Part shown: piece by piece, positions 1 through 62,667 of the stretch
Layout: the number at the start of each line of letters is the position of its first letter
How positions within the stretch are numbered: position 1 is the first letter of the stretch
IMG/VR virus record: IMGVR_UViG_3300045110_000374
Coordinates: 1-62,667 of that record
DNA length: 62,667 nt
Direction: 5' to 3' (one strand)
DNA from: a virus
Taxonomy: Duplodnaviria; Caudoviricetes
Position numbers and translations under genes: made by a program
The notes under the pieces: generated by a model
Seen by the model: the letters and a program-made list of their open reading frames with translations, nothing else
Databases searched by the model: none
Told to the model about the DNA's origin: nothing

Positions 1-127
1 TCTGCCGCCTTTGCTTCGGCCAATGCCGCCGTTTCGGCCGCGCGCTTGGCCGCTGCTGCGGCTGCTTCGGCCGCGGCCTTGCTCTCTTCGCTGCGCTTGC
101 GGTTGGCGGCGCGCTGGGCTTCAAGCG
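1..127. repeat. Terminal direct repeat, left copy (circular assembly overlap)
   Basis: 1-127 is identical to 62541-62667 and an ORF reads through the junction; 127 nt is a common assembler k-mer length. Confidence 0.95.
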
Positions 128-662
128 CTGCTGCGTCTGCGGCTTCACGGGCTTTCCGCGCCTTCTCGGCGGCCTCCCACGCAATGCGCTGTTCTTCGGC
201 CCTGCGCTTGCGCTCCTCTTCGAGCTTGGCGGTTTTGTAGATCGTTAAGGCTTGGTTAATACGCGGCCCCACACCAAGCTCGGTCCGTGTCACCGGATCA
301 AACCGCTCGGTTGGTTTGGCAGGTCCAAGGCCCACGCGATCGAGGATGTTGGTTTTGAACCACGCGTGCACCGTGCCGGCGCGCTGGTCGTAAGCGTCCT
401 TCTCTCTGACTCGCTCGGCTTCCCCGGTTTTAAAATTCGCCCGCACGATGTTCATAAATTCGGTGGCTTCGGCCTCTTCTTCGTCGGTCTGGATCAGATA
501 GAAGCGCTCAGCCTTGGCGACAATCTCGTCAGTTCGCTCAACGATGGCGCCGTAGTTGACCTCAAGCGAGGCCACGATTTCGTCGGTCGAGGGAAGTTCG
601 AACTCCACAGGCGGCTTGTTGTCGCCCCTGGGTGCAAAGTCTTTGTCGAATTCTGCGCTCAT
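1..662 (-). CDS. 5' part of an ~319-aa coiled-coil phage protein spanning the circular junction (continues to 62243)
   Basis: ATG at 662 overlaps the exonuclease stop (ATGA); reads MSAEFDKDFAPRGDNKPP... open to base 1 and joins in frame with the 62243..62563 ORF; Ala/Glu/Lys-rich middle; missing from the ORF track. Confidence 0.8.
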   Translation of the reverse strand, partial: MSAEFDKDFAPRGDNKPPVEFELPSTDEIVASLEVNYGAIVERTDEIVAKAERFYLIQTDEEEAEATEFMNIVRANFKTGEAERVREKDAYDQRAGTVHAWFKTNILDRVGLGPAKPTERFDPVTRTELGVGPRINQALTIYKTAKLEEERKRRAEEQRIAWEAAEKARKAREAADAAALEAQRAANRKRSEESKAAAEAAAAAAKRAAETAALAEAKAA

Positions 663-1897
663 ATCGGGACCTCGTTCCAATTGGTCGGTTTAGTTCCGTC
701 ACTCGGTCGTCTGCTCATCTGGTCAAAGGACAGTTCCGTAATCGGCTGCATGGCTAGGTACCCCCATTGCTGAAACGGGTCCGCGCGCTGGCCGCCAACT
801 TCGCAGTAAAGGACGTCTTGGCCCGTCACCTGACCCATAATCACCTCGGGCTGGCGCCATATCTTGGCTGGCACAAAAGCGCCGTTCTGCACCAAGCGCC
901 GTTTGTAAAAACCAACCTGCGGGACGCTCGGAATCTTCTGGCCTGGGCGCTTAAGCTCTGCCCGCCACCATGCGAGCGGGTCCGATACAAGCGGCGGAAC
1001 CGTGCGATACAGCCGCGCCTCAGTGCCGCCAAACAGGTTCTCGAATTGGCTCTCAGCCTCAAGCAGGCGCAGCACGTCGAGAATGTGATCCTTGCTGATT
1101 TCGACCGCGTGCAAGTCCTTGAACTCGGGCAAGCCAGGGACGTCTTTTCGTAGCGTGATAAGCGATCGCCAGAGCGGCAAATTCGCCTTGCACGACTTGA
1201 CCGCGTTCCAGGCCCTAAGTGTCACCCCTAAGGGCGCCGGTCCGTCCAGGTTCGCCAATAACCCGTCGAATGTCTTAAACTTGGTCAGCAATTGGAGCGC
1301 GCCCTTCGCCCCGCATCCGGGAACGCCGTGCAGGTTGTCCGCCGCATCGCCCATGAGTGCGAAGAAGCCGGGAAGCTGCTTTGGGGGCACGCCCCATTTC
1401 TTGAGAACGTCGGCTTCCAGAATTCGTACTCTCTTCACAGGGTCGACGATCTCGATAACCCCGTCTTCGACCAACTGGCACAGGTCCTTGTCGACACTGA
1501 CGAGAGTTGTGCGAATGCCCTGGTTCTTCGCGCGCGTGGCAAGAGTGGCGATTGCGTCATCGGCCTCGAAGCCTGGAGCTTCGACCGGCGTCACGCCGAG
1601 CGAGCGCGAGACTTCGTACATAAAGGCGATTTGGTCTGCGAGCCCCGGCTTTGGCACCCGGTTGGCCTTGTAGGCGGGAAAGAGGGAATGGCGGAAGGTC
1701 TTCCCGCCCGGGTCGAAAACGCTGGCGACATAGGTGTATGGATCGGCACTCGCCCGCCCCATGGTGCGCCACAACAGAGCCATGTAACCCAAGACAGCGT
1801 GCGTTTGCATGCCGTCGCTGCGCTGCGTGGGGCGGAAAGCGTGATACGCGCGGTGTGCGAAGCCGGACGCGTCCACCAAAAGGAGGTGCCCCGTCAC
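659..1897 (-). CDS. 5'-3' exonuclease/flap endonuclease (Pol I N-terminal-like) with an extra C-terminal domain
   Basis: LLVDASGFAHRAYHA, TFRHSLFPAYKANR, EADDAIATLA, VSVDKDLCQL, ALMGDAADNLHGVPGCG motifs; likely GTG start at 1897 overlapping the upstream stop. Confidence 0.92.
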   Translation of the reverse strand: MTGHLLLVDASGFAHRAYHAFRPTQRSDGMQTHAVLGYMALLWRTMGRASADPYTYVASVFDPGGKTFRHSLFPAYKANRVPKPGLADQIAFMYEVSRSLGVTPVEAPGFEADDAIATLATRAKNQGIRTTLVSVDKDLCQLVEDGVIEIVDPVKRVRILEADVLKKWGVPPKQLPGFFALMGDAADNLHGVPGCGAKGALQLLTKFKTFDGLLANLDGPAPLGVTLRAWNAVKSCKANLPLWRSLITLRKDVPGLPEFKDLHAVEISKDHILDVLRLLEAESQFENLFGGTEARLYRTVPPLVSDPLAWWRAELKRPGQKIPSVPQVGFYKRRLVQNGAFVPAKIWRQPEVIMGQVTGQDVLYCEVGGQRADPFQQWGYLAMQPITELSFDQMSRRPSDGTKPTNWNEVPI

Positions 1898-2349
1898 GGC
1901 AAATGCCTCCAATATTCTCGGCGAACGATTTTGCCTATCGGGTATTGAGTTACGCCGAACATATCGGCCAGCGCCCGCTGGCTAAATCGACCAGTGGCAT
2001 AGAGACGCCGGATTTTGCGAACCTTAGCGTCGGTTAATTTTGATCTTCCGTGTCGTTCCCCGTTACTTCTACGGCCCTTGGCGACCATGTCGTCATAGTT
2101 GTCCTTAAGCGTTCCAAGAAATAGATGTCTAGGATTACAGCACGGCGGGTTGTCGCAATGATGCAGGACGCATAGACCCTCGGGCACGGCACCAAAGTGT
2201 AATTCCCACGAAACCCTGTGGGCGATAAGGTGTCTGCCCAATTGTCCATAACCGTCTTTATCTCGATAGGCCCTCCATTCCCAGCAATCGTCAGGGCCGC
2301 GTTTGTGGACTTTGGGCCAGAAGCGTTCGACCAAAGGAATAGGCGTCAT
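1894..2349 (-). CDS. HNH homing endonuclease
   Basis: RFWPKV..CWEW..GYG..AHRVSWELH..VLHHCDNPPCCNPRHL, C-terminal HTH. Confidence 0.9.
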   Translation of the reverse strand: MTPIPLVERFWPKVHKRGPDDCWEWRAYRDKDGYGQLGRHLIAHRVSWELHFGAVPEGLCVLHHCDNPPCCNPRHLFLGTLKDNYDDMVAKGRRSNGERHGRSKLTDAKVRKIRRLYATGRFSQRALADMFGVTQYPIGKIVRREYWRHLP

Positions 2350-2575
2350 TGCAGGCCTCGCGTCAGAAGGAAGACGGCATAGCGCAAAGGGGGCAGGCTG
2401 AGTGTTACGCCGCACCACAAAAGAATACCCCAGATCGCGATTGCGACGAGTGCACGCATTTTGAAGTTTGTTGGCCCAACCCGATTCCTGTCCAAGAATA
2501 TACTCTGTCTCTTGAAACGAAACAAGCGGGTCGTTACAAACTATCCCCGTAGTGTTTCCGATAAAAGGACGGGTG

Positions 2576-2980
2576 ATGCAACTCGACCGCTGGAGAAAAT
2601 TAAACCTACTCAGCTTTCGAGAGGCGGCAGAACTGTTCGGCTGTTCGGCCGGCTATCTGTCGAATGTCGAAAAGGGCGGTCTATGGCCTAGCCCGCAAGT
2701 CCTGATTCGGATCGCTACCCTGACTGAGGCTGTCGGCCCTAATCAGGTCACCGCCTATGACATCCTGACCGAATGGATCAATGCGCACGAAAATGTCGTC
2801 GAGCGCATCACGCGCAAGGCACTCGCTATCGCCGCCAAACACAAGGAGTCCACGAATGGCAAAGCCAAAGAAAAAAGCGTTCAAAAAAGCACCGCGAATC
2901 GCAAAGCTGTCAACCGCCGGCACACGCCAGCCGCGCGCTCGAAAGGCAAAGGGCGACGAAATCGCCGGTCCAGGGCATAA
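2576..2980 (+). CDS. XRE/Cro-like helix-turn-helix regulator
   Basis: LSFREAAELFGCSAGYLSNVEKG..PS HTH pattern; first gene after a divergent intergenic region. Confidence 0.75.
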   Translation: MQLDRWRKLNLLSFREAAELFGCSAGYLSNVEKGGLWPSPQVLIRIATLTEAVGPNQVTAYDILTEWINAHENVVERITRKALAIAAKHKESTNGKAKEKSVQKSTANRKAVNRRHTPAARSKGKGRRNRRSRA

Positions 2981-3377
2981 CCTCACCTCCATCAAGAAGG
3001 TCATCGGGCCGTATTTCAAACGCTACAACAATCTCCTGAACGAAAAGGAGGAGAAGGTTGCGGAGTTCACGGAAGACGCCAACGCGCTTATTGAAGATGC
3101 GGCCAATGACCTTGGAGCGCCGCGCTCTATTGTTCGGATGGCGCTTGCCGATCGGCGTCGTGAGATGAAGCGCGCCATGAAAGAGCGCAAGATGGACCCG
3201 GCGAACGTGGAAGCGCTCCATACCTTCCAGGCAGCTCTCGGCGGCACACCGCTTGGCGATTGGGCCGTCGAAACTGGCAACGAGGAAGAAGTCAGCCAGG
3301 AAGAGATTGACAATCAACCTGCCGACGGTAACCCCGACGATGACAATCACCCGGACCTTAGCCCGATGGCGGCATGA
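2856..3377 (+). CDS. GapR/DUF2312-like DNA-binding protein
   Basis: RYNNLLNEKEE..DANALIEDAA..G...IVRMAL..R..EALHTFQAALG resembles the GapR core; AAGGAG RBS before ATG 2856. Confidence 0.55.
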   Translation: MAKPKKKAFKKAPRIAKLSTAGTRQPRARKAKGDEIAGPGHNLTSIKKVIGPYFKRYNNLLNEKEEKVAEFTEDANALIEDAANDLGAPRSIVRMALADRRREMKRAMKERKMDPANVEALHTFQAALGGTPLGDWAVETGNEEEVSQEEIDNQPADGNPDDDNHPDLSPMAA

Positions 3378-3883
3378 TCGTTGCAGCGTTCGATTTAGGA
3401 TTTTCGTGCGGATATGGCGTGCTCGCTCGGCGAATAGCTCGATCGGGCACGCTTCGTCTTAAGGGTGGTTCTCCCCATAACATGGGCCTAGCGTGCCGAT
3501 CCCTGCATGAGGTGGTGAAGCGCATCTGCAAGGAGCATCACCCTGACGTTCTGACATGTGCCGATCCTCATATCGCGAGGAAAGCGACCGTCATTGCGCT
3601 CTGTTCCATCTTCGGTCTGTACGTGAAGTTTCAGGAATGCGCGCTCGACCTTGGAATTCCATTCCACCCTTGTAACGAGTCCGACGCCCGCCATGCTTTC
3701 CTTGGTAGGGTTCCTCGTAAGAGCGAGGACATTAAGCAAGCCGTCATGCACGGATGCCGCCTGCGCAATTGGCCCGCTACCGATAACCATGCTGGCGATG
3801 CGCTGTGCGTGGCCGACTTTGTTCTCGCGAAGCTCGATAAGGGTGCTGGCTGGAATCGGACCCCGTTAGGGGCGAACACGTAG
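3374..3883 (+). CDS. RuvC-like Holliday junction resolvase
   Basis: N-terminal AFDLGFSCGYGV, K..IKQAV, C-terminal DNHAGDALCV motifs. Confidence 0.75.
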   Translation: MIVAAFDLGFSCGYGVLARRIARSGTLRLKGGSPHNMGLACRSLHEVVKRICKEHHPDVLTCADPHIARKATVIALCSIFGLYVKFQECALDLGIPFHPCNESDARHAFLGRVPRKSEDIKQAVMHGCRLRNWPATDNHAGDALCVADFVLAKLDKGAGWNRTPLGANT

Positions 3884-3948
3884 CGGCGGTATCCGTTTGG
3901 GCGATAGTGCGTTATACAACGGCGTCCTTCAGGAAGGAACGCCGCCAA

Positions 3949-4104
3949 ATGCTTGGGACGATACTGGTTATCGTGCTGATTCTTCTGCTGATTGGCGCGC
4001 TTCCGGTCTGGCCGTACGCCCAAAATCTGGGGGCGTTCCCGGCAGGAGGAATCGGCCTAGTCCTTGTCATCATTCTCATTCTGATTTTGGTCGGCCGCAT
4101 TTAG
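3949..4104 (+). CDS. DUF3309-family small membrane protein
   Basis: MLGTILVIVLILLLIGALPVWPY...GGIGLVLVIILILILVGRI matches the family pattern. Confidence 0.85.
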   Translation: MLGTILVIVLILLLIGALPVWPYAQNLGAFPAGGIGLVLVIILILILVGRI

Positions 4105-4114
4105 GGAGGTTCGA

Positions 4115-4288
4115 ATGTCTATCGGTCTTGCTTTCTACGTGCTCATGCTCATTTGGCTGGTTTGGGGATTTTGGGGAACGTGGGCAACACCAAACCCGCC
4201 GTGGCCCCTTCTCGGCGGCAACTTGCTCCTGTTCATTCTGCTATTACTTTTGGGATGGCACGATTTTGGTCCGCCGATTCACGGCTAA
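4115..4288 (+). CDS. 57-aa two-TM membrane protein (below ORF-track cutoff)
   Basis: GGAGG RBS; MSIGLAFYVLMLIWLVWGFWG...LLLFILLLLLGWHDFGPPIHG. Confidence 0.75.
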   Translation: MSIGLAFYVLMLIWLVWGFWGTWATPNPPWPLLGGNLLLFILLLLLGWHDFGPPIHG

Positions 4289-4468
4289 AGTTGGTGGCAA
4301 TTCGTCAATCGTGTTCTGGTGTTCTGGCAGGCGTGAACGCCGCGACCACTTCCTTGACGATAGCGTTGGCAAGATCGGCGTCCATTTCCTTGTGTGCGTT
4401 CTCGGGGTGGCACCAACCGCGGGCGACGGCTTCACGTATTTGGGTTTCCATGTTCATGGTCGGGCTCC

Positions 4469-4693
4469 TCAAGAGTTGGCCAGGGCTTTGAAAGCCCGGC
4501 GCACGTCACCCAACTGGCAACGGATGGTGACGGGGCTATCGTTTGGCACCGCCGTCTCAGCCTCACCGTTTTCAGGCATGCCTGCGAACGGCCGCAACGC
4601 ATCACGAAGCCGCTCAATCTCGGCGTTCTGCTGATTGGCGAGGATTTTCATCTGCACCAATGTTCTGTCCTTATATGTTTCGAACGCGGTCAT
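4469..4693 (-). CDS. Hypothetical protein
   Basis: ATGA-coupled to upstream ORF; EIERLRDALRPFA phage-like segment. Confidence 0.6.
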   Translation of the reverse strand: MTAFETYKDRTLVQMKILANQQNAEIERLRDALRPFAGMPENGEAETAVPNDSPVTIRCQLGDVRRAFKALANS

Positions 4694-4872
4694 TGCGGGT
4701 TGTTCTTTTTGACAGTCCGCTTGGCGGCTTCGATGATTGCTGAGATGGCCTCACGGCTATCGCCGCTGATCGGCTTCTCGCTATGAACTGTAACGCCGTC
4801 AACGGCGGTCGCATACAGCGGCCCATCTGCCGTCATGATCTTCATCCCTGGTTTGAGAACGACCTTGCCCAT
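4690..4872 (-). CDS. Hypothetical protein
   Basis: GAGGGAG RBS, coupled to the next ORF. Confidence 0.55.
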   Translation of the reverse strand: MGKVVLKPGMKIMTADGPLYATAVDGVTVHSEKPISGDSREAISAIIEAAKRTVKKNNPQ

Positions 4873-5218
4873 GGCTCTCCCTCAGAACAGTAAGTCGAAA
4901 AGGTACTTCGTGGTTTTGTCAAACGAGATGGCCGTCATTACGCCCATCGTCGCGCCGCACCCACCGACAAATCCAATGATGAAAATGCCCGCAAGGTTCA
5001 TCCAGTATTCCGTTGGTGCCAGCCATTTACTCATTCGGATTTCCTCCCCTATTGTAGACCGGCAGCAGTGTCTTCCGCCACTGCTTGGGCCGGGCTGTAA
5101 CCGTCATCATAGAACTCGCGCCAAGCATCCTTGGCCTCGTTCACGTTCTGGAACGCGTGCGCGTCGCCGTAGTCAGACGATAGGACCGCGACCAATCTTC
5201 CAAGCCATTCTTCGAAGG

Positions 5219-5419
5219 TCATGGGCTCGACTTTAAGGTTAGGTGCTGTTGCAACTGTGGCAACGCTGACCAGAACGGCTCGCGTTCGATACAGTGGAGA
5301 TGAGCCAGCCCGAGGTGCTCGAAGCGGTCACCGAGCATGATCTCGATTGCCTCTTGATCCTTGCGGATTCGCTTGCAGCAAAACTCGCATGTGCTCTTTA
5401 GCGTCATTTCGCTCCTCAC
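5219..5419 (-). CDS. Small Cys/His-containing hypothetical protein
   Basis: CEFC..HLHC; GTGA overlap with the resolvase stop. Confidence 0.5.
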   Translation of the reverse strand: MRSEMTLKSTCEFCCKRIRKDQEAIEIMLGDRFEHLGLAHLHCIEREPFWSALPQLQQHLTLKSSP

Positions 5420-6075
5420 TTGCCTTTACGTTTTTTGCCAGGGCGCCACTTCGCGATAGCCTTCCGCCCGCCCTCAAATCTCCCGAAGATCGAAGAGAGC
5501 GCGATGTCCTCGCTATCAGCGATTGCCTGTAGCGTCATTTTCTTGTCGCCTGTGAGCGCTGCCTTCTTCTGAATTCGCAGCATCATGGCGTCGTCAATGA
5601 TCGGGGTCGCTCCAAGCCTCTGGCCGCGCGCCTTAGCCGCTGCCAGCCCTTTCGTGGTCCGGTACTGCGTGAGCTGCGCTTCAAGCTGAGCGACCGCCGC
5701 GAGCACAACAAGGATGAACTCGCCCATCGCTGACGAGAAATCAAAGTTCTCGGTGAGGCTTTTGAACTCAGCGCCCGCCCCGCGGATCGCCCGAAGGCGA
5801 AGGTAGAACTCTTCGACATTGCGGGCCAGCCGGTCCAGCCGCCAAACGAGCAGGGTATCGCCGGGGCGTAACTCTTTGATGGCGAGATCGAGCTTCGGGC
5901 GCCGCGCTTTCTTGCTGGCGGACGCAACCTCGTCATAGACGTTAATGCAGCCAGCCTCCTTGAGCGCGACCTTCTGCATGTCGAGGTTTTGTTCTTTGGT
6001 CGAGACGCGGGCATAGCCGATCAGATCGCCTTTGGGCTTGGAGAAGGCGTCAACAGGTTTTTTAGCGCGTGCCAT
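5416..6075 (-). CDS. Small serine recombinase (resolvase/invertase family)
   Basis: IGYARVST.EQNLD.Q, RP.L..A...LRPGDTLLVWRLDRLARN, GLAAAKARG..LG, C-terminal HTH. Confidence 0.95.
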   Translation of the reverse strand: MARAKKPVDAFSKPKGDLIGYARVSTKEQNLDMQKVALKEAGCINVYDEVASASKKARRPKLDLAIKELRPGDTLLVWRLDRLARNVEEFYLRLRAIRGAGAEFKSLTENFDFSSAMGEFILVVLAAVAQLEAQLTQYRTTKGLAAAKARGQRLGATPIIDDAMMLRIQKKAALTGDKKMTLQAIADSEDIALSSIFGRFEGGRKAIAKWRPGKKRKGK

Positions 6076-6366
6076 TACCAGGGTGATAACTCAAATTCGC
6101 GTAGGCGTCTATACAAAATCTACACGGGAACGGAAATTAAGCTTGTATATTTTAGAGTCGCACGGTACATAGGCTTGCTGAATGGTTTTTGAAAACCAAC
6201 GAACGCAGCAAATGGAGGTGTCAAATGGCGCGGGATGCAAGAGGCGGAGAGCCCTTCAAAGCCGCGGAGCACACACCGGAAGTGATCACCTATTCTGGGT
6301 GGAGCGTGCCGCTAGTGGCTGTGACCAGCGCGCTCCATCGCCTTTAATCGAAAGACGCCCGCCAGA

Positions 6367-6564
6367 ATGAGCCGCGCCGAGACCATCGCGAAGGAACTGA
6401 CGAAGGCGGAGCGACGGTTCATTCTCAACGGGCCAGGCGCTCCGGTTCCTGACATAATTTGGTCGGGGAGGCATTTTGATTTGATCGAATTTGTCGATGC
6501 GTGCATGTGGCGACGAAGTGCCTTATATCACGAGGTCGCCAAGCTAATCTCAAAGATTACGTGA
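6367..6564 (+). CDS. Hypothetical protein
   Basis: Short ORF co-oriented with 6577..6945. Confidence 0.45.
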   Translation: MSRAETIAKELTKAERRFILNGPGAPVPDIIWSGRHFDLIEFVDACMWRRSALYHEVAKLISKIT

Positions 6565-6576
6565 AAGGCCGATCCC

Positions 6577-6945
6577 ATGGATGTGCGCTTAGACGACGAT
6601 GCCATGAAGGGCATTATCATGAAGGCGGTTCTGGATTCTTTGACACCGGAACGCCGCGAGACGTTGATTGGCGAGGCTGTTAAACAGCTCTTGGAGAAGG
6701 GACGAGACACCCGCACATATGCCGACAACCGCTCGAACCTTCAGAAGGCTTTTGACGAAGCTGTGTATACGGTGACGGCACAGGTGGCTCGCGAGGAGCT
6801 TTCGAAGGAAGAAACGCTTAAGACGAAGGTGCGCACACTCATGCTTGACGCATGGGAAAAACTCACGACCGGCGACGCTTACGAGAAGCTTGTGCAGGCT
6901 GTTGCCGATGGCATGCGCAAGGCCATTGGTGGCGATCGCTACTGA
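6577..6945 (+). CDS. Hypothetical helical protein
   Basis: GAAAGG RBS, protein-like composition. Confidence 0.7.
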   Translation: MDVRLDDDAMKGIIMKAVLDSLTPERRETLIGEAVKQLLEKGRDTRTYADNRSNLQKAFDEAVYTVTAQVAREELSKEETLKTKVRTLMLDAWEKLTTGDAYEKLVQAVADGMRKAIGGDRY

Positions 6946-6947
6946 TC

Positions 6948-7472
6948 TCACTTCTCATTCTTCAAGTTCGCGACCATCTTGTCGTTCTGAATCTTCTCGA
7001 TCTCTTTGGACTGCTTCAGCCGATCGTTCAGAGCCGCCTCAAGCTCAACGATCTTGCCCTTGGCCGCCCCTACTGCCTCCAGCGCTTCAGCCGTTGGCGA
7101 TGAACCGGCCGTCTTCTTCAACTCCACGACCTCCAACATCAGCGCCAACGCAATGCGCCTGGAATCCAGTTCCGCCTGCATCGCCGCCGTCATATTCGAG
7201 TTCACCAACGTATGGATAACGTCGAGTTTGGTGTTCGTGGCCTTGGACGCTTCATCAGCCGCTTTAGCAACCTGCGCATTCGACGCGAGCAACAACTCGG
7301 CGGCCTCTGCAACCTTCCGCGCTGCGAGTTCTGCCTTGGCTGCGACAGCATCCTGCCGCGCGTAATCCTCAGTCTTTTCCTGCGCCCGATTCCTGTTCGT
7401 CAGCCATGCCATCAGCAACGGCGACATCATGGCCGGAATAGCAACGATCAGGGCGAGATAGACGTTTTCCAC
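6948..7472 (-). CDS. N-terminally membrane-anchored coiled-coil protein (possible lysis accessory/i-spanin-like)
   Basis: One N-terminal TM, then Ala-rich coiled coil; downstream of a lipoprotein gene. Confidence 0.55.
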   Translation of the reverse strand: MENVYLALIVAIPAMMSPLLMAWLTNRNRAQEKTEDYARQDAVAAKAELAARKVAEAAELLLASNAQVAKAADEASKATNTKLDVIHTLVNSNMTAAMQAELDSRRIALALMLEVVELKKTAGSSPTAEALEAVGAAKGKIVELEAALNDRLKQSKEIEKIQNDKMVANLKNEK

Positions 7473-7491
7473 GACGCGCTAATCCAGGAGG

Positions 7492-7695
7492 TCACCGCTT
7501 GGACGCAGCATCAAGCGCAGCATCGACGACGGGACGCATTGCGATGGTTGCCGCCTGATTTTCGGCAAGCGCAGCTTTGATCCGCTTGGCGTCGGTCTCC
7601 GACATTACGGTTTTGCCTTTCACGATGTCGTCGGTGATACCGGCGATCAACTTTGCCGCAAGCGTGACTAACTGGATTATGAGTTCGGCGCTCAT
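7492..7695 (-). CDS. Small amphipathic hypothetical protein
   Basis: AAGGA RBS, in operon with the lipoprotein. Confidence 0.65.
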   Translation of the reverse strand: MSAELIIQLVTLAAKLIAGITDDIVKGKTVMSETDAKRIKAALAENQAATIAMRPVVDAALDAASKR

Positions 7696-7704
7696 GGGTT
7701 TCCT

Positions 7705-8085
7705 TTACGGCTTTGGTGATATGATGGCGTTGGCCTGGAATATTGCATCATGCGCGATTCGGATCTGATTAAGGATGCCATTCGTATTCGCCGCCGTGTC
7801 GAAAGTGTCGGCCGCCCTCAAAGCATCGTCGGCTCGGTCGTACCAAACCTTTGCGGTCGCTGCGGCTTCACCTCGTAAAGCCCCGCGGGTGCTGGCAGCG
7901 ACGAGCGTGTCGCCCACGCGTTGCAGCGCAAGGTGCGCAACCGTCAGAGCCTTTTCAGCGGTCAGGACCGTCTCAGGGGCTTGGTCCGCAATGCTTTGGG
8001 ATGCGCAACCGGTAAGCGTTGAACCGCCCGCCAGCGCCAAGCTGGCGGCAAGCAGCGGGACGGCGAGATAGCGGCGGAGATTCAT
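7705..8085 (-). CDS. Putative lipoprotein
   Basis: MNLRRYLAVPLLAASLALAGGSTLTG-C signal peptide with lipobox LTGC. Confidence 0.75.
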   Translation of the reverse strand: MNLRRYLAVPLLAASLALAGGSTLTGCASQSIADQAPETVLTAEKALTVAHLALQRVGDTLVAASTRGALRGEAAATAKVWYDRADDALRAADTFDTAANTNGILNQIRIAHDAIFQANAIISPKP

Positions 8086-8140
8086 TGCGTTTCCCTGTAG
8101 CTTGTTCGCGCCTTGTTCTAATTTAGAATAACCGTCAGCG

Positions 8141-8449
8141 CTAGCGCTTCTTGGTTTTAACCTTTGGGTAAGGCTCGCCGGTCTCCTCGTTAATCGCGGT
8201 TGGAAACACGTTGAACGCGAAATTTCCGAGCTGATCTTCGTGACCGCAGCCGGCATAGACGGCGCCCCTCTGAAACGTCTTCAGCGTTCCGAGCGCTTCA
8301 CCGTAGATGCGCTCGCTTGTGAGCGAGGCGGTGACACCTGTGGCAATGGCAGCGACCGCGATGTGCGATGACAGGGCGCGGCTGATTCTTGTCCAGCGAT
8401 CGGGCTTGTCGTTGGGCGTCGGCAATTTAAGCGTCGGTTTCTTCGGCAT
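8141..8449 (-). CDS. Hypothetical protein with a hydrophobic segment
   Basis: GGGAGAGG RBS before MPKKPTL. Confidence 0.6.
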   Translation of the reverse strand: MPKKPTLKLPTPNDKPDRWTRISRALSSHIAVAAIATGVTASLTSERIYGEALGTLKTFQRGAVYAGCGHEDQLGNFAFNVFPTAINEETGEPYPKVKTKKR

Positions 8450-8492
8450 GGACCTCTCCCCTGTTTGCAAGCTTGCTTGTACACAGGAGGTG

Positions 8493-8509
8493 TTAAGAAA
8501 CGGTTGACA
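8493..8509 (+). promoter_or_regulatory. Near-consensus CtrA box (TTAA-N7-TTGAC) overlapping a TTGACA -35 element upstream of the helicase-primase operon
   Basis: TTAA gaaacgg TTGACA at 8493-8509 in a divergent intergenic region. Confidence 0.45.
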
Positions 8510-8697
8510 GCCGCGCGAAAGTGTTTCTTCATACGAAAGCGATGGCAATCGGATAGCTACTGACCCATCGGCTTAAAGGCATCGCCGGGTTCGGGTAAGT
8601 AGAGCAATCGACCTCCTCGTTGCTCTCCCGTTTCCGAACCCAACCCGACCCGACCCCGGCATGTCCTTTCGCTTAGGAAACGGTACCAGGAGTTTTC

Positions 8698-10197
8698 ATG
8701 GCTCCAGAACTCTACCCCTATCAGCGCGAGGTGATTGCGCGCGTTCATGCTGCCCAGCAACGCCGTATTCTGATGGTTGCACCGACAGGATCGGGCAAGA
8801 CCGTAATAGCGGCAGCCATCATCAACGATGTCATCGCACAGGGGCGCCGCGCCCTCGTTCTGGTTCACCGCCGCGAATTGGTAACGCAGACGTCGCGCAA
8901 GCTTTACGACGTAGGCGTGGACGCCGGCATTATCCAAGCTGGCTTTGTTCCGCGTGGGGCTCAACTCGCACAGATCGCGAGCGTCCAGACGTTGCACGCT
9001 CGTGCGATTCGAAGTTCCACAATCAATATGCCCGATGCCGATCTCGTCTTTGTCGATGAATGCCACCACGTTCGGGCCAAAACCTATGAAGAAATCCTTA
9101 AAGAATATCCTTCCGCCAAAATCATAGGCTTGACTGCAACGCCCGTGCGCGGCGATGGGCGCGGGCTTGGCAAGGCGTTCGATACGATCATCGAATGCCC
9201 CGACGTCAGCGAACTGGTTAAGCTTGGCTTCCTCGTTCCGACCAAGGTTTATGCGCCATCGCGGCCAAACCTGTCCGGGGTGCGCGTCCAGGCCGGCGAG
9301 TATGTGGGCTCACAGCTCGAAGCGCGCATGGATACCGACGAACTTGTGGGAAACATTACCGAGCACTGGCTTCGCCTTAACCCCGATCGGTTGCCGACGA
9401 TCATCTTCGCTTCCGGTGTCAACCACAGCGTCCATATCCGTAATGAACTCAGCCGAGCCGGTGTGCTTGCCGCTCACATCGATGGTAGCACGCCAACGGA
9501 CGAACGTGATGCAACTCTGAAGGATCTGGCCTCAGGGAGAATCGAGGTCGTTTGTAACTGCATGGTCCTCACCGAAGGGTTCGATTGCCCTGATGTCGGT
9601 TGCTTGGTGTTGGCTCGCCCGACAAAAAGCATGGGCTTGTATCGTCAAATGATTGGGCGAGGGTTGCGCCCCGCTCCTGGCAAGAAAGAGGTGCTAGTCC
9701 TGGATCACAGCGGCGCCGTCTTCGAGCACGGTTATGTGGACGATCCGATTAGCTGGACGCTCGACGAAGACAAGCGTGCCGTGAACAAGGCGCAGGACGC
9801 ATACGGCGCATACAAAGGCATGCCCAGGCTTACCACATGCCCGGAATGCACTGCGGTTCGGTTTCAGGGGCGGCCATGCTCGGTCTGTGGATGGCGACCG
9901 CAGCCCCGGCCACAGGACTATAGAACTGCCAACGGCGAACTCGGAGAGGCGCAGCGCGACCGGTCCGTTGCTGCCCCAACGATTGTGAAACAAGAGTTCT
10001 ATGCGATGCTGCTCTACATCGCAGATCAGCGCGGATACAAACGCGGCTGGGCTTGGCATAAATTTAAGGAGAAATTTCACCATTTTGCCAGTGGGTATCC
10101 CACAACTCCGAAGCCGCCAGACGAGGCATGCCGGCAGTGGGTGCGCTCTCGTCAAATTGCATGGGCCAAGTCCAAGCAAAAAGAGTCCACCGCGTGA
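8698..10197 (+). CDS. SF2 DEAD/DEAH-box helicase (RadD/YejH-like) with zinc finger
   Basis: PTGSGKT, DECHH, GLTATP, LTEGFD, QMIGRGLR motifs; CPEC..CSVC. Confidence 0.95.
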   Translation: MAPELYPYQREVIARVHAAQQRRILMVAPTGSGKTVIAAAIINDVIAQGRRALVLVHRRELVTQTSRKLYDVGVDAGIIQAGFVPRGAQLAQIASVQTLHARAIRSSTINMPDADLVFVDECHHVRAKTYEEILKEYPSAKIIGLTATPVRGDGRGLGKAFDTIIECPDVSELVKLGFLVPTKVYAPSRPNLSGVRVQAGEYVGSQLEARMDTDELVGNITEHWLRLNPDRLPTIIFASGVNHSVHIRNELSRAGVLAAHIDGSTPTDERDATLKDLASGRIEVVCNCMVLTEGFDCPDVGCLVLARPTKSMGLYRQMIGRGLRPAPGKKEVLVLDHSGAVFEHGYVDDPISWTLDEDKRAVNKAQDAYGAYKGMPRLTTCPECTAVRFQGRPCSVCGWRPQPRPQDYRTANGELGEAQRDRSVAAPTIVKQEFYAMLLYIADQRGYKRGWAWHKFKEKFHHFASGYPTTPKPPDEACRQWVRSRQIAWAKSKQKESTA

Positions 10198-11132
10198 ACG
10201 TCGACATCGATGGCGTTATCGAGCGCGCGCGCGGGCGCTGGCGTGAAATTCTTCCCCGCCTCGGCATAGAAACCCGCTTTCTCACCAATAAGCATGGGCC
10301 GTGCCCACTCTGCGGTGGAAAAGACCGCTATCGCTTCGATGATAGGAACGGCGAGGGGGCTTACTACTGCAATCAATGCGGTGCGGGCGGCGGCTTTACG
10401 CTTGTGCGCAAGGCCAACGGGTGGGATTTCAAAACGGCATGTGAGGAAATCGCCAAGATCATCGGAGATGGCTCTAGCCCTTCAACGGCGATCAAGCAAA
10501 AGTCCGAAGCCGCCAAGCTGCAAGCGATCGAGAAACTATTCAACGAAGCAATCGACCCTGATGTTGTCGCCAGTTACCTCCATAAACGCGGCCTTTCCGT
10601 CACGTCCGCCGTCTTGCGCGGGCATTGCCGCTGTCCCTATTACGATGATGACTTCAAACTCGTAGGCCGCTATCCCGCCGTCATTGCGCCCGTCAGAGCG
10701 CCAGACGGCAAACTGGAATGTTTACAGCGCATTTACGATGCGGACCTCACCCCCAGAAAGAAGGCCATGACGCCGGTTCACACGCTCAATGGCGCGGCCG
10801 TGCGGCTTCATGAAGTCCGCGACGTTCTCGGCATCAGCGAGGGGGTCGAAACCGCTTTGGCCGCTCACGAAATATTTGGTGTTCCGGTGTGGGCGGCGTT
10901 GTCCGAAAACGGTGTCAAGACCTTTGAGCCCCCCAACGACATAAAAAAAATTATCGTGCTCGGCGACAACGATTCGAACTTTGTCGGCCAGGACGCTGCC
11001 TATGCCCTTGCCCGCCGCATTGCCCTAAAAGCCAAAAAACCCAGGATTATCGTCGAGGTTCGTATTCCCCCCGATGCCGATACCGATTGGCTGGACGAAT
11101 TAAACGCGATGAATGGGCACCCCCTGTTGTAA
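10194..11132 (+). CDS. DNA primase (primase-helicase-type Zn-binding domain plus TOPRIM)
   Basis: HGPCPLCGGKDRYRFDD..YCNQCG; EGVETA and GDND TOPRIM motifs; GTGA coupling to the helicase. Confidence 0.9.
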   Translation: MNVDIDGVIERARGRWREILPRLGIETRFLTNKHGPCPLCGGKDRYRFDDRNGEGAYYCNQCGAGGGFTLVRKANGWDFKTACEEIAKIIGDGSSPSTAIKQKSEAAKLQAIEKLFNEAIDPDVVASYLHKRGLSVTSAVLRGHCRCPYYDDDFKLVGRYPAVIAPVRAPDGKLECLQRIYDADLTPRKKAMTPVHTLNGAAVRLHEVRDVLGISEGVETALAAHEIFGVPVWAALSENGVKTFEPPNDIKKIIVLGDNDSNFVGQDAAYALARRIALKAKKPRIIVEVRIPPDADTDWLDELNAMNGHPLL

Positions 11133-11668
11133 GGTTGGACTCCAGCGCTGCTAAGGCATAACCTGAAATGGAAAGAGCCCGAAGCTTGCCGACTGTCGGG
11201 CTCTCCGAATCTGGACCAGTTAGAGGCTGGCAGTTCGTTTCCAAAGGGCAGGAATACCCCGAGCCCGTGTCAAAAGTAAAGCATTTCGGCGACATTTCAG
11301 TGAGCGGGATATATCTACGCTGGCACTGAAATTGTGTTCGCGGGACCAGGGGCACCGACCGAACCGCGCAGGTAGTGCTAAAGGCTGAAGCCGAAGGTCG
11401 GGGCAGGTCGTCACCTGCCAAATGCAGCCAACTCGTTACGCGTGCGACGCGAGAATGAGGCTCGATGCGAGGGGTCGGCTCCAGCAAGCTGATTCAATAT
11501 GCGTTTGGGCACGCACCGCCATCACCAAGGCGGTGCTATGCTCAAAAAGCTCCAGGTCTCACCAGAAGCTGAACTCTCAGTAAGAAAAAAAAGGAACTAG
11601 AAGGATTAGACTCAGTACGGCCGCCCGGCCCGCCCGCAAAAGTTGCACCGCCACCCGGAGCACCACCA

Positions 11669-11887
11669 ATGAAAAAGAAGAACGGTAAAGCAATCAGAAT
11701 TGGTAAGGGGGTCAAGTGCCCTAGAGGGTGCGGTCCGATGGGGCGGTTTGAGCACCCTCCAGGATGGAGACCAAAACCGGGCGCTGCGTATTGGTTCGAG
11801 TGGTGGGATATGTGTCGCTGCGGCTACATGCAGATGTATGAACAGGCAAAGCGGTTTGAAAAAATAGTTGTCGGCGAAAAGTTGTGA
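11669..11887 (+). CDS. Small zinc-ribbon protein
   Basis: CPRGC..CRC; GGAG RBS. Confidence 0.6.
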   Translation: MKKKNGKAIRIGKGVKCPRGCGPMGRFEHPPGWRPKPGAAYWFEWWDMCRCGYMQMYEQAKRFEKIVVGEKL

Positions 11888-11914
11888 TAGTGTTCTGCGT
11901 GAGAGAACACTTTC

Positions 11915-12097
11915 ATGTATGAAAACCTTTCCGCATTGGGCTTAATTACGTTCTCAGGATTTGCACTCGGTGTCATTGTTGCACCAGAGGTGCTGTCACC
12001 TGAAGAACAGACGCGATGGGCCATTCTCAGTTGCGGGATTTGCACGGCTGTAGCGTTCGCGTTCGTTGGTCTCTTGAGCATAGGGCTTCCCCAATGA
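11915..12097 (+). CDS. Small two-TM membrane protein
   Basis: Two hydrophobic segments; ATGA coupling downstream. Confidence 0.55.
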   Translation: MYENLSALGLITFSGFALGVIVAPEVLSPEEQTRWAILSCGICTAVAFAFVGLLSIGLPQ

Positions 12098-12420
12098 CGA
12101 CGCTTGATCCTCGCATGGAGCTAACCCTTTCTGGCGATGCGTCAGCCAAGCCGGTCAACGCTTACCGTGTGCACGCTAGGGACCAGATCGTTCTCGCCGG
12201 GACTTGTCGGCATAGCGCGCTGCAAGTCTACGTCGCGATGCGCAAGCATTTGAACGATTTCGGCCCGGCCGAGTCGCGTCTCGTAAAAATATTCTGCAAC
12301 AACGTGGAGTACCTCAACGAGGACGAATCGTGGCCGCCCGGTCCGAAAGACCGCGGCAAATCTTGCCGACAAATCACGGGTGCGGTGCGCCCCTATCCAT
12401 GGGAAAGGCACATGCCATGA
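12094..12420 (+). CDS. Hypothetical protein
   Basis: ATGA-coupled chain of ORFs. Confidence 0.55.
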   Translation: MTTLDPRMELTLSGDASAKPVNAYRVHARDQIVLAGTCRHSALQVYVAMRKHLNDFGPAESRLVKIFCNNVEYLNEDESWPPGPKDRGKSCRQITGAVRPYPWERHMP

Positions 12421-12629
12421 GCTTCGAGCCGGGATACCCATATTTGACGCGGTGTGGGGAAGTGGTGCGCGTGGATGATCGCTGTGGGCCGCGGTTGTTC
12501 GGCAAAGGCTTCAAACGGCGAATCGATTTATGCTGGCATGTTGACGGGGCGCAATCCCCGCGCGGCGGGACAGGGCCTTACGACTTAATCAGGCCGCACC
12601 ACAATATCGAGGAAAAAGCCAGTGAGTGA
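12417..12629 (+). CDS. Hypothetical protein
   Basis: YLTRCG..V..W..DG..YDL phage-like pattern; coupled ORF. Confidence 0.55.
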   Translation: MSFEPGYPYLTRCGEVVRVDDRCGPRLFGKGFKRRIDLCWHVDGAQSPRGGTGPYDLIRPHHNIEEKASE

Positions 12630-12846
12630 CGCCGAAGAAATTTGTGTGCGTCCGATCCCCAACGAAATGTCTACGCCGCCCTATGGCGCAACCTTCACGA
12701 TGCACGAAGACCACGGCACGGTCGAGCTTCCCTATTGGCCCGAGGTCATCACTGTGCTTCCAGGCGAATGTGTGAGGATCGCGATTGCCGATCGTGACGG
12801 CCAACTCAAACTTTTGGTAACACGTGAGAGAGGCGAAATTAAATGA
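12622..12846 (+). CDS. Hypothetical protein
   Basis: GAGG RBS, coupled ORF. Confidence 0.55.
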   Translation: MSDAEEICVRPIPNEMSTPPYGATFTMHEDHGTVELPYWPEVITVLPGECVRIAIADRDGQLKLLVTRERGEIK

Positions 12847-13244
12847 GTGCAGTAAGTTGGAGCAAAGAGCGGCTTGAACAGCTCCAGGCTTTGCGCAACG
12901 AGGGTTACAGCTATTCCAGAATCGGGCGAATGCTCGGCTGTAGCCGCAATGCCGCGATCGGTGCCGGCAAGCGTTGGGGTGTGGTTGGCAACGTTGTGAG
13001 GGTCCCGCGTGTGCGTTCGGATGACGAGCCCTTACCTGAGCGCGAGCTTCCGTCGCTGCCAGAACCCGAGCCCGTGTACGAAGGCGCCAAGCACACGCAC
13101 ATGAAAAATTTGGGGTCGAACCAGTGCCGCTATCCCTTATGGGGCACTGAGGGTGGCGCGCCGAATTTCGAGTGCTGTGGCAGGAAGGGATTTCCCTGGT
13201 GCGATCATCACCGCGCCATCATCAAGGGGAAGCGCGTAGCATGA
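12843..13244 (+). CDS. gcrA: GcrA-family cell-cycle regulator homolog
   Basis: N-terminal W..ER...L..L..EG.S.S.I...LG.SRNA.IG and C-terminal L....CRYP.W...F.CCG...WC..H. Confidence 0.85.
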   Translation: MSAVSWSKERLEQLQALRNEGYSYSRIGRMLGCSRNAAIGAGKRWGVVGNVVRVPRVRSDDEPLPERELPSLPEPEPVYEGAKHTHMKNLGSNQCRYPLWGTEGGAPNFECCGRKGFPWCDHHRAIIKGKRVA

Positions 13245-13489
13245 ACCGGCGAAGCCTTGCACAACCAAACTTATTTGAAACGCCGTCGTGCGCACGACGC
13301 TTGCGCAAAGAGCAAGACGATCTGTACGACGCGGTTTTGAAACTTCGCCGCCAAGGCTATCGCGTCTACCGCGCCGGCCGCGACACGCACCTCTTGAACG
13401 GCAGGCGGGTGTCAAGTCTTTACATTTTGGCGTTTGTTGCCACCAAAGAGTGGCGCGCACCCTTGCATCGTCATAACGGCCCGTTATAA
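13241..13489 (+). CDS. Hypothetical protein
   Basis: Overlaps the gcrA-like stop. Confidence 0.5.
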   Translation: MNRRSLAQPNLFETPSCARRLRKEQDDLYDAVLKLRRQGYRVYRAGRDTHLLNGRRVSSLYILAFVATKEWRAPLHRHNGPL

Positions 13490-13521
13490 GACCGTAACCC
13501 GTTTCTTCAGAGAGAACTGAC

Positions 13522-14001
13522 ATGGGGCGTAGGCCACAAGCTCTGCCATTTTTAAAGCAGGTTATCGCTTCTGAAACTGACGAATGTATCAAGTGGCCCT
13601 TCGCTACCACTGAAGCAGGGCGCGGTCGTTTTGATTTAGGCGGGAGAGCGGGGCGAATGGTTTTTGCACATCGCTTCGTTTGCCAAGAGGTACATGGCGC
13701 TCCACCGTCTGACCGGCACCATGCAGCGCACTCATGCGGGAAGGGTCACGAAGGGTGCATCAACCCAAGGCATCTCCGGTGGGCAACACCTCTGGAAAAC
13801 GCTCATGATGCGATTGTTGCAGGTACTTACCCACATGGCGAAACGGTAGGGACCGCCAAACTGACAGAATGTGACATCCGCAATATCCGTGCGGAGTATG
13901 CAAAGGGAGGGCTTACGCAGACAGCCTTGGCGCGGTTTTACGATGTGTCAGGCGTACAGATTGGGCGCATTATCAACCATGTTGCCTGGGCCCATGTATG
14001 A
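13522..14001 (+). CDS. HNH homing endonuclease
   Basis: CIKWPF..AHRFVC..AAHSCGKGHEGCINPRHLRWAT..EN, C-terminal HTH. Confidence 0.9.
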   Translation: MGRRPQALPFLKQVIASETDECIKWPFATTEAGRGRFDLGGRAGRMVFAHRFVCQEVHGAPPSDRHHAAHSCGKGHEGCINPRHLRWATPLENAHDAIVAGTYPHGETVGTAKLTECDIRNIRAEYAKGGLTQTALARFYDVSGVQIGRIINHVAWAHV

Positions 14002-15686
14002 AGATAGCTATGGTCACCACATGCAAGGGCCGTTTGCATCACCTCAAAAAAACGCTGCCTCGAAACATCAAACACGCTGGTGAAAATGGGGCGGTCTTTG
14101 TTTTGCTCGATTACTTCGACACTGAAGATCTCGGCGACTACATCGCCCGCAACTACCAGAGCGACATCGAAAGCGGCAGGCTTGTCTACTACCGCACGCA
14201 ACACAGTCCGCGCTTTCATATGGCACACGCCAAGAACATGGCGCATCGCTGCGCGCTGTTGGAGCGGTCTGACATACTGGTGACGCTGGACTCCGACAAC
14301 CTCACCAACCCGGGATTTGCCGATTACATCGCAGCCAGATTTGCCGATGATCCCGAGCTGTCACTTCTGTGTCCGGATTTCAAAGCTTTGCCGCCACGGG
14401 GCAAGCGCTATGATGCGGATTGTCCCACCAAGTTGGGGCGCGGCTTCGCTGGGCGTCTCGCCATTCGCGCACAGGACTTTGTAAAAGTTGGCGGCTACAA
14501 CGAGATCTTCGAGACTTGGAGAGGGGAGGATCTTGACCTGCTAGCGCGGTTGAATCGCTTGGGCCTCAAGCGTGGCGCGCTAGACCCGTTTTTCTTGCAC
14601 GCTATCGCGCACGATTCTGAAACCCGCTTCAAGGAATATCCTGAAGCCGAAGCTTACGAAAATGATGACATCTACGGAATCATTGAGCGTGCCCACGACA
14701 CCGTCGTGAACAACGGTGTGATCGGTTGCGGTGTCGTCTATCGCAATTTTAGCGACGAACCGATTACGCTTAAGCCTCTACCCACAAGAGTCTTCGGCAT
14801 CGGTATGCAGCGCACGGGGACGAGCAGCCTGCACGAAGCGTTTCAGCTTTTGGGTTTCGACAGCGGACATTGGAAGTCTGCGGAGTGGGCTGGCGCGATT
14901 TGGCGAGAGATGAACAAGTGGGGCCGCTCGCGCACGTTGGAATTGGACTATGCGCTTTGCGACAACCCCATTCCGTTGCTCTACCGACGGCTGGACGAAG
15001 CCTATCCAGGGTCGAAGTTTATTCTCACCGTGCGCGATGAAGACGTGTGGCTTGAGAGCTGTAGGATGTTTTGGACCTATGACTGGAATCCGCGCCGGTG
15101 GAGTTGGGACATCGACGGCTTCTCTCACAAGATGCACGGCATCACGTACGGGACGATCGACTTTAACGAGGACATATTTCGCGAGCGTTACCGCCGCCAC
15201 AATGCCGAGGTGCTAGAGTACTTCAAGGGCCGCGACGATCTCTTGTGCATTGAGGTGAACGAGAACGCGTCCATGGCGCCTCTGTGTGAATTTTTAGGCG
15301 TGCCGGTTGTGGATGCTCCCTTTCCCCATCAGAACAAGGGCCCGGATATGCCGGTTATGCCCCCAAGCGAAGAGGACGACATGCCCATGGCCTCGAAGAA
15401 CCGCCAGCACCATCACCACCGCCGTTTGCGGGAGGGCAAGGTCGAGCCCGACCCGGTTGTCCCTGAACCCGCGCCCCCCGAACCTGTAAAACATGTGTTG
15501 TTTGCCGACCTCAGCGACACCCAAGTGATCGAGCTTGCCCAGCTTTATGACTGGCAGGTCCCGACCGATACGCGTTGGGGCTACAGCATGGTGACGGATG
15601 CCCGCCACTCTCTCACCACGCGCTTTACCGTGGCCGAGCTTGACGCAATGGCCGAGAAGTTTTTGGGCTGGAAGCCTACCCCGTGA
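13998..15686 (+). CDS. Glycosyltransferase (GT-A, GT2/GT7-like) fused to a P-loop sulfotransferase domain
   Basis: TTCKGR..HL, AHAKN, DSD, GGYNE.F..W.GEDLDL; then VFGIGMQRTGTSSL..A...LG, YPGSKFILTVRD..W..S, PLCEFLG...PFPH.N. Confidence 0.85.
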   Translation: MKIAMVTTCKGRLHHLKKTLPRNIKHAGENGAVFVLLDYFDTEDLGDYIARNYQSDIESGRLVYYRTQHSPRFHMAHAKNMAHRCALLERSDILVTLDSDNLTNPGFADYIAARFADDPELSLLCPDFKALPPRGKRYDADCPTKLGRGFAGRLAIRAQDFVKVGGYNEIFETWRGEDLDLLARLNRLGLKRGALDPFFLHAIAHDSETRFKEYPEAEAYENDDIYGIIERAHDTVVNNGVIGCGVVYRNFSDEPITLKPLPTRVFGIGMQRTGTSSLHEAFQLLGFDSGHWKSAEWAGAIWREMNKWGRSRTLELDYALCDNPIPLLYRRLDEAYPGSKFILTVRDEDVWLESCRMFWTYDWNPRRWSWDIDGFSHKMHGITYGTIDFNEDIFRERYRRHNAEVLEYFKGRDDLLCIEVNENASMAPLCEFLGVPVVDAPFPHQNKGPDMPVMPPSEEDDMPMASKNRQHHHHRRLREGKVEPDPVVPEPAPPEPVKHVLFADLSDTQVIELAQLYDWQVPTDTRWGYSMVTDARHSLTTRFTVAELDAMAEKFLGWKPTP

Positions 15687-15834
15687 ACCCTGGCGGCTTG
15701 AGCGCTAGCGTGAGAACCAAAAGCACGAAGTACAGAATACCCAAACAAATTGCGGTTTTCATCTGCGCTAGACTTTAAGTTGTGCCCGGTGTAAAAGAGA
15801 TTCCTCAACACCCCCTTGATTTCGGCCCGACATG

Positions 15835-15869
15835 CCCCCGGTAGTCCCACTACCGGGGGTTTGTGTTTT
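15835..15869 (+). terminator. Rho-independent terminator
   Basis: CCCCCGGTAG-tccca-CTACCGGGGG followed by T-rich tail between convergent genes. Confidence 0.8.
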
Positions 15870-15904
15870 GTGTGATGTTCAACTATAGTGGTCTTCCCCC
15901 TCCT

Positions 15905-16162
15905 TTAGAGCCCTCCAGTAGTCGCCACAATGGCGCTGCCCGAGGGTTTGTCCTGAAGCTGGACGGCTAAGAGTAAGAGCGCCCCGCCCCGTTCCAGGCA
16001 AATTCGCCTGAGTTCCACCTTCACCCCCCAGGGAATTGTGAATTCCCCCTTGGCCCAGCGCTGGACGGTCCGGTAGTCCACCTCCAAGAGCGTTGCGATC
16101 TCGCTTTTCCAACGAGCGCCGTACAGAGCCTCGCCCACGGCCCGGAAAAGTTCAGGGTCCAT
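15905..16162 (-). CDS. Small HTH DNA-binding protein
   Basis: ALYG..W.SEIA.LL.V.YRTVQRW..GE..IP. Confidence 0.75.
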   Translation of the reverse strand: MDPELFRAVGEALYGARWKSEIATLLEVDYRTVQRWAKGEFTIPWGVKVELRRICLERGGALLLLAVQLQDKPSGSAIVATTGGL

Positions 16163-16448
16163 CGCTGCCCCCCGAAGGTTTGCGGTCGCCTACGGTAGAG
16201 GCGTGGCCGTCTGGAATGAAAGAAAGCGGACTTGGCGCCGCCGCTAGCGCTGCCGACATTTGACGCACCAGGGGAAGGCAGGCCACCCGCTGCGCGCTCG
16301 AAATGAGCTGGTACAATTCCGTCTCAAACTCGCGTGCCACATATCCGCCTTGGTCTTCGGGCACCCATCGTCGCCTAAAGTGTTCAAGACGTTGAGCAAA
16401 AACGGTCTCGTCATGCGCTTGTTCGTCACGGTCGAAGACTTTAGGCAT
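16152..16448 (-). CDS. Hypothetical protein
   Basis: GGAGG RBS, overlapping neighbours. Confidence 0.55.
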   Translation of the reverse strand: MPKVFDRDEQAHDETVFAQRLEHFRRRWVPEDQGGYVAREFETELYQLISSAQRVACLPLVRQMSAALAAAPSPLSFIPDGHASTVGDRKPSGGSDGP

Positions 16449-16923
16449 AGAACGCCTCCCGCTCCCGCACTTCGCCGCCCTCTTTGATCCAGCCGCGCCC
16501 ACGGGTCAGCGACGGCGGAAAGAGCACAAAACCGGAATCGTGTGAGTATCGGATGATTGCGACCATGCTGGCTTCTCTGCCCCAATGGTCGAGGAAGTCG
16601 CGCAAGGCTTCGTCCTCGTGTGCATCGGGATAGGCAGGGTCAACCCAAACCTGGACAGCGCCAACGTCCACCCCGTCCACCCGCACGACGTCGGGCACGG
16701 TGTCGATCACGTAGTGCACGCCATCGGGCCGTTTCAGATCGGCCGCGTCCTCGCGGTCCGTTAGCCACATGCAGGACCAATTTTTGCAGGACATGGGCCG
16801 CGAGGTATAGACCGCGCACCCGCTTGCGCATTGGCGCGTGCAAGGTGTGTTGGCGGGTTTGTGAATCTCCGAAACCGGCAAGAGCCGGCAACAGAGCGTG
16901 CATGTGCCGCAGGTTCTAGTCAT
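16441..16923 (-). CDS. Cysteine-cluster protein (YkgJ/CxxCxxCC-like)
   Basis: CGTCTLCC..C...C...C.VY..RP.SC..W.C.WL. Confidence 0.75.
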   Translation of the reverse strand: MTRTCGTCTLCCRLLPVSEIHKPANTPCTRQCASGCAVYTSRPMSCKNWSCMWLTDREDAADLKRPDGVHYVIDTVPDVVRVDGVDVGAVQVWVDPAYPDAHEDEALRDFLDHWGREASMVAIIRYSHDSGFVLFPPSLTRGRGWIKEGGEVREREAFYA

Positions 16924-16989
16924 CTTCGTTCATCCATTTCAGCAGCATGGCCAGACCTAGGATGCCTCCTACGATACCGATGAGATGAA

Positions 16990-17283
16990 TCATGGTGCGG
17001 TCCTCCCTTTGTCACGGTCAAAGAACTCGCACGTCGCGGCGGTCAAAGGCCGGTTAGGCTTGCCGTCTGTGTCGCGTGTGGGTTTGCACGTTGGGACCTT
17101 GCGCCAGAATTCGAAGGCATCCAGAAATGTGGGGAACGTCATGGCCTTGTCTATGTCGGGCGTAAACGTGCCATTGCCGACGCCTTCGTGCGCTTCGTGA
17201 TCGAATGTGCGGACGAATTGCCCTATGTGCGAGCACGGCGCGCCGTTGGCGAAACCGTGCACCTGGATCACAAAGCGGCTCAT
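16990..17283 (-). CDS. Hypothetical phage protein
   Basis: GGAG RBS; F..W...P..DGKPNRPLTA segment. Confidence 0.65.
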   Translation of the reverse strand: MSRFVIQVHGFANGAPCSHIGQFVRTFDHEAHEGVGNGTFTPDIDKAMTFPTFLDAFEFWRKVPTCKPTRDTDGKPNRPLTAATCEFFDRDKGRTAP

Positions 17284-17525
17284 GTGAGTTTCTCCGCCAT
17301 AGGAAAGCCTTGCGGGCCGAAAATTTCCATTTCGCAGAGCGGCGTAAGCGCCCGAACGGTTTCCAGCCATAGGTCTAGGTTTGTGTCTCGAAAGTCGGGG
17401 TGATGCCCGGCTTGCCAAATCGCCACAAGCTCGGCGAGCACGGCACCTTGTATGCCGCCGTCTTTGCCAGCGAGTAACGGCATGATGGCTTTAACGATGC
17501 GGCCAACTTCTTTGGCGTCGCTCAT
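17280..17525 (-). CDS. Hypothetical protein
   Basis: GGGAG RBS, ATGA coupling. Confidence 0.65.
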   Translation of the reverse strand: MSDAKEVGRIVKAIMPLLAGKDGGIQGAVLAELVAIWQAGHHPDFRDTNLDLWLETVRALTPLCEMEIFGPQGFPMAEKLT

Positions 17526-17581
17526 GTGTGTCTCCCGTTTGTGTGTGTGAGGCGCGAGCTTGCGCCCGCGCCCCGAAAGTG

Positions 17582-18283
17582 TCATTCGGCCGCTTGCAGC
17601 ATTTCCGGCGCGGTCTCTGGTACAGGGATTTGCAGCGCAACGATGCGCCGCCAGTTCCAACGCGAAACCAATTCGGCCTGCGTTTCGGCGCGCATCGGCA
17701 TAAGCACGCCAAACGCGTTTTCGTCAGAGAAAACGATTCCGGCCGGATCACCGCCGTTGCACGCGATTCCGCAGTACGTTGTGCCAGTCGTTTCGGCGAA
17801 TTTCTTGAAGCTCACAAGATAGTCGGGATTAAAACAAATCCCTTGCGACGCGCGCTTGTCGTTCGCCTCAATGGTGACGTTGCCCGAAAGAGTCTCTGGA
17901 ACAACGCGGCGCCAGTCGGGATATGTCCCGTCAATGGGTTTGAAAATGTGTGCCGTGCCGTCCAGTGTCGTAAGTCTTAGCGCTGCGTCGCCCTCGCGTG
18001 TGAGGTTTGCGGTTTCTTGGTATGAGTATTTTGCGCTCTTAGGCTTTAGGCGCTTGCACACGTCCGACGGAATTATGAAATCGCCCGTTAGCCTCGGCGC
18101 GGCGTTCTCTTCGAGCGGTTCGAGGTTTTCGCGATAGGCCATCATTCTGTGACCGTCGGTCGCGACGTACATCACGTGATCGGCGCGCGCTTCTACCAGA
18201 ACGCCATTGAGGTAGTAGCGTGTGGACTCGTTGGACGCGAAGAGGTTAACCGCTGCAAGTGTCTTGAGGTTAAGCGTTGTCAT
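17582..18283 (-). CDS. DNA polymerase III beta-clamp-like protein (partial clamp)
   Basis: TRYYLNGV, VATDGHRM, IDGTYPDWRRVVP, FNPDYL, GVLMPMR are DnaN middle/C-terminal motifs; only ~233 aa. Confidence 0.85.
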   Translation of the reverse strand: MTTLNLKTLAAVNLFASNESTRYYLNGVLVEARADHVMYVATDGHRMMAYRENLEPLEENAAPRLTGDFIIPSDVCKRLKPKSAKYSYQETANLTREGDAALRLTTLDGTAHIFKPIDGTYPDWRRVVPETLSGNVTIEANDKRASQGICFNPDYLVSFKKFAETTGTTYCGIACNGGDPAGIVFSDENAFGVLMPMRAETQAELVSRWNWRRIVALQIPVPETAPEMLQAAE

Positions 18284-18493
18284 GACGGACTCCTTCCGTG
18301 TGTGTGCTGTCCTGATTGACTGCACCCCAAGGCCTGAGAAAATGTGTGTGAGTTCTCAGGCTATGGGCTGAAGTCTTAGTTATTTTTGTCGGTTAGCCAC
18401 GAGTGCAGCATGGCCAGAAATATAAAGCCCCCTATGATTTGAAATATCAGGCTCATGTGTCGACTCCCGTGTGTTGTGAAAATTTGTGAGTTT

Positions 18494-18715
18494 TTACGGC
18501 CGCAAGCGTTCCCAGAGCCGGGAATAGTAGCCAATGAAATCCTCGCGTGCGTGGAACGAGTTCGCGCGTGCCATCATCTCATGCGCAATGGTCGCTGGCA
18601 TTTTGCGCGCGAGTGTCGCGTATTCGCTTGTGGGATAGGCATAGGACGCGACGCGCGTTTTTGTGTCGCCCGCGATAAACCCGCCATCGGATTCGAGTTT
18701 GAAGACAATCATCAC
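18494..18715 (-). CDS. Hypothetical protein
   Basis: AYAYPTS.YA segment; purine-rich RBS. Confidence 0.6.
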   Translation of the reverse strand: MMIVFKLESDGGFIAGDTKTRVASYAYPTSEYATLARKMPATIAHEMMARANSFHAREDFIGYYSRLWERLRP

Positions 18716-18722
18716 ACGCCCC

Positions 18723-18854
18723 CTACACGTTAAAAAAATAGTGATAGTTGACCGTTAAGCGGCGGCCGACATAGGCGAAACGCAATCGCTTTCCCTTGGA
18801 CCAAGAAAGCCAAAAGCCGCGCTTGTAGGGATGGTCTCGCATTGTAATTGTCAT
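18723..18854 (-). CDS. Small hypothetical protein
   Basis: AAGGAG RBS shared with the beta-clamp-like gene leader. Confidence 0.5.
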   Translation of the reverse strand: MTITMRDHPYKRGFWLSWSKGKRLRFAYVGRRLTVNYHYFFNV

Positions 18855-18933
18855 GACGGACTCCTTTCCGTTTGAACCCTGGTCCAATTTCCAGGCTAGG
18901 GCGCGCGGCTCGCACGCGCCCAGGTCTGAAAAC

Positions 18934-19359
18934 CTATGCCGCTTTCTTGCCAATGCTTTGCAATGTGGCACGCAGTTCTGTCATTTCGCGCGCGTGGTAG
19001 TGCTCGGCTCGGCTGATGGCTGACAACGTGATGCCAACAGCGTCTAGCTCGTCTAGCTTTGCCCACATAGCTTTTGTGGCTTGCGCGCTGGTCTTAAACG
19101 AGTTTTCCAGAGTCGGGCGTTCTAGGATCGTGCCGAATACGTCAAAGATTGCGTAGCGGTAGCCGCGCTTGGTGTTGTTCATGTCTAGCGCGACACTCTC
19201 CACGATTGCGAACAATAGGCCGTTGTCCACGTGTCTGGCGCTTAGCACGCGCGCTTTGTGCCAGCGCAGCGTATCGTCATCGACGTAGTGCGTGCGTCCT
19301 TGCAGATTGCGTTGAGCGTTCCATTTCGGTTTGCTGGACTCGTTGCGATAGAGGTTCAT
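18934..19359 (-). CDS. Hypothetical protein
   Basis: ATGA-coupled, protein-like composition. Confidence 0.7.
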   Translation of the reverse strand: MNLYRNESSKPKWNAQRNLQGRTHYVDDDTLRWHKARVLSARHVDNGLLFAIVESVALDMNNTKRGYRYAIFDVFGTILERPTLENSFKTSAQATKAMWAKLDELDAVGITLSAISRAEHYHAREMTELRATLQSIGKKAA

Positions 19360-19541
19360 AGCGTTTCCCCTTTGCCATTAAATACCGCGCAAGGCGTCCC
19401 ATTGAGCTTGAGAGCGCGAACGAGCTGTTCGGCATGGTGAGCGTTGAAATAGACGTTGACGGACTTTCCGAACCACACGGTCCAGATCGGGCAAATGAAT
19501 TGCGCCTGGATTTGCTTGGTTTTCTCGCCTTGTTCGGTCAT
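19356..19541 (-). CDS. Hypothetical protein
   Basis: Coupled to the downstream ORF. Confidence 0.5.
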   Translation of the reverse strand: MTEQGEKTKQIQAQFICPIWTVWFGKSVNVYFNAHHAEQLVRALKLNGTPCAVFNGKGETL

Positions 19542-19572
19542 AATGTGCCCCTGTCTTTCGCTGCGGTAAGCA

Positions 19573-20118
19573 ATGAAAAAGCGCCAACCATGGACCGATC
19601 AGCGCCGCGCGGAAGTCGTTCGGCTGTATCGCGACGGCCTAACTCAGTACGAAGTCGCGCAGGCGCTTGGCACGTCACAAGGCAAAGTTTACGAAGCACT
19701 GATTCGCATGAAAGAGCCCACGCGCGGCGATGGCCGGTTCTCGACCGAGCGCTGTTCAGGCGCTCGCAATGCTCAATGGAAAGGCGGGCGAACGATCGAT
19801 AAAGACGGCTACGTTCTTGTCCACACACCAAACCATCCCCACGCCAATAGCGGCGGGTATGTCCGAGAGCACCGTCTTGCCATGGAGAAAGAGCTAGGCC
19901 GGTTCTTGCTTCCGTCAGAAGTCTGTCACCACAAACGTTCGGACGAGCGGGCGAACAATAGTCCAGAGAACCTTGAGCTATTCCCCACGAATGGCGAGCA
20001 TTTGAAGTTCGAGCTTCAAGGGCGTGTGCCGAATTGGTCGCCAGAAGGCAAGGCCCGCTTGGCGAGTGCTGCTCGTAAGCCGCGTGGCCCTCGGAAACAT
20101 GCTGGGCAAGTGCTGTGA
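19573..20118 (+). CDS. HNH endonuclease with N-terminal HTH, opposite to neighbouring genes
   Basis: WKGGR..D.DGYV...HP...GYVREHRL.ME..LGR.L...EV.HH...N..ENL. Confidence 0.9.
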   Translation: MKKRQPWTDQRRAEVVRLYRDGLTQYEVAQALGTSQGKVYEALIRMKEPTRGDGRFSTERCSGARNAQWKGGRTIDKDGYVLVHTPNHPHANSGGYVREHRLAMEKELGRFLLPSEVCHHKRSDERANNSPENLELFPTNGEHLKFELQGRVPNWSPEGKARLASAARKPRGPRKHAGQVL

Positions 20119-20124
20119 AGCTGG

Positions 20125-20328
20125 TCATAGCGCGCCCTCGCTTTCCAGGAACCGCACAAAACGCGGATGGCTCGAAAGCTTCCGGCACGCCATGCACGCG
20201 TCAGCAAATTTCATCGGACGCCATGACGGTGCAAGAAAGCGCACAACACCGTTCTGTGCGTACACCCACACGAGCTCTTTCCCGTAGGACCCGTGAACCT
20301 CTGCTGTGGCAAGGATTTTCATCATCGT
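20125..20328 (-). CDS. Hypothetical protein
   Basis: GAAAGG RBS; first gene of the leftward small-gene cluster. Confidence 0.5.
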   Translation of the reverse strand, partial: TMMKILATAEVHGSYGKELVWVYAQNGVVRFLAPSWRPMKFADACMACRKLSSHPRFVRFLESEGAL

Positions 20329-20436
20329 TCGGACCTTTCCGAATATCGCCACGGCCCATTGCCGCGGCTCATGTCTTACTTATAGGGCACGGTCACGCCT
20401 AGCGCAAGAGAAACCTTCACGCTAAGCCCTCAAATC

Positions 20437-20769
20437 ATGCAAGGAAAACTCTTAACAAACCCCGAAGCAAAGCGGCTTCTGCACCTTCTGAAGAAAGCCG
20501 CGCCACATCTCTTGTTCCAGTATCGTGATCGCGCACGCCATACCGCCTATCAGAACGCTAGGGGGCCGCGTATCTGGGAAACGTTGCGCAGCAAGCCGAA
20601 ACCTTTGGCTGATGGTCCTTCGCAGACAGCGCCGCTAAAGCCTAAGACCGCGCCAGACAACGATTTTTCGGCACAAACGAAGTACACAAAAACCGGCAAG
20701 GCAATTCCGTCTTTTGTCGAACGCGGGAAAGATTGCAAGCTCACGGATAAGCCTAAACACAAGCCCTAG
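20437..20769 (+). CDS. Basic hypothetical protein
   Basis: 110-aa ORF; no motif recognised. Confidence 0.4.
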   Translation: MQGKLLTNPEAKRLLHLLKKAAPHLLFQYRDRARHTAYQNARGPRIWETLRSKPKPLADGPSQTAPLKPKTAPDNDFSAQTKYTKTGKAIPSFVERGKDCKLTDKPKHKP

Positions 20770-20892
20770 TAAAACGCGGATTAGAGCGCTACACAGAAGA
20801 CAATCGGCGCCGCTAAACCACTGATAAAGCACGCAATCGCTGATAATTCCCAATTATGAGCAATTTCCTGAAAGCGCGCTTCCGTGGCGAGC

Positions 20893-20938
20893 GTAGCGGC
20901 GCCCGCAAGCCTTGGGTAGCGGCGCCCGCAAGCCTTGG
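20893..20938. repeat. Perfect 23-bp tandem duplication GTAGCGGCGCCCGCAAGCCTTGG x2
   Basis: Read directly from the sequence. Confidence 0.9.
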
Positions 20939-21064
20939 GACTCCATCGGGACGCAGCCTAAAGTGGGAAAGTCGCTCCCACGTCTTCTTACGCCATTTTT
21001 TCCGGGTAATTTCGCCCCCCTTATGTTACACAGATGATATTATTCGTTGGTGAGGGTGTGGGCG

Positions 21065-21748
21065 ATGCGCGGTAGGCATTTGGATTTTCACGTTAAAGAG
21101 CGCTTTGGGCGGTTGGTGGTGCTGGGTCCGCATCGAATGGGTCGTGTTGGGAAGAAGATTGGAAGCGAGTGGTTTTGCCGTTGTGATTGTGGTGTTGAAC
21201 GCTGGTTTCGCGGCACGAAATTAAGTCGTGGGTTGACGCGCTCATGCGGCTGCGTGGCGACGGAGACCGGCCGAGTGAATTTGCGCCCCCGTTCGCCAAA
21301 ATGGGGTAAGGGCTTACACCGTGAGCCTGGAATAGCGGGCGCTCTGCGGTCGTGGCAGCACATGATAGGGCGCTGTCACGATCCTAAAAGTGATGGGTAC
21401 AAGAAATATGGCGCTCGCGGGATTGTTGTGTGCGAGCGCTGGCGGAAGGATTCGCAAGCTTTTTTGGCGGATATGGGGGAACGGCTCGCTGGTTTGACCC
21501 TAGGTCGGATCGACAACAGCGGGCACTACGAACCCGGAAATTGCCGTTGGGAAACGATGGAGCAGCAAGCGAATAACACCCGGCGAACGCGGTTTTCGCC
21601 TGACGGAGAGCCCTTAGCGTTGGCATGCCGTCGCCTTGGTGTTGATATCAATCTCGTTGGCGGGCGGTTACAGCGCGGTTGGTCTTTTGAAGACGCGATC
21701 TCCGCGCCGGTTAAGCCGAAAAAGAAAACCAAAGCAGCCATTGCATAA
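21065..21748 (+). CDS. HNH-type homing endonuclease (CRCDCG / YGARGI.VC.RW type)
   Basis: FGRLVV..W.CRCDCG..SCGC; W..M..RC..YGARGIVVCERW..F..DMG...TL.RIDN.G.YEPGNCRW. Confidence 0.9.
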   Translation: MRGRHLDFHVKERFGRLVVLGPHRMGRVGKKIGSEWFCRCDCGVERWFRGTKLSRGLTRSCGCVATETGRVNLRPRSPKWGKGLHREPGIAGALRSWQHMIGRCHDPKSDGYKKYGARGIVVCERWRKDSQAFLADMGERLAGLTLGRIDNSGHYEPGNCRWETMEQQANNTRRTRFSPDGEPLALACRRLGVDINLVGGRLQRGWSFEDAISAPVKPKKKTKAAIA

Positions 21749-21775
21749 ACCGGTGCACGGTCGTAAACCCGGTTT

Positions 21776-22081
21776 ATGGGGATGGTCGTGTGCAAGGGAT
21801 GCGGGCAACTGCACGACAGCATGTTGCCGAAGTGTCCACCGAAACCTGTATCCGAAGTCTCTCCCGCAGCTCGGGCTTTGGCGAGTTTGCCTAAGGTAAA
21901 GAAACCCAAGACTGAGAAGTTGAGGGTCGCGAAAGCCGCTTTGAAGGTGACACCCATGACGCGAGCCGACCTCGAAGTGGGCAAGCCGTGTCCCCTGTGT
22001 AAACAGGTTATTCGCGACCGAAAGGGGTACATGCGTGAGTACCAACGGGCATGGCGGGCGAAGCAAAAGAGCACGTCATGA
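21776..22081 (+). CDS. Hypothetical zinc-binding basic protein
   Basis: CKGC..H..C and CPLC, YMREYQR.WR. Confidence 0.55.
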   Translation: MGMVVCKGCGQLHDSMLPKCPPKPVSEVSPAARALASLPKVKKPKTEKLRVAKAALKVTPMTRADLEVGKPCPLCKQVIRDRKGYMREYQRAWRAKQKSTS

Positions 22082-22116
22082 TTATCGTGGCTGACTATCA
22101 CAAAGGAAAGCAGCAG

Positions 22117-22359
22117 ATGGAAAACCAAAAAATCACCGGTTACCGTGACCTCACCCAAGACGAAATCAACGCGATGAACGGCGTGAAGCACCTCGAAGCG
22201 CAGTTTAACGGGCTGGTGGACTTTCTCAAAGCTTTGCCCGGTGCAGACCCGCGCCAAGTGGCACTCGCAGCAACCCACGGCGAAGACGCCTTCATGCACG
22301 CGGTTCGTGCGATTGCAAAGCCCGAGCGTAAAGTATCGCAGTACGTGCCGTTGACGTGA
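22117..22359 (+). CDS. acb2: Acb2-like cyclic-nucleotide sponge (anti-CBASS)
   Basis: MENQKITGYRDLTQDEINAMN.VK.L..QF and DPR..A.A.T...AFM.AVRAIAKP closely follow the Acb2 (PaMx33/T4 Vs.4) family pattern. Confidence 0.85.
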   Translation: MENQKITGYRDLTQDEINAMNGVKHLEAQFNGLVDFLKALPGADPRQVALAATHGEDAFMHAVRAIAKPERKVSQYVPLT

Positions 22360-22369
22360 GGCTTCGCAA

Positions 22370-23005
22370 ATGACTGACGGCGTCAAGATCCCCGAGAGTG
22401 AGGACGAAGCGGCTTTAATGTGCCTTCTTGGGTCCAAGTGGCTTGAGGACCATGCGCCGCACCGTCTTCGCCAGACCTATGTGGATGAGCACAACAGAAC
22501 ACGACAAGCTGAGCGTGAGCGCTGTGCGGAGATTGTGCAGATGGCGCGATGTGCTGACATCGACCAGGATTGGCGGACCGTAATTCATTTCATCGAAGGC
22601 GGAATGTCGATCGATCAAATCAAAAAAGTTTGTGAGGCATTCCCAATGATCTACGCGGTGCAAGTGTTTTTGCTTTCGGGTGCGGTGGTGCATTTGAACT
22701 TTCGTAACAAAGATGCAGGCATGGATGCCTACAGCGCGATTCGCCAAACCAGCGAGCCGAACGTCACGGCTGAAGTTATCGATATCCAAGACGATTTCGG
22801 CAGTCTCTTTCACGCCGAACCGAGCGAAGTGTCGGGCGCCATGTTCATCGACGAAACCGAACTCGCCGAAGCGGCTATTTTACGTGGGCTTTTACAAGCG
22901 CGAACCCAGAAGCTCGCACAGACCAGAGCTGCGGCCGATCCGTCATTGAACGGCGGTGTCGTGCCGGCGCAGACGATCGTCATGCCCGGACAAAGGCGAA
23001 ATTGA
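22370..23005 (+). CDS. Hypothetical protein
   Basis: 211-aa ORF with AERERCAEI phage-like segment. Confidence 0.65.
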   Translation: MTDGVKIPESEDEAALMCLLGSKWLEDHAPHRLRQTYVDEHNRTRQAERERCAEIVQMARCADIDQDWRTVIHFIEGGMSIDQIKKVCEAFPMIYAVQVFLLSGAVVHLNFRNKDAGMDAYSAIRQTSEPNVTAEVIDIQDDFGSLFHAEPSEVSGAMFIDETELAEAAILRGLLQARTQKLAQTRAAADPSLNGGVVPAQTIVMPGQRRN

Positions 23006-23160
23006 TGCTCCCCGTCATAGACGTCGTCGTGGCCAACCGCTGTACAGAGTGCGGCAGCGAAAAATATGTGCTCATTGGGGAATTGCTTTTTAACGAGCAA
23101 GCGTACCTGACGTTCAAAATACGCTGCCTCCATTGCAAGGACTCTCCCCGTGCTGGTTGA
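23005..23160 (+). CDS. 51-aa zinc-ribbon protein (below ORF-track cutoff)
   Basis: TGATG coupling; MLPVIDVVVANRCTECGSEK...IRCLHCKDSPRAG. Confidence 0.6.
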   Translation: MLPVIDVVVANRCTECGSEKYVLIGELLFNEQAYLTFKIRCLHCKDSPRAG

Positions 23161-23401
23161 CCCAAGCCCCGCCCACCGCGAATTTTATAACGACGTGGTA
23201 AGTCTCCTGGACAAACACGCGGGCAAGTGCTCAGCCAAAGAAATGCTCGCCATCGCATCGCAATTGGTTGGAAAGCTGATCGCCATGCAGGACCAGCGGT
23301 CCATGACGCAAGAGATCGCCTTGAAGATTGTTATGGTCAACATCGAAGAGGGTAACCAACAGGTGTTTGACGTCATGAACGACACACAAGGGAGTGCCTG
23401 A
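23150..23401 (+). CDS. Hypothetical protein
   Basis: EMLAIASQLVGKLIAMQDQR..V..NIEEGN, phage-like. Confidence 0.7.
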   Translation: MLVDPSPAHREFYNDVVSLLDKHAGKCSAKEMLAIASQLVGKLIAMQDQRSMTQEIALKIVMVNIEEGNQQVFDVMNDTQGSA

Positions 23402-23789
23402 TGCCTATTTGGTTGAGACGGCTTTTGGTGTGCTGGTGGGGCGGCTGTCCTGGACGGTGCTACACCGACAGGAAATCGACCTATTGGCAGTGCTCTCGCT
23501 GCGGACGGGTGCGATGAACCTCAACGACGCCCTCGCACTACGCCTCACCAAACATTTCGTCCAGGACACCCGTTTGCTTGAAGAGGCGCAAGCGATCATC
23601 GACGAACACGCGAGAACGCTTTTGGGCTCGCCAGATAAGAAGGAAGTCATTCGCCGTGCCGTTGCGCTCATGGGGATGATTGCCAATGTGCGCAGCTCGG
23701 ATCGCGTTGCTATGGTCTTCACCCAGGAAGATCGCGAAACCGCGCGCCTGTTCCTGGCCGAGTTCGAAGGCAAGCCCGGGTGTCCCTAG
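23394..23789 (+). CDS. Hypothetical protein
   Basis: Overlapping operon ORF. Confidence 0.55.
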   Translation: MPDAYLVETAFGVLVGRLSWTVLHRQEIDLLAVLSLRTGAMNLNDALALRLTKHFVQDTRLLEEAQAIIDEHARTLLGSPDKKEVIRRAVALMGMIANVRSSDRVAMVFTQEDRETARLFLAEFEGKPGCP

Positions 23790-23811
23790 CACCCGGGCCC
23801 CTCGTGCGTTC

Positions 23812-24228
23812 CTAGCGCTTGTGCTTTTCATTCGTCTTGTAGACGACGGTGAGCGACGGCAACGCCCCGCCTTCGAAGGTGTGCGAGACACTTTTCATAC
23901 GCGATTGGCCTTCCTCGGCAATCTGACTGGTGACGATTTTCTTCACCTTAACCTCGCCACTGTCGACGGCCGCCACTTGCGCCGCCAGCTTTGCCGGATC
24001 GGCGTAGTCCGGCGGGTCCACCGATACGATGACAAAATCGCCGTCAGCCAAAGCTTGAAGCATGGTCTTGGCGATCGCGGCACCCGCCTTCTGGTCCAGC
24101 ACGTTGCCGCCTTTGCGTCCTGAGTGCATCGAGTGTGCGGTCACGCCCTCGTCCGAGAACTGCGGCGAGCCATTCTTCTTGTTCGGGGCGTTGTCGGCGA
24201 ATTTCTTCAGTGCAGTAGAATGATCCAT
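23812..24228 (-). CDS. Hypothetical protein
   Basis: GGAGG RBS before MDHSTALKK; strong codon bias. Confidence 0.7.
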   Translation of the reverse strand: MDHSTALKKFADNAPNKKNGSPQFSDEGVTAHSMHSGRKGGNVLDQKAGAAIAKTMLQALADGDFVIVSVDPPDYADPAKLAAQVAAVDSGEVKVKKIVTSQIAEEGQSRMKSVSHTFEGGALPSLTVVYKTNEKHKR

Positions 24229-24468
24229 TGTGAACCTCCATGGTGAACCGGCGCGAGCGGCCGTTGTGGTGTGTAGCGCAACTTTAAGGCGATTTGCAAT
24301 TGACGAACGCGTTTCGTTTAGAGATATATTCCAGCCAACAAAAAAGCGAGGCACGCATGCGTTACGATCCTGAGACGGGCGAGAAGATCGGTCCTTATGG
24401 TTGGACGACCATTCTCCTAATGGGCGTGATGGCGGTGATGGTCTTTGGCCTCATTTGGGTTGAGATTT

Positions 24469-24738
24469 ATGGCCACGGCTAAACGCACGCCCCCGATCGC
24501 CCATGTTACCCCTGCGCTGCCCGAACCGGCTAAGGCGACCGTCCGCGCCGACACCTGTGTCAGTTGCAAAGGTGCTCTGCGCGCTGCCGATGGCCATTTG
24601 CGCTGTCATGGCGCCCCGCCCCAAGCCCGCTACGCCAACATGGTGATGGGTGTTGGCCCCTCGGGCGAGGCTATTTGGCCAACGGTCAAAGACAACGATT
24701 GGTGCCTCGCTCACACAGCCAAAGAAGAAAACCCATGA
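24469..24738 (+). CDS. Small Cys-rich phage protein
   Basis: C..C...C...PP...WP.V...DWC..H. Confidence 0.7.
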   Translation: MATAKRTPPIAHVTPALPEPAKATVRADTCVSCKGALRAADGHLRCHGAPPQARYANMVMGVGPSGEAIWPTVKDNDWCLAHTAKEENP

Positions 24739-24992
24739 CGGACACTCTGTCGACCGACCAAGAGCAAGTCGTCAGGGCGCAGGAGACCATCAAGCGCCTG
24801 ACGACGACAATTCGGGCCGTTCAGGTTGTCATGGAGGCCTTGTACGGGTACGCGGAGAAACTTACAGCGGTAGAAAATGGAGAGTACGAAGTTCACAAGG
24901 CAGAGGCGTATCACAATGCCGCCGAGGCCATCCGTTTCGCGCTCTCAGATGAGGTGGACACAAAAGACCGCAAAGTGCCAAAATACGATTGA
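24735..24992 (+). CDS. Hypothetical protein immediately upstream of terminase
   Basis: ATGA-coupled on both sides. Confidence 0.6.
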   Translation: MTDTLSTDQEQVVRAQETIKRLTTTIRAVQVVMEALYGYAEKLTAVENGEYEVHKAEAYHNAAEAIRFALSDEVDTKDRKVPKYD

Positions 24993-26911
24993 TGCCGCCC
25001 AAAGCCCTTGCCGTTCCGACGTCGCAACGCGCTTGGCGCGACCTGTTCGATGAATTCCTCACCAAGCTCCGCATCGACTCCAAAGAGACGGTGGCCGAAG
25101 ACGAACGCGGCTCCGAACTCGAAATGTGGGGTTCGCAGCGCATGTTCCTGGACAACATCTGTATTGGGCTCGACCAAGGCAAGCGCGAATTTCTATGCTT
25201 GAAAGCGCGTCAGCTTGGGGTCTCCACCATAAGCCTTGCGATCCTTCTGTTCTGGCTCGCAATGCACCCTGGGCTACAAGCTGCCCTCGTCGTGGATACC
25301 GAAGAGAACCGGGAGAAGTTTCGGCTAACGATACATCGGTATATTCAAAGCTTTCCAAAGAAGTTTTTCGGTGATTCCTTCGCCATCAAGAAGGGCAAGG
25401 ACAACCGCGCCTTCACGCATTTCACCAACGGCTCGAACCTGGACTATCTGGTGGCAGGCAAACGCAAAAAGACGCTTGGCGAATCGCGCGCCTATAACTG
25501 CGCGCTGTTGACGGAGTGTGCCAACTACGGTGACCCAGATGGCTTGAACTCGTTCGTCAACACGCTCGCGCAAACCCATCCCGATCGGCTGTACCTGTGG
25601 GAATCGACCGCAAAGGGCTACAATCACTGGCACGACATGTGGCTGGAAGCCGGCCGCGACACCCTCACCAAACATAGATTCTTCATCGGCTGGTGGTCCA
25701 AGGACATCAATGCGTACTCGCCGCGAGGCCCGGCGCCGCAACCGGCACTCTTCAAGCAGTACTCTCAGGAAACGCTTTCGCGAGAAGAAAGCGAGATGAT
25801 CGACGCGGTCAAAAAGCGCTACGGCGTGACCATCACCCAAGGCCAACTCGCTTGGTATCGCCACCAGCAGTCCAACGTCTCGGTGCGCGAAGAGTCCATG
25901 CACCAGAATTTGCCTTGGGTTGAAGAACAGGCCTTCGTTTTGACCGGCTATTCGTTCTTTCAAACGCGCGTCCTGCAAAAGGATATGTCCAGGATTCAGG
26001 GCCTCGAACCGGGCAGCGAGCCGGTCAAGTTCAAAGGCTATCGCTTTTGGATCGGGGAAGATTTCTTTTCCACCAAGATGGAGCAGGTTCGCACAGTAGA
26101 CGAGGTGGAATTACGAATCTGGGAAGAACCCTCCAAGCATGGCGATTACGTCATTGGCTGTGACCCGGCATTCGGACGAAACGACAATAAAGATAGGCAC
26201 TGTTGTGAGGTGTATCGCTGCTACGCGGACAAGCTGGTTCAGGTGGCTGAGTACGCCGTCGACAACGTCGAGACCCGGCAAGCCGCATGGGTGCTGGCGT
26301 ATCTCGCGGGAACGTATCGAAACTGCATCTGCAATCTCGAACTCACCGGTGGCCCTGGCTTGGCGGTGTTGGCCGAATTCAACAATTTGCGCAATCAACT
26401 CAACGCCGAGATGTATTCGCAGCGCGTCAAGGACCTCGACTGGGAAGACTTCTTGAACAACGCGCGTTGGTTTTTGTATCACAAAAGCGATTCGCTTTCA
26501 GGCGCAGGTTATGTCGCGGGCTGGAAGACTTCACGCGATAACAAATTCGAAATCATGAACCAGCTTCGCGACCTGCACGTCACCAACGTGCTTATTTTGC
26601 ACTCGCTTCCGTTGACTGAAGAGATGCTGACGTTCGTTCAGGACGGCGGCGAACTCGGCGCGCTCGGCACCAACAAAGACGATCGCGTGTTTGCAAGCGC
26701 GCTAGCAAGTCGCGCATTTATTGATTGGGTAAGAGGCCGAATGTTGAGTGCAAACATGACTTTTGCGCGCGTGCAATCCGGTGAGGCGGGCGACAATTCC
26801 GACCCCGGCGTCGTCGATAGAATCGTTGCTGATTTTTTCAGAAGAGCCGAAGAACGAGCAAACGAAGGCTCGGAACCGCCGCGGTGGATGAAAGAACGAG
26901 GACTGGCGTAA
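24989..26911 (+). CDS. terL: Terminase large subunit
   Basis: LKARQLGVST Walker A, ESTAKG coupling motif, IGCDPAFG and KDDRVFA nuclease motifs. Confidence 0.93.
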   Translation: MMPPKALAVPTSQRAWRDLFDEFLTKLRIDSKETVAEDERGSELEMWGSQRMFLDNICIGLDQGKREFLCLKARQLGVSTISLAILLFWLAMHPGLQAALVVDTEENREKFRLTIHRYIQSFPKKFFGDSFAIKKGKDNRAFTHFTNGSNLDYLVAGKRKKTLGESRAYNCALLTECANYGDPDGLNSFVNTLAQTHPDRLYLWESTAKGYNHWHDMWLEAGRDTLTKHRFFIGWWSKDINAYSPRGPAPQPALFKQYSQETLSREESEMIDAVKKRYGVTITQGQLAWYRHQQSNVSVREESMHQNLPWVEEQAFVLTGYSFFQTRVLQKDMSRIQGLEPGSEPVKFKGYRFWIGEDFFSTKMEQVRTVDEVELRIWEEPSKHGDYVIGCDPAFGRNDNKDRHCCEVYRCYADKLVQVAEYAVDNVETRQAAWVLAYLAGTYRNCICNLELTGGPGLAVLAEFNNLRNQLNAEMYSQRVKDLDWEDFLNNARWFLYHKSDSLSGAGYVAGWKTSRDNKFEIMNQLRDLHVTNVLILHSLPLTEEMLTFVQDGGELGALGTNKDDRVFASALASRAFIDWVRGRMLSANMTFARVQSGEAGDNSDPGVVDRIVADFFRRAEERANEGSEPPRWMKERGLA

Positions 26912-26942
26912 CCCCACATAAATTGCTGTGTGAGGTTACGCC
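26905..26942. terminator. Long hairpin closing the pentamer array and the convergent terL transcript
   Basis: GGCGTAACCCCACATA-aattgc-TGTGTGAGGTTACGCC inverted repeat. Confidence 0.7.
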
Positions 26943-26950
26943 TCGTCCCT

Positions 26951-27501
26951 GAGCCAAAGCTCGCCAAGTCTTGTCACTCCACGCCCAGCCTTGCCCGGGC
27001 TAACCCTGCCTGCCTTGCCACTCCCCGCCATGGCCCACCAAGCCTAACCGGGTCATATCACGACTAGCCTGTCTTGCCATTTCCCGCCCCATCGTGCCGA
27101 GCCGTAGCCCGCCGCGCCTGCCTTGTCTGTCCTTGCCTTGCCCCAGCACGCCTAGCTCTGCCCAACCATCCTCGCCTGCCTTGCCTCTTCTTCCCTCGCC
27201 AGACCTCGGCCAGTCATTCCTAGTCGCCCTTGCCGAGCCAGCCGGACCTTGCCAACCTCATCGGGGCATATCTGGCCCCGCCTTACTTCACCACGCCTGC
27301 CAGACCATGTCTGACCTGATCCGGCCCCGTCCTCCTCGCCATTGCTTGCCGTGCCGGCCGTGCAGTGCCATGTACCGCCCTAACGGTCCTTGCCTCGCGA
27401 TCCAGGCCTTGCCTGCCTTGTCATGGCTCGCCGTGTCAGGCCCCGGCCAGCCTCGCATGACATGCCACGGCATGACTCACAGCGTCGTGTCGCGCCTCGC
27501 C
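26951..27501 (-). ncRNA. Pentamer-periodic (GGY-NN) guide-like RNA array, ~9 units of 49-63 nt separated by GGCAGGC-type junctions (VIPR-like)
   Basis: Plus-strand junctions gcctgcc/variants at 27008, 27067, 27116, 27174, 27237, 27295, 27353, 27411; between them G-led 5-mers such as GGCTA GTCGT GATAT GACCC GGTTA GGCTT GGTGG GCCAT GGCGG GGAGT GGCAA. Confidence 0.85.
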
Positions 27502-27510
27502 AAAACATCT

Positions 27511-27999
27511 TTAATTTGCACGCACCTCTTGCTCTGGCACAGATTCAGCGCGCAGTCGGATGCCAAAGCCCGTTAGATCGGCGATGCGTTGGTCAATCTC
27601 ACCCTCAAGGCCCAGCGCAATCGCAATATCGCGTGCTCGGCGCAACCGGGAAGCCGCGTGCTCGAATTCGGCAGCAACGGTTTCTCTCGCAAGTTCTTCT
27701 TCCGATTGCAGGCGCCGCACCGAACGATAGCCCTGTTTGTTGCTCGGTTGCTCGACGTCACGCACATAGCCAACAACGCCGACTTGAACGCGGTTGATAA
27801 CGATATGCACCTCGACGCGCCGTATAAGCTCGCGCGCTTGGTTAAGACGGTGCGCTTGAGCGGCCGCGGCATCGTCCCATTCGAACTCCTTATGCAACGG
27901 GCTGTTATGGTCTTGCGCCGCGCGAACGATGTCATCGGGTGTGATTCGTCCGTCTTCGGTTTCCAGTGCCGTGATGGCGTCAATAAGTTCTTTACGCAT
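27511..27999 (-). CDS. Accessory protein of the Cas7-like/pentamer-array locus
   Basis: ITP.DIV.AA...NSPLH.EFEWDD..AA..HRL.QAR.LIR motif; start overlaps the Cas7-like stop; stop lies 10 nt before the array. Confidence 0.8.
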   Translation of the reverse strand: MRKELIDAITALETEDGRITPDDIVRAAQDHNSPLHKEFEWDDAAAAQAHRLNQARELIRRVEVHIVINRVQVGVVGYVRDVEQPSNKQGYRSVRRLQSEEELARETVAAEFEHAASRLRRARDIAIALGLEGEIDQRIADLTGFGIRLRAESVPEQEVRAN

Positions 28000-28822
28000 G
28001 TGCGGCTTCTCCTTCTGAAGTGTCGATTGCCTTGCGCCGCTTTTTGGGCTTGTCCGAATCGGAGCCGCGGCGCTTGCGCTCCTCGTAATACCAGCGGTAC
28101 ATGTCCTCCGTTTCGTCGTCGTAGAAATCAGGATTGGCCAAAGCCTCGTCCTGGATTTCACGGCCTTCGCGCAGAACGGCGAGATATTCTGGGTCATCCT
28201 CAGTCACAATTTCGAATTGGCCAAAGCTGAAGGTGCCTTTCTCTTGTCGGCCGTCGCCTACACCAACGATCATGCCGGCCGCGGCAAGCAGATTGGCGAC
28301 GGATTGAAAGTTCAGTTTTGGACGCATGTATCGCAACGTGATTGTTGTCGCCCACTTCGGCAGAAGTGCGCGAGTTCTAATATCCGGCGTCTTCTGAATT
28401 CCAGCCATGCGGACAACCGCCATGTAAAGCTGCGGGCGTCCGAAGATTTCAACGTCTCCCCATTGCGCTGTTAGCAATCGACCGATTTCAGTCTTGGCAG
28501 CACCGGGGATGTCCAGCGCAGCGGATGCTGCCGCCTTCTTGAGCGCATTCGATGGGAATTTGAGACGCGTCGGGTGATCGTCCGTGCGGTAACGGTAAAC
28601 GCTGTCGCGATACTCTTGTAGTGGGTCATGCTTGATGTTGGACGCCTTCTCCGCTGCGCCCATTCTGCCCGGTCGCGGCAGCAACAACTGCATCCGCGCC
28701 TTCTCGCTCATCCGATTAAAAACGAAAGGTGAGCGCCCTAGGATATGAAATTGCGCTTCGCCGAATTCGAGTTCTGAAATCACCAATTCGGCGCTTGCCG
28801 ACGTCTTACTCTCTCGTGCCAT
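27992..28822 (-). CDS. Stand-alone Cas7/RAMP-like RNA-binding protein (Vipr-like)
   Basis: RAMP-type layout: F.ILG.SPF.F strand, FPSNALKKA (cf. IPGSSLKG), R.R..LP.W strand, terminal Gly-rich loop GVGDGRQEKGTFSFGQFEI; GGAGG RBS. Confidence 0.78.
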   Translation of the reverse strand: MARESKTSASAELVISELEFGEAQFHILGRSPFVFNRMSEKARMQLLLPRPGRMGAAEKASNIKHDPLQEYRDSVYRYRTDDHPTRLKFPSNALKKAAASAALDIPGAAKTEIGRLLTAQWGDVEIFGRPQLYMAVVRMAGIQKTPDIRTRALLPKWATTITLRYMRPKLNFQSVANLLAAAGMIVGVGDGRQEKGTFSFGQFEIVTEDDPEYLAVLREGREIQDEALANPDFYDDETEDMYRWYYEERKRRGSDSDKPKKRRKAIDTSEGEAAHA

Positions 28823-28957
28823 GAACGGCCTCCATTGTCGCGCGGCCAGTCACGCCCGACGCGATGAAGCGGGGGATGCGGTGAGGCATCGCCGTCGACA
28901 ATGGAGGTTCTCTGGATACTGCTCACCGCGTTCGCCTTGTGACTGCAAGGTGTTGTT

Positions 28958-28986
28958 GATTTACGATTGGGGTGGAAATTAAGCAA
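28958..28986 (-). promoter_or_regulatory. Putative sigma70 promoter for the Cas7-like operon
   Basis: TTGCTT-N17-TAAATC on the minus strand. Confidence 0.5.
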
Positions 28987-29099
28987 GAGGGGCGACCATA
29001 AAAATCATTTGGTGCGCCCCTCCTCTTACTTAGCTTGCCTAAGCCTGACGGACCGGGTCTTGCCAAAACTGGCCGAAGCGGGGCATGCCATTCCTTGCC
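28987..29099 (-). ncRNA. Solo pentamer guide-like unit (14 G-led 5-mers) followed by a hairpin
   Basis: GGCAA GGAAT GGCAT GCCCC GCTTC GGCCA GTTTT GGCAA GACCC GGTCC GTCAG GCTTA GGCAA GCTAA, then GAGGGGCG..CGCCCCTC stem. Confidence 0.75.
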
Positions 29100-29162
29100 T
29101 ACTTACAACGCGGTAGAAACTACTGTATTCCCCAAGTAAAGGTTTTTGAAAAGGGGCTTGTA

Positions 29163-29696
29163 GTGATTCCGCGACACTTAAGGCCGGCTGAATACACAAT
29201 CCATTGCGAATGTTTGATCTGCGGCCATGTTTACAGCCGAAAGGTGCGCAGGGTGACTGAACGAAACCCACCCTGCCCCATCAAAGCCTGCCGCGAGGCT
29301 CAGGCCAAGGCCCAAGCCGAACGCATGGCGGCCAATATCGAGAACATTATCGCCGAGCAAAGGCCGCCCGGTGTTGTTGGTTCGAACGTCGCCAAAGCCA
29401 TCGATCACACGAATGAAATCGTCGCGCGGGATTATGGTTTTTCGGATGTTCGTGACGCTAAGCGCGAGGGTGACACATCGGTTCCTCGGCTTCCCACCCA
29501 CCAGCAAGCCCGTGTCGACGGCTTCTGGGGCAACAAACCAAAGCACAACCCCGCCCTTGCGAACCAAATGCACCTGCTAGGGCAGCGCGCCATGGCCGGC
29601 TCGTTTGCACCGCGGGAAAAGACGATTGTCGATCACGCACTTTCGCCCGAGCACGGCCCTGGCTTGAAGCCCAACATCAAAATCATCGCCGGCTAA
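29163..29696 (+). CDS. Zinc-ribbon protein preceding portal
   Basis: C.C..CGH...CP...C; likely GTG start at 29163 after AAGGGG. Confidence 0.7.
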   Translation: MIPRHLRPAEYTIHCECLICGHVYSRKVRRVTERNPPCPIKACREAQAKAQAERMAANIENIIAEQRPPGVVGSNVAKAIDHTNEIVARDYGFSDVRDAKREGDTSVPRLPTHQQARVDGFWGNKPKHNPALANQMHLLGQRAMAGSFAPREKTIVDHALSPEHGPGLKPNIKIIAG

Positions 29697-29702
29697 CACA
29701 AC

Positions 29703-31505
29703 ATGGCGCTCAAGATACCCAAGAAGGGACTTGGCCAATGGGCGCAGGAACTCGTTTCTTTATGCAGCGCATCGCAGAAGGACCGCATCCAGAAAGGCGC
29801 CTTCTACAGAAATCTTTATTTAACCGGGGACAGTGACGGCAACCCCGCGACATACCCCAAGGCTGTGCCGTATCTCGAAAATCTCGCATCGTTTCTGTAC
29901 TCGCCCGTCGAACTGCGCTTTGCCATCGAAGCGTCAGAACAACCCGACGAAACCGCGATGGCGAAGGCCGCACAGCAACGGCTGCACAGCGAGATTCGCG
30001 GCGGAAGCGTCGACCTCGAAGTTGACGAAAGCGTCATCTGGTCTTTGGTGAAGGGCAAAAGCTTTCTGCAATTGCTGTGGGCCGGCGGTGGCTTCGAAGC
30101 CAACATGATGCAGCCCGAGCTGTTTGGGGTGATGCGCGAAGACCTAAGCTCACTCGACGCGCAAGAGTGCTTCTTTCATTCGGTGTATCTCACCAAGGGG
30201 CAATTCGCGTCCATGGTGCAGGGCCACCCGGACGCGGAAAGCATGATCCGCAAAGCCAAGTCGTACTTGGACCCTGAGAAGGTCAAGCAACCGGGCGATC
30301 AGTCGGACCTCTTGAAGACGGTGATTCTTGGAGGGCTCAACCCCTATCAAAAAGCCGGCTCCCCGCAGCCGAGAACCCAAGGCGTGACCGATTGGCTTTC
30401 GGGCCCGCGGCCAACGTTCGATCCAAAGGTTTTGGCCGAACTCATACGCTTAGACGAACTCTGGGTTCGAGACGCCGCTCGCGGCGAGGACTGGACCACG
30501 CTGCAAGTCGTGGGCACCGATTGTATCGTCGAAGGCAAATACGTGCACCGCAACCTGTTCGCAGACCCGGTTGGCGTGACCGATCGCGAACTTCTTGAGC
30601 AATCCAGAAAGGCCAACCCGCTTACCGGCCATCACCCCTTCATCGAGTTTTGTGCGAACCCCTTGAAGGGCTATTTCTGGGGAAAGTCTGAAATCAACAA
30701 CATCGCCCTTTTGCAGATCGCCTTGAACGCCCGCATGGCCGGTATCCAAAGCTTGCTGCGCCGCCAAGAAAACCCGCCAAGGTATTTCACGGGTACGTCG
30801 ACGATTAACCAGAACGCCTACGCCAAGTTGAACAAGCCGGGCGGTTTCTTGGCCGATGGTGCGCCCAACGCGAAGATGGAAACGCTTGCCCCTGACTTGC
30901 CCGATGACCTCTGGATGGACTTGCGCGAGATCGAGCAAATGTTCGACGACATGGGCGGGTTCTCGGCCGTCATGCGGGGAAAAGGGGAATCTGGTGTGCG
31001 CGCCCAAGGCCATGCCGAGACACTCGTTCGAACCGCCTCGCCCCGCTTCAAAACGCGCGCCCTTCGCATAGAGCGCTCTGTGGAAGCGGTCGGGGGCCTT
31101 GCGCTGGATATTCTTCGCGCCAAGCTTTCCGACAAACTCGCCGGTTGGGCAAAGCCGGGCCCGCCGCTTCCCAACGAAGCGCCTGCCGCATGGTGGAGCC
31201 GCTTCTTCACCGCACCCGCGCCGGGCATGAAGCGCATCGAGTTCATGATGTACGACCTCCCCGCAGGCTGCAAAGTCACCGTGGACAGCCACTCCTCCTC
31301 GCCCGCCTTCAGCCATGAGTCCAAAGAACTGGCCTTCGAACTCAACAAGGTCGGCGCCATTAGCCCAACCGATCTTCTTGCCCTCGCCCATCCCCCGCAC
31401 GAAGAAAGCTTGATCTTGGAAGCCGAGCGGCGTGAGATCGAGCACGCCAAATTCATGGCGGAGCACCCGGAGCTGGCGGCCAAAGAAGGCAAGAAGAAAA
31501 AATAG
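29703..31505 (+). CDS. Portal protein
   Basis: 600 aa downstream of terL; HPFIEFC.NP..GYFWG.S, GVRA.GHA..L segments typical of podovirus-type portals. Confidence 0.8.
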   Translation: MALKIPKKGLGQWAQELVSLCSASQKDRIQKGAFYRNLYLTGDSDGNPATYPKAVPYLENLASFLYSPVELRFAIEASEQPDETAMAKAAQQRLHSEIRGGSVDLEVDESVIWSLVKGKSFLQLLWAGGGFEANMMQPELFGVMREDLSSLDAQECFFHSVYLTKGQFASMVQGHPDAESMIRKAKSYLDPEKVKQPGDQSDLLKTVILGGLNPYQKAGSPQPRTQGVTDWLSGPRPTFDPKVLAELIRLDELWVRDAARGEDWTTLQVVGTDCIVEGKYVHRNLFADPVGVTDRELLEQSRKANPLTGHHPFIEFCANPLKGYFWGKSEINNIALLQIALNARMAGIQSLLRRQENPPRYFTGTSTINQNAYAKLNKPGGFLADGAPNAKMETLAPDLPDDLWMDLREIEQMFDDMGGFSAVMRGKGESGVRAQGHAETLVRTASPRFKTRALRIERSVEAVGGLALDILRAKLSDKLAGWAKPGPPLPNEAPAAWWSRFFTAPAPGMKRIEFMMYDLPAGCKVTVDSHSSSPAFSHESKELAFELNKVGAISPTDLLALAHPPHEESLILEAERREIEHAKFMAEHPELAAKEGKKKK

Positions 31506-31510
31506 ACCGC

Positions 31511-33355
31511 TTAACGTACCATCACGGTTGGATAAGAGTTCGCAATCGCGCTCAAATAATACTCGTCTGGGGACTGACCTTGGCCGCCATGTGCCTTGTT
31601 TATCAAGGTTTGCACGACAATCTGGTTCACGCCTGAGTAGGTGATCCGAGTTTTGTCCAAAAATAGGATTTGAAGGTACGACCGGGCCGGGTCGTAGCCA
31701 ACCCAATCCATCAGTCGAGATGTATTTCGAAAGTAGAACCAAAACCCTTCGCCAAGCCCCCCCATACTGCTGGTGGTGCCGCCTCCCGTCGGAGCGACCG
31801 CCGTGCCAACCCCGGTGGCTGATCCAACCGCGGCGGCGGTTGCGGCGCTAACCCCAAGCGCTGTGCCGGTACCGGTGGCTGAGCCTCTTTTGCCGGTCGT
31901 GTCGCCGACGGCAAGCGCTGTGCCAATACCAGCGGCTGTGCCCCGGCTTCCTGTGGTCGCGCCGACGGCTGCGGCCGAGCCAACGCCCGCGGCCGAGCCG
32001 ATGCTGGCTGTAGCGCCGACGGCAGCAGCGGTGCCGACGCCGGCTGCCGAACCGCTGCTGGTGCCTATCGATGCGCCGGCAGCAGCGGCAGCGCCCGTAC
32101 CAGTAGCCGCACCAACGCCCAATCCGGTGCTTGTCGATGTGCCGACACCAGCGGCGCCACCAACGCCAGCAGCCGAGCCAGCGCTTGCTGTTGCGCTAAG
32201 CGCAGACGCTGTGCCGATACCGGACGCTGCGCCGACGCTGCCCGTCACGGCACCGACACCAAGCGCTGTGCCGACACCGGACGCCGAACCGATGCTGCCA
32301 AGTACTGCACCGACGCCATTGGCTGCACCAACGCCAGCAGCAGCGCCGGTTGCAGAAACTATGCTGCCGTTCGAGGTTTCGCTTCCGAGCGTGTAGAACG
32401 TTGCAGGAGCGTTCTGATTGCGATACGAGGCCGTGAGCCAATCAGCCGACCGGACCGTATTGGAAATCCTCAATTCGTCGAGGATTCCGTTCCATTCGCG
32501 AGATGACGTCGCTGAGTCATGTCCCGCATAGCTCGTGACGGCCGATGTATCGAGGACAAAGCCGCCGCCGGCTGTGCCGGCAGAAGCGTTATTGACATAC
32601 GAGGCAAGCCCGGTCCCCGTGCTGTAGGTCCAATCCACCTTATAAAAAGTGCTGGTTGAGAGCGTGATGGACCCGGGATCGAGCTGAGTTGCGCCGACGT
32701 TCTGGAGATAGGCTGCGGTCTTGCCTGCACTAGTGATGAAGAATTGCGAATAGACCGTTACGCTGCCGTTAATGCGCGACCAGACCGTGTTGTAGCCGTG
32801 CGGAAACGATGTGGCGTTAACCCAACATTCGACCGTGATGGCCGCAGGGTTGATCGCGTTACTTGTCGACGCGTACTGGGTGCTGACGGAAGCAAGCGCC
32901 ATTCCCCCGTCGACCTTGCCGGCGCCTGCGATGGGGCTGTTCGTGGGTGCGCCGTTATTGCCGTTCGACGTGCTGTCGGCAAGACTGAGTGTCGTCCCGT
33001 CCCTATAGTGATAGACGCCAAGATAGGCGCTGTTCCACACCGAACTCGCCACCGACTGGAACGTCGAGACCGTGTTGTCGCCGTAGAAGCAGGCAAATGT
33101 ATCGGCGACCGCGTGAAGCGTCGTGGCCTTGAAGTGCGCCACCACGTCGCCGGTGGCGGAATTGTAGCGCTCCATTTCCCAGAAGAACGGGGACGATCCG
33201 TCGCCGTTCGGCCCAAAGCCTATGTCATTGCCGTTCGCGTCCGTGACGTGCGTGCGATCGATCTGCGAGGCGAACAGGACTGGGAAATCCGTCAGGTTGC
33301 CCGACGGCGGCTGGGCGATGGTGAACGGAACGTAGTAGGCCGGCGTAATCGCCAT
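31511..33355 (-). CDS. Virion-associated DUF2341/LamG (ConA-like) protein with Gly/Ala repeats and C-terminal KTSC-like domain
   Basis: LTDFPVL..D.NG.DI.F, GVYH, WNGILDELRISNTVRSADW; GSA.GVG.A repeats; VGYDP....L.I.F....Y.GV. Confidence 0.7.
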   Translation of the reverse strand: MAITPAYYVPFTIAQPPSGNLTDFPVLFASQIDRTHVTDANGNDIGFGPNGDGSSPFFWEMERYNSATGDVVAHFKATTLHAVADTFACFYGDNTVSTFQSVASSVWNSAYLGVYHYRDGTTLSLADSTSNGNNGAPTNSPIAGAGKVDGGMALASVSTQYASTSNAINPAAITVECWVNATSFPHGYNTVWSRINGSVTVYSQFFITSAGKTAAYLQNVGATQLDPGSITLSTSTFYKVDWTYSTGTGLASYVNNASAGTAGGGFVLDTSAVTSYAGHDSATSSREWNGILDELRISNTVRSADWLTASYRNQNAPATFYTLGSETSNGSIVSATGAAAGVGAANGVGAVLGSIGSASGVGTALGVGAVTGSVGAASGIGTASALSATASAGSAAGVGGAAGVGTSTSTGLGVGAATGTGAAAAAGASIGTSSGSAAGVGTAAAVGATASIGSAAGVGSAAAVGATTGSRGTAAGIGTALAVGDTTGKRGSATGTGTALGVSAATAAAVGSATGVGTAVAPTGGGTTSSMGGLGEGFWFYFRNTSRLMDWVGYDPARSYLQILFLDKTRITYSGVNQIVVQTLINKAHGGQGQSPDEYYLSAIANSYPTVMVR

Positions 33356-33360
33356 GACCT

Positions 33361-33783
33361 TTACGCCTTGAGCGCGGCGGCATCCTGCGCGGCGATCATG
33401 TCATTATAGCGTGCGAGCGTGACCGGATCGTTCAAGGCCTTCACGGCCGCAAGCCGCTGGGCCTCAACGAACGCTTTCTCCGCTGCGGCCAATGCAAGCT
33501 GTTCTGGAGTTGGTTCAGCCGGCGGCTTCGGCTGCAAGACGGACAGATCGACGGTTCCCGTCGGGATTGCCGCGGCCATGGCATCGATGTTGTTCAAGTT
33601 CTCGACGTGATCCTTGACGACGTTCATCCAAAGATCGGGCCGCGACATCGGGTGAATCTTGGTGACGCTTCGGCCGTCGTTGGGGTGATCGTACTTGACC
33701 GTCAGGAATAGCCGGCCAACTTCATCGGGCTTCGTCACGTCGCCCACGCGCTGTGAGATGACGGTCGCTATCCAGTCAGCCAT
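33361..33783 (-). CDS. Hypothetical protein (tail-fibre cassette)
   Basis: Coupled ORF. Confidence 0.65.
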   Translation of the reverse strand: MADWIATVISQRVGDVTKPDEVGRLFLTVKYDHPNDGRSVTKIHPMSRPDLWMNVVKDHVENLNNIDAMAAAIPTGTVDLSVLQPKPPAEPTPEQLALAAAEKAFVEAQRLAAVKALNDPVTLARYNDMIAAQDAAALKA

Positions 33784-34231
33784 AGCCGGCCCCCATGAGC
33801 ATCTTTTTGGTTTTGGAGCGCGCCGCCATCATGCGCTCTTTGATAAGAACGGGGTCGCTTTCACGATTGGCGTAGCATTCCGCGACTGCTGCGCTCATTG
33901 CGGCTTCGACGGCGTCAGCCAGTCCCGGCACTTTCGAGTTGCAGGACACGCCAACCGCCGAGACGATACGTGGATAAATCCGTTCGGCTTTGGGCTTTAG
34001 TTGGTCTGGCAGGCCAGAAGGAAGTCCGCGCTCACAGAGCCAACGATGCGAATAGGCGCGCGCCATAAAGCCAACCATGATCGATTGCGTGCGCGCATGG
34101 TGCATAACGATCTCGGCCTCTGTGTCGTTCTTCGGCTGCGGCATGTTTGGGAACGTCTCTTGCCAATGCCGCCTGAGCGCCGCCAGATCGCCGCGCTCTA
34201 AGCAATCGCGAAAATCGTCATGCGCCGACAT
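33776..34231 (-). CDS. Hypothetical protein
   Basis: AYSHRWL.ERGLPS.LPD.LKPKAER.YP segment looks conserved. Confidence 0.7.
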   Translation of the reverse strand: MSAHDDFRDCLERGDLAALRRHWQETFPNMPQPKNDTEAEIVMHHARTQSIMVGFMARAYSHRWLCERGLPSGLPDQLKPKAERIYPRIVSAVGVSCNSKVPGLADAVEAAMSAAVAECYANRESDPVLIKERMMAARSKTKKMLMGAGYG

Positions 34232-34233
34232 GG

Positions 34234-35037
34234 TCAGTGCCCATCCTTGATTGGAGCGCCGCCAATGTTGTGAGACCCGCAATCGAGGCAGACGAAAACG
34301 CTATGCTTGCCGTGCTTGCCTTGCCGAAGTTGTAAATTGTCCGGGTGGTTATTGCCGGGATCACCGTCGATGTGATGCACCGTTTCGGTTTTGAGCAACG
34401 GTCGACCAAGTTTCCGAGCCATCACCAATCGATGCTCAAGAACATGACTGTCATTCATAGCCATACAGTACAGTGGATCATCAACAGCAACCCAAACCCG
34501 AACATACCCATTTGAATCAAGCATCCGTCCACCCTTCCACATGGAATGAGCAGCCCCCGCTTCTCTCTTGGGTGAGATACCGTGACGGCGCATAGCGCGA
34601 CTAATAAAAGACTGCGAACGACCAAGCTCTAGCGAAATCTTCACCTGCCCCATACCTGCCGCCTTCAGCTTTCTGATGCGATCAAGTTCACCGGGCTTCA
34701 GAGGCTGTGCTTCGCTCTCACGAAGAACGGCACCAGCTCGCCGAAGCGCATACTTGAAGGCATACCCGGACGCTTTGCCAAAATGCTCATTTAGTCGACT
34801 TACAGGAACGCCCGATTCGTAGACCTTGCGTATCTCTTGTTCTCGTCCGACAAACATTGTCGCGTTCTTTCGCCACTCGGTCAGACCTACCTTGGGGATG
34901 TCATACTTCGTTAAGACACGATGGACGGTCGTGTCCCCGATCCCAAGCGCCGTAGCTGTTTTGTAAACAGAGTGGCTGTGCCGATAATGATCGATAATTT
35001 GATCATCAGTGACAGGATTAGCGCGTTGTTTCCCCAT
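34234..35037 (-). CDS. HNH homing endonuclease
   Basis: WKGGR..D..GYV..VLEHRLVMA..LGRPL...ETVHHIDGD..NN.PDNL. Confidence 0.9.
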   Translation of the reverse strand: MGKQRANPVTDDQIIDHYRHSHSVYKTATALGIGDTTVHRVLTKYDIPKVGLTEWRKNATMFVGREQEIRKVYESGVPVSRLNEHFGKASGYAFKYALRRAGAVLRESEAQPLKPGELDRIRKLKAAGMGQVKISLELGRSQSFISRAMRRHGISPKREAGAAHSMWKGGRMLDSNGYVRVWVAVDDPLYCMAMNDSHVLEHRLVMARKLGRPLLKTETVHHIDGDPGNNHPDNLQLRQGKHGKHSVFVCLDCGSHNIGGAPIKDGH

Positions 35038-35540
35038 GACATTTCCCCTCCGATGACTTGCAAGAGGAGTAATGCCACAAGTAGAATACTAATCCAATGG
35101 AGATCCAACGTGATAGTTGAAGCGGTCGTGAGTTGTGGCGTGATTCCTGAGCCGCAGACAATATTCGGCGTGACCGTACCGCTCCACAAAATCGCTTGCG
35201 CCCCTGTAGGTGGAGTGGCGTTGGACTTGCTGGTCGAGAAGAACGATGCCGTGCCAGCGCCACCCGTTCCGGTCGGGAAGTTAATGGCCGACAGCGGCGA
35301 GACCGAGCCAGCGGTGACCGTCCAGCCGCCACTCGTACGCGCGACATTTATACGCGTATACGACGTGTAAGCGATCTCAGACGTGCTAGCGCTGCCCGCG
35401 TCCCCAGGATCGGCTGTGTGCAGCGCTACGCCGATGTTGGTTTGTGGTGATGCCGCGGCGTTGTCCGCGTAGTTCGACCACGCGGTTGCGTTGAAGATCA
35501 GCAGAAGAATGGCATTCTCTGTGGCATCGGCGATCGACAT
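34911..35540 (-). CDS. Phage tail/structural protein with a likely read-through C-terminal extension
   Basis: VALHTADPG.AG...E.AYTSY.R..V.R...GWTV..FP..T.G core ending ITLD at 35103; AGGAG RBS. Confidence 0.7.
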   Translation of the reverse strand: MSIADATENAILLLIFNATAWSNYADNAAASPQTNIGVALHTADPGDAGSASTSEIAYTSYTRINVARTSGGWTVTAGSVSPLSAINFPTGTGGAGTASFFSTSKSNATPPTGAQAILWSGTVTPNIVCGSGITPQLTTASTITLDLHWISILLVALLLLQVIGGEMSWGNNALILSLMIKLSIIIGTATLFTKQLRRLGSGTRPSIVS

Positions 35541-35557
35541 CAGTTTTCTCCTTGAGG

Positions 35558-35938
35558 TTACGCGACGGCTTTGATTTCCGACTTTGCGTCTGCCTTCGTC
35601 GCTGCTTCGAAAATCTCGGCTACCCGCGGGAGGATGACACTGCCGCCGAATAGCTTGTTGACGCATTTCTTGATCTCGCCGGCTTCATCGAGCGTAATTT
35701 CGACTGGCATCGGATTGGCAATGCGAAGCGCAAGCGAAAATCGCTCAATCTTCTCCTTCTGTGAAAGAGTCGTTTGTTCGTCCGAAAAGGCAGCGCCGAG
35801 CGCCTCCTGACAGGCGGACAACATCGTGAGCTTTTGCTCAGGCTTCGTGACCTTGCCGGTAGGATCGCGCTGCTCAGGACGCCAGACGATAGGCTCGCCG
35901 GAAATATCAAGGATCGGTTTTCGGAAGTCGATCAGCAT
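35558..35938 (-). CDS. Hypothetical protein (tail-fibre assembly-like)
   Basis: GAGGG RBS; EK..RF.LA.RI....E.T.DE...IK motif common beside fibre genes. Confidence 0.65.
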   Translation of the reverse strand: MLIDFRKPILDISGEPIVWRPEQRDPTGKVTKPEQKLTMLSACQEALGAAFSDEQTTLSQKEKIERFSLALRIANPMPVEITLDEAGEIKKCVNKLFGGSVILPRVAEIFEAATKADAKSEIKAVA

Positions 35939-35948
35939 TGTTTGTCCC

Positions 35949-36299
35949 TCAAAGCCCGATCACGCGGAAGTCGCGCGCGGGGAAAAAGTTGGTGGGTGGA
36001 TTGGCCGAAGGCCATGCTGCGAATTGGGCGGTTGCAGTAGGAGTAGGTCCTACGCTTGTCAATGTGATGGATGCCGGTAGGAAAGGAAAGCCGGGAATGT
36101 CCAGCCAGTCGCCGGAAAATCCAACAGCCTGTGTTACATAAGGATTCAAAATTGGCCCGCCTATCAACCCAGGTACCGTCATCTGTATGGGTTGCGTATC
36201 CTGGTTTTGAATGAAGAAGTATTGTGTGCCAATAGGTATGGTTAGGGTAATCGTCCCCCCTACCAAGTTCATCGCTTGTCCGAGAACGGCCGTGGTCAT
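35949..36299 (-). CDS. Hypothetical beta-rich protein
   Basis: GAGG RBS. Confidence 0.6.
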   Translation of the reverse strand: MTTAVLGQAMNLVGGTITLTIPIGTQYFFIQNQDTQPIQMTVPGLIGGPILNPYVTQAVGFSGDWLDIPGFPFLPASITLTSVGPTPTATAQFAAWPSANPPTNFFPARDFRVIGL

Positions 36300-36334
36300 G
36301 TCGTAAAACTACCTCTGTTCCAAATGTCCGACAT

Positions 36335-37672
36335 TTAATTCACCCGCCTCATGTGTCTATTGCTTCTAACAGACTGCGTCCGCCCGCGGTGCTTCACATT
36401 ACGAAAGTTCGTCGTTGGAGATACAAGTCCTAAAATTGATTGTTTTAGAAAGGCCTCTACGGCGACGAATGAAGCGTCGGCCCAGTGCAGTTTATTGGCC
36501 GAAAAATAGACTGGATTATTTGGATCAGCCATCGCAGGTAACGTGGTAATGTCTGCGGTTCGACTAACGCCACTAGAAATATTTGCAACCCTGAGCATAG
36601 AATTTAGGCTGAGCCTTTGGCCTTCCTTACCAGCATCCCACGCAGCATCATTACGAGGTGCAATCGTCATAGCTATCGTTTTGAAGCCTGCTGAACGCAT
36701 TGCAGACAGCCATGTTGTGATGCTTATAAAAGCAGTCGCAGCGCTCGCCCCAGCACCAAGATCATTCGTTCCTGCTTGGCAAATCGCAATATTTTGCTGA
36801 AGCCCCGTATCGAAAAGCGTAGAGAATTCCGATGAAAATGAAGCAAAATCGGAAGCCGCCTGCCCTTCTTTACAATAAGACCTCTGTATGTACGTAGCAC
36901 CTATGTCGTTGTCTAATAATCCGAACATACCAAGACTATTAACTGCATCCGCCCCCTCACCAATGCTGTCGCCTATTACAACAACTTGCCCAAACGTAGG
37001 CCATGGTCTAATACGACTTTGAATATAGGTCTCCAAATTAGAAATTTCCCCAGCCACCATAGGACGCCCTATAATGCCAAACTCGTAGACTTCGCCCTCA
37101 ATAGAAAGCCCATCCTGTCTCCCAAACAAGCGCCCTCCTGTTACTGTTCCAGCAGTGAAAGCCGCTGTCGTAGCTTGTGCACCGTCAAGCCTAAACGTTG
37201 CGCCCGATGAAGTTGAGGAGCAAATTAATAAGCTCAAATCGCTATCCCCGAGTAGCTGTGTCGTTAACACATTCCCACTGCTGATCGCCTCCACTTTATG
37301 AATGTGTGAGTTAGGAGATATTCCAGGTGTGTACTGGTGCATCAGAGTTGTTGAAGTTGGACCAAAAGATGCAATAGGACGTTGATTTCGCAACGGGCAG
37401 CTTCTAGTTCGGAATAGGCACCACCATGCGTGCAATTGTGTGTCGAAAGAAAAAGGTATATCGAACCAACTCATGGCGCTGAGTGTTGGGTTTCGATAAC
37501 AAGCAATACCTGCAATTCCCGTCGTTAAGGCAAACCGGTTCGCTGGTGTTGCCTGTGTAAGATCGTTTCCTTGAGTTGATTGATCTTTCCAGACCGCAGA
37601 TGTGTTCGCACCAAGATCAGCACGATACCAGCCGATCAAATCAGTTGTAAAATCAGCGGGCGACCAGGTCAT
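36335..37672 (-). CDS. SGNH/GDSL hydrolase with N-terminal lectin-like domain (putative virion esterase)
   Basis: IGDSIGEG, GTNDL, NKLH blocks; WYRAD..WKDQS.QGNDLTQ N-terminus; ATGA-coupled to the fibre gene. Confidence 0.8.
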   Translation of the reverse strand: MTWSPADFTTDLIGWYRADLGANTSAVWKDQSTQGNDLTQATPANRFALTTGIAGIACYRNPTLSAMSWFDIPFSFDTQLHAWWCLFRTRSCPLRNQRPIASFGPTSTTLMHQYTPGISPNSHIHKVEAISSGNVLTTQLLGDSDLSLLICSSTSSGATFRLDGAQATTAAFTAGTVTGGRLFGRQDGLSIEGEVYEFGIIGRPMVAGEISNLETYIQSRIRPWPTFGQVVVIGDSIGEGADAVNSLGMFGLLDNDIGATYIQRSYCKEGQAASDFASFSSEFSTLFDTGLQQNIAICQAGTNDLGAGASAATAFISITTWLSAMRSAGFKTIAMTIAPRNDAAWDAGKEGQRLSLNSMLRVANISSGVSRTADITTLPAMADPNNPVYFSANKLHWADASFVAVEAFLKQSILGLVSPTTNFRNVKHRGRTQSVRSNRHMRRVN

Positions 37673-39276
37673 ATGAGAGTAAAAGTCTTCGTTGTTCCAC
37701 CAACGCGAATTTTCACATTCGTACCGTCGTACCAAAAGTCCCCATCGTTTGGTGATGTTGGCGCGGTACTCGACGCGAAATTAACCTGCGCCTTCGCCGT
37801 TGTGCCTGCGGTAATAGCTAATGTTGCAGACGATAGAATCGCTGTTCCAAGCCCAGCACTCAATGCTTGAAAGCTTCCTGCAACAGAAGCCGCTGTACCA
37901 ACACCAAACCCCACAACGCCTGCAGCAATACGCTGCAATCCTGTATCGGGAGCGGTAAACGCTGTGCTGGCATTCCAAGCTATCCCCGAAGCAGCAAGAA
38001 GATTTAAAACCTGAGAGGCACCCCGAAATCCGGTGTTATTCATCTCCGCAGCGTTTGTTAACACTTGGGATGTATTGACTGCCGGGCCGCCCGAAGATTG
38101 AAAAATAGACGCTCTTATAGGAACATATGCGCTATCTCCGAAGTTTCTAACCTCAATATCGGCATTGCCTGAACTCCAATAAAGTTGTACCGCGCCAGAA
38201 AACCCCAGTCCATTAGTCGTCACCGTTAAATTTGCTGTTTCACCAACCGTCGCTGCGTTATCATAAAGGAGACGAGTTGTCGTGCCTCCAGTTATGGCGG
38301 AGGTGTTAATCGTGAGGCCACTTCCAGAACCAGCGGCCTGCCACGATGGCGCAAGCGTCGTTCCGTTACTCGTCAGAACTTGTCCAGCGGTTCCGTTCGC
38401 AAGGCGCGTAGGAACGCCAGAGGCCCCGCCGTATACAATGTCGCCACCCGTTGTCATCGGGTTGACCATCAACGTACCGGATGTGGGCAACGTTACTGCC
38501 GTTGTTCCGGTAACAGTAAGCGTAGTCGCGAAATTTCCTGAGATCGTCATCGTGGAAGCGGCGTTGTTCGCGACACCAGTTCCGCCATTCGCCGGGCCCA
38601 AAATACCGGTGACGCCAGTCGTTAACGGCAATCCCGTGGCATTCGTCAGCGTGATTACAGTAGGCGTATCGAGATTGGCTGCCGTCAGAGTTTTGTTAGT
38701 CAGCGTTTGAGTAGCTGTAAGGCTAACGAGAGTGTCCGTGCCCGCAGGCAAGGTAAGTGTGCCGCCGCCTGTAGCAGGGGCGTTGAGTGTGACCGTTCCA
38801 GAGGTCGAGCCAAGGAGAAGCAACGCGCCGGTGATGAAAGAAAGTGTCGTACCGTTTGAGGTGACGCCGCTCACACCTCCAAAGTTACCCGCGCCCGCAT
38901 TGTACTGTACCTGTGTGGTACTGCCGCCGGGTGTTCCGCCGCCGCCACCGCCGCCGATAGGTACGGTCACGGCATACGAATCGACGCCCACCTGTTCGAC
39001 TTGGAATAGGTAAGTGCTGCTGATTGAGGCGGCGACGGTTGTCGTTAGGCCGTTCAACAGCACCACGCCATCTGACGCGATCGACACGTTACCAGATGAC
39101 GGAGGTTGAACCGTTATGCCGAAGCCGAGCGCGAGCCCTGCGCCGAGCGTAATTGTTAGCGCCGTAGAGCACGTCAGAGTGCGTCCGTTATAGGACGCTT
39201 GGTTCGACGGCGTTATTGAAACATCGCTCGACAAAAGGATCGGCGGTAATGACGGGGCAGTTGCAGCAAGCGGCAT
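37669..39276 (-). CDS. Tail fibre-like protein
   Basis: Thr/Gly-rich; QTLTNKTL, LP..NGGTG, GQVLTSNG..APSW, APTSPNDGDFWYDG fibre motifs. Confidence 0.8.
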   Translation of the reverse strand: MPLAATAPSLPPILLSSDVSITPSNQASYNGRTLTCSTALTITLGAGLALGFGITVQPPSSGNVSIASDGVVLLNGLTTTVAASISSTYLFQVEQVGVDSYAVTVPIGGGGGGGTPGGSTTQVQYNAGAGNFGGVSGVTSNGTTLSFITGALLLLGSTSGTVTLNAPATGGGTLTLPAGTDTLVSLTATQTLTNKTLTAANLDTPTVITLTNATGLPLTTGVTGILGPANGGTGVANNAASTMTISGNFATTLTVTGTTAVTLPTSGTLMVNPMTTGGDIVYGGASGVPTRLANGTAGQVLTSNGTTLAPSWQAAGSGSGLTINTSAITGGTTTRLLYDNAATVGETANLTVTTNGLGFSGAVQLYWSSGNADIEVRNFGDSAYVPIRASIFQSSGGPAVNTSQVLTNAAEMNNTGFRGASQVLNLLAASGIAWNASTAFTAPDTGLQRIAAGVVGFGVGTAASVAGSFQALSAGLGTAILSSATLAITAGTTAKAQVNFASSTAPTSPNDGDFWYDGTNVKIRVGGTTKTFTLI

Positions 39277-39342
39277 GAAGACCCCTCAAAAGAGAAGTGC
39301 GCTTCTGCAATAAACGTACACTACACTTTCTGCAAATGAAGC

Positions 39343-39516
39343 TTACTTGCGCGTGTTGTCGATAATCCATTGATCGTAGAGATCGATCGGGTAATGCACG
39401 CGGCCCTCAACAGTGATGTAGGGAGGCCCTTTACCGTGCAGTCGCCAGAGCCAGAGCGTGTGAACCGTCTTGCCGATTTTCATCGAGAGTTCTTTCGGAG
39501 AGAGGCCGACGCCCAT
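39343..39516 (-). CDS. 57-aa excisionase/AlpA-like HTH protein (below ORF-track cutoff)
   Basis: MGVGLSPKELSMKIGKTVHTLWLWRLHGKGPPYITVEGRVHYPIDLYDQWIIDNTRK. Confidence 0.75.
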   Translation of the reverse strand: MGVGLSPKELSMKIGKTVHTLWLWRLHGKGPPYITVEGRVHYPIDLYDQWIIDNTRK

Positions 39517-39683
39517 TTGGTTTCATACACGGATGGTTACGGTTGTAGTTTTATATAGTCGACCCGTCACCGTAAAGACTTTGCGCCCACCCAACCGTTG
39601 CCCGAAGACTGAGCCGCACCCGCGTGGGTGCCAGGGGTAGGAAAGAGTCCCCCTGCCATTCTTAACCGAAAGGAAAGCTCTCC

Positions 39684-39719
39684 ATGCGTAGGCGTCATCG
39701 GCGCGGTAAGCGCAAGTAA
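39684..39719 (+). CDS. 11-aa basic micropeptide MRRRHRRGKRK
   Basis: GAAAGGA RBS upstream; first ORF of the head operon; followed by hairpins. Confidence 0.55.
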   Translation: MRRRHRRGKRK

Positions 39720-39803
39720 ACACCAACACCTCAAGACGGTGAGGGTTGGGACGCCTTCCCTTCTCTCTCGTCTTTGGGTGCCCAAAGGGGCACGATTTTG
39801 TAA

Positions 39804-40247
39804 ATGGCCATCGGTCCGCAACCCGGAATCCCGCCCACCGCAGGGGCTCCATTACCTCCGGGTTTGGCACCTCCGGGCGCACCTCCGGGTATAGGGGGCG
39901 GCGCCCCACCCAATCTCGGCGGCGTTACGCGACCATCACCAAATCCAGGAAATGCCGTCTCTGGCGTGATGAAGGTCAGAGATGCCGTCAAGCTCTTGCA
40001 GGACGCATTGCCCGCAATGCCGATGGGCTCGCCCCTGCACAGCAAAGTTTTGGGCACGATCAAAACGCTTCTCGAAGCGATGCCCGACGAAGATCCCAAT
40101 ATGGCCGGTCCGCAGATGACCGGCCTCTTGCAACTCATCCGTCAGCAAGCGCAAAACGCGCCCAACAATGTTATTGCGAAACTCTCAGGCGCCCCCCAAG
40201 GTCAACCGCCCGCAATGCCAGAGCCACCGGGCGCCGGGGCACCCTGA
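39804..40247 (+). CDS. Pro/Gly-rich head-module protein
   Basis: Position before scaffold/capsid; helical core L.DALP.MP.GS.LH. Confidence 0.7.
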   Translation: MAIGPQPGIPPTAGAPLPPGLAPPGAPPGIGGGAPPNLGGVTRPSPNPGNAVSGVMKVRDAVKLLQDALPAMPMGSPLHSKVLGTIKTLLEAMPDEDPNMAGPQMTGLLQLIRQQAQNAPNNVIAKLSGAPQGQPPAMPEPPGAGAP

Positions 40248-40810
40248 TGGCGTGGAGGACACAAGAGCGCTGTAACGAATGGCACCGGGAGTACCACAGG
40301 ACGGATAAGTCCCGCGCCTATCAGAAAGCTTGGAAGGCGGCGAACAAAGAGAAGGTCAAAGAGGTCGGACGGCAGTATTACGCAAGGCATCGCGACAGAA
40401 TTCTCGTTGAGGATCGCGCCAAGCGCGCACTCGAATCTGAGAAGCGGAAAAAGGCAAAGTGGGGCGCCGACTATTACCGAAACAAGAGCTTTGATGCCCG
40501 CAAGAAAAGCATCGTCCATCGGGCCAAGCAGAATGCCAAGCAGACGGGGCGTGAATTTTCGATCACGGTAAACGATCTGCAATGGCCTACGCACTGCCCC
40601 GTTCTTGGGATCGAACTCAACTACGGCGCTCCGATCAATGGGAGACGATCGCAAAACTCGCCGTCGATTGATCGGCACGATTCCAGTAAGGGCTACGTTC
40701 CTGGCAACTGTGTTATCATGTCGTGGAGAGCCAACCGCATCAAATGCGATGCGACCACGGAAGAGGTCCATCGGTTGCTGATTTATCTCTGCAAAGAACG
40801 GAGTCACTAA
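40247..40810 (+). CDS. HNH-like endonuclease
   Basis: HCPVLGIEL..SPSIDR.D..KGYV.GN....S..AN..K. Confidence 0.85.
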   Translation: MAWRTQERCNEWHREYHRTDKSRAYQKAWKAANKEKVKEVGRQYYARHRDRILVEDRAKRALESEKRKKAKWGADYYRNKSFDARKKSIVHRAKQNAKQTGREFSITVNDLQWPTHCPVLGIELNYGAPINGRRSQNSPSIDRHDSSKGYVPGNCVIMSWRANRIKCDATTEEVHRLLIYLCKERSH

Positions 40811-40811
40811 G

Positions 40812-40994
40812 ATGCCAGCGAAATCTTTTCCTAAGGCCTATATTTCGAGCTGCAAAGAAGATGACCCCATGATTGAGCGCGTGCCGCTGCCCACCATGGG
40901 AATCGGCGCACGCAACAGCGGCTTGCCGTCGGCGTCAGACGTGAAGCGGGATTCGATGGGTATCAAACACACCGAAGATCAGAATCGGAAGTAG
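40812..40994 (+). CDS. Small hypothetical protein
   Basis: GGAG RBS, in head operon. Confidence 0.6.
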   Translation: MPAKSFPKAYISSCKEDDPMIERVPLPTMGIGARNSGLPSASDVKRDSMGIKHTEDQNRK

Positions 40995-41000
40995 TTGCGC

Positions 41001-41606
41001 ATGAGCGACAAGAAAAACGAACCGGCGCCGGCAAGCGACAAAGTCGAAATGTCCAAAGCGGACTTCACGCTGTTGAAGGCGGCTTACGACACGCTCAACA
41101 CGCTTTGGTCGAACCCCAAGCACGCGCTCACCGTCAAAAAGATGGTCAAAGAGGTTCGCCCCGAGACCAACATCGGTGACGTCGAAGTGCTTGAGACCGT
41201 GACCAAGCCGATCAACGACGAACTCAAGGCGACCAAAGACGAACTCGCCGCGATGAAAAAGTCGATCGAAGACGACAAGAAGAAAGCCAAGGACGATGGC
41301 GACCTGAAAACGATTACCGAGAAGATCGATGCGGTGGTCAAGAAGCGTTCGCTCACCGAAGAAGGCAAAGCCGGCCTTATCAAGGTGATGCAGGATCGTC
41401 AGATTGCCGACCCGGAAGCTGCCGCTCTCGTCTATCTCGACCAGTTGCCAAAGGCCGCGCCGGTCAAGCCCAACAACGCGTTGCCAAGCTATCTCACGCC
41501 GTTCGGCACTTCCGAGGACAAGGACAACGAATACAAGGCGTTTTGGGAAAACCCGCAAAAGGCGGCCGACCATGAAATCACGAAAATCTTAAACGAGGCC
41601 GCTTAA
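41001..41606 (+). CDS. Putative scaffolding protein
   Basis: Charged coiled-coil protein upstream of the major capsid gene. Confidence 0.65.
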   Translation: MSDKKNEPAPASDKVEMSKADFTLLKAAYDTLNTLWSNPKHALTVKKMVKEVRPETNIGDVEVLETVTKPINDELKATKDELAAMKKSIEDDKKKAKDDGDLKTITEKIDAVVKKRSLTEEGKAGLIKVMQDRQIADPEAAALVYLDQLPKAAPVKPNNALPSYLTPFGTSEDKDNEYKAFWENPQKAADHEITKILNEAA

Positions 41607-42365
41607 GAGACCGACATGAGCATCCTTCGCGATCTCGTGAAGTTCGACGCCCGCCTCCCGCGCAAACTGCGGGTACAGGCGAAGGACGTAGATTGCGTGG
41701 GTGACCTTGTCGACGACGCGGGCGCCTTCGCCATGGTGCGTCGAGAACAGTTCAAGGTTCTCAATGCGATTATCGAGTTTGTCACCATTTTTATGGTGCA
41801 CAGTCTCTTCGGTCAGAAGCGGCCTTCCAAGGTGTCGCTGCATCACGTAGCGATGCTCAAGAATGCCATGCTTCTTTCCAGTAACCGCTGTTGGGACCGC
41901 GATCCAGGCGTAACCTCGCTTAATATGCACGGTGTACTCGCCGCGTGCGTATTTCGCCCCGGCGCGCGCAATTTGCCAATCGCCTTTGCAGCGCGCATTG
42001 CAGAACTTTTGTTCTCGGTAGAACAGAAGTTTGCGCTGGCCGCTCTTGTACTGCTTCATCGGCTGGTGTTTCCCGCATTGGATGCAGGTAAAGAAAGCTT
42101 CCGCCGCAGTATCAGCGCGCCGACCTTCCGCAGAGCATGGAATGGAGCAATAGAGCGGGTCCTTTCCGAACTTCATTCTGTACTGCTTCAGCTCGCCAGG
42201 GCTGCGCACAAACGGCTTCTCACAATATTTGCAGGCGAAAGTGGTTCGCTCGACTACGGTGGCGGCAGATCGACAAGCATGACTGCAAAAATGCCGTGTT
42301 TGCAGTTCGCTTCGCTTACGGATCGGAAATTCATTCCCGCACTGCGGGCAAGTCATCGAAAGCAT
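41589..42365 (-). CDS. HNH endonuclease with repeated Cys zinc modules, antisense within the head operon
   Basis: C..C..FCS..C repeats; EHRYVM..HLGRPL..EETVHHKNGDKLDNRIENL. Confidence 0.9.
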   Translation of the reverse strand: MLSMTCPQCGNEFPIRKRSELQTRHFCSHACRSAATVVERTTFACKYCEKPFVRSPGELKQYRMKFGKDPLYCSIPCSAEGRRADTAAEAFFTCIQCGKHQPMKQYKSGQRKLLFYREQKFCNARCKGDWQIARAGAKYARGEYTVHIKRGYAWIAVPTAVTGKKHGILEHRYVMQRHLGRPLLTEETVHHKNGDKLDNRIENLELFSTHHGEGARVVDKVTHAIYVLRLYPQFAREAGVELHEIAKDAHVGLLSGLV

Positions 42366-42440
42366 CTGACATCCTCCTCGTGGTCACTGCATAACTATCA
42401 GTGCATATTCCACAGTGGGATTGCAAGAGGAGCCGATTAA

Positions 42441-43514
42441 ATGGCCGTTTTGTCGCAGAACGCACCAATCAGCGGTGGTATCGTACCTGGTGGCTCAATC
42501 GGTGGTCAACTCGAAGCGATCACACGGAGAGCAATTGTTCCGTCTTTGTTCGTCCAAATTTACCAGTCGCACCCCCTCCTCTCGCTCTTCCTGGCAAACG
42601 CGCAGCGCGCACGTGGTGGTGTCTCTCAGATAACGATTCCGACCCAGGGGGCCAGCTTCGTTGAGTTTGCGTGGGGCTCGTATGCGGGCAACTTCCCAAT
42701 GCCTCAGGACCAAGCGGCCATTTCCAACGCTCAGTTCAATCTCAAGCTTGGAATGTGCCCGATCGGCTTCTTTGGGATGGAAGCGATCATTCAGTCCTCG
42801 GAAGTCATCATCCCGAAGCTTCGGGCGGTGACCTCGGACGCGGCCGTTGTTATCAAGCAGGCGTTCGCGCAAAGTCTGTACTCGAACAACTTTGCCAACA
42901 CCCAAGCGTTGGATTCGCTCTATCAGGCTTACGACTCGGGAACGAACGTTGCGTCTTATGGCGGCATCACACGCACGGGCGTGGGTGCGTTCTGGAAGGG
43001 GCAGCTCTATTCGAACGTCGGTGGCATCGCCAACCGCGCCGGCATGGGCGTCACCATGACCCGCGTTATGGAAGGTGCAGGCGGAGAGTCTCCCGATTAC
43101 GGCGTCATGAACCCGGCCGATTGGGCGACGCTCATGACCGACTTCATGAACTACGAGATGTATCAGTCATCTCCGCGTTCACAGTACGGCAAGGACAGCG
43201 TCCAGAATTCCGGTTTCCGCGCGGTGCGCGTGCTCGATACGCCGATCTTCCCCGATCCGTTTTGCCCACGGGGCGAAATGTATCTGCTGAATTCGCGCTA
43301 CATCGCGCTCTACATGTCCGAGTACGCGCCCTTTGTTTTCTCGGGATTCCAAAGCGCTATCCCGCAAGGGCAGATTGCCGACATTGGCGTGCTCATTTGC
43401 GCGCTTAACCTCGTCTGTGCCAAGCCTTCGTCAGGCGCCCACTTGACCGGCATTTCCGGCGCTTCGTGGACCATCCCGACGGGTGCCCCCACCGTTCAAG
43501 TGCCACAGCCTTAA
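42441..43514 (+). CDS. Major capsid protein
   Basis: 357 aa after scaffold; YGGI.R...FW, D.FCP.GEMYLLNS.Y patterns; GAGGAG RBS. Confidence 0.85.
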   Translation: MAVLSQNAPISGGIVPGGSIGGQLEAITRRAIVPSLFVQIYQSHPLLSLFLANAQRARGGVSQITIPTQGASFVEFAWGSYAGNFPMPQDQAAISNAQFNLKLGMCPIGFFGMEAIIQSSEVIIPKLRAVTSDAAVVIKQAFAQSLYSNNFANTQALDSLYQAYDSGTNVASYGGITRTGVGAFWKGQLYSNVGGIANRAGMGVTMTRVMEGAGGESPDYGVMNPADWATLMTDFMNYEMYQSSPRSQYGKDSVQNSGFRAVRVLDTPIFPDPFCPRGEMYLLNSRYIALYMSEYAPFVFSGFQSAIPQGQIADIGVLICALNLVCAKPSSGAHLTGISGASWTIPTGAPTVQVPQP

Positions 43515-43528
43515 AGGAGCTTTGACCC

Positions 43529-44593
43529 ATGCCTCTCATTTATGGAGCCCAGGGCGTAAATGCCGGCCTTCGCGGTCAGGCAACCAACGTCATCGAACTC
43601 AAGGCTTCCGAGTGCTACGTCCTTCCGGCTGGCTCTTGGGCGGTCGTCAACGGTCTCTACACTGCCGTGCAGCAATACGATCCGGTGACCGGGATCTGGC
43701 GCGCGATCGGCGACGATGGCCGCGGCGAGAAGCACATCACGTCCGACGGCGTGAACTTCCGGGTTGCGAACCAGACCGGTTGCCTCGTTGGCGCCCTCAT
43801 CACCAACGCGGGTACCGGCTACACCTCGGCCCCGACCTGCACCCCGTCGGCTGGTTCGGCAGTGCTCTCCTGCATCGTCGGCGGTGCGGTTGCGACCTCG
43901 GTCACCGTCACGAATGGCGGGACGACGTACGCTTATCCCCCGATCGTCGTGTTTGATGCGCCACCGGCAGGCGGTATCCAGGCCACTGGTTTCTGCGCCA
44001 TCACTGCGGGTGCTGTGTCCTCGGTGACCATCACCGATCAGGGCGCGGGTTACGCTTCGGCCCCCGCCATTTACTTCAAGCCTGACCCCAGAGACACCAC
44101 GGGCTCGGGCGCGGCAGCGACCGCGACGCTTACGGGTGCGGGCACCGTTACGGGCATCCTCGTCACCGATCACGGCAACGCGGTAACGACGCTCCCGACG
44201 TTGGCGTTTAGCGGCGGTGGCGGTGCTTCGGCCGCGGCGACTGCGCTCATGTGCTGGTCGATCACGGCTTACGCGGTTACGACTGCCGGAACCTCCTACA
44301 CCGGTGCTGTGGAAATCACGGCAATCGATGGCTCGCCAACCACAGCGCCCGCCTATGTCAATCCTTCGACGCAGCTCAAACTGGTGCGCAAGCGCAAGGC
44401 GTCGATCATTGGAGCACTTTCTTCAGGCGGCTTCACCGCAACCGGCCAGATCGTCGACGACGGTGGAATTTATGACTCTGCGCCCAACGTCATAATCAAC
44501 ACCTCGCCGATCTCTGTTGTGGGTGCGACACCGGCCGCTTTGACGCTCACGATGGGTGGGAACAACGATAAGTTCGAACTTTACGCAGCCTAA
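43529..44593 (+). CDS. Virion structural/decoration protein with TN.G.GY repeats
   Basis: AAGGAG RBS, follows capsid; ITNAGTGYT, VTNGGTTY, ITDQGAGY repeats. Confidence 0.7.
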   Translation: MPLIYGAQGVNAGLRGQATNVIELKASECYVLPAGSWAVVNGLYTAVQQYDPVTGIWRAIGDDGRGEKHITSDGVNFRVANQTGCLVGALITNAGTGYTSAPTCTPSAGSAVLSCIVGGAVATSVTVTNGGTTYAYPPIVVFDAPPAGGIQATGFCAITAGAVSSVTITDQGAGYASAPAIYFKPDPRDTTGSGAAATATLTGAGTVTGILVTDHGNAVTTLPTLAFSGGGGASAAATALMCWSITAYAVTTAGTSYTGAVEITAIDGSPTTAPAYVNPSTQLKLVRKRKASIIGALSSGGFTATGQIVDDGGIYDSAPNVIINTSPISVVGATPAALTLTMGGNNDKFELYAA

Positions 44594-44622
44594 TTTTTGT
44601 TAGCTTCGGCGTTGCTAGCCTT

Positions 44623-44656
44623 GGGCACCTTGTTCACAACGGGGTGCCCTTTTTTC
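44623..44656 (+). terminator. Rho-independent terminator after the capsid operon
   Basis: GGGCACC..GGTGCCC stem followed by a T run. Confidence 0.85.
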
Positions 44657-44668
44657 TTCAGGTGACCG

Positions 44669-45412
44669 ATGGCGCTGCAACATTACATCAACGACACCAG
44701 AGACCTCATGCATGACAAAAGGGGCTTGTTTTGGGATGACGCTCAACTCACGCGCTACATCAATTTGGCGCGTTCGCAAGTGGCGGTGCAGTCAGGGTGC
44801 ATCAACATTCTCATCCCCGGTGTTGCGCCCTTTGGCGGTCAAGCGGTTGCGGGGCAATTCATTCCAGGCGGAGCGACGCCCGGAATGCCGGCCACAAACA
44901 CCTTTCAGACGATCCCGGGGGTGGAGAAATATTCGTATGCCTTTGGCAACGACTACGTCAAAGACTTAAACCAGAATCTCGCTGGCATTGGCGACGTCGT
45001 GTCGGTGTCGGTGTCGTGGGGCGGTATGCGCCCTTCGCTCGATTGGCTACCGTGGGAAGACCTTCAGGCTTACGCCCGTTCTTACAACATCGGCGTGACG
45101 AGCTATCCGTTCATGTTCTCAACCAATGGGGATGGTAACAACGGGCAAGTGTGGCTGTTTCCAATCCCGACCAGCCAACTCGAAATGGAATGGCAGGTCT
45201 TCGCGATCCCAGGAAACCTCTACAGCGATAGCGACTACGAGGCGATCCCGGGGCCGTGGACAAACTACGTGCCGTTCTATGCAGCCCATCTTGCATATCT
45301 GAATAGCCAACGCTTCGGCCAAGCCAATACGATGCTCGATCTCTTCTACTCGAATTCTGGGTTGTCGCGCGTGTCGGCGGACCGCGGGAAGACGAAAAGT
45401 TTTTATTGGTAG
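44669..45412 (+). CDS. Head-to-tail adaptor protein
   Basis: L..YIN.AR, WLFPIP, IP.PW...VP.YAA.LA patterns; position after capsid. Confidence 0.7.
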   Translation: MALQHYINDTRDLMHDKRGLFWDDAQLTRYINLARSQVAVQSGCINILIPGVAPFGGQAVAGQFIPGGATPGMPATNTFQTIPGVEKYSYAFGNDYVKDLNQNLAGIGDVVSVSVSWGGMRPSLDWLPWEDLQAYARSYNIGVTSYPFMFSTNGDGNNGQVWLFPIPTSQLEMEWQVFAIPGNLYSDSDYEAIPGPWTNYVPFYAAHLAYLNSQRFGQANTMLDLFYSNSGLSRVSADRGKTKSFYW

Positions 45413-45415
45413 GCC

Positions 45416-47917
45416 ATGGCTGAAGAGGGCTTCAGAGCTTCGAAAGGGCAGAGCGAGACGCTCGGGTTGCCGCTTGGATATAAGGTCTATAGCGCGTTTC
45501 CGTTCGCCGCTATCAACCAAAAGGACTCCAAATACGCGATCGACGACAAGGAGTTCGTCTGGCTTGAGAATGTGTTTCGGCAGGGTGCTGGGTTCTTAAG
45601 AGCAGCACCCGACAAAGGCGCGCCCATCTACACCGCACCGCTCGGCAAAACGATCGTCTATTTTTTCTTCTTCAACATCGGCGATACGGACTACTGCGCG
45701 GTGTTTTTAAGCGACGGCACGGCTGTGCAAGTGCGCATGTCTGACTTCTCGATAACGTCTATCTCGAACGTTCCCAACACCTTTTACCAAGGCTCAAGCC
45801 TGCCAGCCTGTGTGCAATGGGGCGCGCTGTATCTCGCGATCGCCAACAACAACACGGTCGACGATTACTGGGTTTGGGACGGTTCAGTGCTCTATGGCAC
45901 AGGCACGCTGTCGCCAGAAGTCACCATGACCAGCGGCGGCTCGGGCTATTCGACGCCGCCCACGGTGACGTTCTTCGGGGGCTCTGGCTCTGGCGCGGCA
46001 GGCACCGCGATCATCAGCAACGGTCAAGTCGTGAATGTGCAGATAACGAACCAAGGCTCTGGGTATCTGCCCGGCGACATCGTGCAGCTCGTCTTTACAG
46101 GTGGCGGCTCGGACAATGGGGCTAAGCTCCAAGCCGTTTTGGCAGCAGGCTTTGTGACCGCTGTTCTGATGGGCAATCACGGCACGGGCTATACGTCGCG
46201 GCCCGGCATCACGTTCACGGGTGGCGGTGGCGGTGTCGGTGCTGCGGGGCATCCCATCCTTGCGCCTACGCAAGTCACGTCCGCTACCGTGGGCGCGGGT
46301 GGTGCCGGATACACCTTTGCCAATGTGATTTTTTCCGGGGGCGGTGGTGGTGCGGGTGCGGCTGCGACCGCCAACCTCACGGCTGGCGCTGTTGTTTCGA
46401 TCACCATGACGGATTTCGGCAGTGGCTATACCGATGTGCCAACGATCACCATCACGGGTGATGGGGCCGGCGCTACAGGTATAGCCCATTTGGCGCCCAC
46501 GAGTGTTGACGCCGTCGTTGTCGATGCGCCCGGTTCTGGCTACACGAGTTCGCCGGCCGTCAACTTCATCGGCGGCGGCGGTGCTGGTGCAACTGCCCTT
46601 TCGACGCTTTCCAGCAGTTCTGTTGCGTCGGTCACTGTCATAGATGGCGGCTCTGGCTTTACCACGACGCCAATTTTGGAAATTGTCGGAGGTGGCGGCT
46701 CTGGTGCCGAAGCCACGGCGACCCTTACCGGTGGTGTCATAACCTCAGTGACCGTCACCAATGGCGGTTCTGGCTACACCTCTGTGCCAACGGTCTTGGT
46801 CGATGCAGGCGCTAACAATGCAGCCACGGGCACCGTCAACATCATGCCGTTCGGGGTGAACGGCAACGCGCTCGAAACCTATCAGTCGCGCATTTGGGTG
46901 TTTCACCCCAAAAACACCGGCTCCATACCGCAGAGCGGCCAGTTTCGAGTCTCGGCACCTGAGTCGCTCACCAATTTCTCGCTTGCAGAGGGCAGTCTTA
47001 TCTTCACCTCGACGGACAGCAATCTTCGCAAGCAGTACACCAACGCGATTCAGTCCAATGGCTATCTGTACCCGATCGGGGACTCGTCGGTTTACGTCAT
47101 CTCCAACGTGCAGACGCAAGGCGACCCGGTTTTAACGACGTTCAACTACCAGAATGTCGACCCGCAAATTGCGACCTCGTTTCGCGACACGGTGCAGGCC
47201 TTGGGCCAGACGATCCTGTTCACGAACAAGAACGGCGTCTTTGCCTTGCGCGGCGGCTCGGTGGCCAAGGCGTCAGAAAAGCTAGACAACCTTTTCGACA
47301 CGGCAAAATTCCCTCCCACCGGTGGCGCGCTCGCTCCATCGTCGGCTGTGGCCTATGTCCACAACGTTCGTTATTTCGCGAGTCTGTTGACAATCACCGA
47401 TCCATTCACGGGGCTGGCTCGCAACGTCATGGTCATGACGGACGAGAAGGGCTGGTATGTCGGGACGCAAACGAGCGACCTCAAGTTCATCGGTTCTCAA
47501 ATCGTCGATTCCAACGAGAAGGCTTACGGGACCGATGGCAGGGTGCTAATTCCATTGTTCACGACGCCGTCGAACCAATTGCAAAAGGTGATCGTCACCA
47601 AGCAGTACGGCGCGCAGGCCCATTTCATCGTCAAGCAGGTGTGGAACATCACCCTTCACGGCGAGGCGTTCGGCGGTTCGGACGCGGCGATTTCCGTGGT
47701 GGTGAACACCGAAGAGGGGAATTTCATGCTCCCGTATGTGGCGGACCTCTCCACGCCGAAGGTCTTTACCGGTCCTGTAGAGGACACGTTCGGCGCGTTT
47801 ATCGGCCTCACGCTTGCAACCGTGTCGCCAGATTTCGCCCTATACAACATGAGCATAGGCTATTCTGACGTCGTTGGGCCGCTTGGAGCGGGCAAGACCA
47901 ACGCACCGATCGTGTGA
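45416..47917 (+). CDS. Tail nozzle/tubular-B-like protein with inserted Gly-rich GGSGY repeat domain
   Basis: 833-aa beta-rich protein after the adaptor; central V.V..GGSGYT..P.V repeats. Confidence 0.65.
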   Translation: MAEEGFRASKGQSETLGLPLGYKVYSAFPFAAINQKDSKYAIDDKEFVWLENVFRQGAGFLRAAPDKGAPIYTAPLGKTIVYFFFFNIGDTDYCAVFLSDGTAVQVRMSDFSITSISNVPNTFYQGSSLPACVQWGALYLAIANNNTVDDYWVWDGSVLYGTGTLSPEVTMTSGGSGYSTPPTVTFFGGSGSGAAGTAIISNGQVVNVQITNQGSGYLPGDIVQLVFTGGGSDNGAKLQAVLAAGFVTAVLMGNHGTGYTSRPGITFTGGGGGVGAAGHPILAPTQVTSATVGAGGAGYTFANVIFSGGGGGAGAAATANLTAGAVVSITMTDFGSGYTDVPTITITGDGAGATGIAHLAPTSVDAVVVDAPGSGYTSSPAVNFIGGGGAGATALSTLSSSSVASVTVIDGGSGFTTTPILEIVGGGGSGAEATATLTGGVITSVTVTNGGSGYTSVPTVLVDAGANNAATGTVNIMPFGVNGNALETYQSRIWVFHPKNTGSIPQSGQFRVSAPESLTNFSLAEGSLIFTSTDSNLRKQYTNAIQSNGYLYPIGDSSVYVISNVQTQGDPVLTTFNYQNVDPQIATSFRDTVQALGQTILFTNKNGVFALRGGSVAKASEKLDNLFDTAKFPPTGGALAPSSAVAYVHNVRYFASLLTITDPFTGLARNVMVMTDEKGWYVGTQTSDLKFIGSQIVDSNEKAYGTDGRVLIPLFTTPSNQLQKVIVTKQYGAQAHFIVKQVWNITLHGEAFGGSDAAISVVVNTEEGNFMLPYVADLSTPKVFTGPVEDTFGAFIGLTLATVSPDFALYNMSIGYSDVVGPLGAGKTNAPIV

Positions 47918-47922
47918 AAGCC

Positions 47923-48168
47923 ATGAAATGCACAACCGTTAAGATTGGCGACGTCACGGCGATCGTATGCCGCAGCAAGCCAAGGAGTCGTCGCTGCGCG
48001 ATTTGCGGGCGCTTTCCGGCCGTTAAGCAGTGCGACTATCCCGTGGCCAAAGGAACATGCGACAAGCATCTCTGCGCGCATTGCGCTGTCAGTGTGGGCG
48101 AAGACAGGGACTATTGTCGCACACACCCTAAAGACGCGTTGGTCCCGCAACTTTCCATGGAGCTTTGA
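47923..48168 (+). CDS. Small Cys-rich zinc-finger protein
   Basis: C..C..CD....TCD..LC..C...DYC..H. Confidence 0.7.
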   Translation: MKCTTVKIGDVTAIVCRSKPRSRRCAICGRFPAVKQCDYPVAKGTCDKHLCAHCAVSVGEDRDYCRTHPKDALVPQLSMEL

Positions 48169-48170
48169 CA

Positions 48171-48392
48171 ATGGCACGCAAGAAACTCGACTTCGCAGCG
48201 ATGGTCGCAAAGGGCGAGAATGTCCACGGTTTCCGAGCCCAGACGGCAGAATGCACTGAGAAAGACGAGGAAGGCCCGCCGTACCTGCAATATAACTATG
48301 TCGAAGGTGCCGACGGGAATCGTTGGAATTCCTGGCCGGAATATGCGCCCAATTTCCCCTCTCCACCGACGCGAAGAGGGCGTAAGCGCTAG
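48171..48392 (+). CDS. Hypothetical protein
   Basis: GGAG RBS. Confidence 0.55.
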   Translation: MARKKLDFAAMVAKGENVHGFRAQTAECTEKDEEGPPYLQYNYVEGADGNRWNSWPEYAPNFPSPPTRRGRKR

Positions 48393-48725
48393 ATGCTCGC
48401 CCACCTTCTGGAAACACCGACGAACGAGAACGATTGGGCTGTGTGGTCGCACGCACACCGCCTCGACCATGACCTGATTCAGCAGGCAATACAGGCGCAG
48501 AAGGGCATCAATCTCCCGATCTATGTTCTTCATCCGATTCCTTCGTTCGGCTTTCCGGAGTGGTTGACGCGCAATCATCAAGCTCACCAGGACATGAACG
48601 GCGCGCTTGGGACGCAGGGCTCGGACCTAAGCTCGCTCGATCCTTCCAATCGTCAGCAATTGGAGGGCTGGATAAACACCCATTACCAGGAGCACCTGAA
48701 CGCTCACGATGCGTTGGAGATTTGA
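48393..48725 (+). CDS. His-rich hypothetical virion-module protein
   Basis: W...H..DH, W..NH..H, W...H..EH repeats. Confidence 0.7.
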   Translation: MLAHLLETPTNENDWAVWSHAHRLDHDLIQQAIQAQKGINLPIYVLHPIPSFGFPEWLTRNHQAHQDMNGALGTQGSDLSSLDPSNRQQLEGWINTHYQEHLNAHDALEI

Positions 48726-48727
48726 GC

Positions 48728-50155
48728 ATGGACAGCTTCGCCCTCAATCGTGAGAACCCGCAGGTTCAAGCGCTCCAAAGAGGACTTGTTCAACAGCTTC
48801 CGAACGCAAAGGGTGTAACGCAATACACCAATCCCGCGACCGGCCAAGTCGGACTGTCGAACGATCCGAACAGCGCCCCGTGGTGGGCACCGTACTTTAA
48901 GGGGTTGGTGAGTGCCGGCGTCGGGGCCGGGTATGGGGCTGCTGGGCTTGCCGCATTTGCTCCTGAAACAGCCGCGTCTTTGGGCATTACATCGGGCACC
49001 ACGGCCGGCGAACTTGCTGCGCCCACCGCGGCGCAAGGCTTCGGAGTCAGTCTCCCTGGTGCGCTCACAGCACCCGGCGCCGCTGCACCGGACGCATTGA
49101 GCGTACTTTCTGCCGCGCCAACCGCAGCGCCAGAGGTTGTGACCATTACGGGCGATTTGGCCGCTCAGTCTGGGCTCACCGGGCTCACGGCGGCCGAAGC
49201 GCTTGGCGGTGCTGGCGCAGTTGGCTATGGCACTGCAAGCCTCGCCGGGACAGACGGCGGTGCTGCAACAGGTACGCTGGTTGACCCCCAAGGCAACGTG
49301 CTCGCGCAGCCGGGGGTGCCGGAACAGGTTGCGGTTACTGGTCAAGCGCCCGAAGTGGCCGCGAGCGGACTCCCAGACATCGGATCAATATTGACCACGG
49401 GCGGGCTGGCCGGTTTGAGCGCAGAAGCGTTGAGCACATTTGGAGGCGCGATGTCAGCGCCACCTGCCGAGGGTGCACCGACTGTGACGGGGGGTGGCTC
49501 CAGCCTATTCGGCTCCAACTTCGCGACACCGAGCGGCATGAACTGGACGCCGGGCGCCGGCGGATTTCCGGTTTCCGGGTACACCGATACAGGCGGCTTC
49601 CCCCTTGGTGGGACCGGTGGCAGCAGCGGCGGGTTGTTCGACGATTTCACCTTGCGCGATGCCTTGGGTCTCGGCGGGCTCGGTGTCGCGGGTGCGATGC
49701 AAATGGGCCGTGAAAGCGGCTCGACGTCGTCTGCCCAGGCAGAAAAGCAGGTCTCCGACATTGCGAAGAATTTGGGCACGCAGGGGTCGAACCTTTCGAA
49801 CTATCTCACCAGCGGGACCTTGCCGCCGGGCGTAAAGCAGTCTCTCACCCAGGGCAACACAGCGGCGAAGGCAGCCATCCGAAGCAAGTTCGCATCCATG
49901 GGCATGTCTGGCAGCACGTCTGAAACCCAGGCACTTTCGAGCGTGGATATGCAAACCCAGACGGCGGGCGTGCAGATTGCCGAACAGCTCTTGGGTTCTG
50001 GCATTCAGGAATCGGGATTGTCGGCCGAGCTGTACACAACATTGCTCAACAACGCCTTGTCCCAAGACAAGGAAGCGGGCCAAGCGGTCGGCAATTTTGC
50101 AACCGCGCTCGCAACATTGCTCTCCGGTAACCCTGCGGCAAAGAAGGCGGCATGA
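48728..50155 (+). CDS. Putative internal virion/DNA-ejection protein
   Basis: Gly/Ala-rich; A.MG.SGS..E.Q segment; position after nozzle. Confidence 0.6.
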   Translation: MDSFALNRENPQVQALQRGLVQQLPNAKGVTQYTNPATGQVGLSNDPNSAPWWAPYFKGLVSAGVGAGYGAAGLAAFAPETAASLGITSGTTAGELAAPTAAQGFGVSLPGALTAPGAAAPDALSVLSAAPTAAPEVVTITGDLAAQSGLTGLTAAEALGGAGAVGYGTASLAGTDGGAATGTLVDPQGNVLAQPGVPEQVAVTGQAPEVAASGLPDIGSILTTGGLAGLSAEALSTFGGAMSAPPAEGAPTVTGGGSSLFGSNFATPSGMNWTPGAGGFPVSGYTDTGGFPLGGTGGSSGGLFDDFTLRDALGLGGLGVAGAMQMGRESGSTSSAQAEKQVSDIAKNLGTQGSNLSNYLTSGTLPPGVKQSLTQGNTAAKAAIRSKFASMGMSGSTSETQALSSVDMQTQTAGVQIAEQLLGSGIQESGLSAELYTTLLNNALSQDKEAGQAVGNFATALATLLSGNPAAKKAA

Positions 50156-50158
50156 GCC

Positions 50159-52216
50159 ATGGCCGAAAGCTTTGCTTTGCCGAAGAACGACTCGCTCGAT
50201 AAGGCGTTGACCAAGTCCTTTGAGGACTACACGTCGGCGAGCGACACCTATGCCAAAGAGGCGACCGAGCACAAGCAAAAGGCCATCGAATACGCGGGCG
50301 AGATCGATAAGGAGAAGCAGGACTTCGACAAGCTCACGCCGCCTAGCATCGAACCGCCCAAACCGGCACCCCAAGCCAAGGACTACGAAAGCAGCCCCTA
50401 CGAGGTGTTCGGAAGTGCCGCATCCATGGCGGCCATCTTCGGCTCTCTCTTCACGCGAAAGCCCATGACGAATGCGCTCAATGCGTTGGCTGGCGTGATG
50501 ACCGCGCGGCACTCGGGGGATAGGCAAGCCTATGAAGATGCCAAGACGTCGTGGCAGGAAAATTTCGACGCGTCCAAGACCTACCACGAGTGGCAGAAGA
50601 ATCTTTACGACGAAGCCGTTGGTCATATCGAAACCGACTCCAAGCTCGCAGCGGCGAAGTTCGAAGCCTATGGCGCGGCCATGGGCGATGACCAAGTCGT
50701 GATGCTGGCGAAGCAGGGCAATTTCCAGGCGGTCGTCAGTCTTCTGAATTTCCGCGATCAGCAGTATTACAAGGCGCTTCAGGCCAAGGACTTGCTGTTT
50801 CGGGAGCACGAAGCAACACAATTGCACGAAGAGAGAATTAAAGAGTTCAACATTCAACAAGAAGGACAGAGACAGCAGCGCGCCGATCTTGCGCAATATC
50901 GCGCCGATCAACTCGCGTTCCAGGGAAGGAAAGAACAGGACACACAAGACTGGCGAACGATGCAGTTTGGTGAGAAGAAGCGTGAATTCAACGAGCGCAG
51001 CGCACTTCAGAAAGCAGCGCAAGACCTCGCTAAGGAAAAGTCCGATGCGCTCGAACAATTGCGTCGCGACATGCTCACGCTCAGCCGGGAAAAATTCGAT
51101 GAGGAAAAACGCAAGTTCGATGAGACCTTTGCTCAAAAGGACCGACAGTGGGAAGACAGGAAACAGTCGTTCGATAAGGGGCAATTCTGGATCGACCCGG
51201 AGACGAAGGATGCAGCCGGCAATCCAACGTCGTTTGTCTATCACCCTTATTCCTCAACGTACAAAACTTTGGACGGCAAGGACTTTACGCCGTCGGCAGC
51301 AGCGCGGCCGGCGAGCGGGGCCGCCGGTGGGTTAAAGCCTCTCACACTGGCGCAATTGCAGGCCCAGGCTGCACAGCAAAAAATGGACGAACTGAAAACG
51401 ACGCTTGGCCGCGAACCGACGGCGGATGAGAAAATCTCGGCGATCCAGGAAATTAGAACCGGGAAAGTTCCAGAAAGCGAAGAGGATCGTATGACGTCGG
51501 CAGCGCTCGCTGCTACAGGCATGCCGTTCAATCAGATTATCTATGGGTACGGCACGGCCGCTCAGGCTGCACGAACGCAGCTCAAGAACGATACCGTGAC
51601 CCTCCTTCAAACGCAGAGCCCTGGCATGTCGCGCGAGGATGCAGCGCAAGAACTCGCCAACCGCACAATCGATTTTCAGGCAGGAAAACGCAGTGTCTCT
51701 CAACTTACGACGGTGTTGGGAACGCTTCGACCGGCGCTCGACCAGCTCGACTACAACATCAAACAAACCATCGAGGCGATGAAGGCCGTCGGCAGTAGCG
51801 ATCTGTCGCCGATTGTTAACGCCATCCGAAACAAAGCTCTGACCTGGACTGGTGACCCGAATTTGGCACCGCTGTTCTACTACATGAATGGCGTTGCGAC
51901 AGAATCGGCCCGCATCCAGTCAGGTGGCACTGCATCGATCGCGCAATTGCACACGGGTGCAGCCGAAGAGGCAAAGAAGTGGGCCAATGAGGACATGACG
52001 CCCGCGGCGTTCGCCAAACTCGGCGAGGCCATGAGGGGCGAGGCTAAGAACCGTATTGAGAACTACGAGACGGCGATCAAGAGGCAAAGAATAGGCGGAG
52101 GCAAAGAAGCGGAGACGCCCGGAAAAATGCCGCTGATAACGACACAAGAAGAATTCGACAAACTTGAGGCCGGCACGCACTACACCGAATCTGACGGGAA
52201 GGAATATGTGAAGTGA
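50159..52216 (+). CDS. Putative internal virion/DNA-ejection protein
   Basis: 685-aa helical Gln/Glu-rich protein. Confidence 0.6.
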   Translation: MAESFALPKNDSLDKALTKSFEDYTSASDTYAKEATEHKQKAIEYAGEIDKEKQDFDKLTPPSIEPPKPAPQAKDYESSPYEVFGSAASMAAIFGSLFTRKPMTNALNALAGVMTARHSGDRQAYEDAKTSWQENFDASKTYHEWQKNLYDEAVGHIETDSKLAAAKFEAYGAAMGDDQVVMLAKQGNFQAVVSLLNFRDQQYYKALQAKDLLFREHEATQLHEERIKEFNIQQEGQRQQRADLAQYRADQLAFQGRKEQDTQDWRTMQFGEKKREFNERSALQKAAQDLAKEKSDALEQLRRDMLTLSREKFDEEKRKFDETFAQKDRQWEDRKQSFDKGQFWIDPETKDAAGNPTSFVYHPYSSTYKTLDGKDFTPSAAARPASGAAGGLKPLTLAQLQAQAAQQKMDELKTTLGREPTADEKISAIQEIRTGKVPESEEDRMTSAALAATGMPFNQIIYGYGTAAQAARTQLKNDTVTLLQTQSPGMSREDAAQELANRTIDFQAGKRSVSQLTTVLGTLRPALDQLDYNIKQTIEAMKAVGSSDLSPIVNAIRNKALTWTGDPNLAPLFYYMNGVATESARIQSGGTASIAQLHTGAAEEAKKWANEDMTPAAFAKLGEAMRGEAKNRIENYETAIKRQRIGGGKEAETPGKMPLITTQEEFDKLEAGTHYTESDGKEYVK

Positions 52217-53703
52217 GCCAGTTCGGCGGAACACCGGTTGACCAAAAGTCTACGAGTAAGTTCGGAGGTAAGCCGGTTGGTCAGTCCGAAGAAGAGCCAA
52301 CCACGCTTCACAAATTCGCGGCCGGGATGCCGGATGTCAGCAGTTTCCTTCTCAATAAGCGCGAACCCGTGGCAACCGAATTGGCCGGTGGGGCTTTGAC
52401 GGGTGCGGCATCGTTAATTCCTGGTATGGGAGGCGATCTGAGGGAGGCATTGGCGCTTACCCCCTTTGGGGCTGCACCAATCGTTCCTGGCGCCCCCGGC
52501 CCACTAGCAGATGCTTTGAAGTCGAACCGGTCGCTCGTATCTAAACTCCCTACAAGTGAACAGGTGGGGAATGCGTTGGCGGGCGGTCCGCCAAAAACGC
52601 CCGCCGCCGGTATCGGGCGTTTCCTTGGTAGTGCGTTTGGGCTTCCTGGGGCTCTAAAGGTTGGCGGTCCGGTGGCAAAAGCCGTTGGGCAAGGTCTGAG
52701 CCACATTGTCGGTCTTGCGGGCACGGGCGCGAGACCCATTCAGGAAGCCGCCAAAGCTGGCGCTAAGGGTGGGACGGCCTTAGAAGCGCTCGACGCCAAC
52801 ATGGCTGGTAAGGTCCCCATGGAAGACGTCGTGCAATCCTTCCGCGACGCGGTGGGTGAACTCAAGGCCGAGCGTTCAGCGGCATACCAGAAAGAGATGT
52901 CGCGGATTAATCAGGACATCCGCCCCCTGGACTTTAACGTCATCGACGACGTGTTGCGCGCGCACAAAGACGCGGGGTTCAACCGTAACGGAACGATTCC
53001 GATCAAACCGGGGGCGGCAGAGGTGCGCGAGGCGATCGGTGCGGTCGTGAAGCAATTCCGCGACAACCCCGCGCTGCGTACGATCCAAGATTTCGATGAA
53101 CTCAAACAAGCCATCAACGATCTTCAGTATCACGGAGCGCTACAAACGATCGCTGGACCAGGAACCTTTGGCTCGACGATCATCCGGGACGTGCGCGATG
53201 CGATCGGCAAGGAGATTGCCCGGATTGACAAGACATACGCTACGGTCATGAAGGACTACCACGCTGCATCAGAAACGATTGACGAATTGAATCAGGGGCT
53301 CTCGCTTGGGGAGAAGAAGACAATCGATACAGCGCTTCGGAAGCTTCAATCCATCATGCGAGACAACGTGTCGACCAATTACGGCTACCGGGGCAAGCTG
53401 ATGGAGAAGGTGGATAAAAGCGGCACCTTGGCTCCCGCCCTTGCAGGTCAAGCCCTCGCGAGTTGGGAGCCGCGCGGTCTTGGGCGGTATCTGGCCGGGG
53501 CAGAACTCTTGAGCGGCCATGCGGCGGCGCTGCCAGCCTCGATACCGCGTGTTGTCGGCAATGTAGCCAGAGGAGCCGGCATAGCGTCGCGCTATGTGCC
53601 AACCCCACAACAAGCGTTCTACGCTTCGCTCGCCTCGCAAACGCCACAGCTTTTTCAGATGCCTGACCCAACCGATTTGCGTACGGCGCTCGGGACGCGG
53701 TAA
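52213..53703 (+). CDS. Putative internal virion/DNA-ejection protein
   Basis: SKFGG.PV start; DTALRKLQS.MR.NV.TNYG.R, LAGQAL.SW.PRGL segments. Confidence 0.65.
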   Translation: MSQFGGTPVDQKSTSKFGGKPVGQSEEEPTTLHKFAAGMPDVSSFLLNKREPVATELAGGALTGAASLIPGMGGDLREALALTPFGAAPIVPGAPGPLADALKSNRSLVSKLPTSEQVGNALAGGPPKTPAAGIGRFLGSAFGLPGALKVGGPVAKAVGQGLSHIVGLAGTGARPIQEAAKAGAKGGTALEALDANMAGKVPMEDVVQSFRDAVGELKAERSAAYQKEMSRINQDIRPLDFNVIDDVLRAHKDAGFNRNGTIPIKPGAAEVREAIGAVVKQFRDNPALRTIQDFDELKQAINDLQYHGALQTIAGPGTFGSTIIRDVRDAIGKEIARIDKTYATVMKDYHAASETIDELNQGLSLGEKKTIDTALRKLQSIMRDNVSTNYGYRGKLMEKVDKSGTLAPALAGQALASWEPRGLGRYLAGAELLSGHAAALPASIPRVVGNVARGAGIASRYVPTPQQAFYASLASQTPQLFQMPDPTDLRTALGTR

Positions 53704-53733
53704 AAGCCGTTTCGGCTCACGAAAGGCGTTTCC

Positions 53734-54471
53734 ATGACAGACGAACCCACAAACCCCCTCGAAGGGGTTAACCTCCTCATCGCGAGCCCGTGCATGAGCG
53801 GGCGTTACGAACGCGTCTATGTGAAATCGTTCCTGAATACCGTCATCTGCCTTAGAGATTGGGGCGCCAAGGTCAATTGGGCCGAAATGCCCTATAGCGC
53901 CGACTTGCCGCTCTCGCGCGCAAAGCTCTTATCAACCTTTGCGCGCGCGCCATACACGCACATGCTGATGGTGGATTCCGATATGGGATGGGCCGCTGAA
54001 GACGTGGGCCGCCTTCTCATGCTTAAACGCGAATTCGTGGCAGGCATCGGACCGAAGAAGACCAATCCACTCGAACCACAACAATTCGCCTTCAGTATGG
54101 GTGCAGCAGTGTTCGGGCAGGCCATCACCGTTACGCCAGAACGCGCCACCGGCTTATTGGAAATTCCAGAAATCGGCATGGCATTCGTGCTCATCACCAA
54201 AAACGTGGCTGAGCGGATGCGCGACTTCTACGAAGGCTTGGTGTTCATCCACGAGGGCCAAGAGCACGTCGCGGTGTTTGATCCGATCGTTGAGGGCAGG
54301 CGGCGGTTGCCGGAAGACTACGCGTTCTGCCATCGCTGGACCTCGATCGGCGGGCACATTCATGTGCTCCCGGACATCAGGCTTAAGCATGTCGGTTCGC
54401 ACACCTGGGAAGGGGCGCTTATCGACGAACTCACTGGCGAAAGTCAGGCGCTCAATGCCGCAGCTCAATAA
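53734..54471 (+). CDS. GT-A-fold glycosyltransferase-like protein
   Basis: LIASP, THMLMVDSDMGW (DxD), G.AF.LI, EDYAFC.RW..IGG, L.HVG. Confidence 0.8.
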   Translation: MTDEPTNPLEGVNLLIASPCMSGRYERVYVKSFLNTVICLRDWGAKVNWAEMPYSADLPLSRAKLLSTFARAPYTHMLMVDSDMGWAAEDVGRLLMLKREFVAGIGPKKTNPLEPQQFAFSMGAAVFGQAITVTPERATGLLEIPEIGMAFVLITKNVAERMRDFYEGLVFIHEGQEHVAVFDPIVEGRRRLPEDYAFCHRWTSIGGHIHVLPDIRLKHVGSHTWEGALIDELTGESQALNAAAQ

Positions 54472-54847
54472 GAAGAAGTCGCTCATCAAGAACATGGACG
54501 ACTTTGCGTCCAAGCTCCTGGACAAGGCGGGCGTTACCGCCAAGTCGCTTGAGGATGGGACTGAAGTCCCTAGCGCTTCTATCGGTGAACAGGTATCAGT
54601 CTTCAACGCGGTGCGTGAGTGGATACGAACCAAGCACAAGCTCGATCCGGAAGATGGCCCAGCAGACTTCATCTCTAAAGCAAGAACTGCCATCAACGGT
54701 GCGCCGGCTAAGCGTCGAAAGTATGCCAGACACCCACCCGTCGACACCGGAGCCGACGCCGGCAGTGCCCCCGCCGGCAGCGCCACAGCCACCGTCAACG
54801 GCACCGAGCCCGATGACGACACAGACGACGGACCAGTCGTCCATTAG
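54455..54847 (+). CDS. Hypothetical protein
   Basis: Overlapping operon ORF. Confidence 0.55.
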   Translation: MPQLNKKKSLIKNMDDFASKLLDKAGVTAKSLEDGTEVPSASIGEQVSVFNAVREWIRTKHKLDPEDGPADFISKARTAINGAPAKRRKYARHPPVDTGADAGSAPAGSATATVNGTEPDDDTDDGPVVH

Positions 54848-55055
54848 GTTCAACTTGGCCGTTCTTGCGGCAATGCGGGCCTTTACCATCATACTTTCGG
54901 CAAGGTTCTTGCTCTTGCTCGGGCTTGCGGGCGCCTTCGTGCTGGCGGTCATGGTCAAAGACCAGCTTGGCCTTTGGGTGGAGATCGCGTTTGCGGTTCT
55001 CATGGTAGGTCCGCTTGTCGTCCTCGACTACACCAGCCGAAAGCCGCCGTCGTGA
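54723..55055 (+). CDS. Small multi-TM membrane protein (holin candidate)
   Basis: Two or three hydrophobic segments; start uncertain (54723 or 54813). Confidence 0.45.
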   Translation: MPDTHPSTPEPTPAVPPPAAPQPPSTAPSPMTTQTTDQSSIRFNLAVLAAMRAFTIILSARFLLLLGLAGAFVLAVMVKDQLGLWVEIAFAVLMVGPLVVLDYTSRKPPS

Positions 55056-55130
55056 GGCTCTATCGCCCAATTCTGAAGACTTTACGGAAATGGGATAAGG
55101 TTCTACCGCCACTCAAACGTTGGATCGCCC

Positions 55131-55760
55131 ATGCAGCTTCCAGGCTCTGTAAACCAGCAAGCTAGGCATCTCACCTTCGATGCCTCAGGTACGATCACAG
55201 CGGGCGGTACGACGCAGCTCCTCCTTGCCGAAGCCAAATCGCGTTCGTTGCTGTACATCCAGAACATTTCCGACACGGCCATGTATGTTGGCATCGGCTG
55301 CGGGTTTGCAACTGCAACGCTCACCAACGGCGTGGTCACGTCTGTTGCGGTCACCAATGCCGGATTCGGGTTTACCTACGCGCCAGATGTGGCGTTCATT
55401 GGCGGTGGCTATCTGAAACCCGACGGCCGCATCCCAAATATGACAAGCGTGGGCATCGGCCAGCCCGGCTACGACGCGCCGCATAATGTCGCCAAAGGCC
55501 ATGCTGTTCTGACGACTGGAGCGATTTCATCCATCGTGGTCGACAATGGCGGCTCTGCATATTCCGTGGCCCCTTACGTGCAAATCACCAACAGTTTGCG
55601 CGATCCCGTTGGGGCCTGTCTTGCGAGCACAACGACGGGGATTTTGCTCCCGGCTACAGGGGGCACGCTTTTCTTCAATTACACGAATTGCCCGACGGAC
55701 CCGATCTCGATCTTCTGTGCCTCATCGGCGAAAGCCTTCATTTGCAAGTATATGCCGTGA
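55131..55760 (+). CDS. Virion structural protein with VTN.G.G repeats
   Basis: VAVTNAGFG, IVVDNGGSAYS..P repeats as in 43529 and 45416. Confidence 0.65.
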   Translation: MQLPGSVNQQARHLTFDASGTITAGGTTQLLLAEAKSRSLLYIQNISDTAMYVGIGCGFATATLTNGVVTSVAVTNAGFGFTYAPDVAFIGGGYLKPDGRIPNMTSVGIGQPGYDAPHNVAKGHAVLTTGAISSIVVDNGGSAYSVAPYVQITNSLRDPVGACLASTTTGILLPATGGTLFFNYTNCPTDPISIFCASSAKAFICKYMP

Positions 55761-55770
55761 GGGGGCGAAC

Positions 55771-57633
55771 ATGACGGCACCGTCTCTCAAAGTCCAAATC
55801 CAAGGTCAGGGTGTAGTAACCGCGGATGATTTGAACACCTATCAGCAAACTTGCGACACCTTTGCCGACTTGAGAGCCTTCATAGGCATACCGGGCGTGC
55901 AAGTGATTTCGCGCGGCCAGTCGGCAATCAACGACGGGTTTGGTGGCGTTTTCTATTGGAATGCATCAGGCACCGGCCCGGATGACAACCTGAATGATAT
56001 CGTTCCGCCTGGGGTGGCCCTTGGCTGTTGGACTCGCCTCCTGACGAGCAACGCCCAAGTCGGCTTCCTTGCCATAGATACCGTAGCGGCTTTGAGGGCG
56101 CTGCCTGCTTCAAACGCTTCAGCCGGGTCTGCTGTGTATCTCAAGGGCTATTCGTCAGGGAACGACGGGGGCGAGGGGATTTTCTACGTTACAAATGTCA
56201 ACCCTGGCGCCGACAATGGCGGTACGATCATCTGGTCCAGTACGGCTGGCATTTATTACGTTAGAGCGCAGCCTGTAAGAGACTTGCTGAGCCTCAAGTG
56301 GTTTGGCGCTAAGGGTGACGGCGTCACGAACGATTACCCCGCGATCGCTTCTGCGGTTGCCGCAACCCGAGCGAGCAATCTTGGCCAAGCGACGCTGTGG
56401 CTTCCCACCGGAAGATTTCTAGCCAACCAGGGAGTCGACTTCTCCGGGATAAGTGTCGACGGCGCCAGCGCGATTGAATCGATTATTATGCGAGGGCCGA
56501 GTTCGACCGATCTCTACACCGTAAAACTGGATGACACGGCTTACGGCGGTGGATCGTCGCGCATGACCTACAAGAATTTCCAGATCGATGGCAACCAAGC
56601 TGGAAATGCTAACGCCAATTGGTGCCTCGGTCTTCTCGGCAACACACTGAACAATGTATTCACGAATATTCTTCTGCAAAACAACCGCACTGGCGGGCTT
56701 AGATTTGTCAAGAACGCCGGCAACCGCCCTAACGCCAATACCTTCATAAACCTACAAATCCTTAATGGCGTTGGCGTTGGTGCCGACATAAGGGCGGGCC
56801 AAGTCATTAAATTTATCAACCTCACTATCGAGAACATCGTCGGCCAATTCTTTCTTGTCTCCGGGGCTGACGAAGCTGTTGGCCCATTGTCTGTAGATGG
56901 CTACTTCTTCGAGAACAATGGCAACGTCTCTACCGATGCGGTGACGGTGACTGCTGCTTCGGGCGTGTCGGGTGACATTGAATTCAAGAACGGAACGGTC
57001 CAGCAGTACGGCTTGCAGAATGGTTCGGCTGGCCACGGTTTTAATATCGTCAACGCCAAGAGGGTTACGTTAGGTCCCGGGTTAAACATCACGCCGGTTG
57101 CAGGAGCTTCGGCCGCGGGGCACCGGAAAATCTTCATCAACAGCGTGGCCGGCGCGGTAAGCGTTCAGGGCGACAGCTTCACGTCCACGGGCGCTAATGC
57201 CGACATCGAGGACGCTTCCTACGGCGCCGTCTACATCAATGACGATAACAGCTACACACAGTTGTTCATCACCAACACAGGTACGATCGTCAATGGCACG
57301 ACGATATTCATCAGCCCAACCAACCTTCTAGGAACGGTCACAACCTTTGGTAACGCGGCCGCCCGATGGATGGGGCGGGGAAGCTTCCAAATCATATATG
57401 TCGAATCATCGGTTGCTCCTGGGGTGGGTAAAACCTACGCTTGCACGCTCTACAAGAACGGCAATCCTTTTGGCCTAACGGCCACCATCACCAATGCCGC
57501 CCAGTTCGTGACGGGCGCTTTCGCGGCACAGATGTTCGATCAAGATTCTTGGGCAATACAAGTTGCCAGTACTGCTGGCGCTGCGGACATCTTAGCAGGG
57601 CAGCTCAGAATTACCCTCGGTGTTAGACGATGA
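55771..57633 (+). CDS. Tailspike with pectate-lyase-like beta-helix (putative depolymerase)
   Basis: KWFGAKGDGVTNDYPAI..A..LWLPTGRF; Asn/Gly-rich beta-helix; GDGG.G.F..DNGG head motifs. Confidence 0.8.
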   Translation: MTAPSLKVQIQGQGVVTADDLNTYQQTCDTFADLRAFIGIPGVQVISRGQSAINDGFGGVFYWNASGTGPDDNLNDIVPPGVALGCWTRLLTSNAQVGFLAIDTVAALRALPASNASAGSAVYLKGYSSGNDGGEGIFYVTNVNPGADNGGTIIWSSTAGIYYVRAQPVRDLLSLKWFGAKGDGVTNDYPAIASAVAATRASNLGQATLWLPTGRFLANQGVDFSGISVDGASAIESIIMRGPSSTDLYTVKLDDTAYGGGSSRMTYKNFQIDGNQAGNANANWCLGLLGNTLNNVFTNILLQNNRTGGLRFVKNAGNRPNANTFINLQILNGVGVGADIRAGQVIKFINLTIENIVGQFFLVSGADEAVGPLSVDGYFFENNGNVSTDAVTVTAASGVSGDIEFKNGTVQQYGLQNGSAGHGFNIVNAKRVTLGPGLNITPVAGASAAGHRKIFINSVAGAVSVQGDSFTSTGANADIEDASYGAVYINDDNSYTQLFITNTGTIVNGTTIFISPTNLLGTVTTFGNAAARWMGRGSFQIIYVESSVAPGVGKTYACTLYKNGNPFGLTATITNAAQFVTGAFAAQMFDQDSWAIQVASTAGAADILAGQLRITLGVRR

Positions 57634-57736
57634 GCCGCGCCATCGTAGAATTCCAGGGTAAGTTTGTGACCACCAAAAGCGGTAAGCAGCGGTTTGCCAT
57701 GAAGCGCGCAAAAAGACGCGAGTCGGCCCAAGCTGG

Positions 57737-58378
57737 TCAAAAACTTAGCGAAACAGCCTCATCGCGTGCATGCGAGATTTCGGCCATACGCCCCGAGTCT
57801 CCACCGAGGTCCGGGTGATGCTTTTTTGCGAGGTCGCGGAATCGCTTGTCGATCTCATCTATGTCTGTCGTCGGCTTCATGCCAAGAATGTCCCAACACG
57901 ACTTTGGCGCGGGTAGGGCAGTGAAACCGCTGAAAGCCCGCTCCAAGATTTGGCCTCCGCCATGGCGCTCGATCGCGCGCATCGCCTCAAGCGTGGCAGC
58001 AATGGCGGCAAGGTTGTCTGCGGCCCGGTCATAACGGTCGATTGCCATCACCTTCATCACCTTCTCTTCGCCTCTGCGCCAATAGACGGCAACACCGGGG
58101 TCGATCGGTTCTTTCTGGCCGGAACGCGGCAAGCCATCCCGGTTGATTTCGAGATTGGAGCTGATGACCGTTCGCCCTTGCATCGCGCCAAGGCGGCTCA
58201 GTTCATAGATCACCCGCTTGGTGGCTTCTGCGATGGTGAGGTCTCTTTTGGTCATCCACGCGATTTGCGGATTGTCGGCGCGAACGACACGTTCTCCTTT
58301 GGCAAACTTCGCGTGCCTGCGGTGCTGAGTGCGGGGCCAGCCTTGGGGCCATGCGAGGGGAAAAGCGGAAACACTCAT
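57737..58378 (-). CDS. DnaJ-domain-containing phage protein
   Basis: AFPL.WP.GWPRT N-terminus; DPGVAVYW; C-terminal LAKKHHPDLGG J-domain. Confidence 0.85.
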   Translation of the reverse strand: MSVSAFPLAWPQGWPRTQHRRHAKFAKGERVVRADNPQIAWMTKRDLTIAEATKRVIYELSRLGAMQGRTVISSNLEINRDGLPRSGQKEPIDPGVAVYWRRGEEKVMKVMAIDRYDRAADNLAAIAATLEAMRAIERHGGGQILERAFSGFTALPAPKSCWDILGMKPTTDIDEIDKRFRDLAKKHHPDLGGDSGRMAEISHARDEAVSLSF

Positions 58379-58743
58379 CGTCGTTGCTGCCTCCATGTTG
58401 AGGTTTTTTTCTTCTTACGCTCTGACGGCGTTCGTCTTGGCTTGCGCTTCACGGTGAGCTTGCCCGCGCGCAAGCGTTTGTCCTTGGCGATCTTATGCTT
58501 GGAGCTGCCGAGAGTCGTAGCCTTCGTGCCGTTGGTGATCTTCGCGTGTTCGTGCTTGAAGCTGTAACGGCAATTGCGAGGCTCGTCTGGACCATCAAGC
58601 GCCAATTCCGCGAGGTGTTCCCGCTCAACGAGGTTCACGGTGTCTACCGTGATCGGGATGTTGCTTCTGAAGCAGCGGATTTCGACGCCTTGGTGCAGGA
58701 GCGTTGCGAGGACTTCGCGCTCGGAAAAACGCCTACGCGCCAT
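58375..58743 (-). CDS. HNH-like nuclease
   Basis: EREH...LAL.G.D...N......H..IT, KHKIAK.KR. Confidence 0.65.
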
Positions 58744-59203
58744 CTTGCACCCTCTTGGCGGTGTATTGGTTGGCCGACCGCCCCTTCCTGGCCATATCCT
58801 GACTGTTGTCTAAATGTGTCCCCACGAAGAAGTGTTTTGGGTTGCAGCAAATTCGATTGTCACAGGTGTGGCAGACCAGAAGTTCATCCGGGATGGGACC
58901 AACGACCGCGGTGTACGCGAAACGATGGGCGAGCACGTTCGTCTGCCCAGTCTTGGTGGTGAGTGTGAAATTGCCGTAACCGTGAGCGGTCGCGCCGACC
59001 CACGGCCAGCATTCATCAGGCTCACGGCAGTCGACGTGACCCCAAAACCGTGCCATCGCCCCAGCTATGGCACGGAGGCGCCACATCTTCGTCTTGCATG
59101 TCGGAGAGCAGTATTGGGGCTTAGCAGCACGGTTCGCGTTGATCGCATACCCTCGATCGAAGGCGTCTCCGCATTGGGCGCAGGTTACGTGGCGCGAAGT
59201 CAT
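58733..59203 (-). CDS. HNH homing endonuclease
   Basis: CW.W.G...GYG..LAHR.AY...[15 protein letters not shown]. Confidence 0.9.
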
Positions 59204-59613
59204 GTCATTCCTCTCGGTAGCAAAAGATCAGCCACGGAAGCGGGGTCTATCTTCCAACGTTCGTAAACGATTTGAACCGCTTCATTAAAGAAAGTTCGGA
59301 AGGCGACCTCATCCATCTCGGCAAAGGAGATGGACCGCACGCGCAGAACTTCGCGCCCGCCAGTGGTCATAAAAACATCTGCGTGACCTGTCTCCACTCG
59401 CAACGCCCAATCCACCCACTCTGCGTCTTTCCCAATCCCATGCCCGATGCGAGAGCAAAGCGCCCAATACAGTCTGTGGAACTCCAGGTTTCTTGGTTGC
59501 TTCAGGTCGGCTTTGATCGGCTTTCCACGCGGTAATTTCTCGAATTCTTCTGCGGCATCTTTATCGTATGGAACAAGATTGCTCCCAACGCGACGCACCC
59601 AGACCGTAGTCAT
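59200..59613 (-). CDS. DUF1367/NinB-like protein
   Basis: [26 protein letters not shown]. Confidence 0.8.
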
Positions 59614-59819
59614 TTCCGCTTTTTCGCCTTGTCCATGAACTGCCCCTTACAGAACGGGCTGCAAAAATTCTTCCAGGCTCCCGCGAGGTTCTTTCCAGGT
59701 CAGCCATTCCTGATTGCGGAGTTCTTCCCTCGCTTCGTCGAACCCCGTGCACTTGGTCTCCAATGTCTCGTGGCACTCGTCGCATTCCGCAATTAGGTAG
59801 CCACGGTCGCGTGTCAGGC

Positions 59820-61283
59820 TCATTTCTTCTTCCTCGTCGCATCCAAGAACACGCGTTGGCGATCGGTCGCCACCTTGTCGAACCACTTGAAGAACTCTGG
59901 CGACAAGACGCTTTGGTAGACCTTGCGCAAATCGGTGACGTCTTTGACGCCTTTGCACGCCTCAAGCTCGGCGAGCAAAATCGCCTGGGCACGGGCGCTT
60001 GCAAGTTTTCTGAAGTCGGCGGCGATCTCTTCAGTGACGTTGGCATTCACCACATCGCGCAACTCCACAATGTCCTTGTAGGCCTTGCAGTTTGCGAGTT
60101 CGGCGACTTGGTCCTTGTACCAGTCGGCAAGCTCCTGTTCGGCCGACGCTGTAGTGGCCTCCTTGGTCTGTTCGGGTTCTTTGGTTTGCTCGGGCTCGAC
60201 CTTGCCGGCGGCCGGGCGCGCCTCGGGTTTGGTCGGATCGAATTCGTCGCAGCCGCACTTGGCGCAGTGATCGGGCTGTATGGCATAGAACTCTCCGCAC
60301 CCGATGCAATAGACGTCCTTCGGTTTGGCCGGGTCCTTGGGCTTTTCGGCCTCTTTGGGTGTTTCCTTGGGCGCTTCTGTGGCTTTGGGCTTAGCCGCCT
60401 CCTTGGGCTGCGAGGCTTCACGGCCAGCCGCGGCTGTCGTCTTGGGCTTAGTGTCGGCCCCCTGGGTAGGCTTGGCCGTCTCCACCTTTCCTGCCGCCTC
60501 TGTGCGTGTGAACTCGTTTGGCCCCTTTGGGCGTGGCGGGGCAAGCAACACCCCCGCGGTCTCCGTGAAATCGAAGTTCTCTTCGTCGTCGCGTTTAATG
60601 ATTTCCTCAAGCTTTTCACTGACCGGAACCGATTTCATCCCACGGCGAATCACGCTTTTGCGGTAGCCTTCCTCTGAAAACTTCGTCCACATAAGACTGT
60701 TTGGCGCTTTGGATTGGGCGCGCACGGCTTCAACCATCGGCGCATCCATCACCTCCCGATGCAGGATGACCCCGGTCTCACGTTTGAAAATGGCGTAGGC
60801 CCCGACCTTTTGGCCGCGTGGCGTTCCGAGCGGCGCCGGCACATGCTCGATCATCGGGTTGTCGCCCTGGTGCCAGATAAATCTGTCGTTCTCGTAGACC
60901 ACCTGGGCATCGATGCCGATCCCGTCCAACTCGCGAGCCCGCTTGCGCAAGCCATGCGTCATTGGATTCCACTGCGCGATGTCCGAATAAACGCCGTGCG
61001 AGTCCTTGGTACTGTAAACCGTGATGACGCCCTCGCGGCCATCGGGCAAGATCCCGTCTTGGGCGCTTTTGGTGATGGCCGAGAACAGACTTCGCGGCGT
61101 TGCTCTTAAGAGTTCTGGGGTTTGTTTGACCGCTGCGATCGCCGAACTCAGAAACCGCTCCTTCGTGACATGGGTCGGAAGCATGGCGGCAATCTCGCGC
61201 TCGCGGGTTTGCAGCTCGCCTTGAAACTCTTGCCATGCCGCAAGCGCCGTTCCGGGCTTTTGGGTTTGGACAACGTCATTCAT
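59820..61283 (-). CDS. recT: RecT-family single-strand annealing recombinase with long C-terminal extension
   Basis: LP.HVT.ERF...A..A....P.L....P.SL..A....A.DG..PDG.E, VYEND.F, GAYAI, W..F.EE...KSVIRR..K.VP.S. Confidence 0.9.
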   Translation of the reverse strand: MNDVVQTQKPGTALAAWQEFQGELQTREREIAAMLPTHVTKERFLSSAIAAVKQTPELLRATPRSLFSAITKSAQDGILPDGREGVITVYSTKDSHGVYSDIAQWNPMTHGLRKRARELDGIGIDAQVVYENDRFIWHQGDNPMIEHVPAPLGTPRGQKVGAYAIFKRETGVILHREVMDAPMVEAVRAQSKAPNSLMWTKFSEEGYRKSVIRRGMKSVPVSEKLEEIIKRDDEENFDFTETAGVLLAPPRPKGPNEFTRTEAAGKVETAKPTQGADTKPKTTAAAGREASQPKEAAKPKATEAPKETPKEAEKPKDPAKPKDVYCIGCGEFYAIQPDHCAKCGCDEFDPTKPEARPAAGKVEPEQTKEPEQTKEATTASAEQELADWYKDQVAELANCKAYKDIVELRDVVNANVTEEIAADFRKLASARAQAILLAELEACKGVKDVTDLRKVYQSVLSPEFFKWFDKVATDRQRVFLDATRKKK

Positions 61284-61638
61284 CGCTTTCTCCCATCTCT
61301 TCGTATGTCGCGTGGTCTTCTTCGGCTTGAGCTTCTTCGGCGCGCCGCATGTCGTCATAGGTAAGGCGGCCGTAAGCCGCGCGCGGTTTGTTGATGCGCT
61401 CGACGGTCGCGAGGTCGCACGGCGTCAACGAGAACACCGACGCTCCACCGTAGAAATGCGAGGTAAACCCGTTCTCGAATTTGCCGTCTTTGGGTACGTC
61501 GATACGCAAAAGCTTCGTACCGAACCGGTCGACCTCAAAGATGCGGCCGGCGTGCGAGCGATGGCCGAAGATTTCAATCACTGCGAATTCCGGTGTGTCG
61601 TCTGGCTTGAACTCGCCGGGTTGGATTTCGTCGGTCAT
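61276..61638 (-). CDS. Conserved hypothetical phage protein
   Basis: AVIEIFGH...AGR..EV..FG..LLRIDVP..FYGG.SVF..TP. Confidence 0.75.
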   Translation of the reverse strand: MTDEIQPGEFKPDDTPEFAVIEIFGHRSHAGRIFEVDRFGTKLLRIDVPKDGKFENGFTSHFYGGASVFSLTPCDLATVERINKPRAAYGRLTYDDMRRAEEAQAEEDHATYEEMGESDE

Positions 61639-62246
61639 TGTCTAAACCACCAAATCTTTTGGTCCAAAACCTCGATCTTCAACGAAGAAGCATCTTCGTA
61701 GTCGTCGCTGTCCGTCGTCGCGTAGATGGGTTTAGGAAACCGATCTGGGCCGTCTGGTTTGATGATGATGCAGCCCTGGTCCTCAATAAGCCTGCTTATG
61801 ACAGCCGGTGTGCGGTCGTAGAAAATCTTGCGTCCGACAAGACGTTCGCGCTCAGTTTTCGACAGCCATGCGGAAGAATGCTCGCTAAGCTTACCAATGA
61901 GGTGGTCGGCGTGGCGAAGTGCCCATTGCGGATCGCGAAAAAAGAACTCCCAGACGACAACACCGTCTGCCAAGATTTTCCCGCTGCCCCCTTTGCGGAC
62001 TTCATCGCCAGAGTAGTGCGATTCCTTTACGTAGTTCGAACTCTCCAAGTGCACGTCGATAAGGACGCGATGGCCATCGAACCCGATCGGCTCTTTCTGA
62101 CCGAAGTCAACGTAGTGCCTGTTGTCTTGACGGCTATGAGGGTTCTCCCCGTAGATGAGAGGGTATCTGTTCCTCCCGACCATCACGGTGCCATGGTCAC
62201 TCCACTTCGAACGATCCCCCGCGCCCCAATTGTCATCAGTCATCAA
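61635..62246 (-). CDS. Hypothetical protein
   Basis: Coupled on both sides. Confidence 0.7.
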   Translation of the reverse strand: MMTDDNWGAGDRSKWSDHGTVMVGRNRYPLIYGENPHSRQDNRHYVDFGQKEPIGFDGHRVLIDVHLESSNYVKESHYSGDEVRKGGSGKILADGVVVWEFFFRDPQWALRHADHLIGKLSEHSSAWLSKTERERLVGRKIFYDRTPAVISRLIEDQGCIIIKPDGPDRFPKPIYATTDSDDYEDASSLKIEVLDQKIWWFRQ

Positions 62247-62667
62247 GCTCTCCCGCTTGTCGAATGGTCGATAAAGAACGTCACGCCTTTCACTGGCTGA
62301 GTCCCGGCTTTGAGTTCCGCACGAATCGTACCCCCATTCGCCTTGGCATAGGCGTTCAAGGCCTTCTCGATCGACTTGTCGTCGAGGTATGGGCGGAGCG
62401 CGTTTAGGTCCAGCGTCTCGCGATTGACGTCGCGGTGGTTCAAAAATTCACGAAGTGAACTTATGCCGCCCCTTCCGCCCCTGGCCCGCGTCAGATCGGC
62501 AGCTTTCGCGTTTGCCGCCTGATCGGCCGCGGCGCGTTCCTCTGCCGCCTTTGCTTCGGCCAATGCCGCCGTTTCGGCCGCGCGCTTGGCCGCTGCTGCG
62601 GCTGCTTCGGCCGCGGCCTTGCTCTCTTCGCTGCGCTTGCGGTTGGCGGCGCGCTGGGCTTCAAGCG
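62243..62667 (-). CDS. 3' part of the junction-spanning coiled-coil protein (starts at 662)
   Basis: In frame with 1..662 through the 127-bp overlap; ends ..KGVTFFIDHSTSGRA. Confidence 0.8.
   Translation of the reverse strand, partial: LEAQRAANRKRSEESKAAAEAAAAAAKRAAETAALAEAKAAEERAAADQAANAKAADLTRARGGRGGISSLREFLNHRDVNRETLDLNALRPYLDDKSIEKALNAYAKANGGTIRAELKAGTQPVKGVTFFIDHSTSGRA
62541..62667. repeat. Terminal direct repeat, right copy
   Basis: Identical to 1-127. Confidence 0.95.

Follow-up and report, generated by a model that had tools for sequence, protein, structure and literature searches.

Introduction

VIPR, short for Viral Interference Programmable Repeat, is a newly described form of RNA-guided DNA recognition via a gapped code, thought to predate CRISPR. 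As described in bioRxiv 10.64898/2026.04.26.720920, VIPR combines a RAMP protein (Vipr), a vap gene and GGY/NN vrRNAs, with every third target base skipped. The same preprint takes at least four tandem YNNGG (GGYNN) units adjoining vipr as a candidate vrRNA and describes internal degeneracy of vrRNAs as frequent, whilst the legend to its fig. S18 gives an overlap of 1 nt between consecutive vrRNAs of staggered arrays. Seven VIPR types and the accessory families vap1–6 are distinguished; the systems lie mostly in viruses or proviruses, have neither cas genes nor a CRISPR array, and have as a further hallmark the expression of vrRNAs that co-purify with Vipr. Escherichia phage SUSP1 (KT454805.2) carries a type II VIPR, which is reported as characterized by experiment in three 2026 preprints. 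According to the 2026 cryo-EM preprint, R138 of the thumb and D177, W178 and R179 of the G-loop hold the constant GGY, with Trp178 stacking on its second G.

Here we analyse a locus from a complete 62.7-kb soil phage, which we assign to VIPR with a probability of approximately 0.88, the locus comprising vipr, a coupled vap-type gene, an upstream solo guide and a downstream staggered array of around ten guides. The window referred to below is the whole stretch of DNA that was analysed (62,667 nt).

Organization of the locus

The virus record carries terminal repeats, has a completeness rating of 100% and a GC content of 57%; phage sequence occurs in two sequencing runs, both of DNA, and in none listed as RNA. 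Every part of the VIPR-like cassette lies on the minus strand. At its 5' end is a solo vrRNA guide tract (29034..29099), parsed by a hidden Markov model (HMM) as 13 GGYNN pentamers in a single register and immediately followed by a hairpin (~28981..29027; predicted fold −30.8 kcal/mol, z −4.31; 0 of 200 shuffles equally stable) that is a candidate 3' tail and/or terminator. Next comes vipr (27992..28822), encoding a 276-aa minimal, Cas7-like RAMP and preceded by GGAGG six bases 5' of its ATG. It overlaps by 8 nt a 162-aa vap-like accessory gene (27511..27999), a homologue of which is kept beside vipr in relatives; both ORFs are intact, and under the VIPR reading the vap-type gene is translationally coupled to vipr. 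The staggered vrRNA array (26953..27504; 552 nt) starts 7 nt past the stop of the 162-aa gene and is closed by a terminal hairpin (~26899..26949; −37.4 kcal/mol, z −5.85) that overlaps terL, a convergent gene, at its 3' end.

The original prediction, made from the letters alone, had proposed this minus-strand order of solo tract and hairpin, 276-aa gene, 162-aa gene, array of ~550 nt and hairpin, and each of these elements was located. It had also included a promoter, for which a scan of 26700..29400 returned 0 sigma-70-like sites. Of its placement of the cassette between terL and a portal operon, the terL side was borne out (phrog_2, E = 5e-15), but the ORF labelled portal (29703..31505) had no PHROG or Pfam match. 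The absence of cas genes and CRISPR noted there was borne out: no Cas families were detected in the 71 other ORFs of at least 90 aa (Pfam, E ≤ 1e-5) and no repeat-spacer (interspaced repeat) array was found in the phage genome. Membership of class 1 CRISPR-Cas was therefore rejected, neither cas genes (Cas5/6/8/10, adaptation) nor a repeat-spacer array being found in the complete genome.

Pentamer tracts and guide units

The anticipated period-5 distribution of G was present, with autocorrelations of +0.35, +0.28 and +0.21 at lags of 5, 10 and 15, respectively. Period-5 G power across minus-strand windows had a 99th percentile of 1.07 and a maximum of 3.38, the latter reached in the solo tract, and all 25 of the minus-strand 100-nt windows exceeding 1.5 were inside the two tracts. 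Likewise, the GGYNN HMM parse of both strands of the whole 62.7-kb window recovered no tract other than these two. Units on the vipr strand numbered 13 on the upstream side and 98 (complete) on the downstream side, compared with the at least four tandem units by which candidate vrRNAs are recognized in the preprint.

Amongst the 111 complete pentamers, the constant triplets included 48 GGC, 10 GGT, 13 GAC, 8 GCC and 7 GGA. Canonical GGY therefore accounted for 58 of the 111, and position 1 of the triplet was G in nearly all units. The 98 complete pentamers of the array fell into 15 register runs separated by 14 slips, all of −1. The GGCN|G junctions fell at 27452, 27417, 27359, 27301, 27243, 27180, 27122, 27073 and 27014; successive ones were spaced 35, 58, 58, 58, 63, 58, 49 and 59 nt apart and delimited about ten guide-sized units of 35–63 nt, five of them 58 nt in length, this modal spacing coinciding with the ~58-nt unit originally predicted. 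Additional −1 slips occurred within 58-nt units, and short runs of 1–4 pentamers were present. At one per ~37 nt, −1 slips are denser in the phage array than in most relatives, and a portion of its units may therefore have decayed.

An Rfam scan of 26700..29300 (E ≤ 1) detected no hammerhead or other ribozyme, returning one chance miRNA-model match to the terminal hairpin; in the absence of hammerhead ribozymes between guides, assignment to VIPR with ribozyme-interspersed arrays was rejected. A coding function for the array was also dismissed, because a repeat of 5 nt that slips by −1 is at odds with a codon structure, and the 160-aa plus-strand ORF at 27094..27576 is a low-complexity by-product of the repeat.

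Distribution and array grammar among relatives

Homologues of the 276-aa protein numbered 823. Of 80 viral loci, 78 had a GGYNN array of at least 100 nt beside the vipr homologue and in its orientation, as did 37 of 43 bacterial genome loci, in agreement with the original expectation that homologous genes elsewhere would have adjacent pentamer arrays. In 75 of the 80 viral loci, tblastn also located a homologue of the 162-aa gene in the same orientation as vipr. The signal was strand-specific, with reverse-strand control tracts covering 3,929 of 484,493 bases in the GGYNN parse.

Register slips in these relatives were overwhelmingly of −1 (793, versus 50 of +1) and spaced by 5k−1 nt, with peaks at 44, 49, 54, 59, 64 and 69 nt. 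The 4-nt unit at −1 slips was GGCA in 400 of the 793 cases and GGCN in 632, and the resulting GGCA|G junction had G as the base after the break in 99%. These features fit the published staggered layout. Mismatch rates between relatives, calculated over 43 non-independent locus pairs with only BLAST-alignable stretches counted, were 4.7%, 7.8% and 7.3% for the constant G, G and Y versus 16.3% and 14.7% for the two N positions and 13.2% for the flanks. Arrays broke or were rearranged where flanks remained 88–96% identical, and whole units were swapped among relatives. The prediction of a constant G(G)Y with variable NN was thus upheld by the mismatch contrast, whereas in the phage itself the triplet was looser than proposed (58/111 canonical GGY).

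Mean G frequency at constant position 2 in relatives was 0.69–0.80, being 0.79 where the G-loop residue was aromatic (n = 61) and 0.69 where it was Gly (n = 8). Given the Mann–Whitney p = 0.035, uncorrected for relatedness, the signal is too weak for an association of the second constant base with the G-loop residue to be asserted.

Vipr and its accessory protein

The predicted structure of the 276-aa protein is a minimal Cas7-type RAMP with an RRM core, a candidate thumb hairpin (residues 131–154), a G-loop (GVGDGRQEKG, 187–196) and a helical, basic C-terminal extension. Its best structural matches were the type III proteins Csm3 and Cmr4 (e.g. 6ifn, 9g9a and 6s6b), at identities of only 9–15%, in line with the RAMP/Cas7-like identity originally proposed. 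Sequence searches of Pfam, NCBIfam and PADLOC returned no match, the best E value against the PDB was 0.14, and in PHROGs the protein matched only phrog_4652, a family without annotation. Amongst named phages, tblastn recovered only four records of three Gordonia phages, with 30–33% identity and annotated as 'hypothetical protein'.

The family profile aligned to the 195-aa ORF of SUSP1 (hhalign 93.3%, E = 2.8e-7, residues 149–199), a similarity limited to ~51 columns across the G-loop; that this ORF is the SUSP1 Vipr was inferred from the flanking GGY tracts and residue numbering. SUSP1 residues R138, D177 and R179 align to R151, D190 and R192 of the 276-aa protein, such that three of the four mappable GGY-holding residues are kept, with H17, E71, M72, C173 and T175 of SUSP1 lying outside the residues mappable by alignment. 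R151 and R192 were invariant and D190 nearly invariant among 53 homologues, and all 23 invariant family residues were present in the 276-aa protein (row 1 of the family alignment). The fourth position, W178 in SUSP1, is G191 here and W, F or G in relatives. The attribution to VIPR made in the original prediction thus agrees both with this G-loop alignment and with the system as outlined in bioRxiv 10.64898/2026.04.26.720920.

The 162-aa protein matches phrog_15946 (E = 4.4e-19). Its AF2 model (pLDDT 90.4) has a weakly winged-helix-like N-terminal part and a helical hairpin in the C-terminal part, with only weak forkhead, MarR or RepA matches (E ~1) and no confident fold match. Similarity to SUSP1 vap1 was undetectable by hhalign (0.09%).

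Target searches

Guides of a VIPR system are expected to match natural targets at 80% or more of NN positions, and targets were sought here using the published 1-nt-skip rule. Within the phage's own genome, no guide surpassed shuffled guides; the best 1-nt-skip matches comprised 11–16 bases and were at or below shuffle means for most guides, with 0.27–1.00 of shuffles reaching the observed value. The preprint bioRxiv 10.64898/2026.04.26.720920 likewise reports no VIPR self-targets at ≥80% NN match.

Exact 9–10-unit guide cores had 3, 1, 0, 2 and 1 matches in five viral-contig scans and 1 match in one metagenome scan, an observed range of 0–3 compared with an estimated chance expectation of ~1–2 per scan. 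Upon extension to the full guide, core matches reached 23/26, 18/26, 19/26, 20/22 and 22/26, and the contigs containing them had a GC content of 27–46% versus 57% for the phage. Two of the matches (L129 and L130) represent one identical sequence, which lies within a coding region and agrees at 18/18 bases with one 9-unit guide, the skipped base falling on the wobble position; as one independent event at the estimated chance number, it was not counted. Allowing up to 3 mismatches, the 13-unit solo guide had no match in searched sets of 3 and 401 genomes. Overall, the own-genome, viral-contig, metagenome and genome searches yielded only chance-level matches.

Alternative explanations

We consider it unlikely that the locus is a decaying or inactive VIPR remnant, in which genes and tracts of VIPR descent persist and a degenerate array yields no working guides. 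Decay might be read from the occurrence of GGC or GGT in only 58/111 pentamers, the short register runs of 1–4 pentamers, the replacement of the G-loop aromatic residue by Gly and the searches that found no targets, but both ORFs are intact with their 8-nt overlap, all 23 invariant family residues are kept and nearly every unit has G at the first constant position. Relatives are, moreover, similarly degenerate (mean G at position 2 of 0.69–0.80), internal vrRNA degeneracy is frequent according to bioRxiv 10.64898/2026.04.26.720920, and the phage genome is rated complete.

Self-regulation, whereby the system would act as a temporal switch of the phage's own genes rather than in attack on other elements, appears very improbable given that guide matches to the own genome are no better than those of shuffled guides (shuffle fraction 0.27–1.00) and that the same preprint reports no self-targets at ≥80% NN match, even though the locus sits within the packaging/structural region beside terL and no external target was identified in searches. 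The tract also abuts the 3' end of terL, as might be expected if it acted as DNA, for instance as a repeat bound by a packaging protein, with the RAMP-like protein binding another RNA. This we find barely credible: the tract travels with vipr and not with terL (78/80 viral and 37/43 bacterial loci, in unrelated contexts), its signal is strand-specific (3,929 of 484,493 bases in reverse-strand control tracts), and relatives vary the NN bases and swap whole units, which is unexpected for a fixed binding site.

Proposed mechanism and significance

Under the favoured assignment of the locus to VIPR, and by analogy with the SUSP1 work, both tracts would be transcribed from the minus strand and each pentamer would be bound by one Vipr protomer, the protomers forming a filament. 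The thumb and G-loop would hold the constant G-G-Y and display the two variable bases, and the displayed dinucleotides may then pair with double-stranded DNA, skipping every third target base, with binding predicted to silence transcription. The targets are likely to be competitors that share the host, namely phages, prophages or satellites.

A more speculative possibility, which we regard as doubtful, is that the clade of 823 homologues constitutes a VIPR variant in which the protein and the way it reads the constant triplet vary together, a Gly in the G-loop accompanying G, A or C at the second base, and in which the accessory protein unrelated to vap1 and the 4-nt units inside guides might alter target spacing. 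If this co-variation held, the code's constant part could be tuned, and one residue would suffice to predict it.

With this locus, VIPR gains a complete example with clear boundaries, found in an uncultured soil phage; its clade is abundant in metagenomes and entirely without annotation in Pfam, NCBIfam and PADLOC. The grammar of staggered arrays is now quantitative (−1 slips at GGCA|G, units of 5k−1 nt) and usable for automatic array annotation. VIPR as a kind of system, its code and its staggered layout are already in print, and no new kind of biology is opened here.

Comparison with known systems

In common with Csm3 and Cmr4, the Cas7-family backbone subunits of type III effectors, the 276-aa protein has the RRM/RAMP fold, a G-rich loop and a hairpin that is a candidate thumb; each subunit would likewise span a set number of guide nucleotides. 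Unlike type III CRISPR, the locus has no Cas10, Cas5, Cas6 or Csm2/4/5 and no repeat-spacer array; its guides have a period of 5 nt where type III has 6, and consist of constant/variable pentamers instead of a continuous spacer.

The SUSP1 system has the same order on one strand (guide, vipr, accessory gene and guide array), and its protein likewise has the thumb Arg and, in the G-loop, the motif GVGD-x-R with its Asp and Arg. In contrast to the 195-aa Vipr of SUSP1, the protein described here reaches 276 aa and carries a basic, helical extension at its C terminus, the accessory proteins of the two systems are unrelated, and Trp178 there corresponds to Gly here. The guides of SUSP1 are separate units, all carrying a repeated leader as well as a conserved hairpin tail, whereas those of the present array are continuous and overlapping.

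Staggered VIPR, as described in the preprint, is also a close counterpart. In common are a lone minimal RAMP gene with one accessory gene in a phage, free of cas genes and CRISPR, and GGY/NN pentamer guides on the gene's strand with 9–14 pentamers each; the 1-nt guide overlap described there corresponds to the −1 slip at GGCA|G here. The present locus differs in its looser constant triplet (G-G/A/C-Y), the extra −1 slips in 58-nt units and the separate solo guide upstream with its own hairpin. Because VIPR has already been described in 2026 preprints, we regard the locus as a further example of a known system.

A VIPR locus between terL and a plus-strand operon

The virus record, which derives from soil metagenomes, is a complete genome with direct terminal repeats, 62,667 bp long. 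It carries a VIPR locus of staggered-array layout on its minus strand, lodged between terL (24989..26911, plus strand; phrog_2, E 5e-15) and an operon that begins at 29085 on the plus strand. Read along the minus strand, this cassette opens with a solo tract of 13 in-phase GGYNN pentamers (29099..29034) and a stable hairpin (~29027..28981; -30.8 kcal/mol, z -4.31). These are followed by a 276-aa ORF with a GGAGG ribosome-binding site (28822..27992), a 162-aa ORF that overlaps it by 8 nt (27999..27511), a 552-nt pentamer array beginning seven bases after the second ORF (27504..26953) and a strong terminal hairpin (~26949..26899; -37.4 kcal/mol, z -5.85) overlapping the end of terL. The pentamer tracts, paired genes and hairpins described in the original prediction are real. 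A promoter scan returned no sigma-70-like promoter for the cassette, and none of the sequencing runs recorded as carrying this sequence is an RNA run. The "portal" label given to the 600-aa ORF at 29703..31505 (+) found no backing, with no match in PHROG or Pfam.

The 5-nt periodicity claimed for the arrays was borne out. Autocorrelation of G on the minus strand reached +0.35, +0.28, +0.21 and +0.19 at lags 5, 10, 15 and 20, and a six-state hidden-Markov parse for GGYNN, run on both strands of the whole genome, recovered the two pentamer tracts and nothing else. Over the entire minus strand, median period-5 G power in 100-nt windows was 0.14 (99th percentile 1.07), and all 25 windows exceeding 1.5 (maximum 3.38) fell within these two tracts.

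The Vipr and accessory proteins

Searches of Pfam, NCBIfam, PADLOC and PDB sequences gave no match to the 276-aa protein, for which 823 unnamed homologues were retained at E<=1e-3 out of 2,209 candidates. An AlphaFold2 model built from 53 of the 823 (pLDDT 85.2, pTM 0.79) contains an RRM core, a beta-hairpin (131-154) as candidate thumb, a loop, GVGDGRQEKG (187-196), joining a helix to the last core strand, and some 70 further C-terminal residues that are helical and then form a basic disordered tail.

Escherichia phage SUSP1 (KT454805.2), carrier of a characterised type II VIPR, encodes two ORFs on the minus strand, 195 and 146 aa long, with GGY tracts on either side. We infer that the 195-aa ORF is the characterised Vipr because its residue numbers agree with the published text at five of six positions, the mismatch being residue 175 (V in the record, T in the text). 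A profile of the 276-aa family matched this ORF in the G-loop region (probability 93.3%, E 2.8e-7). According to the structural report, SUSP1 R138, D177 and R179 hold the guanines and pyrimidine, and Trp178 stacks on the second G (10.64898/2026.04.26.720927). The profile alignment places the first three opposite R151, D190 and R192 of the 276-aa protein, of which the two arginines are invariant and the aspartate nearly invariant in the family, whereas the Trp178 position is Gly191. Among viral relatives this position is aromatic (W, F or Y) in 61 and Gly in 8, and the mean fraction of G at the second constant base was 0.69 beside the Gly forms versus 0.79 beside the aromatic ones (80 viral loci; p=0.035, uncorrected for relatedness). 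The phage's own arrays have G there in 66 of 111 pentamers.

The 162-aa protein, unrelated to SUSP1 vap1, was modelled with confidence (pLDDT 90.4), and the model had no PDB match at E<=1e-3. Over its N-terminal ~95 residues it bears a weak likeness to the winged helices of forkhead, MarR or RepA proteins (E ~1), and its C-terminal part is modelled as a helical hairpin.

Conservation of the gene-array module

Relatives of the 276-aa protein were encoded in 531 of 598 candidate stretches from viral contigs. Of the best 80 of these 531, 78 carried a same-strand GGYNN array of at least 100 nt, and 75 a homologue of the 162-aa protein on the vipr strand. The two loci lacking such an array were L017, whose sequence ends 360 nt past the gene, and L053, which shows the period-5 signal with the GGYNN motif absent. 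On the reverse strand of the 80 loci, used as a control, tracts occurred in 15 loci and covered 3,929 of 484,493 bases. Bacterial and archaeal genomes contributed 45 confirmed stretches out of 65, giving 43 loci from very diverse phyla, 37 with such an array on the gene's strand and 15 with an accessory homologue. Homologues elsewhere do have adjacent pentamer arrays.

Array position and length varied. In seven viral loci (L004, L011, L013, L018, L033, L053, by its period-5 signal, and L065) the array separates vipr from the accessory gene instead of following both, and some of these have arrays on both sides. The array of another viral locus (L039:4399-6726) is at least 2.3 kb long and extends to the boundary of the sequence analysed; its 41 slips of -1 correspond to more than 40 guides.

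Array grammar and divergence

All register slips in the phage array are of -1, meaning a 4-nt unit, and in the 80 viral loci slips of -1 outnumber those of +1 by 793 to 50. Distances between successive slips peak at 44 (50), 49 (101), 54 (73), 59 (76), 64 (46) and 69 nt (29), or 5k-1. Of the 793 such 4-nt units, 400 read GGCA and 632 GGCN, with G following in 99%, a pattern that fits two perfect pentamer runs with one common G. In the phage array, GGCN-to-G junctions, one of which reads GACA, lie at 27452, 27417, 27359, 27301, 27243, 27180, 27122, 27073 and 27014, spaced by 35, 58, 58, 58, 63, 58, 49 and 59 nt. Counting junctions, the array would hold about ten candidate guides, in addition to one solo guide. 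Each 58-nt unit also has one extra, non-canonical -1 slip whose position varies and for which degeneracy is the sole explanation we offer.

Between related phages the flanks are 88-96% identical and the alignment breaks where the array begins, arrays aligning only in patches that are often displaced. Within alignable array stretches of 43 non-independent locus pairs, mismatch rates were 4.7, 7.8 and 7.3% at G, G and Y, whereas the two N positions differed in 16.3 and 14.7% and the flanks in 13.2%, a guide-like pattern of change. Searches for targets with 1-nt skips found none above estimated chance in the phage itself, viral contigs, metagenome contigs or 404 genomes.

Other genes of the phage

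An ORF at 12843-13241 (+) has the domain of the cell-cycle regulator GcrA (Pfam E 1.1e-12), which typically occurs in Alphaproteobacteria and in phages of that group and so hints at an alphaproteobacterial host. A 614-aa ORF (31511-33355, -) resembles a fibre or receptor-binding protein: it carries a concanavalin-like Laminin_G_3 domain, and 18- and 57-nt tandem repeats (31800-32355) encode its Gly/Ala-rich region. A 562-aa ORF (13998-15683, +) joins a galactosyltransferase-like N-terminal domain to a sulfotransferase domain, an unusual combination as phage cargo. Three HNH_3 endonuclease genes are dispersed (1897-2418, 34237-35037 and 58736-59203, all -), and a 23-nt unit is perfectly duplicated in tandem at 20893-20938 (+).

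Comparison with described VIPR systems

Three 2026 preprints present VIPR as a mostly viral system that combines Vipr, a minimal RAMP, with vrRNAs containing 9-16 YNNGG repeats and usually with a single accessory gene (vap1-6). Within each repeat Vipr grips GGY and NN pairs with DNA, skipping one target base in three (10.64898/2026.04.26.720920, 10.64898/2026.04.26.720927, 10.64898/2026.10.15.759431). According to the fig. S18 legend of the first, the vrRNAs of staggered arrays share a 1-nt overlap, and the -1 slip grammar fits that description. Several vap families are characterised in the same preprint as predicted DNA binders, some winged-helix-like (10.64898/2026.04.26.720920), with which the weak winged-helix likeness of the modelled 162-aa protein would be compatible. 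The RAMP-like model, the SUSP1 G-loop alignment and the same-strand arrays of viral and cellular relatives support the original VIPR reading as the right one. Systems of this kind are already in print, and the phage locus is a further member.

What the first reader, a model, noticed from the sequence alone, without database searches (positions are those of the whole stretch)
26951..27010. Decoded guide resembles a terminase gene segment: possible targeting of a related phage
The last unit (GGCAG GGTTA GCCCG GGCAA GGCTG GGCGT GGAGT GACAA GACTT GGCGA GCTTT GGCTC) gives NN = AG TA CG AA TG GT GT AA TT GA TT TC. Read as codon positions 1-2 with the third base skipped, this is [SR]-Y-R-[NK]-[CW]-V-V-[NK]-[LF]-[ED]-[LF]-S. 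This phage's terL at 26312-26347 is ACG TAT CGA AAC TGC ATC TGC AAT CTC GAA CTC ACC (TYRNCICNLELT). That is 17/24 specified bases matching in codon register; two mismatches are synonymous Leu (TT vs CT) and three are conservative (S/T twice, V/I). Inference: the guide hits terL of a competing relative while mismatching self, and skipping wobble positions would resist synonymous escape. The nucleotide match alone is not clearly beyond chance, and I found it by eye.
Basis: partly seen in the sequence, partly recalled or inferred. Interest (0 to 1): 0.8.

Follow-up and report, generated by a model that had tools for sequence, protein, structure and literature searches.

The report
Phage VIPR guide aimed at relatives' terminase
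The 60-base unit is one guide in the RNA-guide array of a phage-borne VIPR system, a recently described relative of CRISPR, and its variable bases spell a conserved piece of the terminase gene as it reads in related phages rather than in this phage itself.

Summary
The minus-strand unit at 26951-27010 decodes to 12 dinucleotides. Read with every third base skipped, they match this phage's terL at 26312-26347 in frame at 17 of 24 positions.

The unit is the last guide of a 572-nt array of GGY-NN pentamers (26935-27506, minus strand). The array follows two genes. One is a Vipr-family RAMP protein (27992-28822). The other is an accessory gene (27511-27999).

The self match alone is not significant. 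A profile of 114 relatives' terL genes, self excluded, scores the guide at 26.9 bits at that same site, and 0 of 5000 shuffled guides reach this. Relatives match up to 20/24, which passes the published 0.8 cut-off; self is 0.71.

Two other adjacent segments together match the gene next to terL in relatives at 32/38, against 21/38 in self.

No near-perfect target was found. I cannot tell whether the target is a rival phage or a satellite.

The parts
26951..27010 (-). The finding's unit (segment 'o'). It is the last 12-pentamer guide of the array. It begins right after a GGCA tetramer that marks a 1-nt overlap with the previous unit.
   Evidence: decoding. Best targets are 20/24 in L031 and L021 terL. 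Profile score is 26.9 bits, with 0/5000 shuffles reaching it.
26935..27506 (-). Downstream vrRNA array: 101 pentamers and 14 tetramers of the form GG(C/T)NN on the minus strand. It looks like a 'staggered' array, in which units overlap by one base.
   Evidence: Lag-5 identity is 0.47-0.49, against a window mean of 0.247 (sd 0.039). Chain score is 174, against 22 or less in 10 shuffles. The staggered-array description comes from a figure legend.
27413..27506 (-). Segments 'a' (27457-27506, 10 units) and 'b' (27413-27457, 9 units). Their footprints are contiguous on the target.
   Evidence: Joint match is 32/38 in L150 and 30/38 in L117, L083, L004 and L003; the null maximum is 27 in 300 shuffles. 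Profile peaks fall at residues 106 and 116 of the same gene.
27992..28822 (-). vipr gene, a RAMP-like protein of 276 aa with a C-terminal extension.
   Evidence: PHROG_4652, E 2.6e-9. It clusters with the tract-linked family. The family profile hits PDB 36pp_D 'SUSP1 Vipr protein' at E 1.1e-36. The AF2 model has pLDDT 82 and its top Foldseek hits are Csm3/Cas7 chains.
27511..27999 (-). Accessory (vap-like) gene of 162 aa. The start at 27999 overlaps the end of vipr and has an AAGGAG ribosome-binding site.
   Evidence: PHROG_15946, E 8.2e-19. The same family sits beside tracts in 17 of 53 loci. The AF2 model has pLDDT 86, with only weak winged-helix-like fold hits.
26905..26942 (-). Strong hairpin at the 3' end of the array, overlapping the terL stop codon. 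It is probably a terminator or 3' cap for the array transcript.
   Evidence: It folds as a 14-15 bp stem on either strand. The function is inferred.
29030..29099 (-). Candidate solo upstream vrRNA of about 14 pentamers, followed by a hairpin at about 28987-29022 and a T-rich stretch.
   Evidence: Chain score 26.1, which is borderline against a shuffle maximum of 22.4. No significant target was found.
26312..26347 (+). The phage's own terL site homologous to the target of segment 'o'. It is a partial match, below the published target cut-off.
   Evidence: 17/24 = 0.71. All ten segments have self maxima of 0.62-0.79.
29400..29456 (+). The phage's own site homologous to the target of segments a+b, in gene 29085-29696. 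It is strongly mismatched.
   Evidence: 21/38 = 0.55. Segment 'a' alone scores 11/20.
24989..26911 (+). terL, the large terminase subunit, bordering the VIPR cassette.
   Evidence: PHROG_2, E 5e-15. tblastn matches annotated terminases in 272 phage records.

Best explanation
Coordinates 26912-29084 hold a VIPR (Viral Interference Programmable Repeat) cassette. It lies on the minus strand, between terL and the next structural-region gene of a complete 62.7-kb soil phage genome. The cassette encodes a Vipr RAMP-like protein, a small accessory protein and a long array of GG(C/T)NN pentamers. What follows on mechanism is taken from the published work on the SUSP1 system, not shown here. The array is transcribed and cut into guides of about 9-16 pentamers. 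One Vipr protomer binds each pentamer and buries the GGY bases. The exposed NN pairs then base-pair with double-stranded DNA in which every third base is skipped, and this silences transcription of the target. The finding's unit is the last guide of the array. Its 12 NN pairs spell codon positions 1-2 of a conserved 12-codon stretch of the large terminase as it reads in other members of this phage family, not in this phage. It therefore most likely directs silencing of terL in a co-infecting or resident relative, or in a satellite with a related terL. The 7 mismatches to the phage's own terL keep it below the targeting threshold. Two further segments at the 5' end of the array do the same for the gene that sits next to terL in relatives. 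Shown here: the locus anatomy, the family link, and the statistics of the target matches. Inferred: transcription, processing, silencing, and the identity of the real target.
For: Array: a 5-nt period unique in the window, with conserved GG(C/T) and near-random NN positions (0.07-0.09 bits). Linkage: a generic (GGNNN)x9 scan of IMG/VR returned 117 or more loci. I analysed 53 strong tracts: 51 from that scan, plus the window and L156. Of these, 42 have a PHROG_4652-family gene and 17 a PHROG_15946-family gene within 3.5 kb, with 41 of the 42 and all 17 on the G-rich strand. The window has both genes. The family profile hits PDB 36pp_D 'SUSP1 Vipr protein' at E 1.1e-36. The model resembles Csm3/Cas7. 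Cultured phages with the gene also have tracts. The papers describe the same parts and the same rule. Targets, segment 'o': 20/24 in two relatives, all 17 hits of 18 or more at the homologous terL site, and 6/600 shuffles reach 20. Profile test: 26.9 bits, 0/5000 shuffles. Targets, segments a+b: 32/38, null maximum 27 in 300 shuffles, self 21/38. Profile tests for a and b. In five complete relatives, only 'o' and 'a+b' stand out clearly among 25 tests. All three hits are in frame with the skipped base at the wobble position. No self match reaches 0.8.
Against: No target of 22/24 or better was found. The best matches (0.83-0.84) only just pass the published 0.8 cut-off and lie in distant relatives (terL 46-47% identical for L031 and L021). 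Across 54 distinct homologous terL sites the mean score is 16.2, slightly below self (17), and 26 sites score lower than self. The candidate target is homologous to the phage's own gene, so relatives' scores are correlated with the self match. The papers excluded that situation for their own candidates. Seven of ten segments and the upstream candidate vrRNA have no significant target in what I could search. The window's Vipr alone gives no PDB hit by phmmer. By alignment to the SUSP1 chain it carries Asn and Gly where SUSP1 has His17 and Trp178, two GG-contacting residues. The accessory protein is unlike the second gene of a Felixounavirus VIPR locus. Guide boundaries come from my own segmentation, not from RNA data. 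No RNA evidence exists for this locus.
Confidence: 0.8

Rival explanations
1. The locus is VIPR and the guide logic is the same, but the real target is a phage satellite (or another parasitic element) that carries terL-family and neighbouring packaging genes. It would not be an autonomous rival phage.
For: [quoted passage not shown] Both targeted genes here are adjacent packaging-region genes. No sampled full-length relative gives a near-perfect match.
Against: Every good hit I found lies in contigs that look like whole phages of the same family (56-67 kb). No satellite-like contig with these genes turned up. Only terL-anchored loci were sampled, so satellites were not really searched.
Confidence: 0.2
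2. The locus is VIPR, but the resemblance of this one guide to terL is a coincidence and its true target lies elsewhere.
For: The self match alone is unremarkable: 15-18% of shuffled guides do as well somewhere in the window. The best non-self matches are 20/24, not perfect. 6 of 600 shuffles reach 20 in the 2.5-Mb set.
Against: The profile test gives 0 of 5000 shuffles, with 26.9 bits against a null maximum of 18.2. All six codons at which the guide mismatches self carry dinucleotides seen in relatives at that codon. The register is in frame with the skip at wobble. A second, independent guide pair hits the neighbouring gene of the same relatives.
Confidence: 0.06
3. The guide acts on the phage's own terL. 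Partial pairing (17/24) would tune or delay the phage's own late-gene expression, so this would be self-regulation rather than interference.
For: The best match in the phage's own genome is in terL, in frame. The array is adjacent to terL.
Against: The published systems show no self hits at 0.8 or above, and perturbing NN pairing abolished silencing. Self is 0.71 for 'o' and only 0.55 for a+b at the homologous sites, while relatives reach 0.83-0.84. The self mismatches sit at positions where relatives match the guide.
Confidence: 0.04
4. The tract is not a guide array at all. It would instead be a structural nucleic-acid feature: two-tier G-quadruplex or R-loop forming DNA, a C-rich Rho-loading site downstream of terL, a packaging site, or a decayed pentanucleotide microsatellite.
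For: There is strong strand asymmetry (GC skew down to -0.39). The + strand RNA is unstructured (z 0.21). The tract lies next to the terminase gene.
Against: Positions 1-2 of each + strand pentamer are near-random while positions 3-5 are conserved, which is not how a microsatellite decays. Tight linkage to a Vipr-family gene holds across 42 of 53 loci in unrelated phages. The closest terL relative (L085, 70%) has no tract after terL. The NN bases carry target information.
Confidence: 0.02

Closest known systems
VIPR type II system of Escherichia phage SUSP1 (Vipr + vap1 + vrRNAs). Sources: bioRxiv 10.64898/2026.04.26.720920 and 10.64898/2026.04.26.720927; PDB 36pp.
   Same: A RAMP-like Vipr gene is followed by a small accessory gene. 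GGY-NN pentamer RNAs lie upstream (one candidate) and downstream (an array). Guides have about 9-16 pentamers. Targets follow the 1-nt skip rule with skips at wobble positions and match other mobile elements at 0.8 or above, while self stays below 0.8.
   Different: There is no conserved pseudoknot tail between units. Instead there is a continuous array with 1-nt overlaps (GGCA|G junctions) and a single terminal hairpin. The Vipr is very divergent: no direct phmmer hit, and Asn and Gly at the positions of SUSP1 His17 and Trp178. The accessory protein belongs to another family, PHROG_15946 (hhalign probability 0.1 against the Felixounavirus gene). The host is probably a soil bacterium rather than an enterobacterium.
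'Staggered' vrRNA arrays of other VIPR types. Source: the legend of fig. S18 of 10.64898/2026.04.26.720920, read.
   Same: Individual vrRNAs derive from positions that overlap by 1 nt, so the end of one marks the start of the next. Here the pentamer register slips by -1 at GGCA|G junctions, and clean units of 12 pentamers span 59-60 nt. The same layout is seen in L251 and L185.
   Different: I could not see the figure or the type table, because supplements are closed. Which of types I-VII this locus belongs to is therefore not established. In the window the array is more irregular, with 14 slips in 572 nt.
Class 1 CRISPR effector backbones (Cas7/Csm3 filaments on crRNA).
   Same: The predicted Vipr fold matches Csm3/Cas7 chains (Foldseek probability about 1.0, E 4e-5). 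One protomer binds per short RNA segment, and periodic bases are excluded from pairing (papers).
   Different: There is no repeat-spacer array, no cas genes and no adaptation module in the window. The period is 5 nt on the guide and 3 nt on the target, against 6 and 6 for CRISPR. The guide is noncontiguous. TM-scores are low (0.29-0.47), so this is a shared fold core, not membership.

Membership tests
VIPR system | A Vipr protein (minimal RAMP: RRM core, G-loop, thumb) is encoded beside the repeat RNA. | tested here: met
   ORF 27992-28822(-) matches PHROG_4652 at E 2.6e-9. It clusters with the tract-linked family and is 15-34% identical to its members. The family profile, including this protein, hits 36pp_D 'SUSP1 Vipr protein' at E 1.1e-36. 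The model resembles Csm3/Cas7. Caveat: the protein alone gives no PDB hit at E of 1 or below.
VIPR system | The residues that hold the GGY bases in SUSP1 Vipr (His17, Arg138, Asp177, Trp178, Arg179; paper section read) are conserved. | tested here: inconclusive
   I mapped the columns through the profile-to-36pp alignment and alignment A2. The G-loop Asp and Arg and the thumb Arg are kept. The His17 column is Asn and the Trp178 column is Gly. The same Gly is seen in the sub-group L223, L239, L241, L251 and L273, which also carries the PHROG_15946 gene. The column mapping was done by eye.
VIPR system | vrRNAs are made of tandem GGY-NN pentamers (9-16 per guide), with conserved GGY and hypervariable NN. 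| tested here: met
   There are 101 pentamers and 14 tetramers. Minus-strand G1 is present in 88/101, G2 in 69/101, and position 3 is C in 68/101. The NN positions carry 0.07-0.09 bits. In-phase segments hold 7-12 pentamers.
VIPR system | A vap accessory gene lies next to vipr. | tested here: inconclusive
   A translationally coupled 162-aa gene is present. Its family recurs beside tracts in 17 of 53 loci. Identity with any of the published vap1-6 could not be checked, because the type tables are in closed supplements. It is not similar to the second gene of the Felixounavirus locus. There is only a weak winged-helix-like fold hint (E 0.4-1).
VIPR system | Natural targets follow the 1-nt skip rule at 0.8 NN identity or above, with skips mostly at wobble positions, and lie in other mobile elements. 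| tested here: met
   Segment 'o' scores 20/24 = 0.83 in L031 and L021 terL. Segments a+b score 32/38 = 0.84 in L150. All are in frame with the skip at codon position 3. Seven of ten segments have no target in the searched set.
VIPR system | No self-targeting at 0.8 or above. | tested here: met
   The best self identities of the ten segments are 0.62-0.79.
VIPR system | The array is transcribed and processed, the RNA co-purifies with Vipr, and the complex silences matching DNA. | not testable with these tools
   No RNA run holds the stretch. This needs bench work.
VIPR type II (SUSP1-like) | Each vrRNA ends in a conserved 3' tail of about 40 nt with a pseudoknot. | tested here: not met
   Pentamers run on without interspersed tails. 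Only one terminal hairpin is present, at 26905-26942. The papers say array architecture varies between types, so this excludes type II, not VIPR.
CRISPR-Cas | A repeat-spacer array with identical direct repeats, plus cas genes (at least an effector set, usually cas1/cas2). | tested here: not met
   The repeat finders show no such array. There are no Pfam or PADLOC cas hits for the neighbours, except a weak Csm2-like hit (E 0.0011) for a homologue of the accessory protein.

The most novel reading that the evidence does not exclude
The cassette's identifiable guides are aimed at the two genes that flank its own insertion point. These are terL on one side and the next gene on the other, and in VIPR-less relatives they are direct neighbours. 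If this is not an accident of sampling, the cassette would behave like an RNA-guided 'allele exclusion' element. In a mixed infection it would silence the packaging genes of relatives that carry the empty site, while its carrier's own alleles are protected by a handful of non-wobble mismatches. That would favour both the carrier phage and the cassette itself, and would be a silencing analogue of the marker exclusion caused by homing endonucleases in T-even phages (that comparison is recalled, not from a call). A second point would also be new: the contiguous footprints of segments a and b (19 units, 57 nt of target) across a 4-nt unit suggest that staggered arrays can lay neighbouring filaments end to end on one target.
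Probability: 0.15. Interest if true: 0.75.

Novelty: new member of a known kind. Interest (0 to 1): 0.55.

Why it matters
VIPR systems were described only in 2026 preprints, mostly from enterobacterial and Pseudomonas phages. This window adds a complete locus from an uncultivated soil phage. It belongs to a divergent Vipr sub-group with a continuous 'staggered' array and a different accessory gene.

It also gives natural, statistically supported targets in essential packaging genes of the phage's own family. Self and non-self are separated by only a few non-synonymous differences: 0.71 against 0.83 for one guide, and 0.55 against 0.84 for the other.

That makes the discrimination threshold of VIPR testable on a natural pair of sequences. 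It also supports the idea that wobble-skipping guides track protein-constrained positions.

Finally, it shows that a reader working from raw sequence recovered the code. The simple chain score used here finds such arrays widely in IMG/VR and in cultured Gordonia, Mycobacterium and Felixounavirus phages, where the gene is annotated as hypothetical.

Tried and rejected
Ideas I held before the family link was found, and then dropped:
- A TRAP-like ring-protein binding array.
- A Rho-loading (C-rich) site.
- G-quadruplex or R-loop forming DNA, or a replication origin.
- A pac site or a cluster of Chi-like sites.
- A decayed pentanucleotide microsatellite.
- Pentapeptide-like coding.
I dropped them because positions 1-2 of each + strand pentamer are free while positions 3-5 are fixed, because of the gene linkage, and because of the information carried by the NN bases.

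Searches that gave nothing:
- Rfam at gathering thresholds: 0 matches.
- tRNA scan: 0 genes.
- blastn of the tract against 50,697 phage records: no match.
- Pfam on the neighbouring genes: 0 families.
- Promoter scan of 26300-29200: 0 sites. Three terminator-like sites were found, none at the array.
- RNA folding of the tract: z 0.21 on the + strand and -2.59 on the - strand, mostly due to the terminal hairpin.
- terL as a single-protein query in IMG/VR: nothing.
- P0087 as a query in IMG/VR: nothing. Its peptide at the site would, by the codon table, allow up to 23/24; that figure is my inference.
- A lag-5 scan of 160 terL-anchored loci: only L156 has a comparable tract.
- Three literature word searches before the PDB hit gave the name.
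- Seven of ten array segments, 13 of the 15 adjacent-segment combinations (a+b was significant and d+e+f borderline at 1/200), the upstream candidate vrRNA and the L156 tract: no significant target in the 2.5-2.8 Mb I held.
- Sequencing runs: no RNA holder is listed. Two soil DNA runs hold the stretch. One is probably the source. The other has 12% of the sampled words and a few 151-nt contigs.
- Supplements of the papers are closed. The VIPR type tables and figures S16-S18 and S21 could show which type and which vap this locus has.

Rows dropped: for the linkage count I kept only tracts with a chain score of 80 or more and at least 25 distinct pentamers. That gave 51, taken from the pattern-scan tracts scoring 35 or more that one search lists, plus the window and L156. 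For the site distribution, only sites found by my peptide motif and unique as 36-mers were counted: 54 sites from 168 terL loci.
Full report
WHAT IS AT THE COORDINATES

Laid on the + strand with one base skipped between dinucleotides, they match 26312-26347 at 17 of 24 positions. That site is in the reading frame of the 640-codon ORF 24989-26911. The ORF is the large terminase: PHROG_2 at E 5e-15, and tblastn hits to annotated terminases in 272 phage records.

The match is the best in the window. No other + strand position reaches 17, and the - strand maximum is 16. Taken alone it is weak. A score of 17 or more somewhere in the window was reached by 178 of 1000 order-shuffled guides and 153 of 1000 base-shuffled guides. 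Only the after-the-fact restriction to in-frame terL positions is rare, at 15 of 5000.

THE UNIT BELONGS TO A LARGER OBJECT

From about 26935 to 27506 the sequence has a 5-nt period that is unique in the window.
- Identity at lag 5 in 150-nt windows is 0.47-0.49. The window mean is 0.247 (sd 0.039), and the next best place reaches 0.38.
- A dynamic-programming segmentation gives 101 pentamers and 14 tetramers.
- On the minus strand the pentamers read G (88/101), G (69/101), C (68/101) or T, then N, N. The two N positions carry only 0.07-0.09 bits.
- The register slips by one base at recurring GGCA|G junctions. The last two units are clean runs of 12 pentamers.

The tract lies between the terL stop codon, where a 14-15 bp hairpin sits at 26905-26942, and the stop of a minus-strand gene. 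It has no Rfam match and no blastn match in 50,697 phage records. The window itself is a complete virus record with terminal repeats.

HOW THE IDENTITY WAS FOUND

The closest terL relative with DNA in hand (L085, 70% identical) has no such tract after terL. Among 160 terL-anchored loci only L156 has one, and it lies elsewhere in that genome. The tract is therefore an accessory insertion.

Many of these carry tracts of 200-1500 nt of the same kind, with the same GGCA|G punctuation about every 59 nt.

I clustered the ORFs within 3.5 kb of 53 strong tracts. These were 51 tracts kept by score and complexity, plus the window and L156. One protein family occurs in 42 loci and a second in 17. With one exception in the first family, they lie on the G-rich strand, and most often directly upstream of the tract. 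The families are PHROG_4652 and PHROG_15946, both of unknown function.

The window has both genes in that order: 27992-28822 (E 2.6e-9) and 27511-28197 (E 8.2e-19). The likely start of the second gene is at 27999, behind an AAGGAG site and overlapping the end of the first gene.

Homologues of the first gene occur in 152 cultured-phage records, including Felixounavirus, Mycobacterium and Gordonia phages, where it is annotated as hypothetical. The three I opened all have tracts beside the gene.

A profile of the first family, window protein included, hits one solved structure: 36pp chain D, 'SUSP1 Vipr protein', at E 1.1e-36. The AlphaFold model of the window protein has pLDDT 82.3, and its best Foldseek matches are Csm3/Cas7 subunits of type III, type VII and Cas7-11 complexes. 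Probability is about 1.0 and E about 4e-5, with low TM-scores.

WHAT IS KNOWN ABOUT THIS KIND OF SYSTEM

The name Vipr led to three 2026 preprints.

For 10.64898/2026.04.26.720920 I read the whole Results, two methods sections and passages of figure legends. It describes VIPR systems as follows.
- A minimal RAMP protein (Vipr), an accessory gene (vap), and vrRNAs of 9-16 pentamers in which conserved GGY alternates with hypervariable NN.
- The NN bases pair with double-stranded DNA under a '1 nt skip rule'.
- Skip bases fall mostly on wobble positions, and either strand can be targeted.
- There is no PAM.
- The outcome is transcriptional silencing.
- Natural targets were called at 80% NN identity or above, and no self hits passed that cut-off.
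- Seven types are named, some with 'staggered arrays' whose vrRNAs overlap by 1 nt.

For 10.64898/2026.04.26.720927 I read the abstract and two Results sections. It gives the structural basis: one protomer per repeat, with the GGY bases flipped out and held by named residues.

For 10.64898/2026.10.15.759431 I read the abstract, one Results section and two methods sections. It shows competition with a satellite. It argues that matching codon periodicity prevents mutational escape. It notes that self-match scores are lower than non-self scores.

TESTING THE SPECIFIC CLAIM

I read ten in-phase segments of the array from the window file by coordinate. I scanned them under the skip rule against all fetched loci (2.4-2.8 Mb, both strands) with shuffled-guide nulls.

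The finding's segment ('o').
- The best scores are 20/24 (0.83), in L031 and L021.
- All 17 hits of 18 or more lie at the homologous terL site, in frame.
- 6 of 600 shuffles reach 20.
- Because relatives' sites are correlated with the self site, I added a test that uses the family's variation. A profile of codon positions 1-2 was built from 114 non-redundant relatives' terL genes, self excluded. It scores the guide at 26.9 bits at residue 442 (= 26312). The second-best offset scores 2.0. None of 5000 shuffled guides reaches 26.9; their maximum is 18.2.
- The reason is visible. At all six codons where the guide differs from self, the guide's dinucleotide is one that relatives carry at that codon.

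Results against the claim.
- Over 54 distinct homologous sites the mean is 16.2. 13 sites score above self, 15 equal it and 26 fall below.
- Nothing above 20/24 was found.

INDEPENDENT CORROBORATION FROM OTHER GUIDES

The first two segments of the array, 'a' (27457-27506) and 'b' (27413-27457), have profile peaks ten codons apart in one gene. That gene is the relatives' homologue of window gene 29085-29696, which follows terL directly in relatives that lack the cassette.
- Joined, they match 32/38 (0.84) in L150 and 30/38 in four other loci.
- The null maximum is 27 in 300 shuffles.
- The phage's own homologous site at 29400 matches only 21/38 (0.55).
- In five complete relatives fetched whole, only 'o' and 'a+b' stand out clearly among 25 segment or combination tests. 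One other combination was borderline at 1/200.
- Those five genomes have no comparable tract. Their chain scores are 15-29, against 174 for the window.
- No segment matches its own genome at 0.8 or above.
- The other seven segments and a candidate upstream vrRNA (29030-29099, followed by a hairpin) have no significant target in what I held.

HOW IT MOST LIKELY WORKS

Shown here:
- the parts of the locus, their linkage across many phages, and the family link to Vipr;
- that the NN bases of three segments encode protein-constrained positions of two adjacent packaging-region genes, as they read in relatives rather than in self.

Inferred from the SUSP1 work:
- minus-strand transcription from upstream of vipr through the array to the hairpin;
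- processing at the 1-nt-overlap junctions;
- Vipr filaments on each guide;
- gapped pairing with the template strand of the target, since the guide letters equal the coding strand;
- silencing of the target.

The target would be a related phage in the same host, or a satellite with related genes. The data do not decide between them. The host is unknown. Relatives' terL genes sit in MAG contigs labelled Acidobacteriaceae (two), Opitutales, Brocadiia, Lentisphaerae and Hyphomicrobium, plus two weak Gemmatimonadota hits. The DNA occurs in soil metagenomes.

DIFFERENCES FROM THE DESCRIBED TYPE II SYSTEM

- The array has no interspersed pseudoknot tails.
- The Vipr is very divergent. It gives no direct PDB hit and is 15-34% identical to family members.
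- By my column mapping it has Asn and Gly where SUSP1 Vipr has His17 and Trp178. It keeps the G-loop Asp and Arg and the thumb Arg.
- A sub-group with the same Gly (L223, L239, L241, L251, L273) also carries the PHROG_15946 gene.
- That accessory protein is unlike the second gene of a Felixounavirus locus. It gives only a weak winged-helix-like fold hint.
- Which published type this is cannot be settled without the closed supplements.

VERDICT

The feature is a VIPR guide and belongs to a kind that is already in print. The locus is therefore a new member of that kind, with some sub-type differences. It comes with a well-supported natural target class in relatives' packaging genes and an unusually clean self/non-self contrast.

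My confidence that the locus is VIPR is about 0.93. My confidence that this guide is aimed at a non-self terL-family gene is about 0.8.

Noticed in passing
L156:2054-2188 (+): A distant terL relative (37% identity) carries about 27 GGYNN pentamers. They are bounded by a terminator-like hairpin and a T-run, between two genes. No PHROG_4652-family gene lies within 3.5 kb. This may be a 'solo' vrRNA of the kind the October 2026 preprint reports in enterobacterial phages. No significant target was found for it.
   Followed up: partly
L279:3110-3345, L280:2102-2362, L281:2184-2403 and 3596-3668: Three cultured phages have clear pentamer tracts beside a gene annotated only as a hypothetical protein: Gordonia phage Ecliptus, Mycobacterium phage Brocalys and Escherichia phage ESCO50. 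In Brocalys the annotated start of gp45 overlaps the tract.
   Followed up: partly
window 26912-29084: The whole VIPR cassette sits exactly between terL and the gene that is its direct neighbour in relatives. Both flanking genes are the ones targeted by the identifiable guides.
   Followed up: partly
proteins P0028, P0073, P0075, P0096, P0104, P0110, P0112, P0114: Several terL homologues are about 970-1060 aa long instead of about 630. Most of them carry precomputed Pfam hits such as PF14890, PF14528 and PF05203. These look like intein or homing-endonuclease insertions in the terminase gene; what the Pfam accessions stand for is recalled, not checked.
   Followed up: no
window 31959-32061 and 32207-32318: Two imperfect tandem duplications with periods of 54 and 57 nt (81-82% matches). 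They lie inside the long minus-strand ORF 31511-33355, downstream of the portal gene.
   Followed up: no
window 20893-20939: A perfect 23-nt tandem duplication (two copies, 100% match).
   Followed up: no
L129:1152-1400: A relative's contig carries an array of near-identical 20-nt direct repeats. This gives a strong lag-10 signal and is unrelated to the pentamer tracts.
   Followed up: no
window 26335-26371 (run X1, record 3): The probable source metagenome holds a separate low-depth 151-nt contig. It aligns to terL just beside the guide's site, with 2 changed letters and 6 gaps. This hints at a co-occurring relative, but the contig is too short to score against the guide.
   Followed up: no
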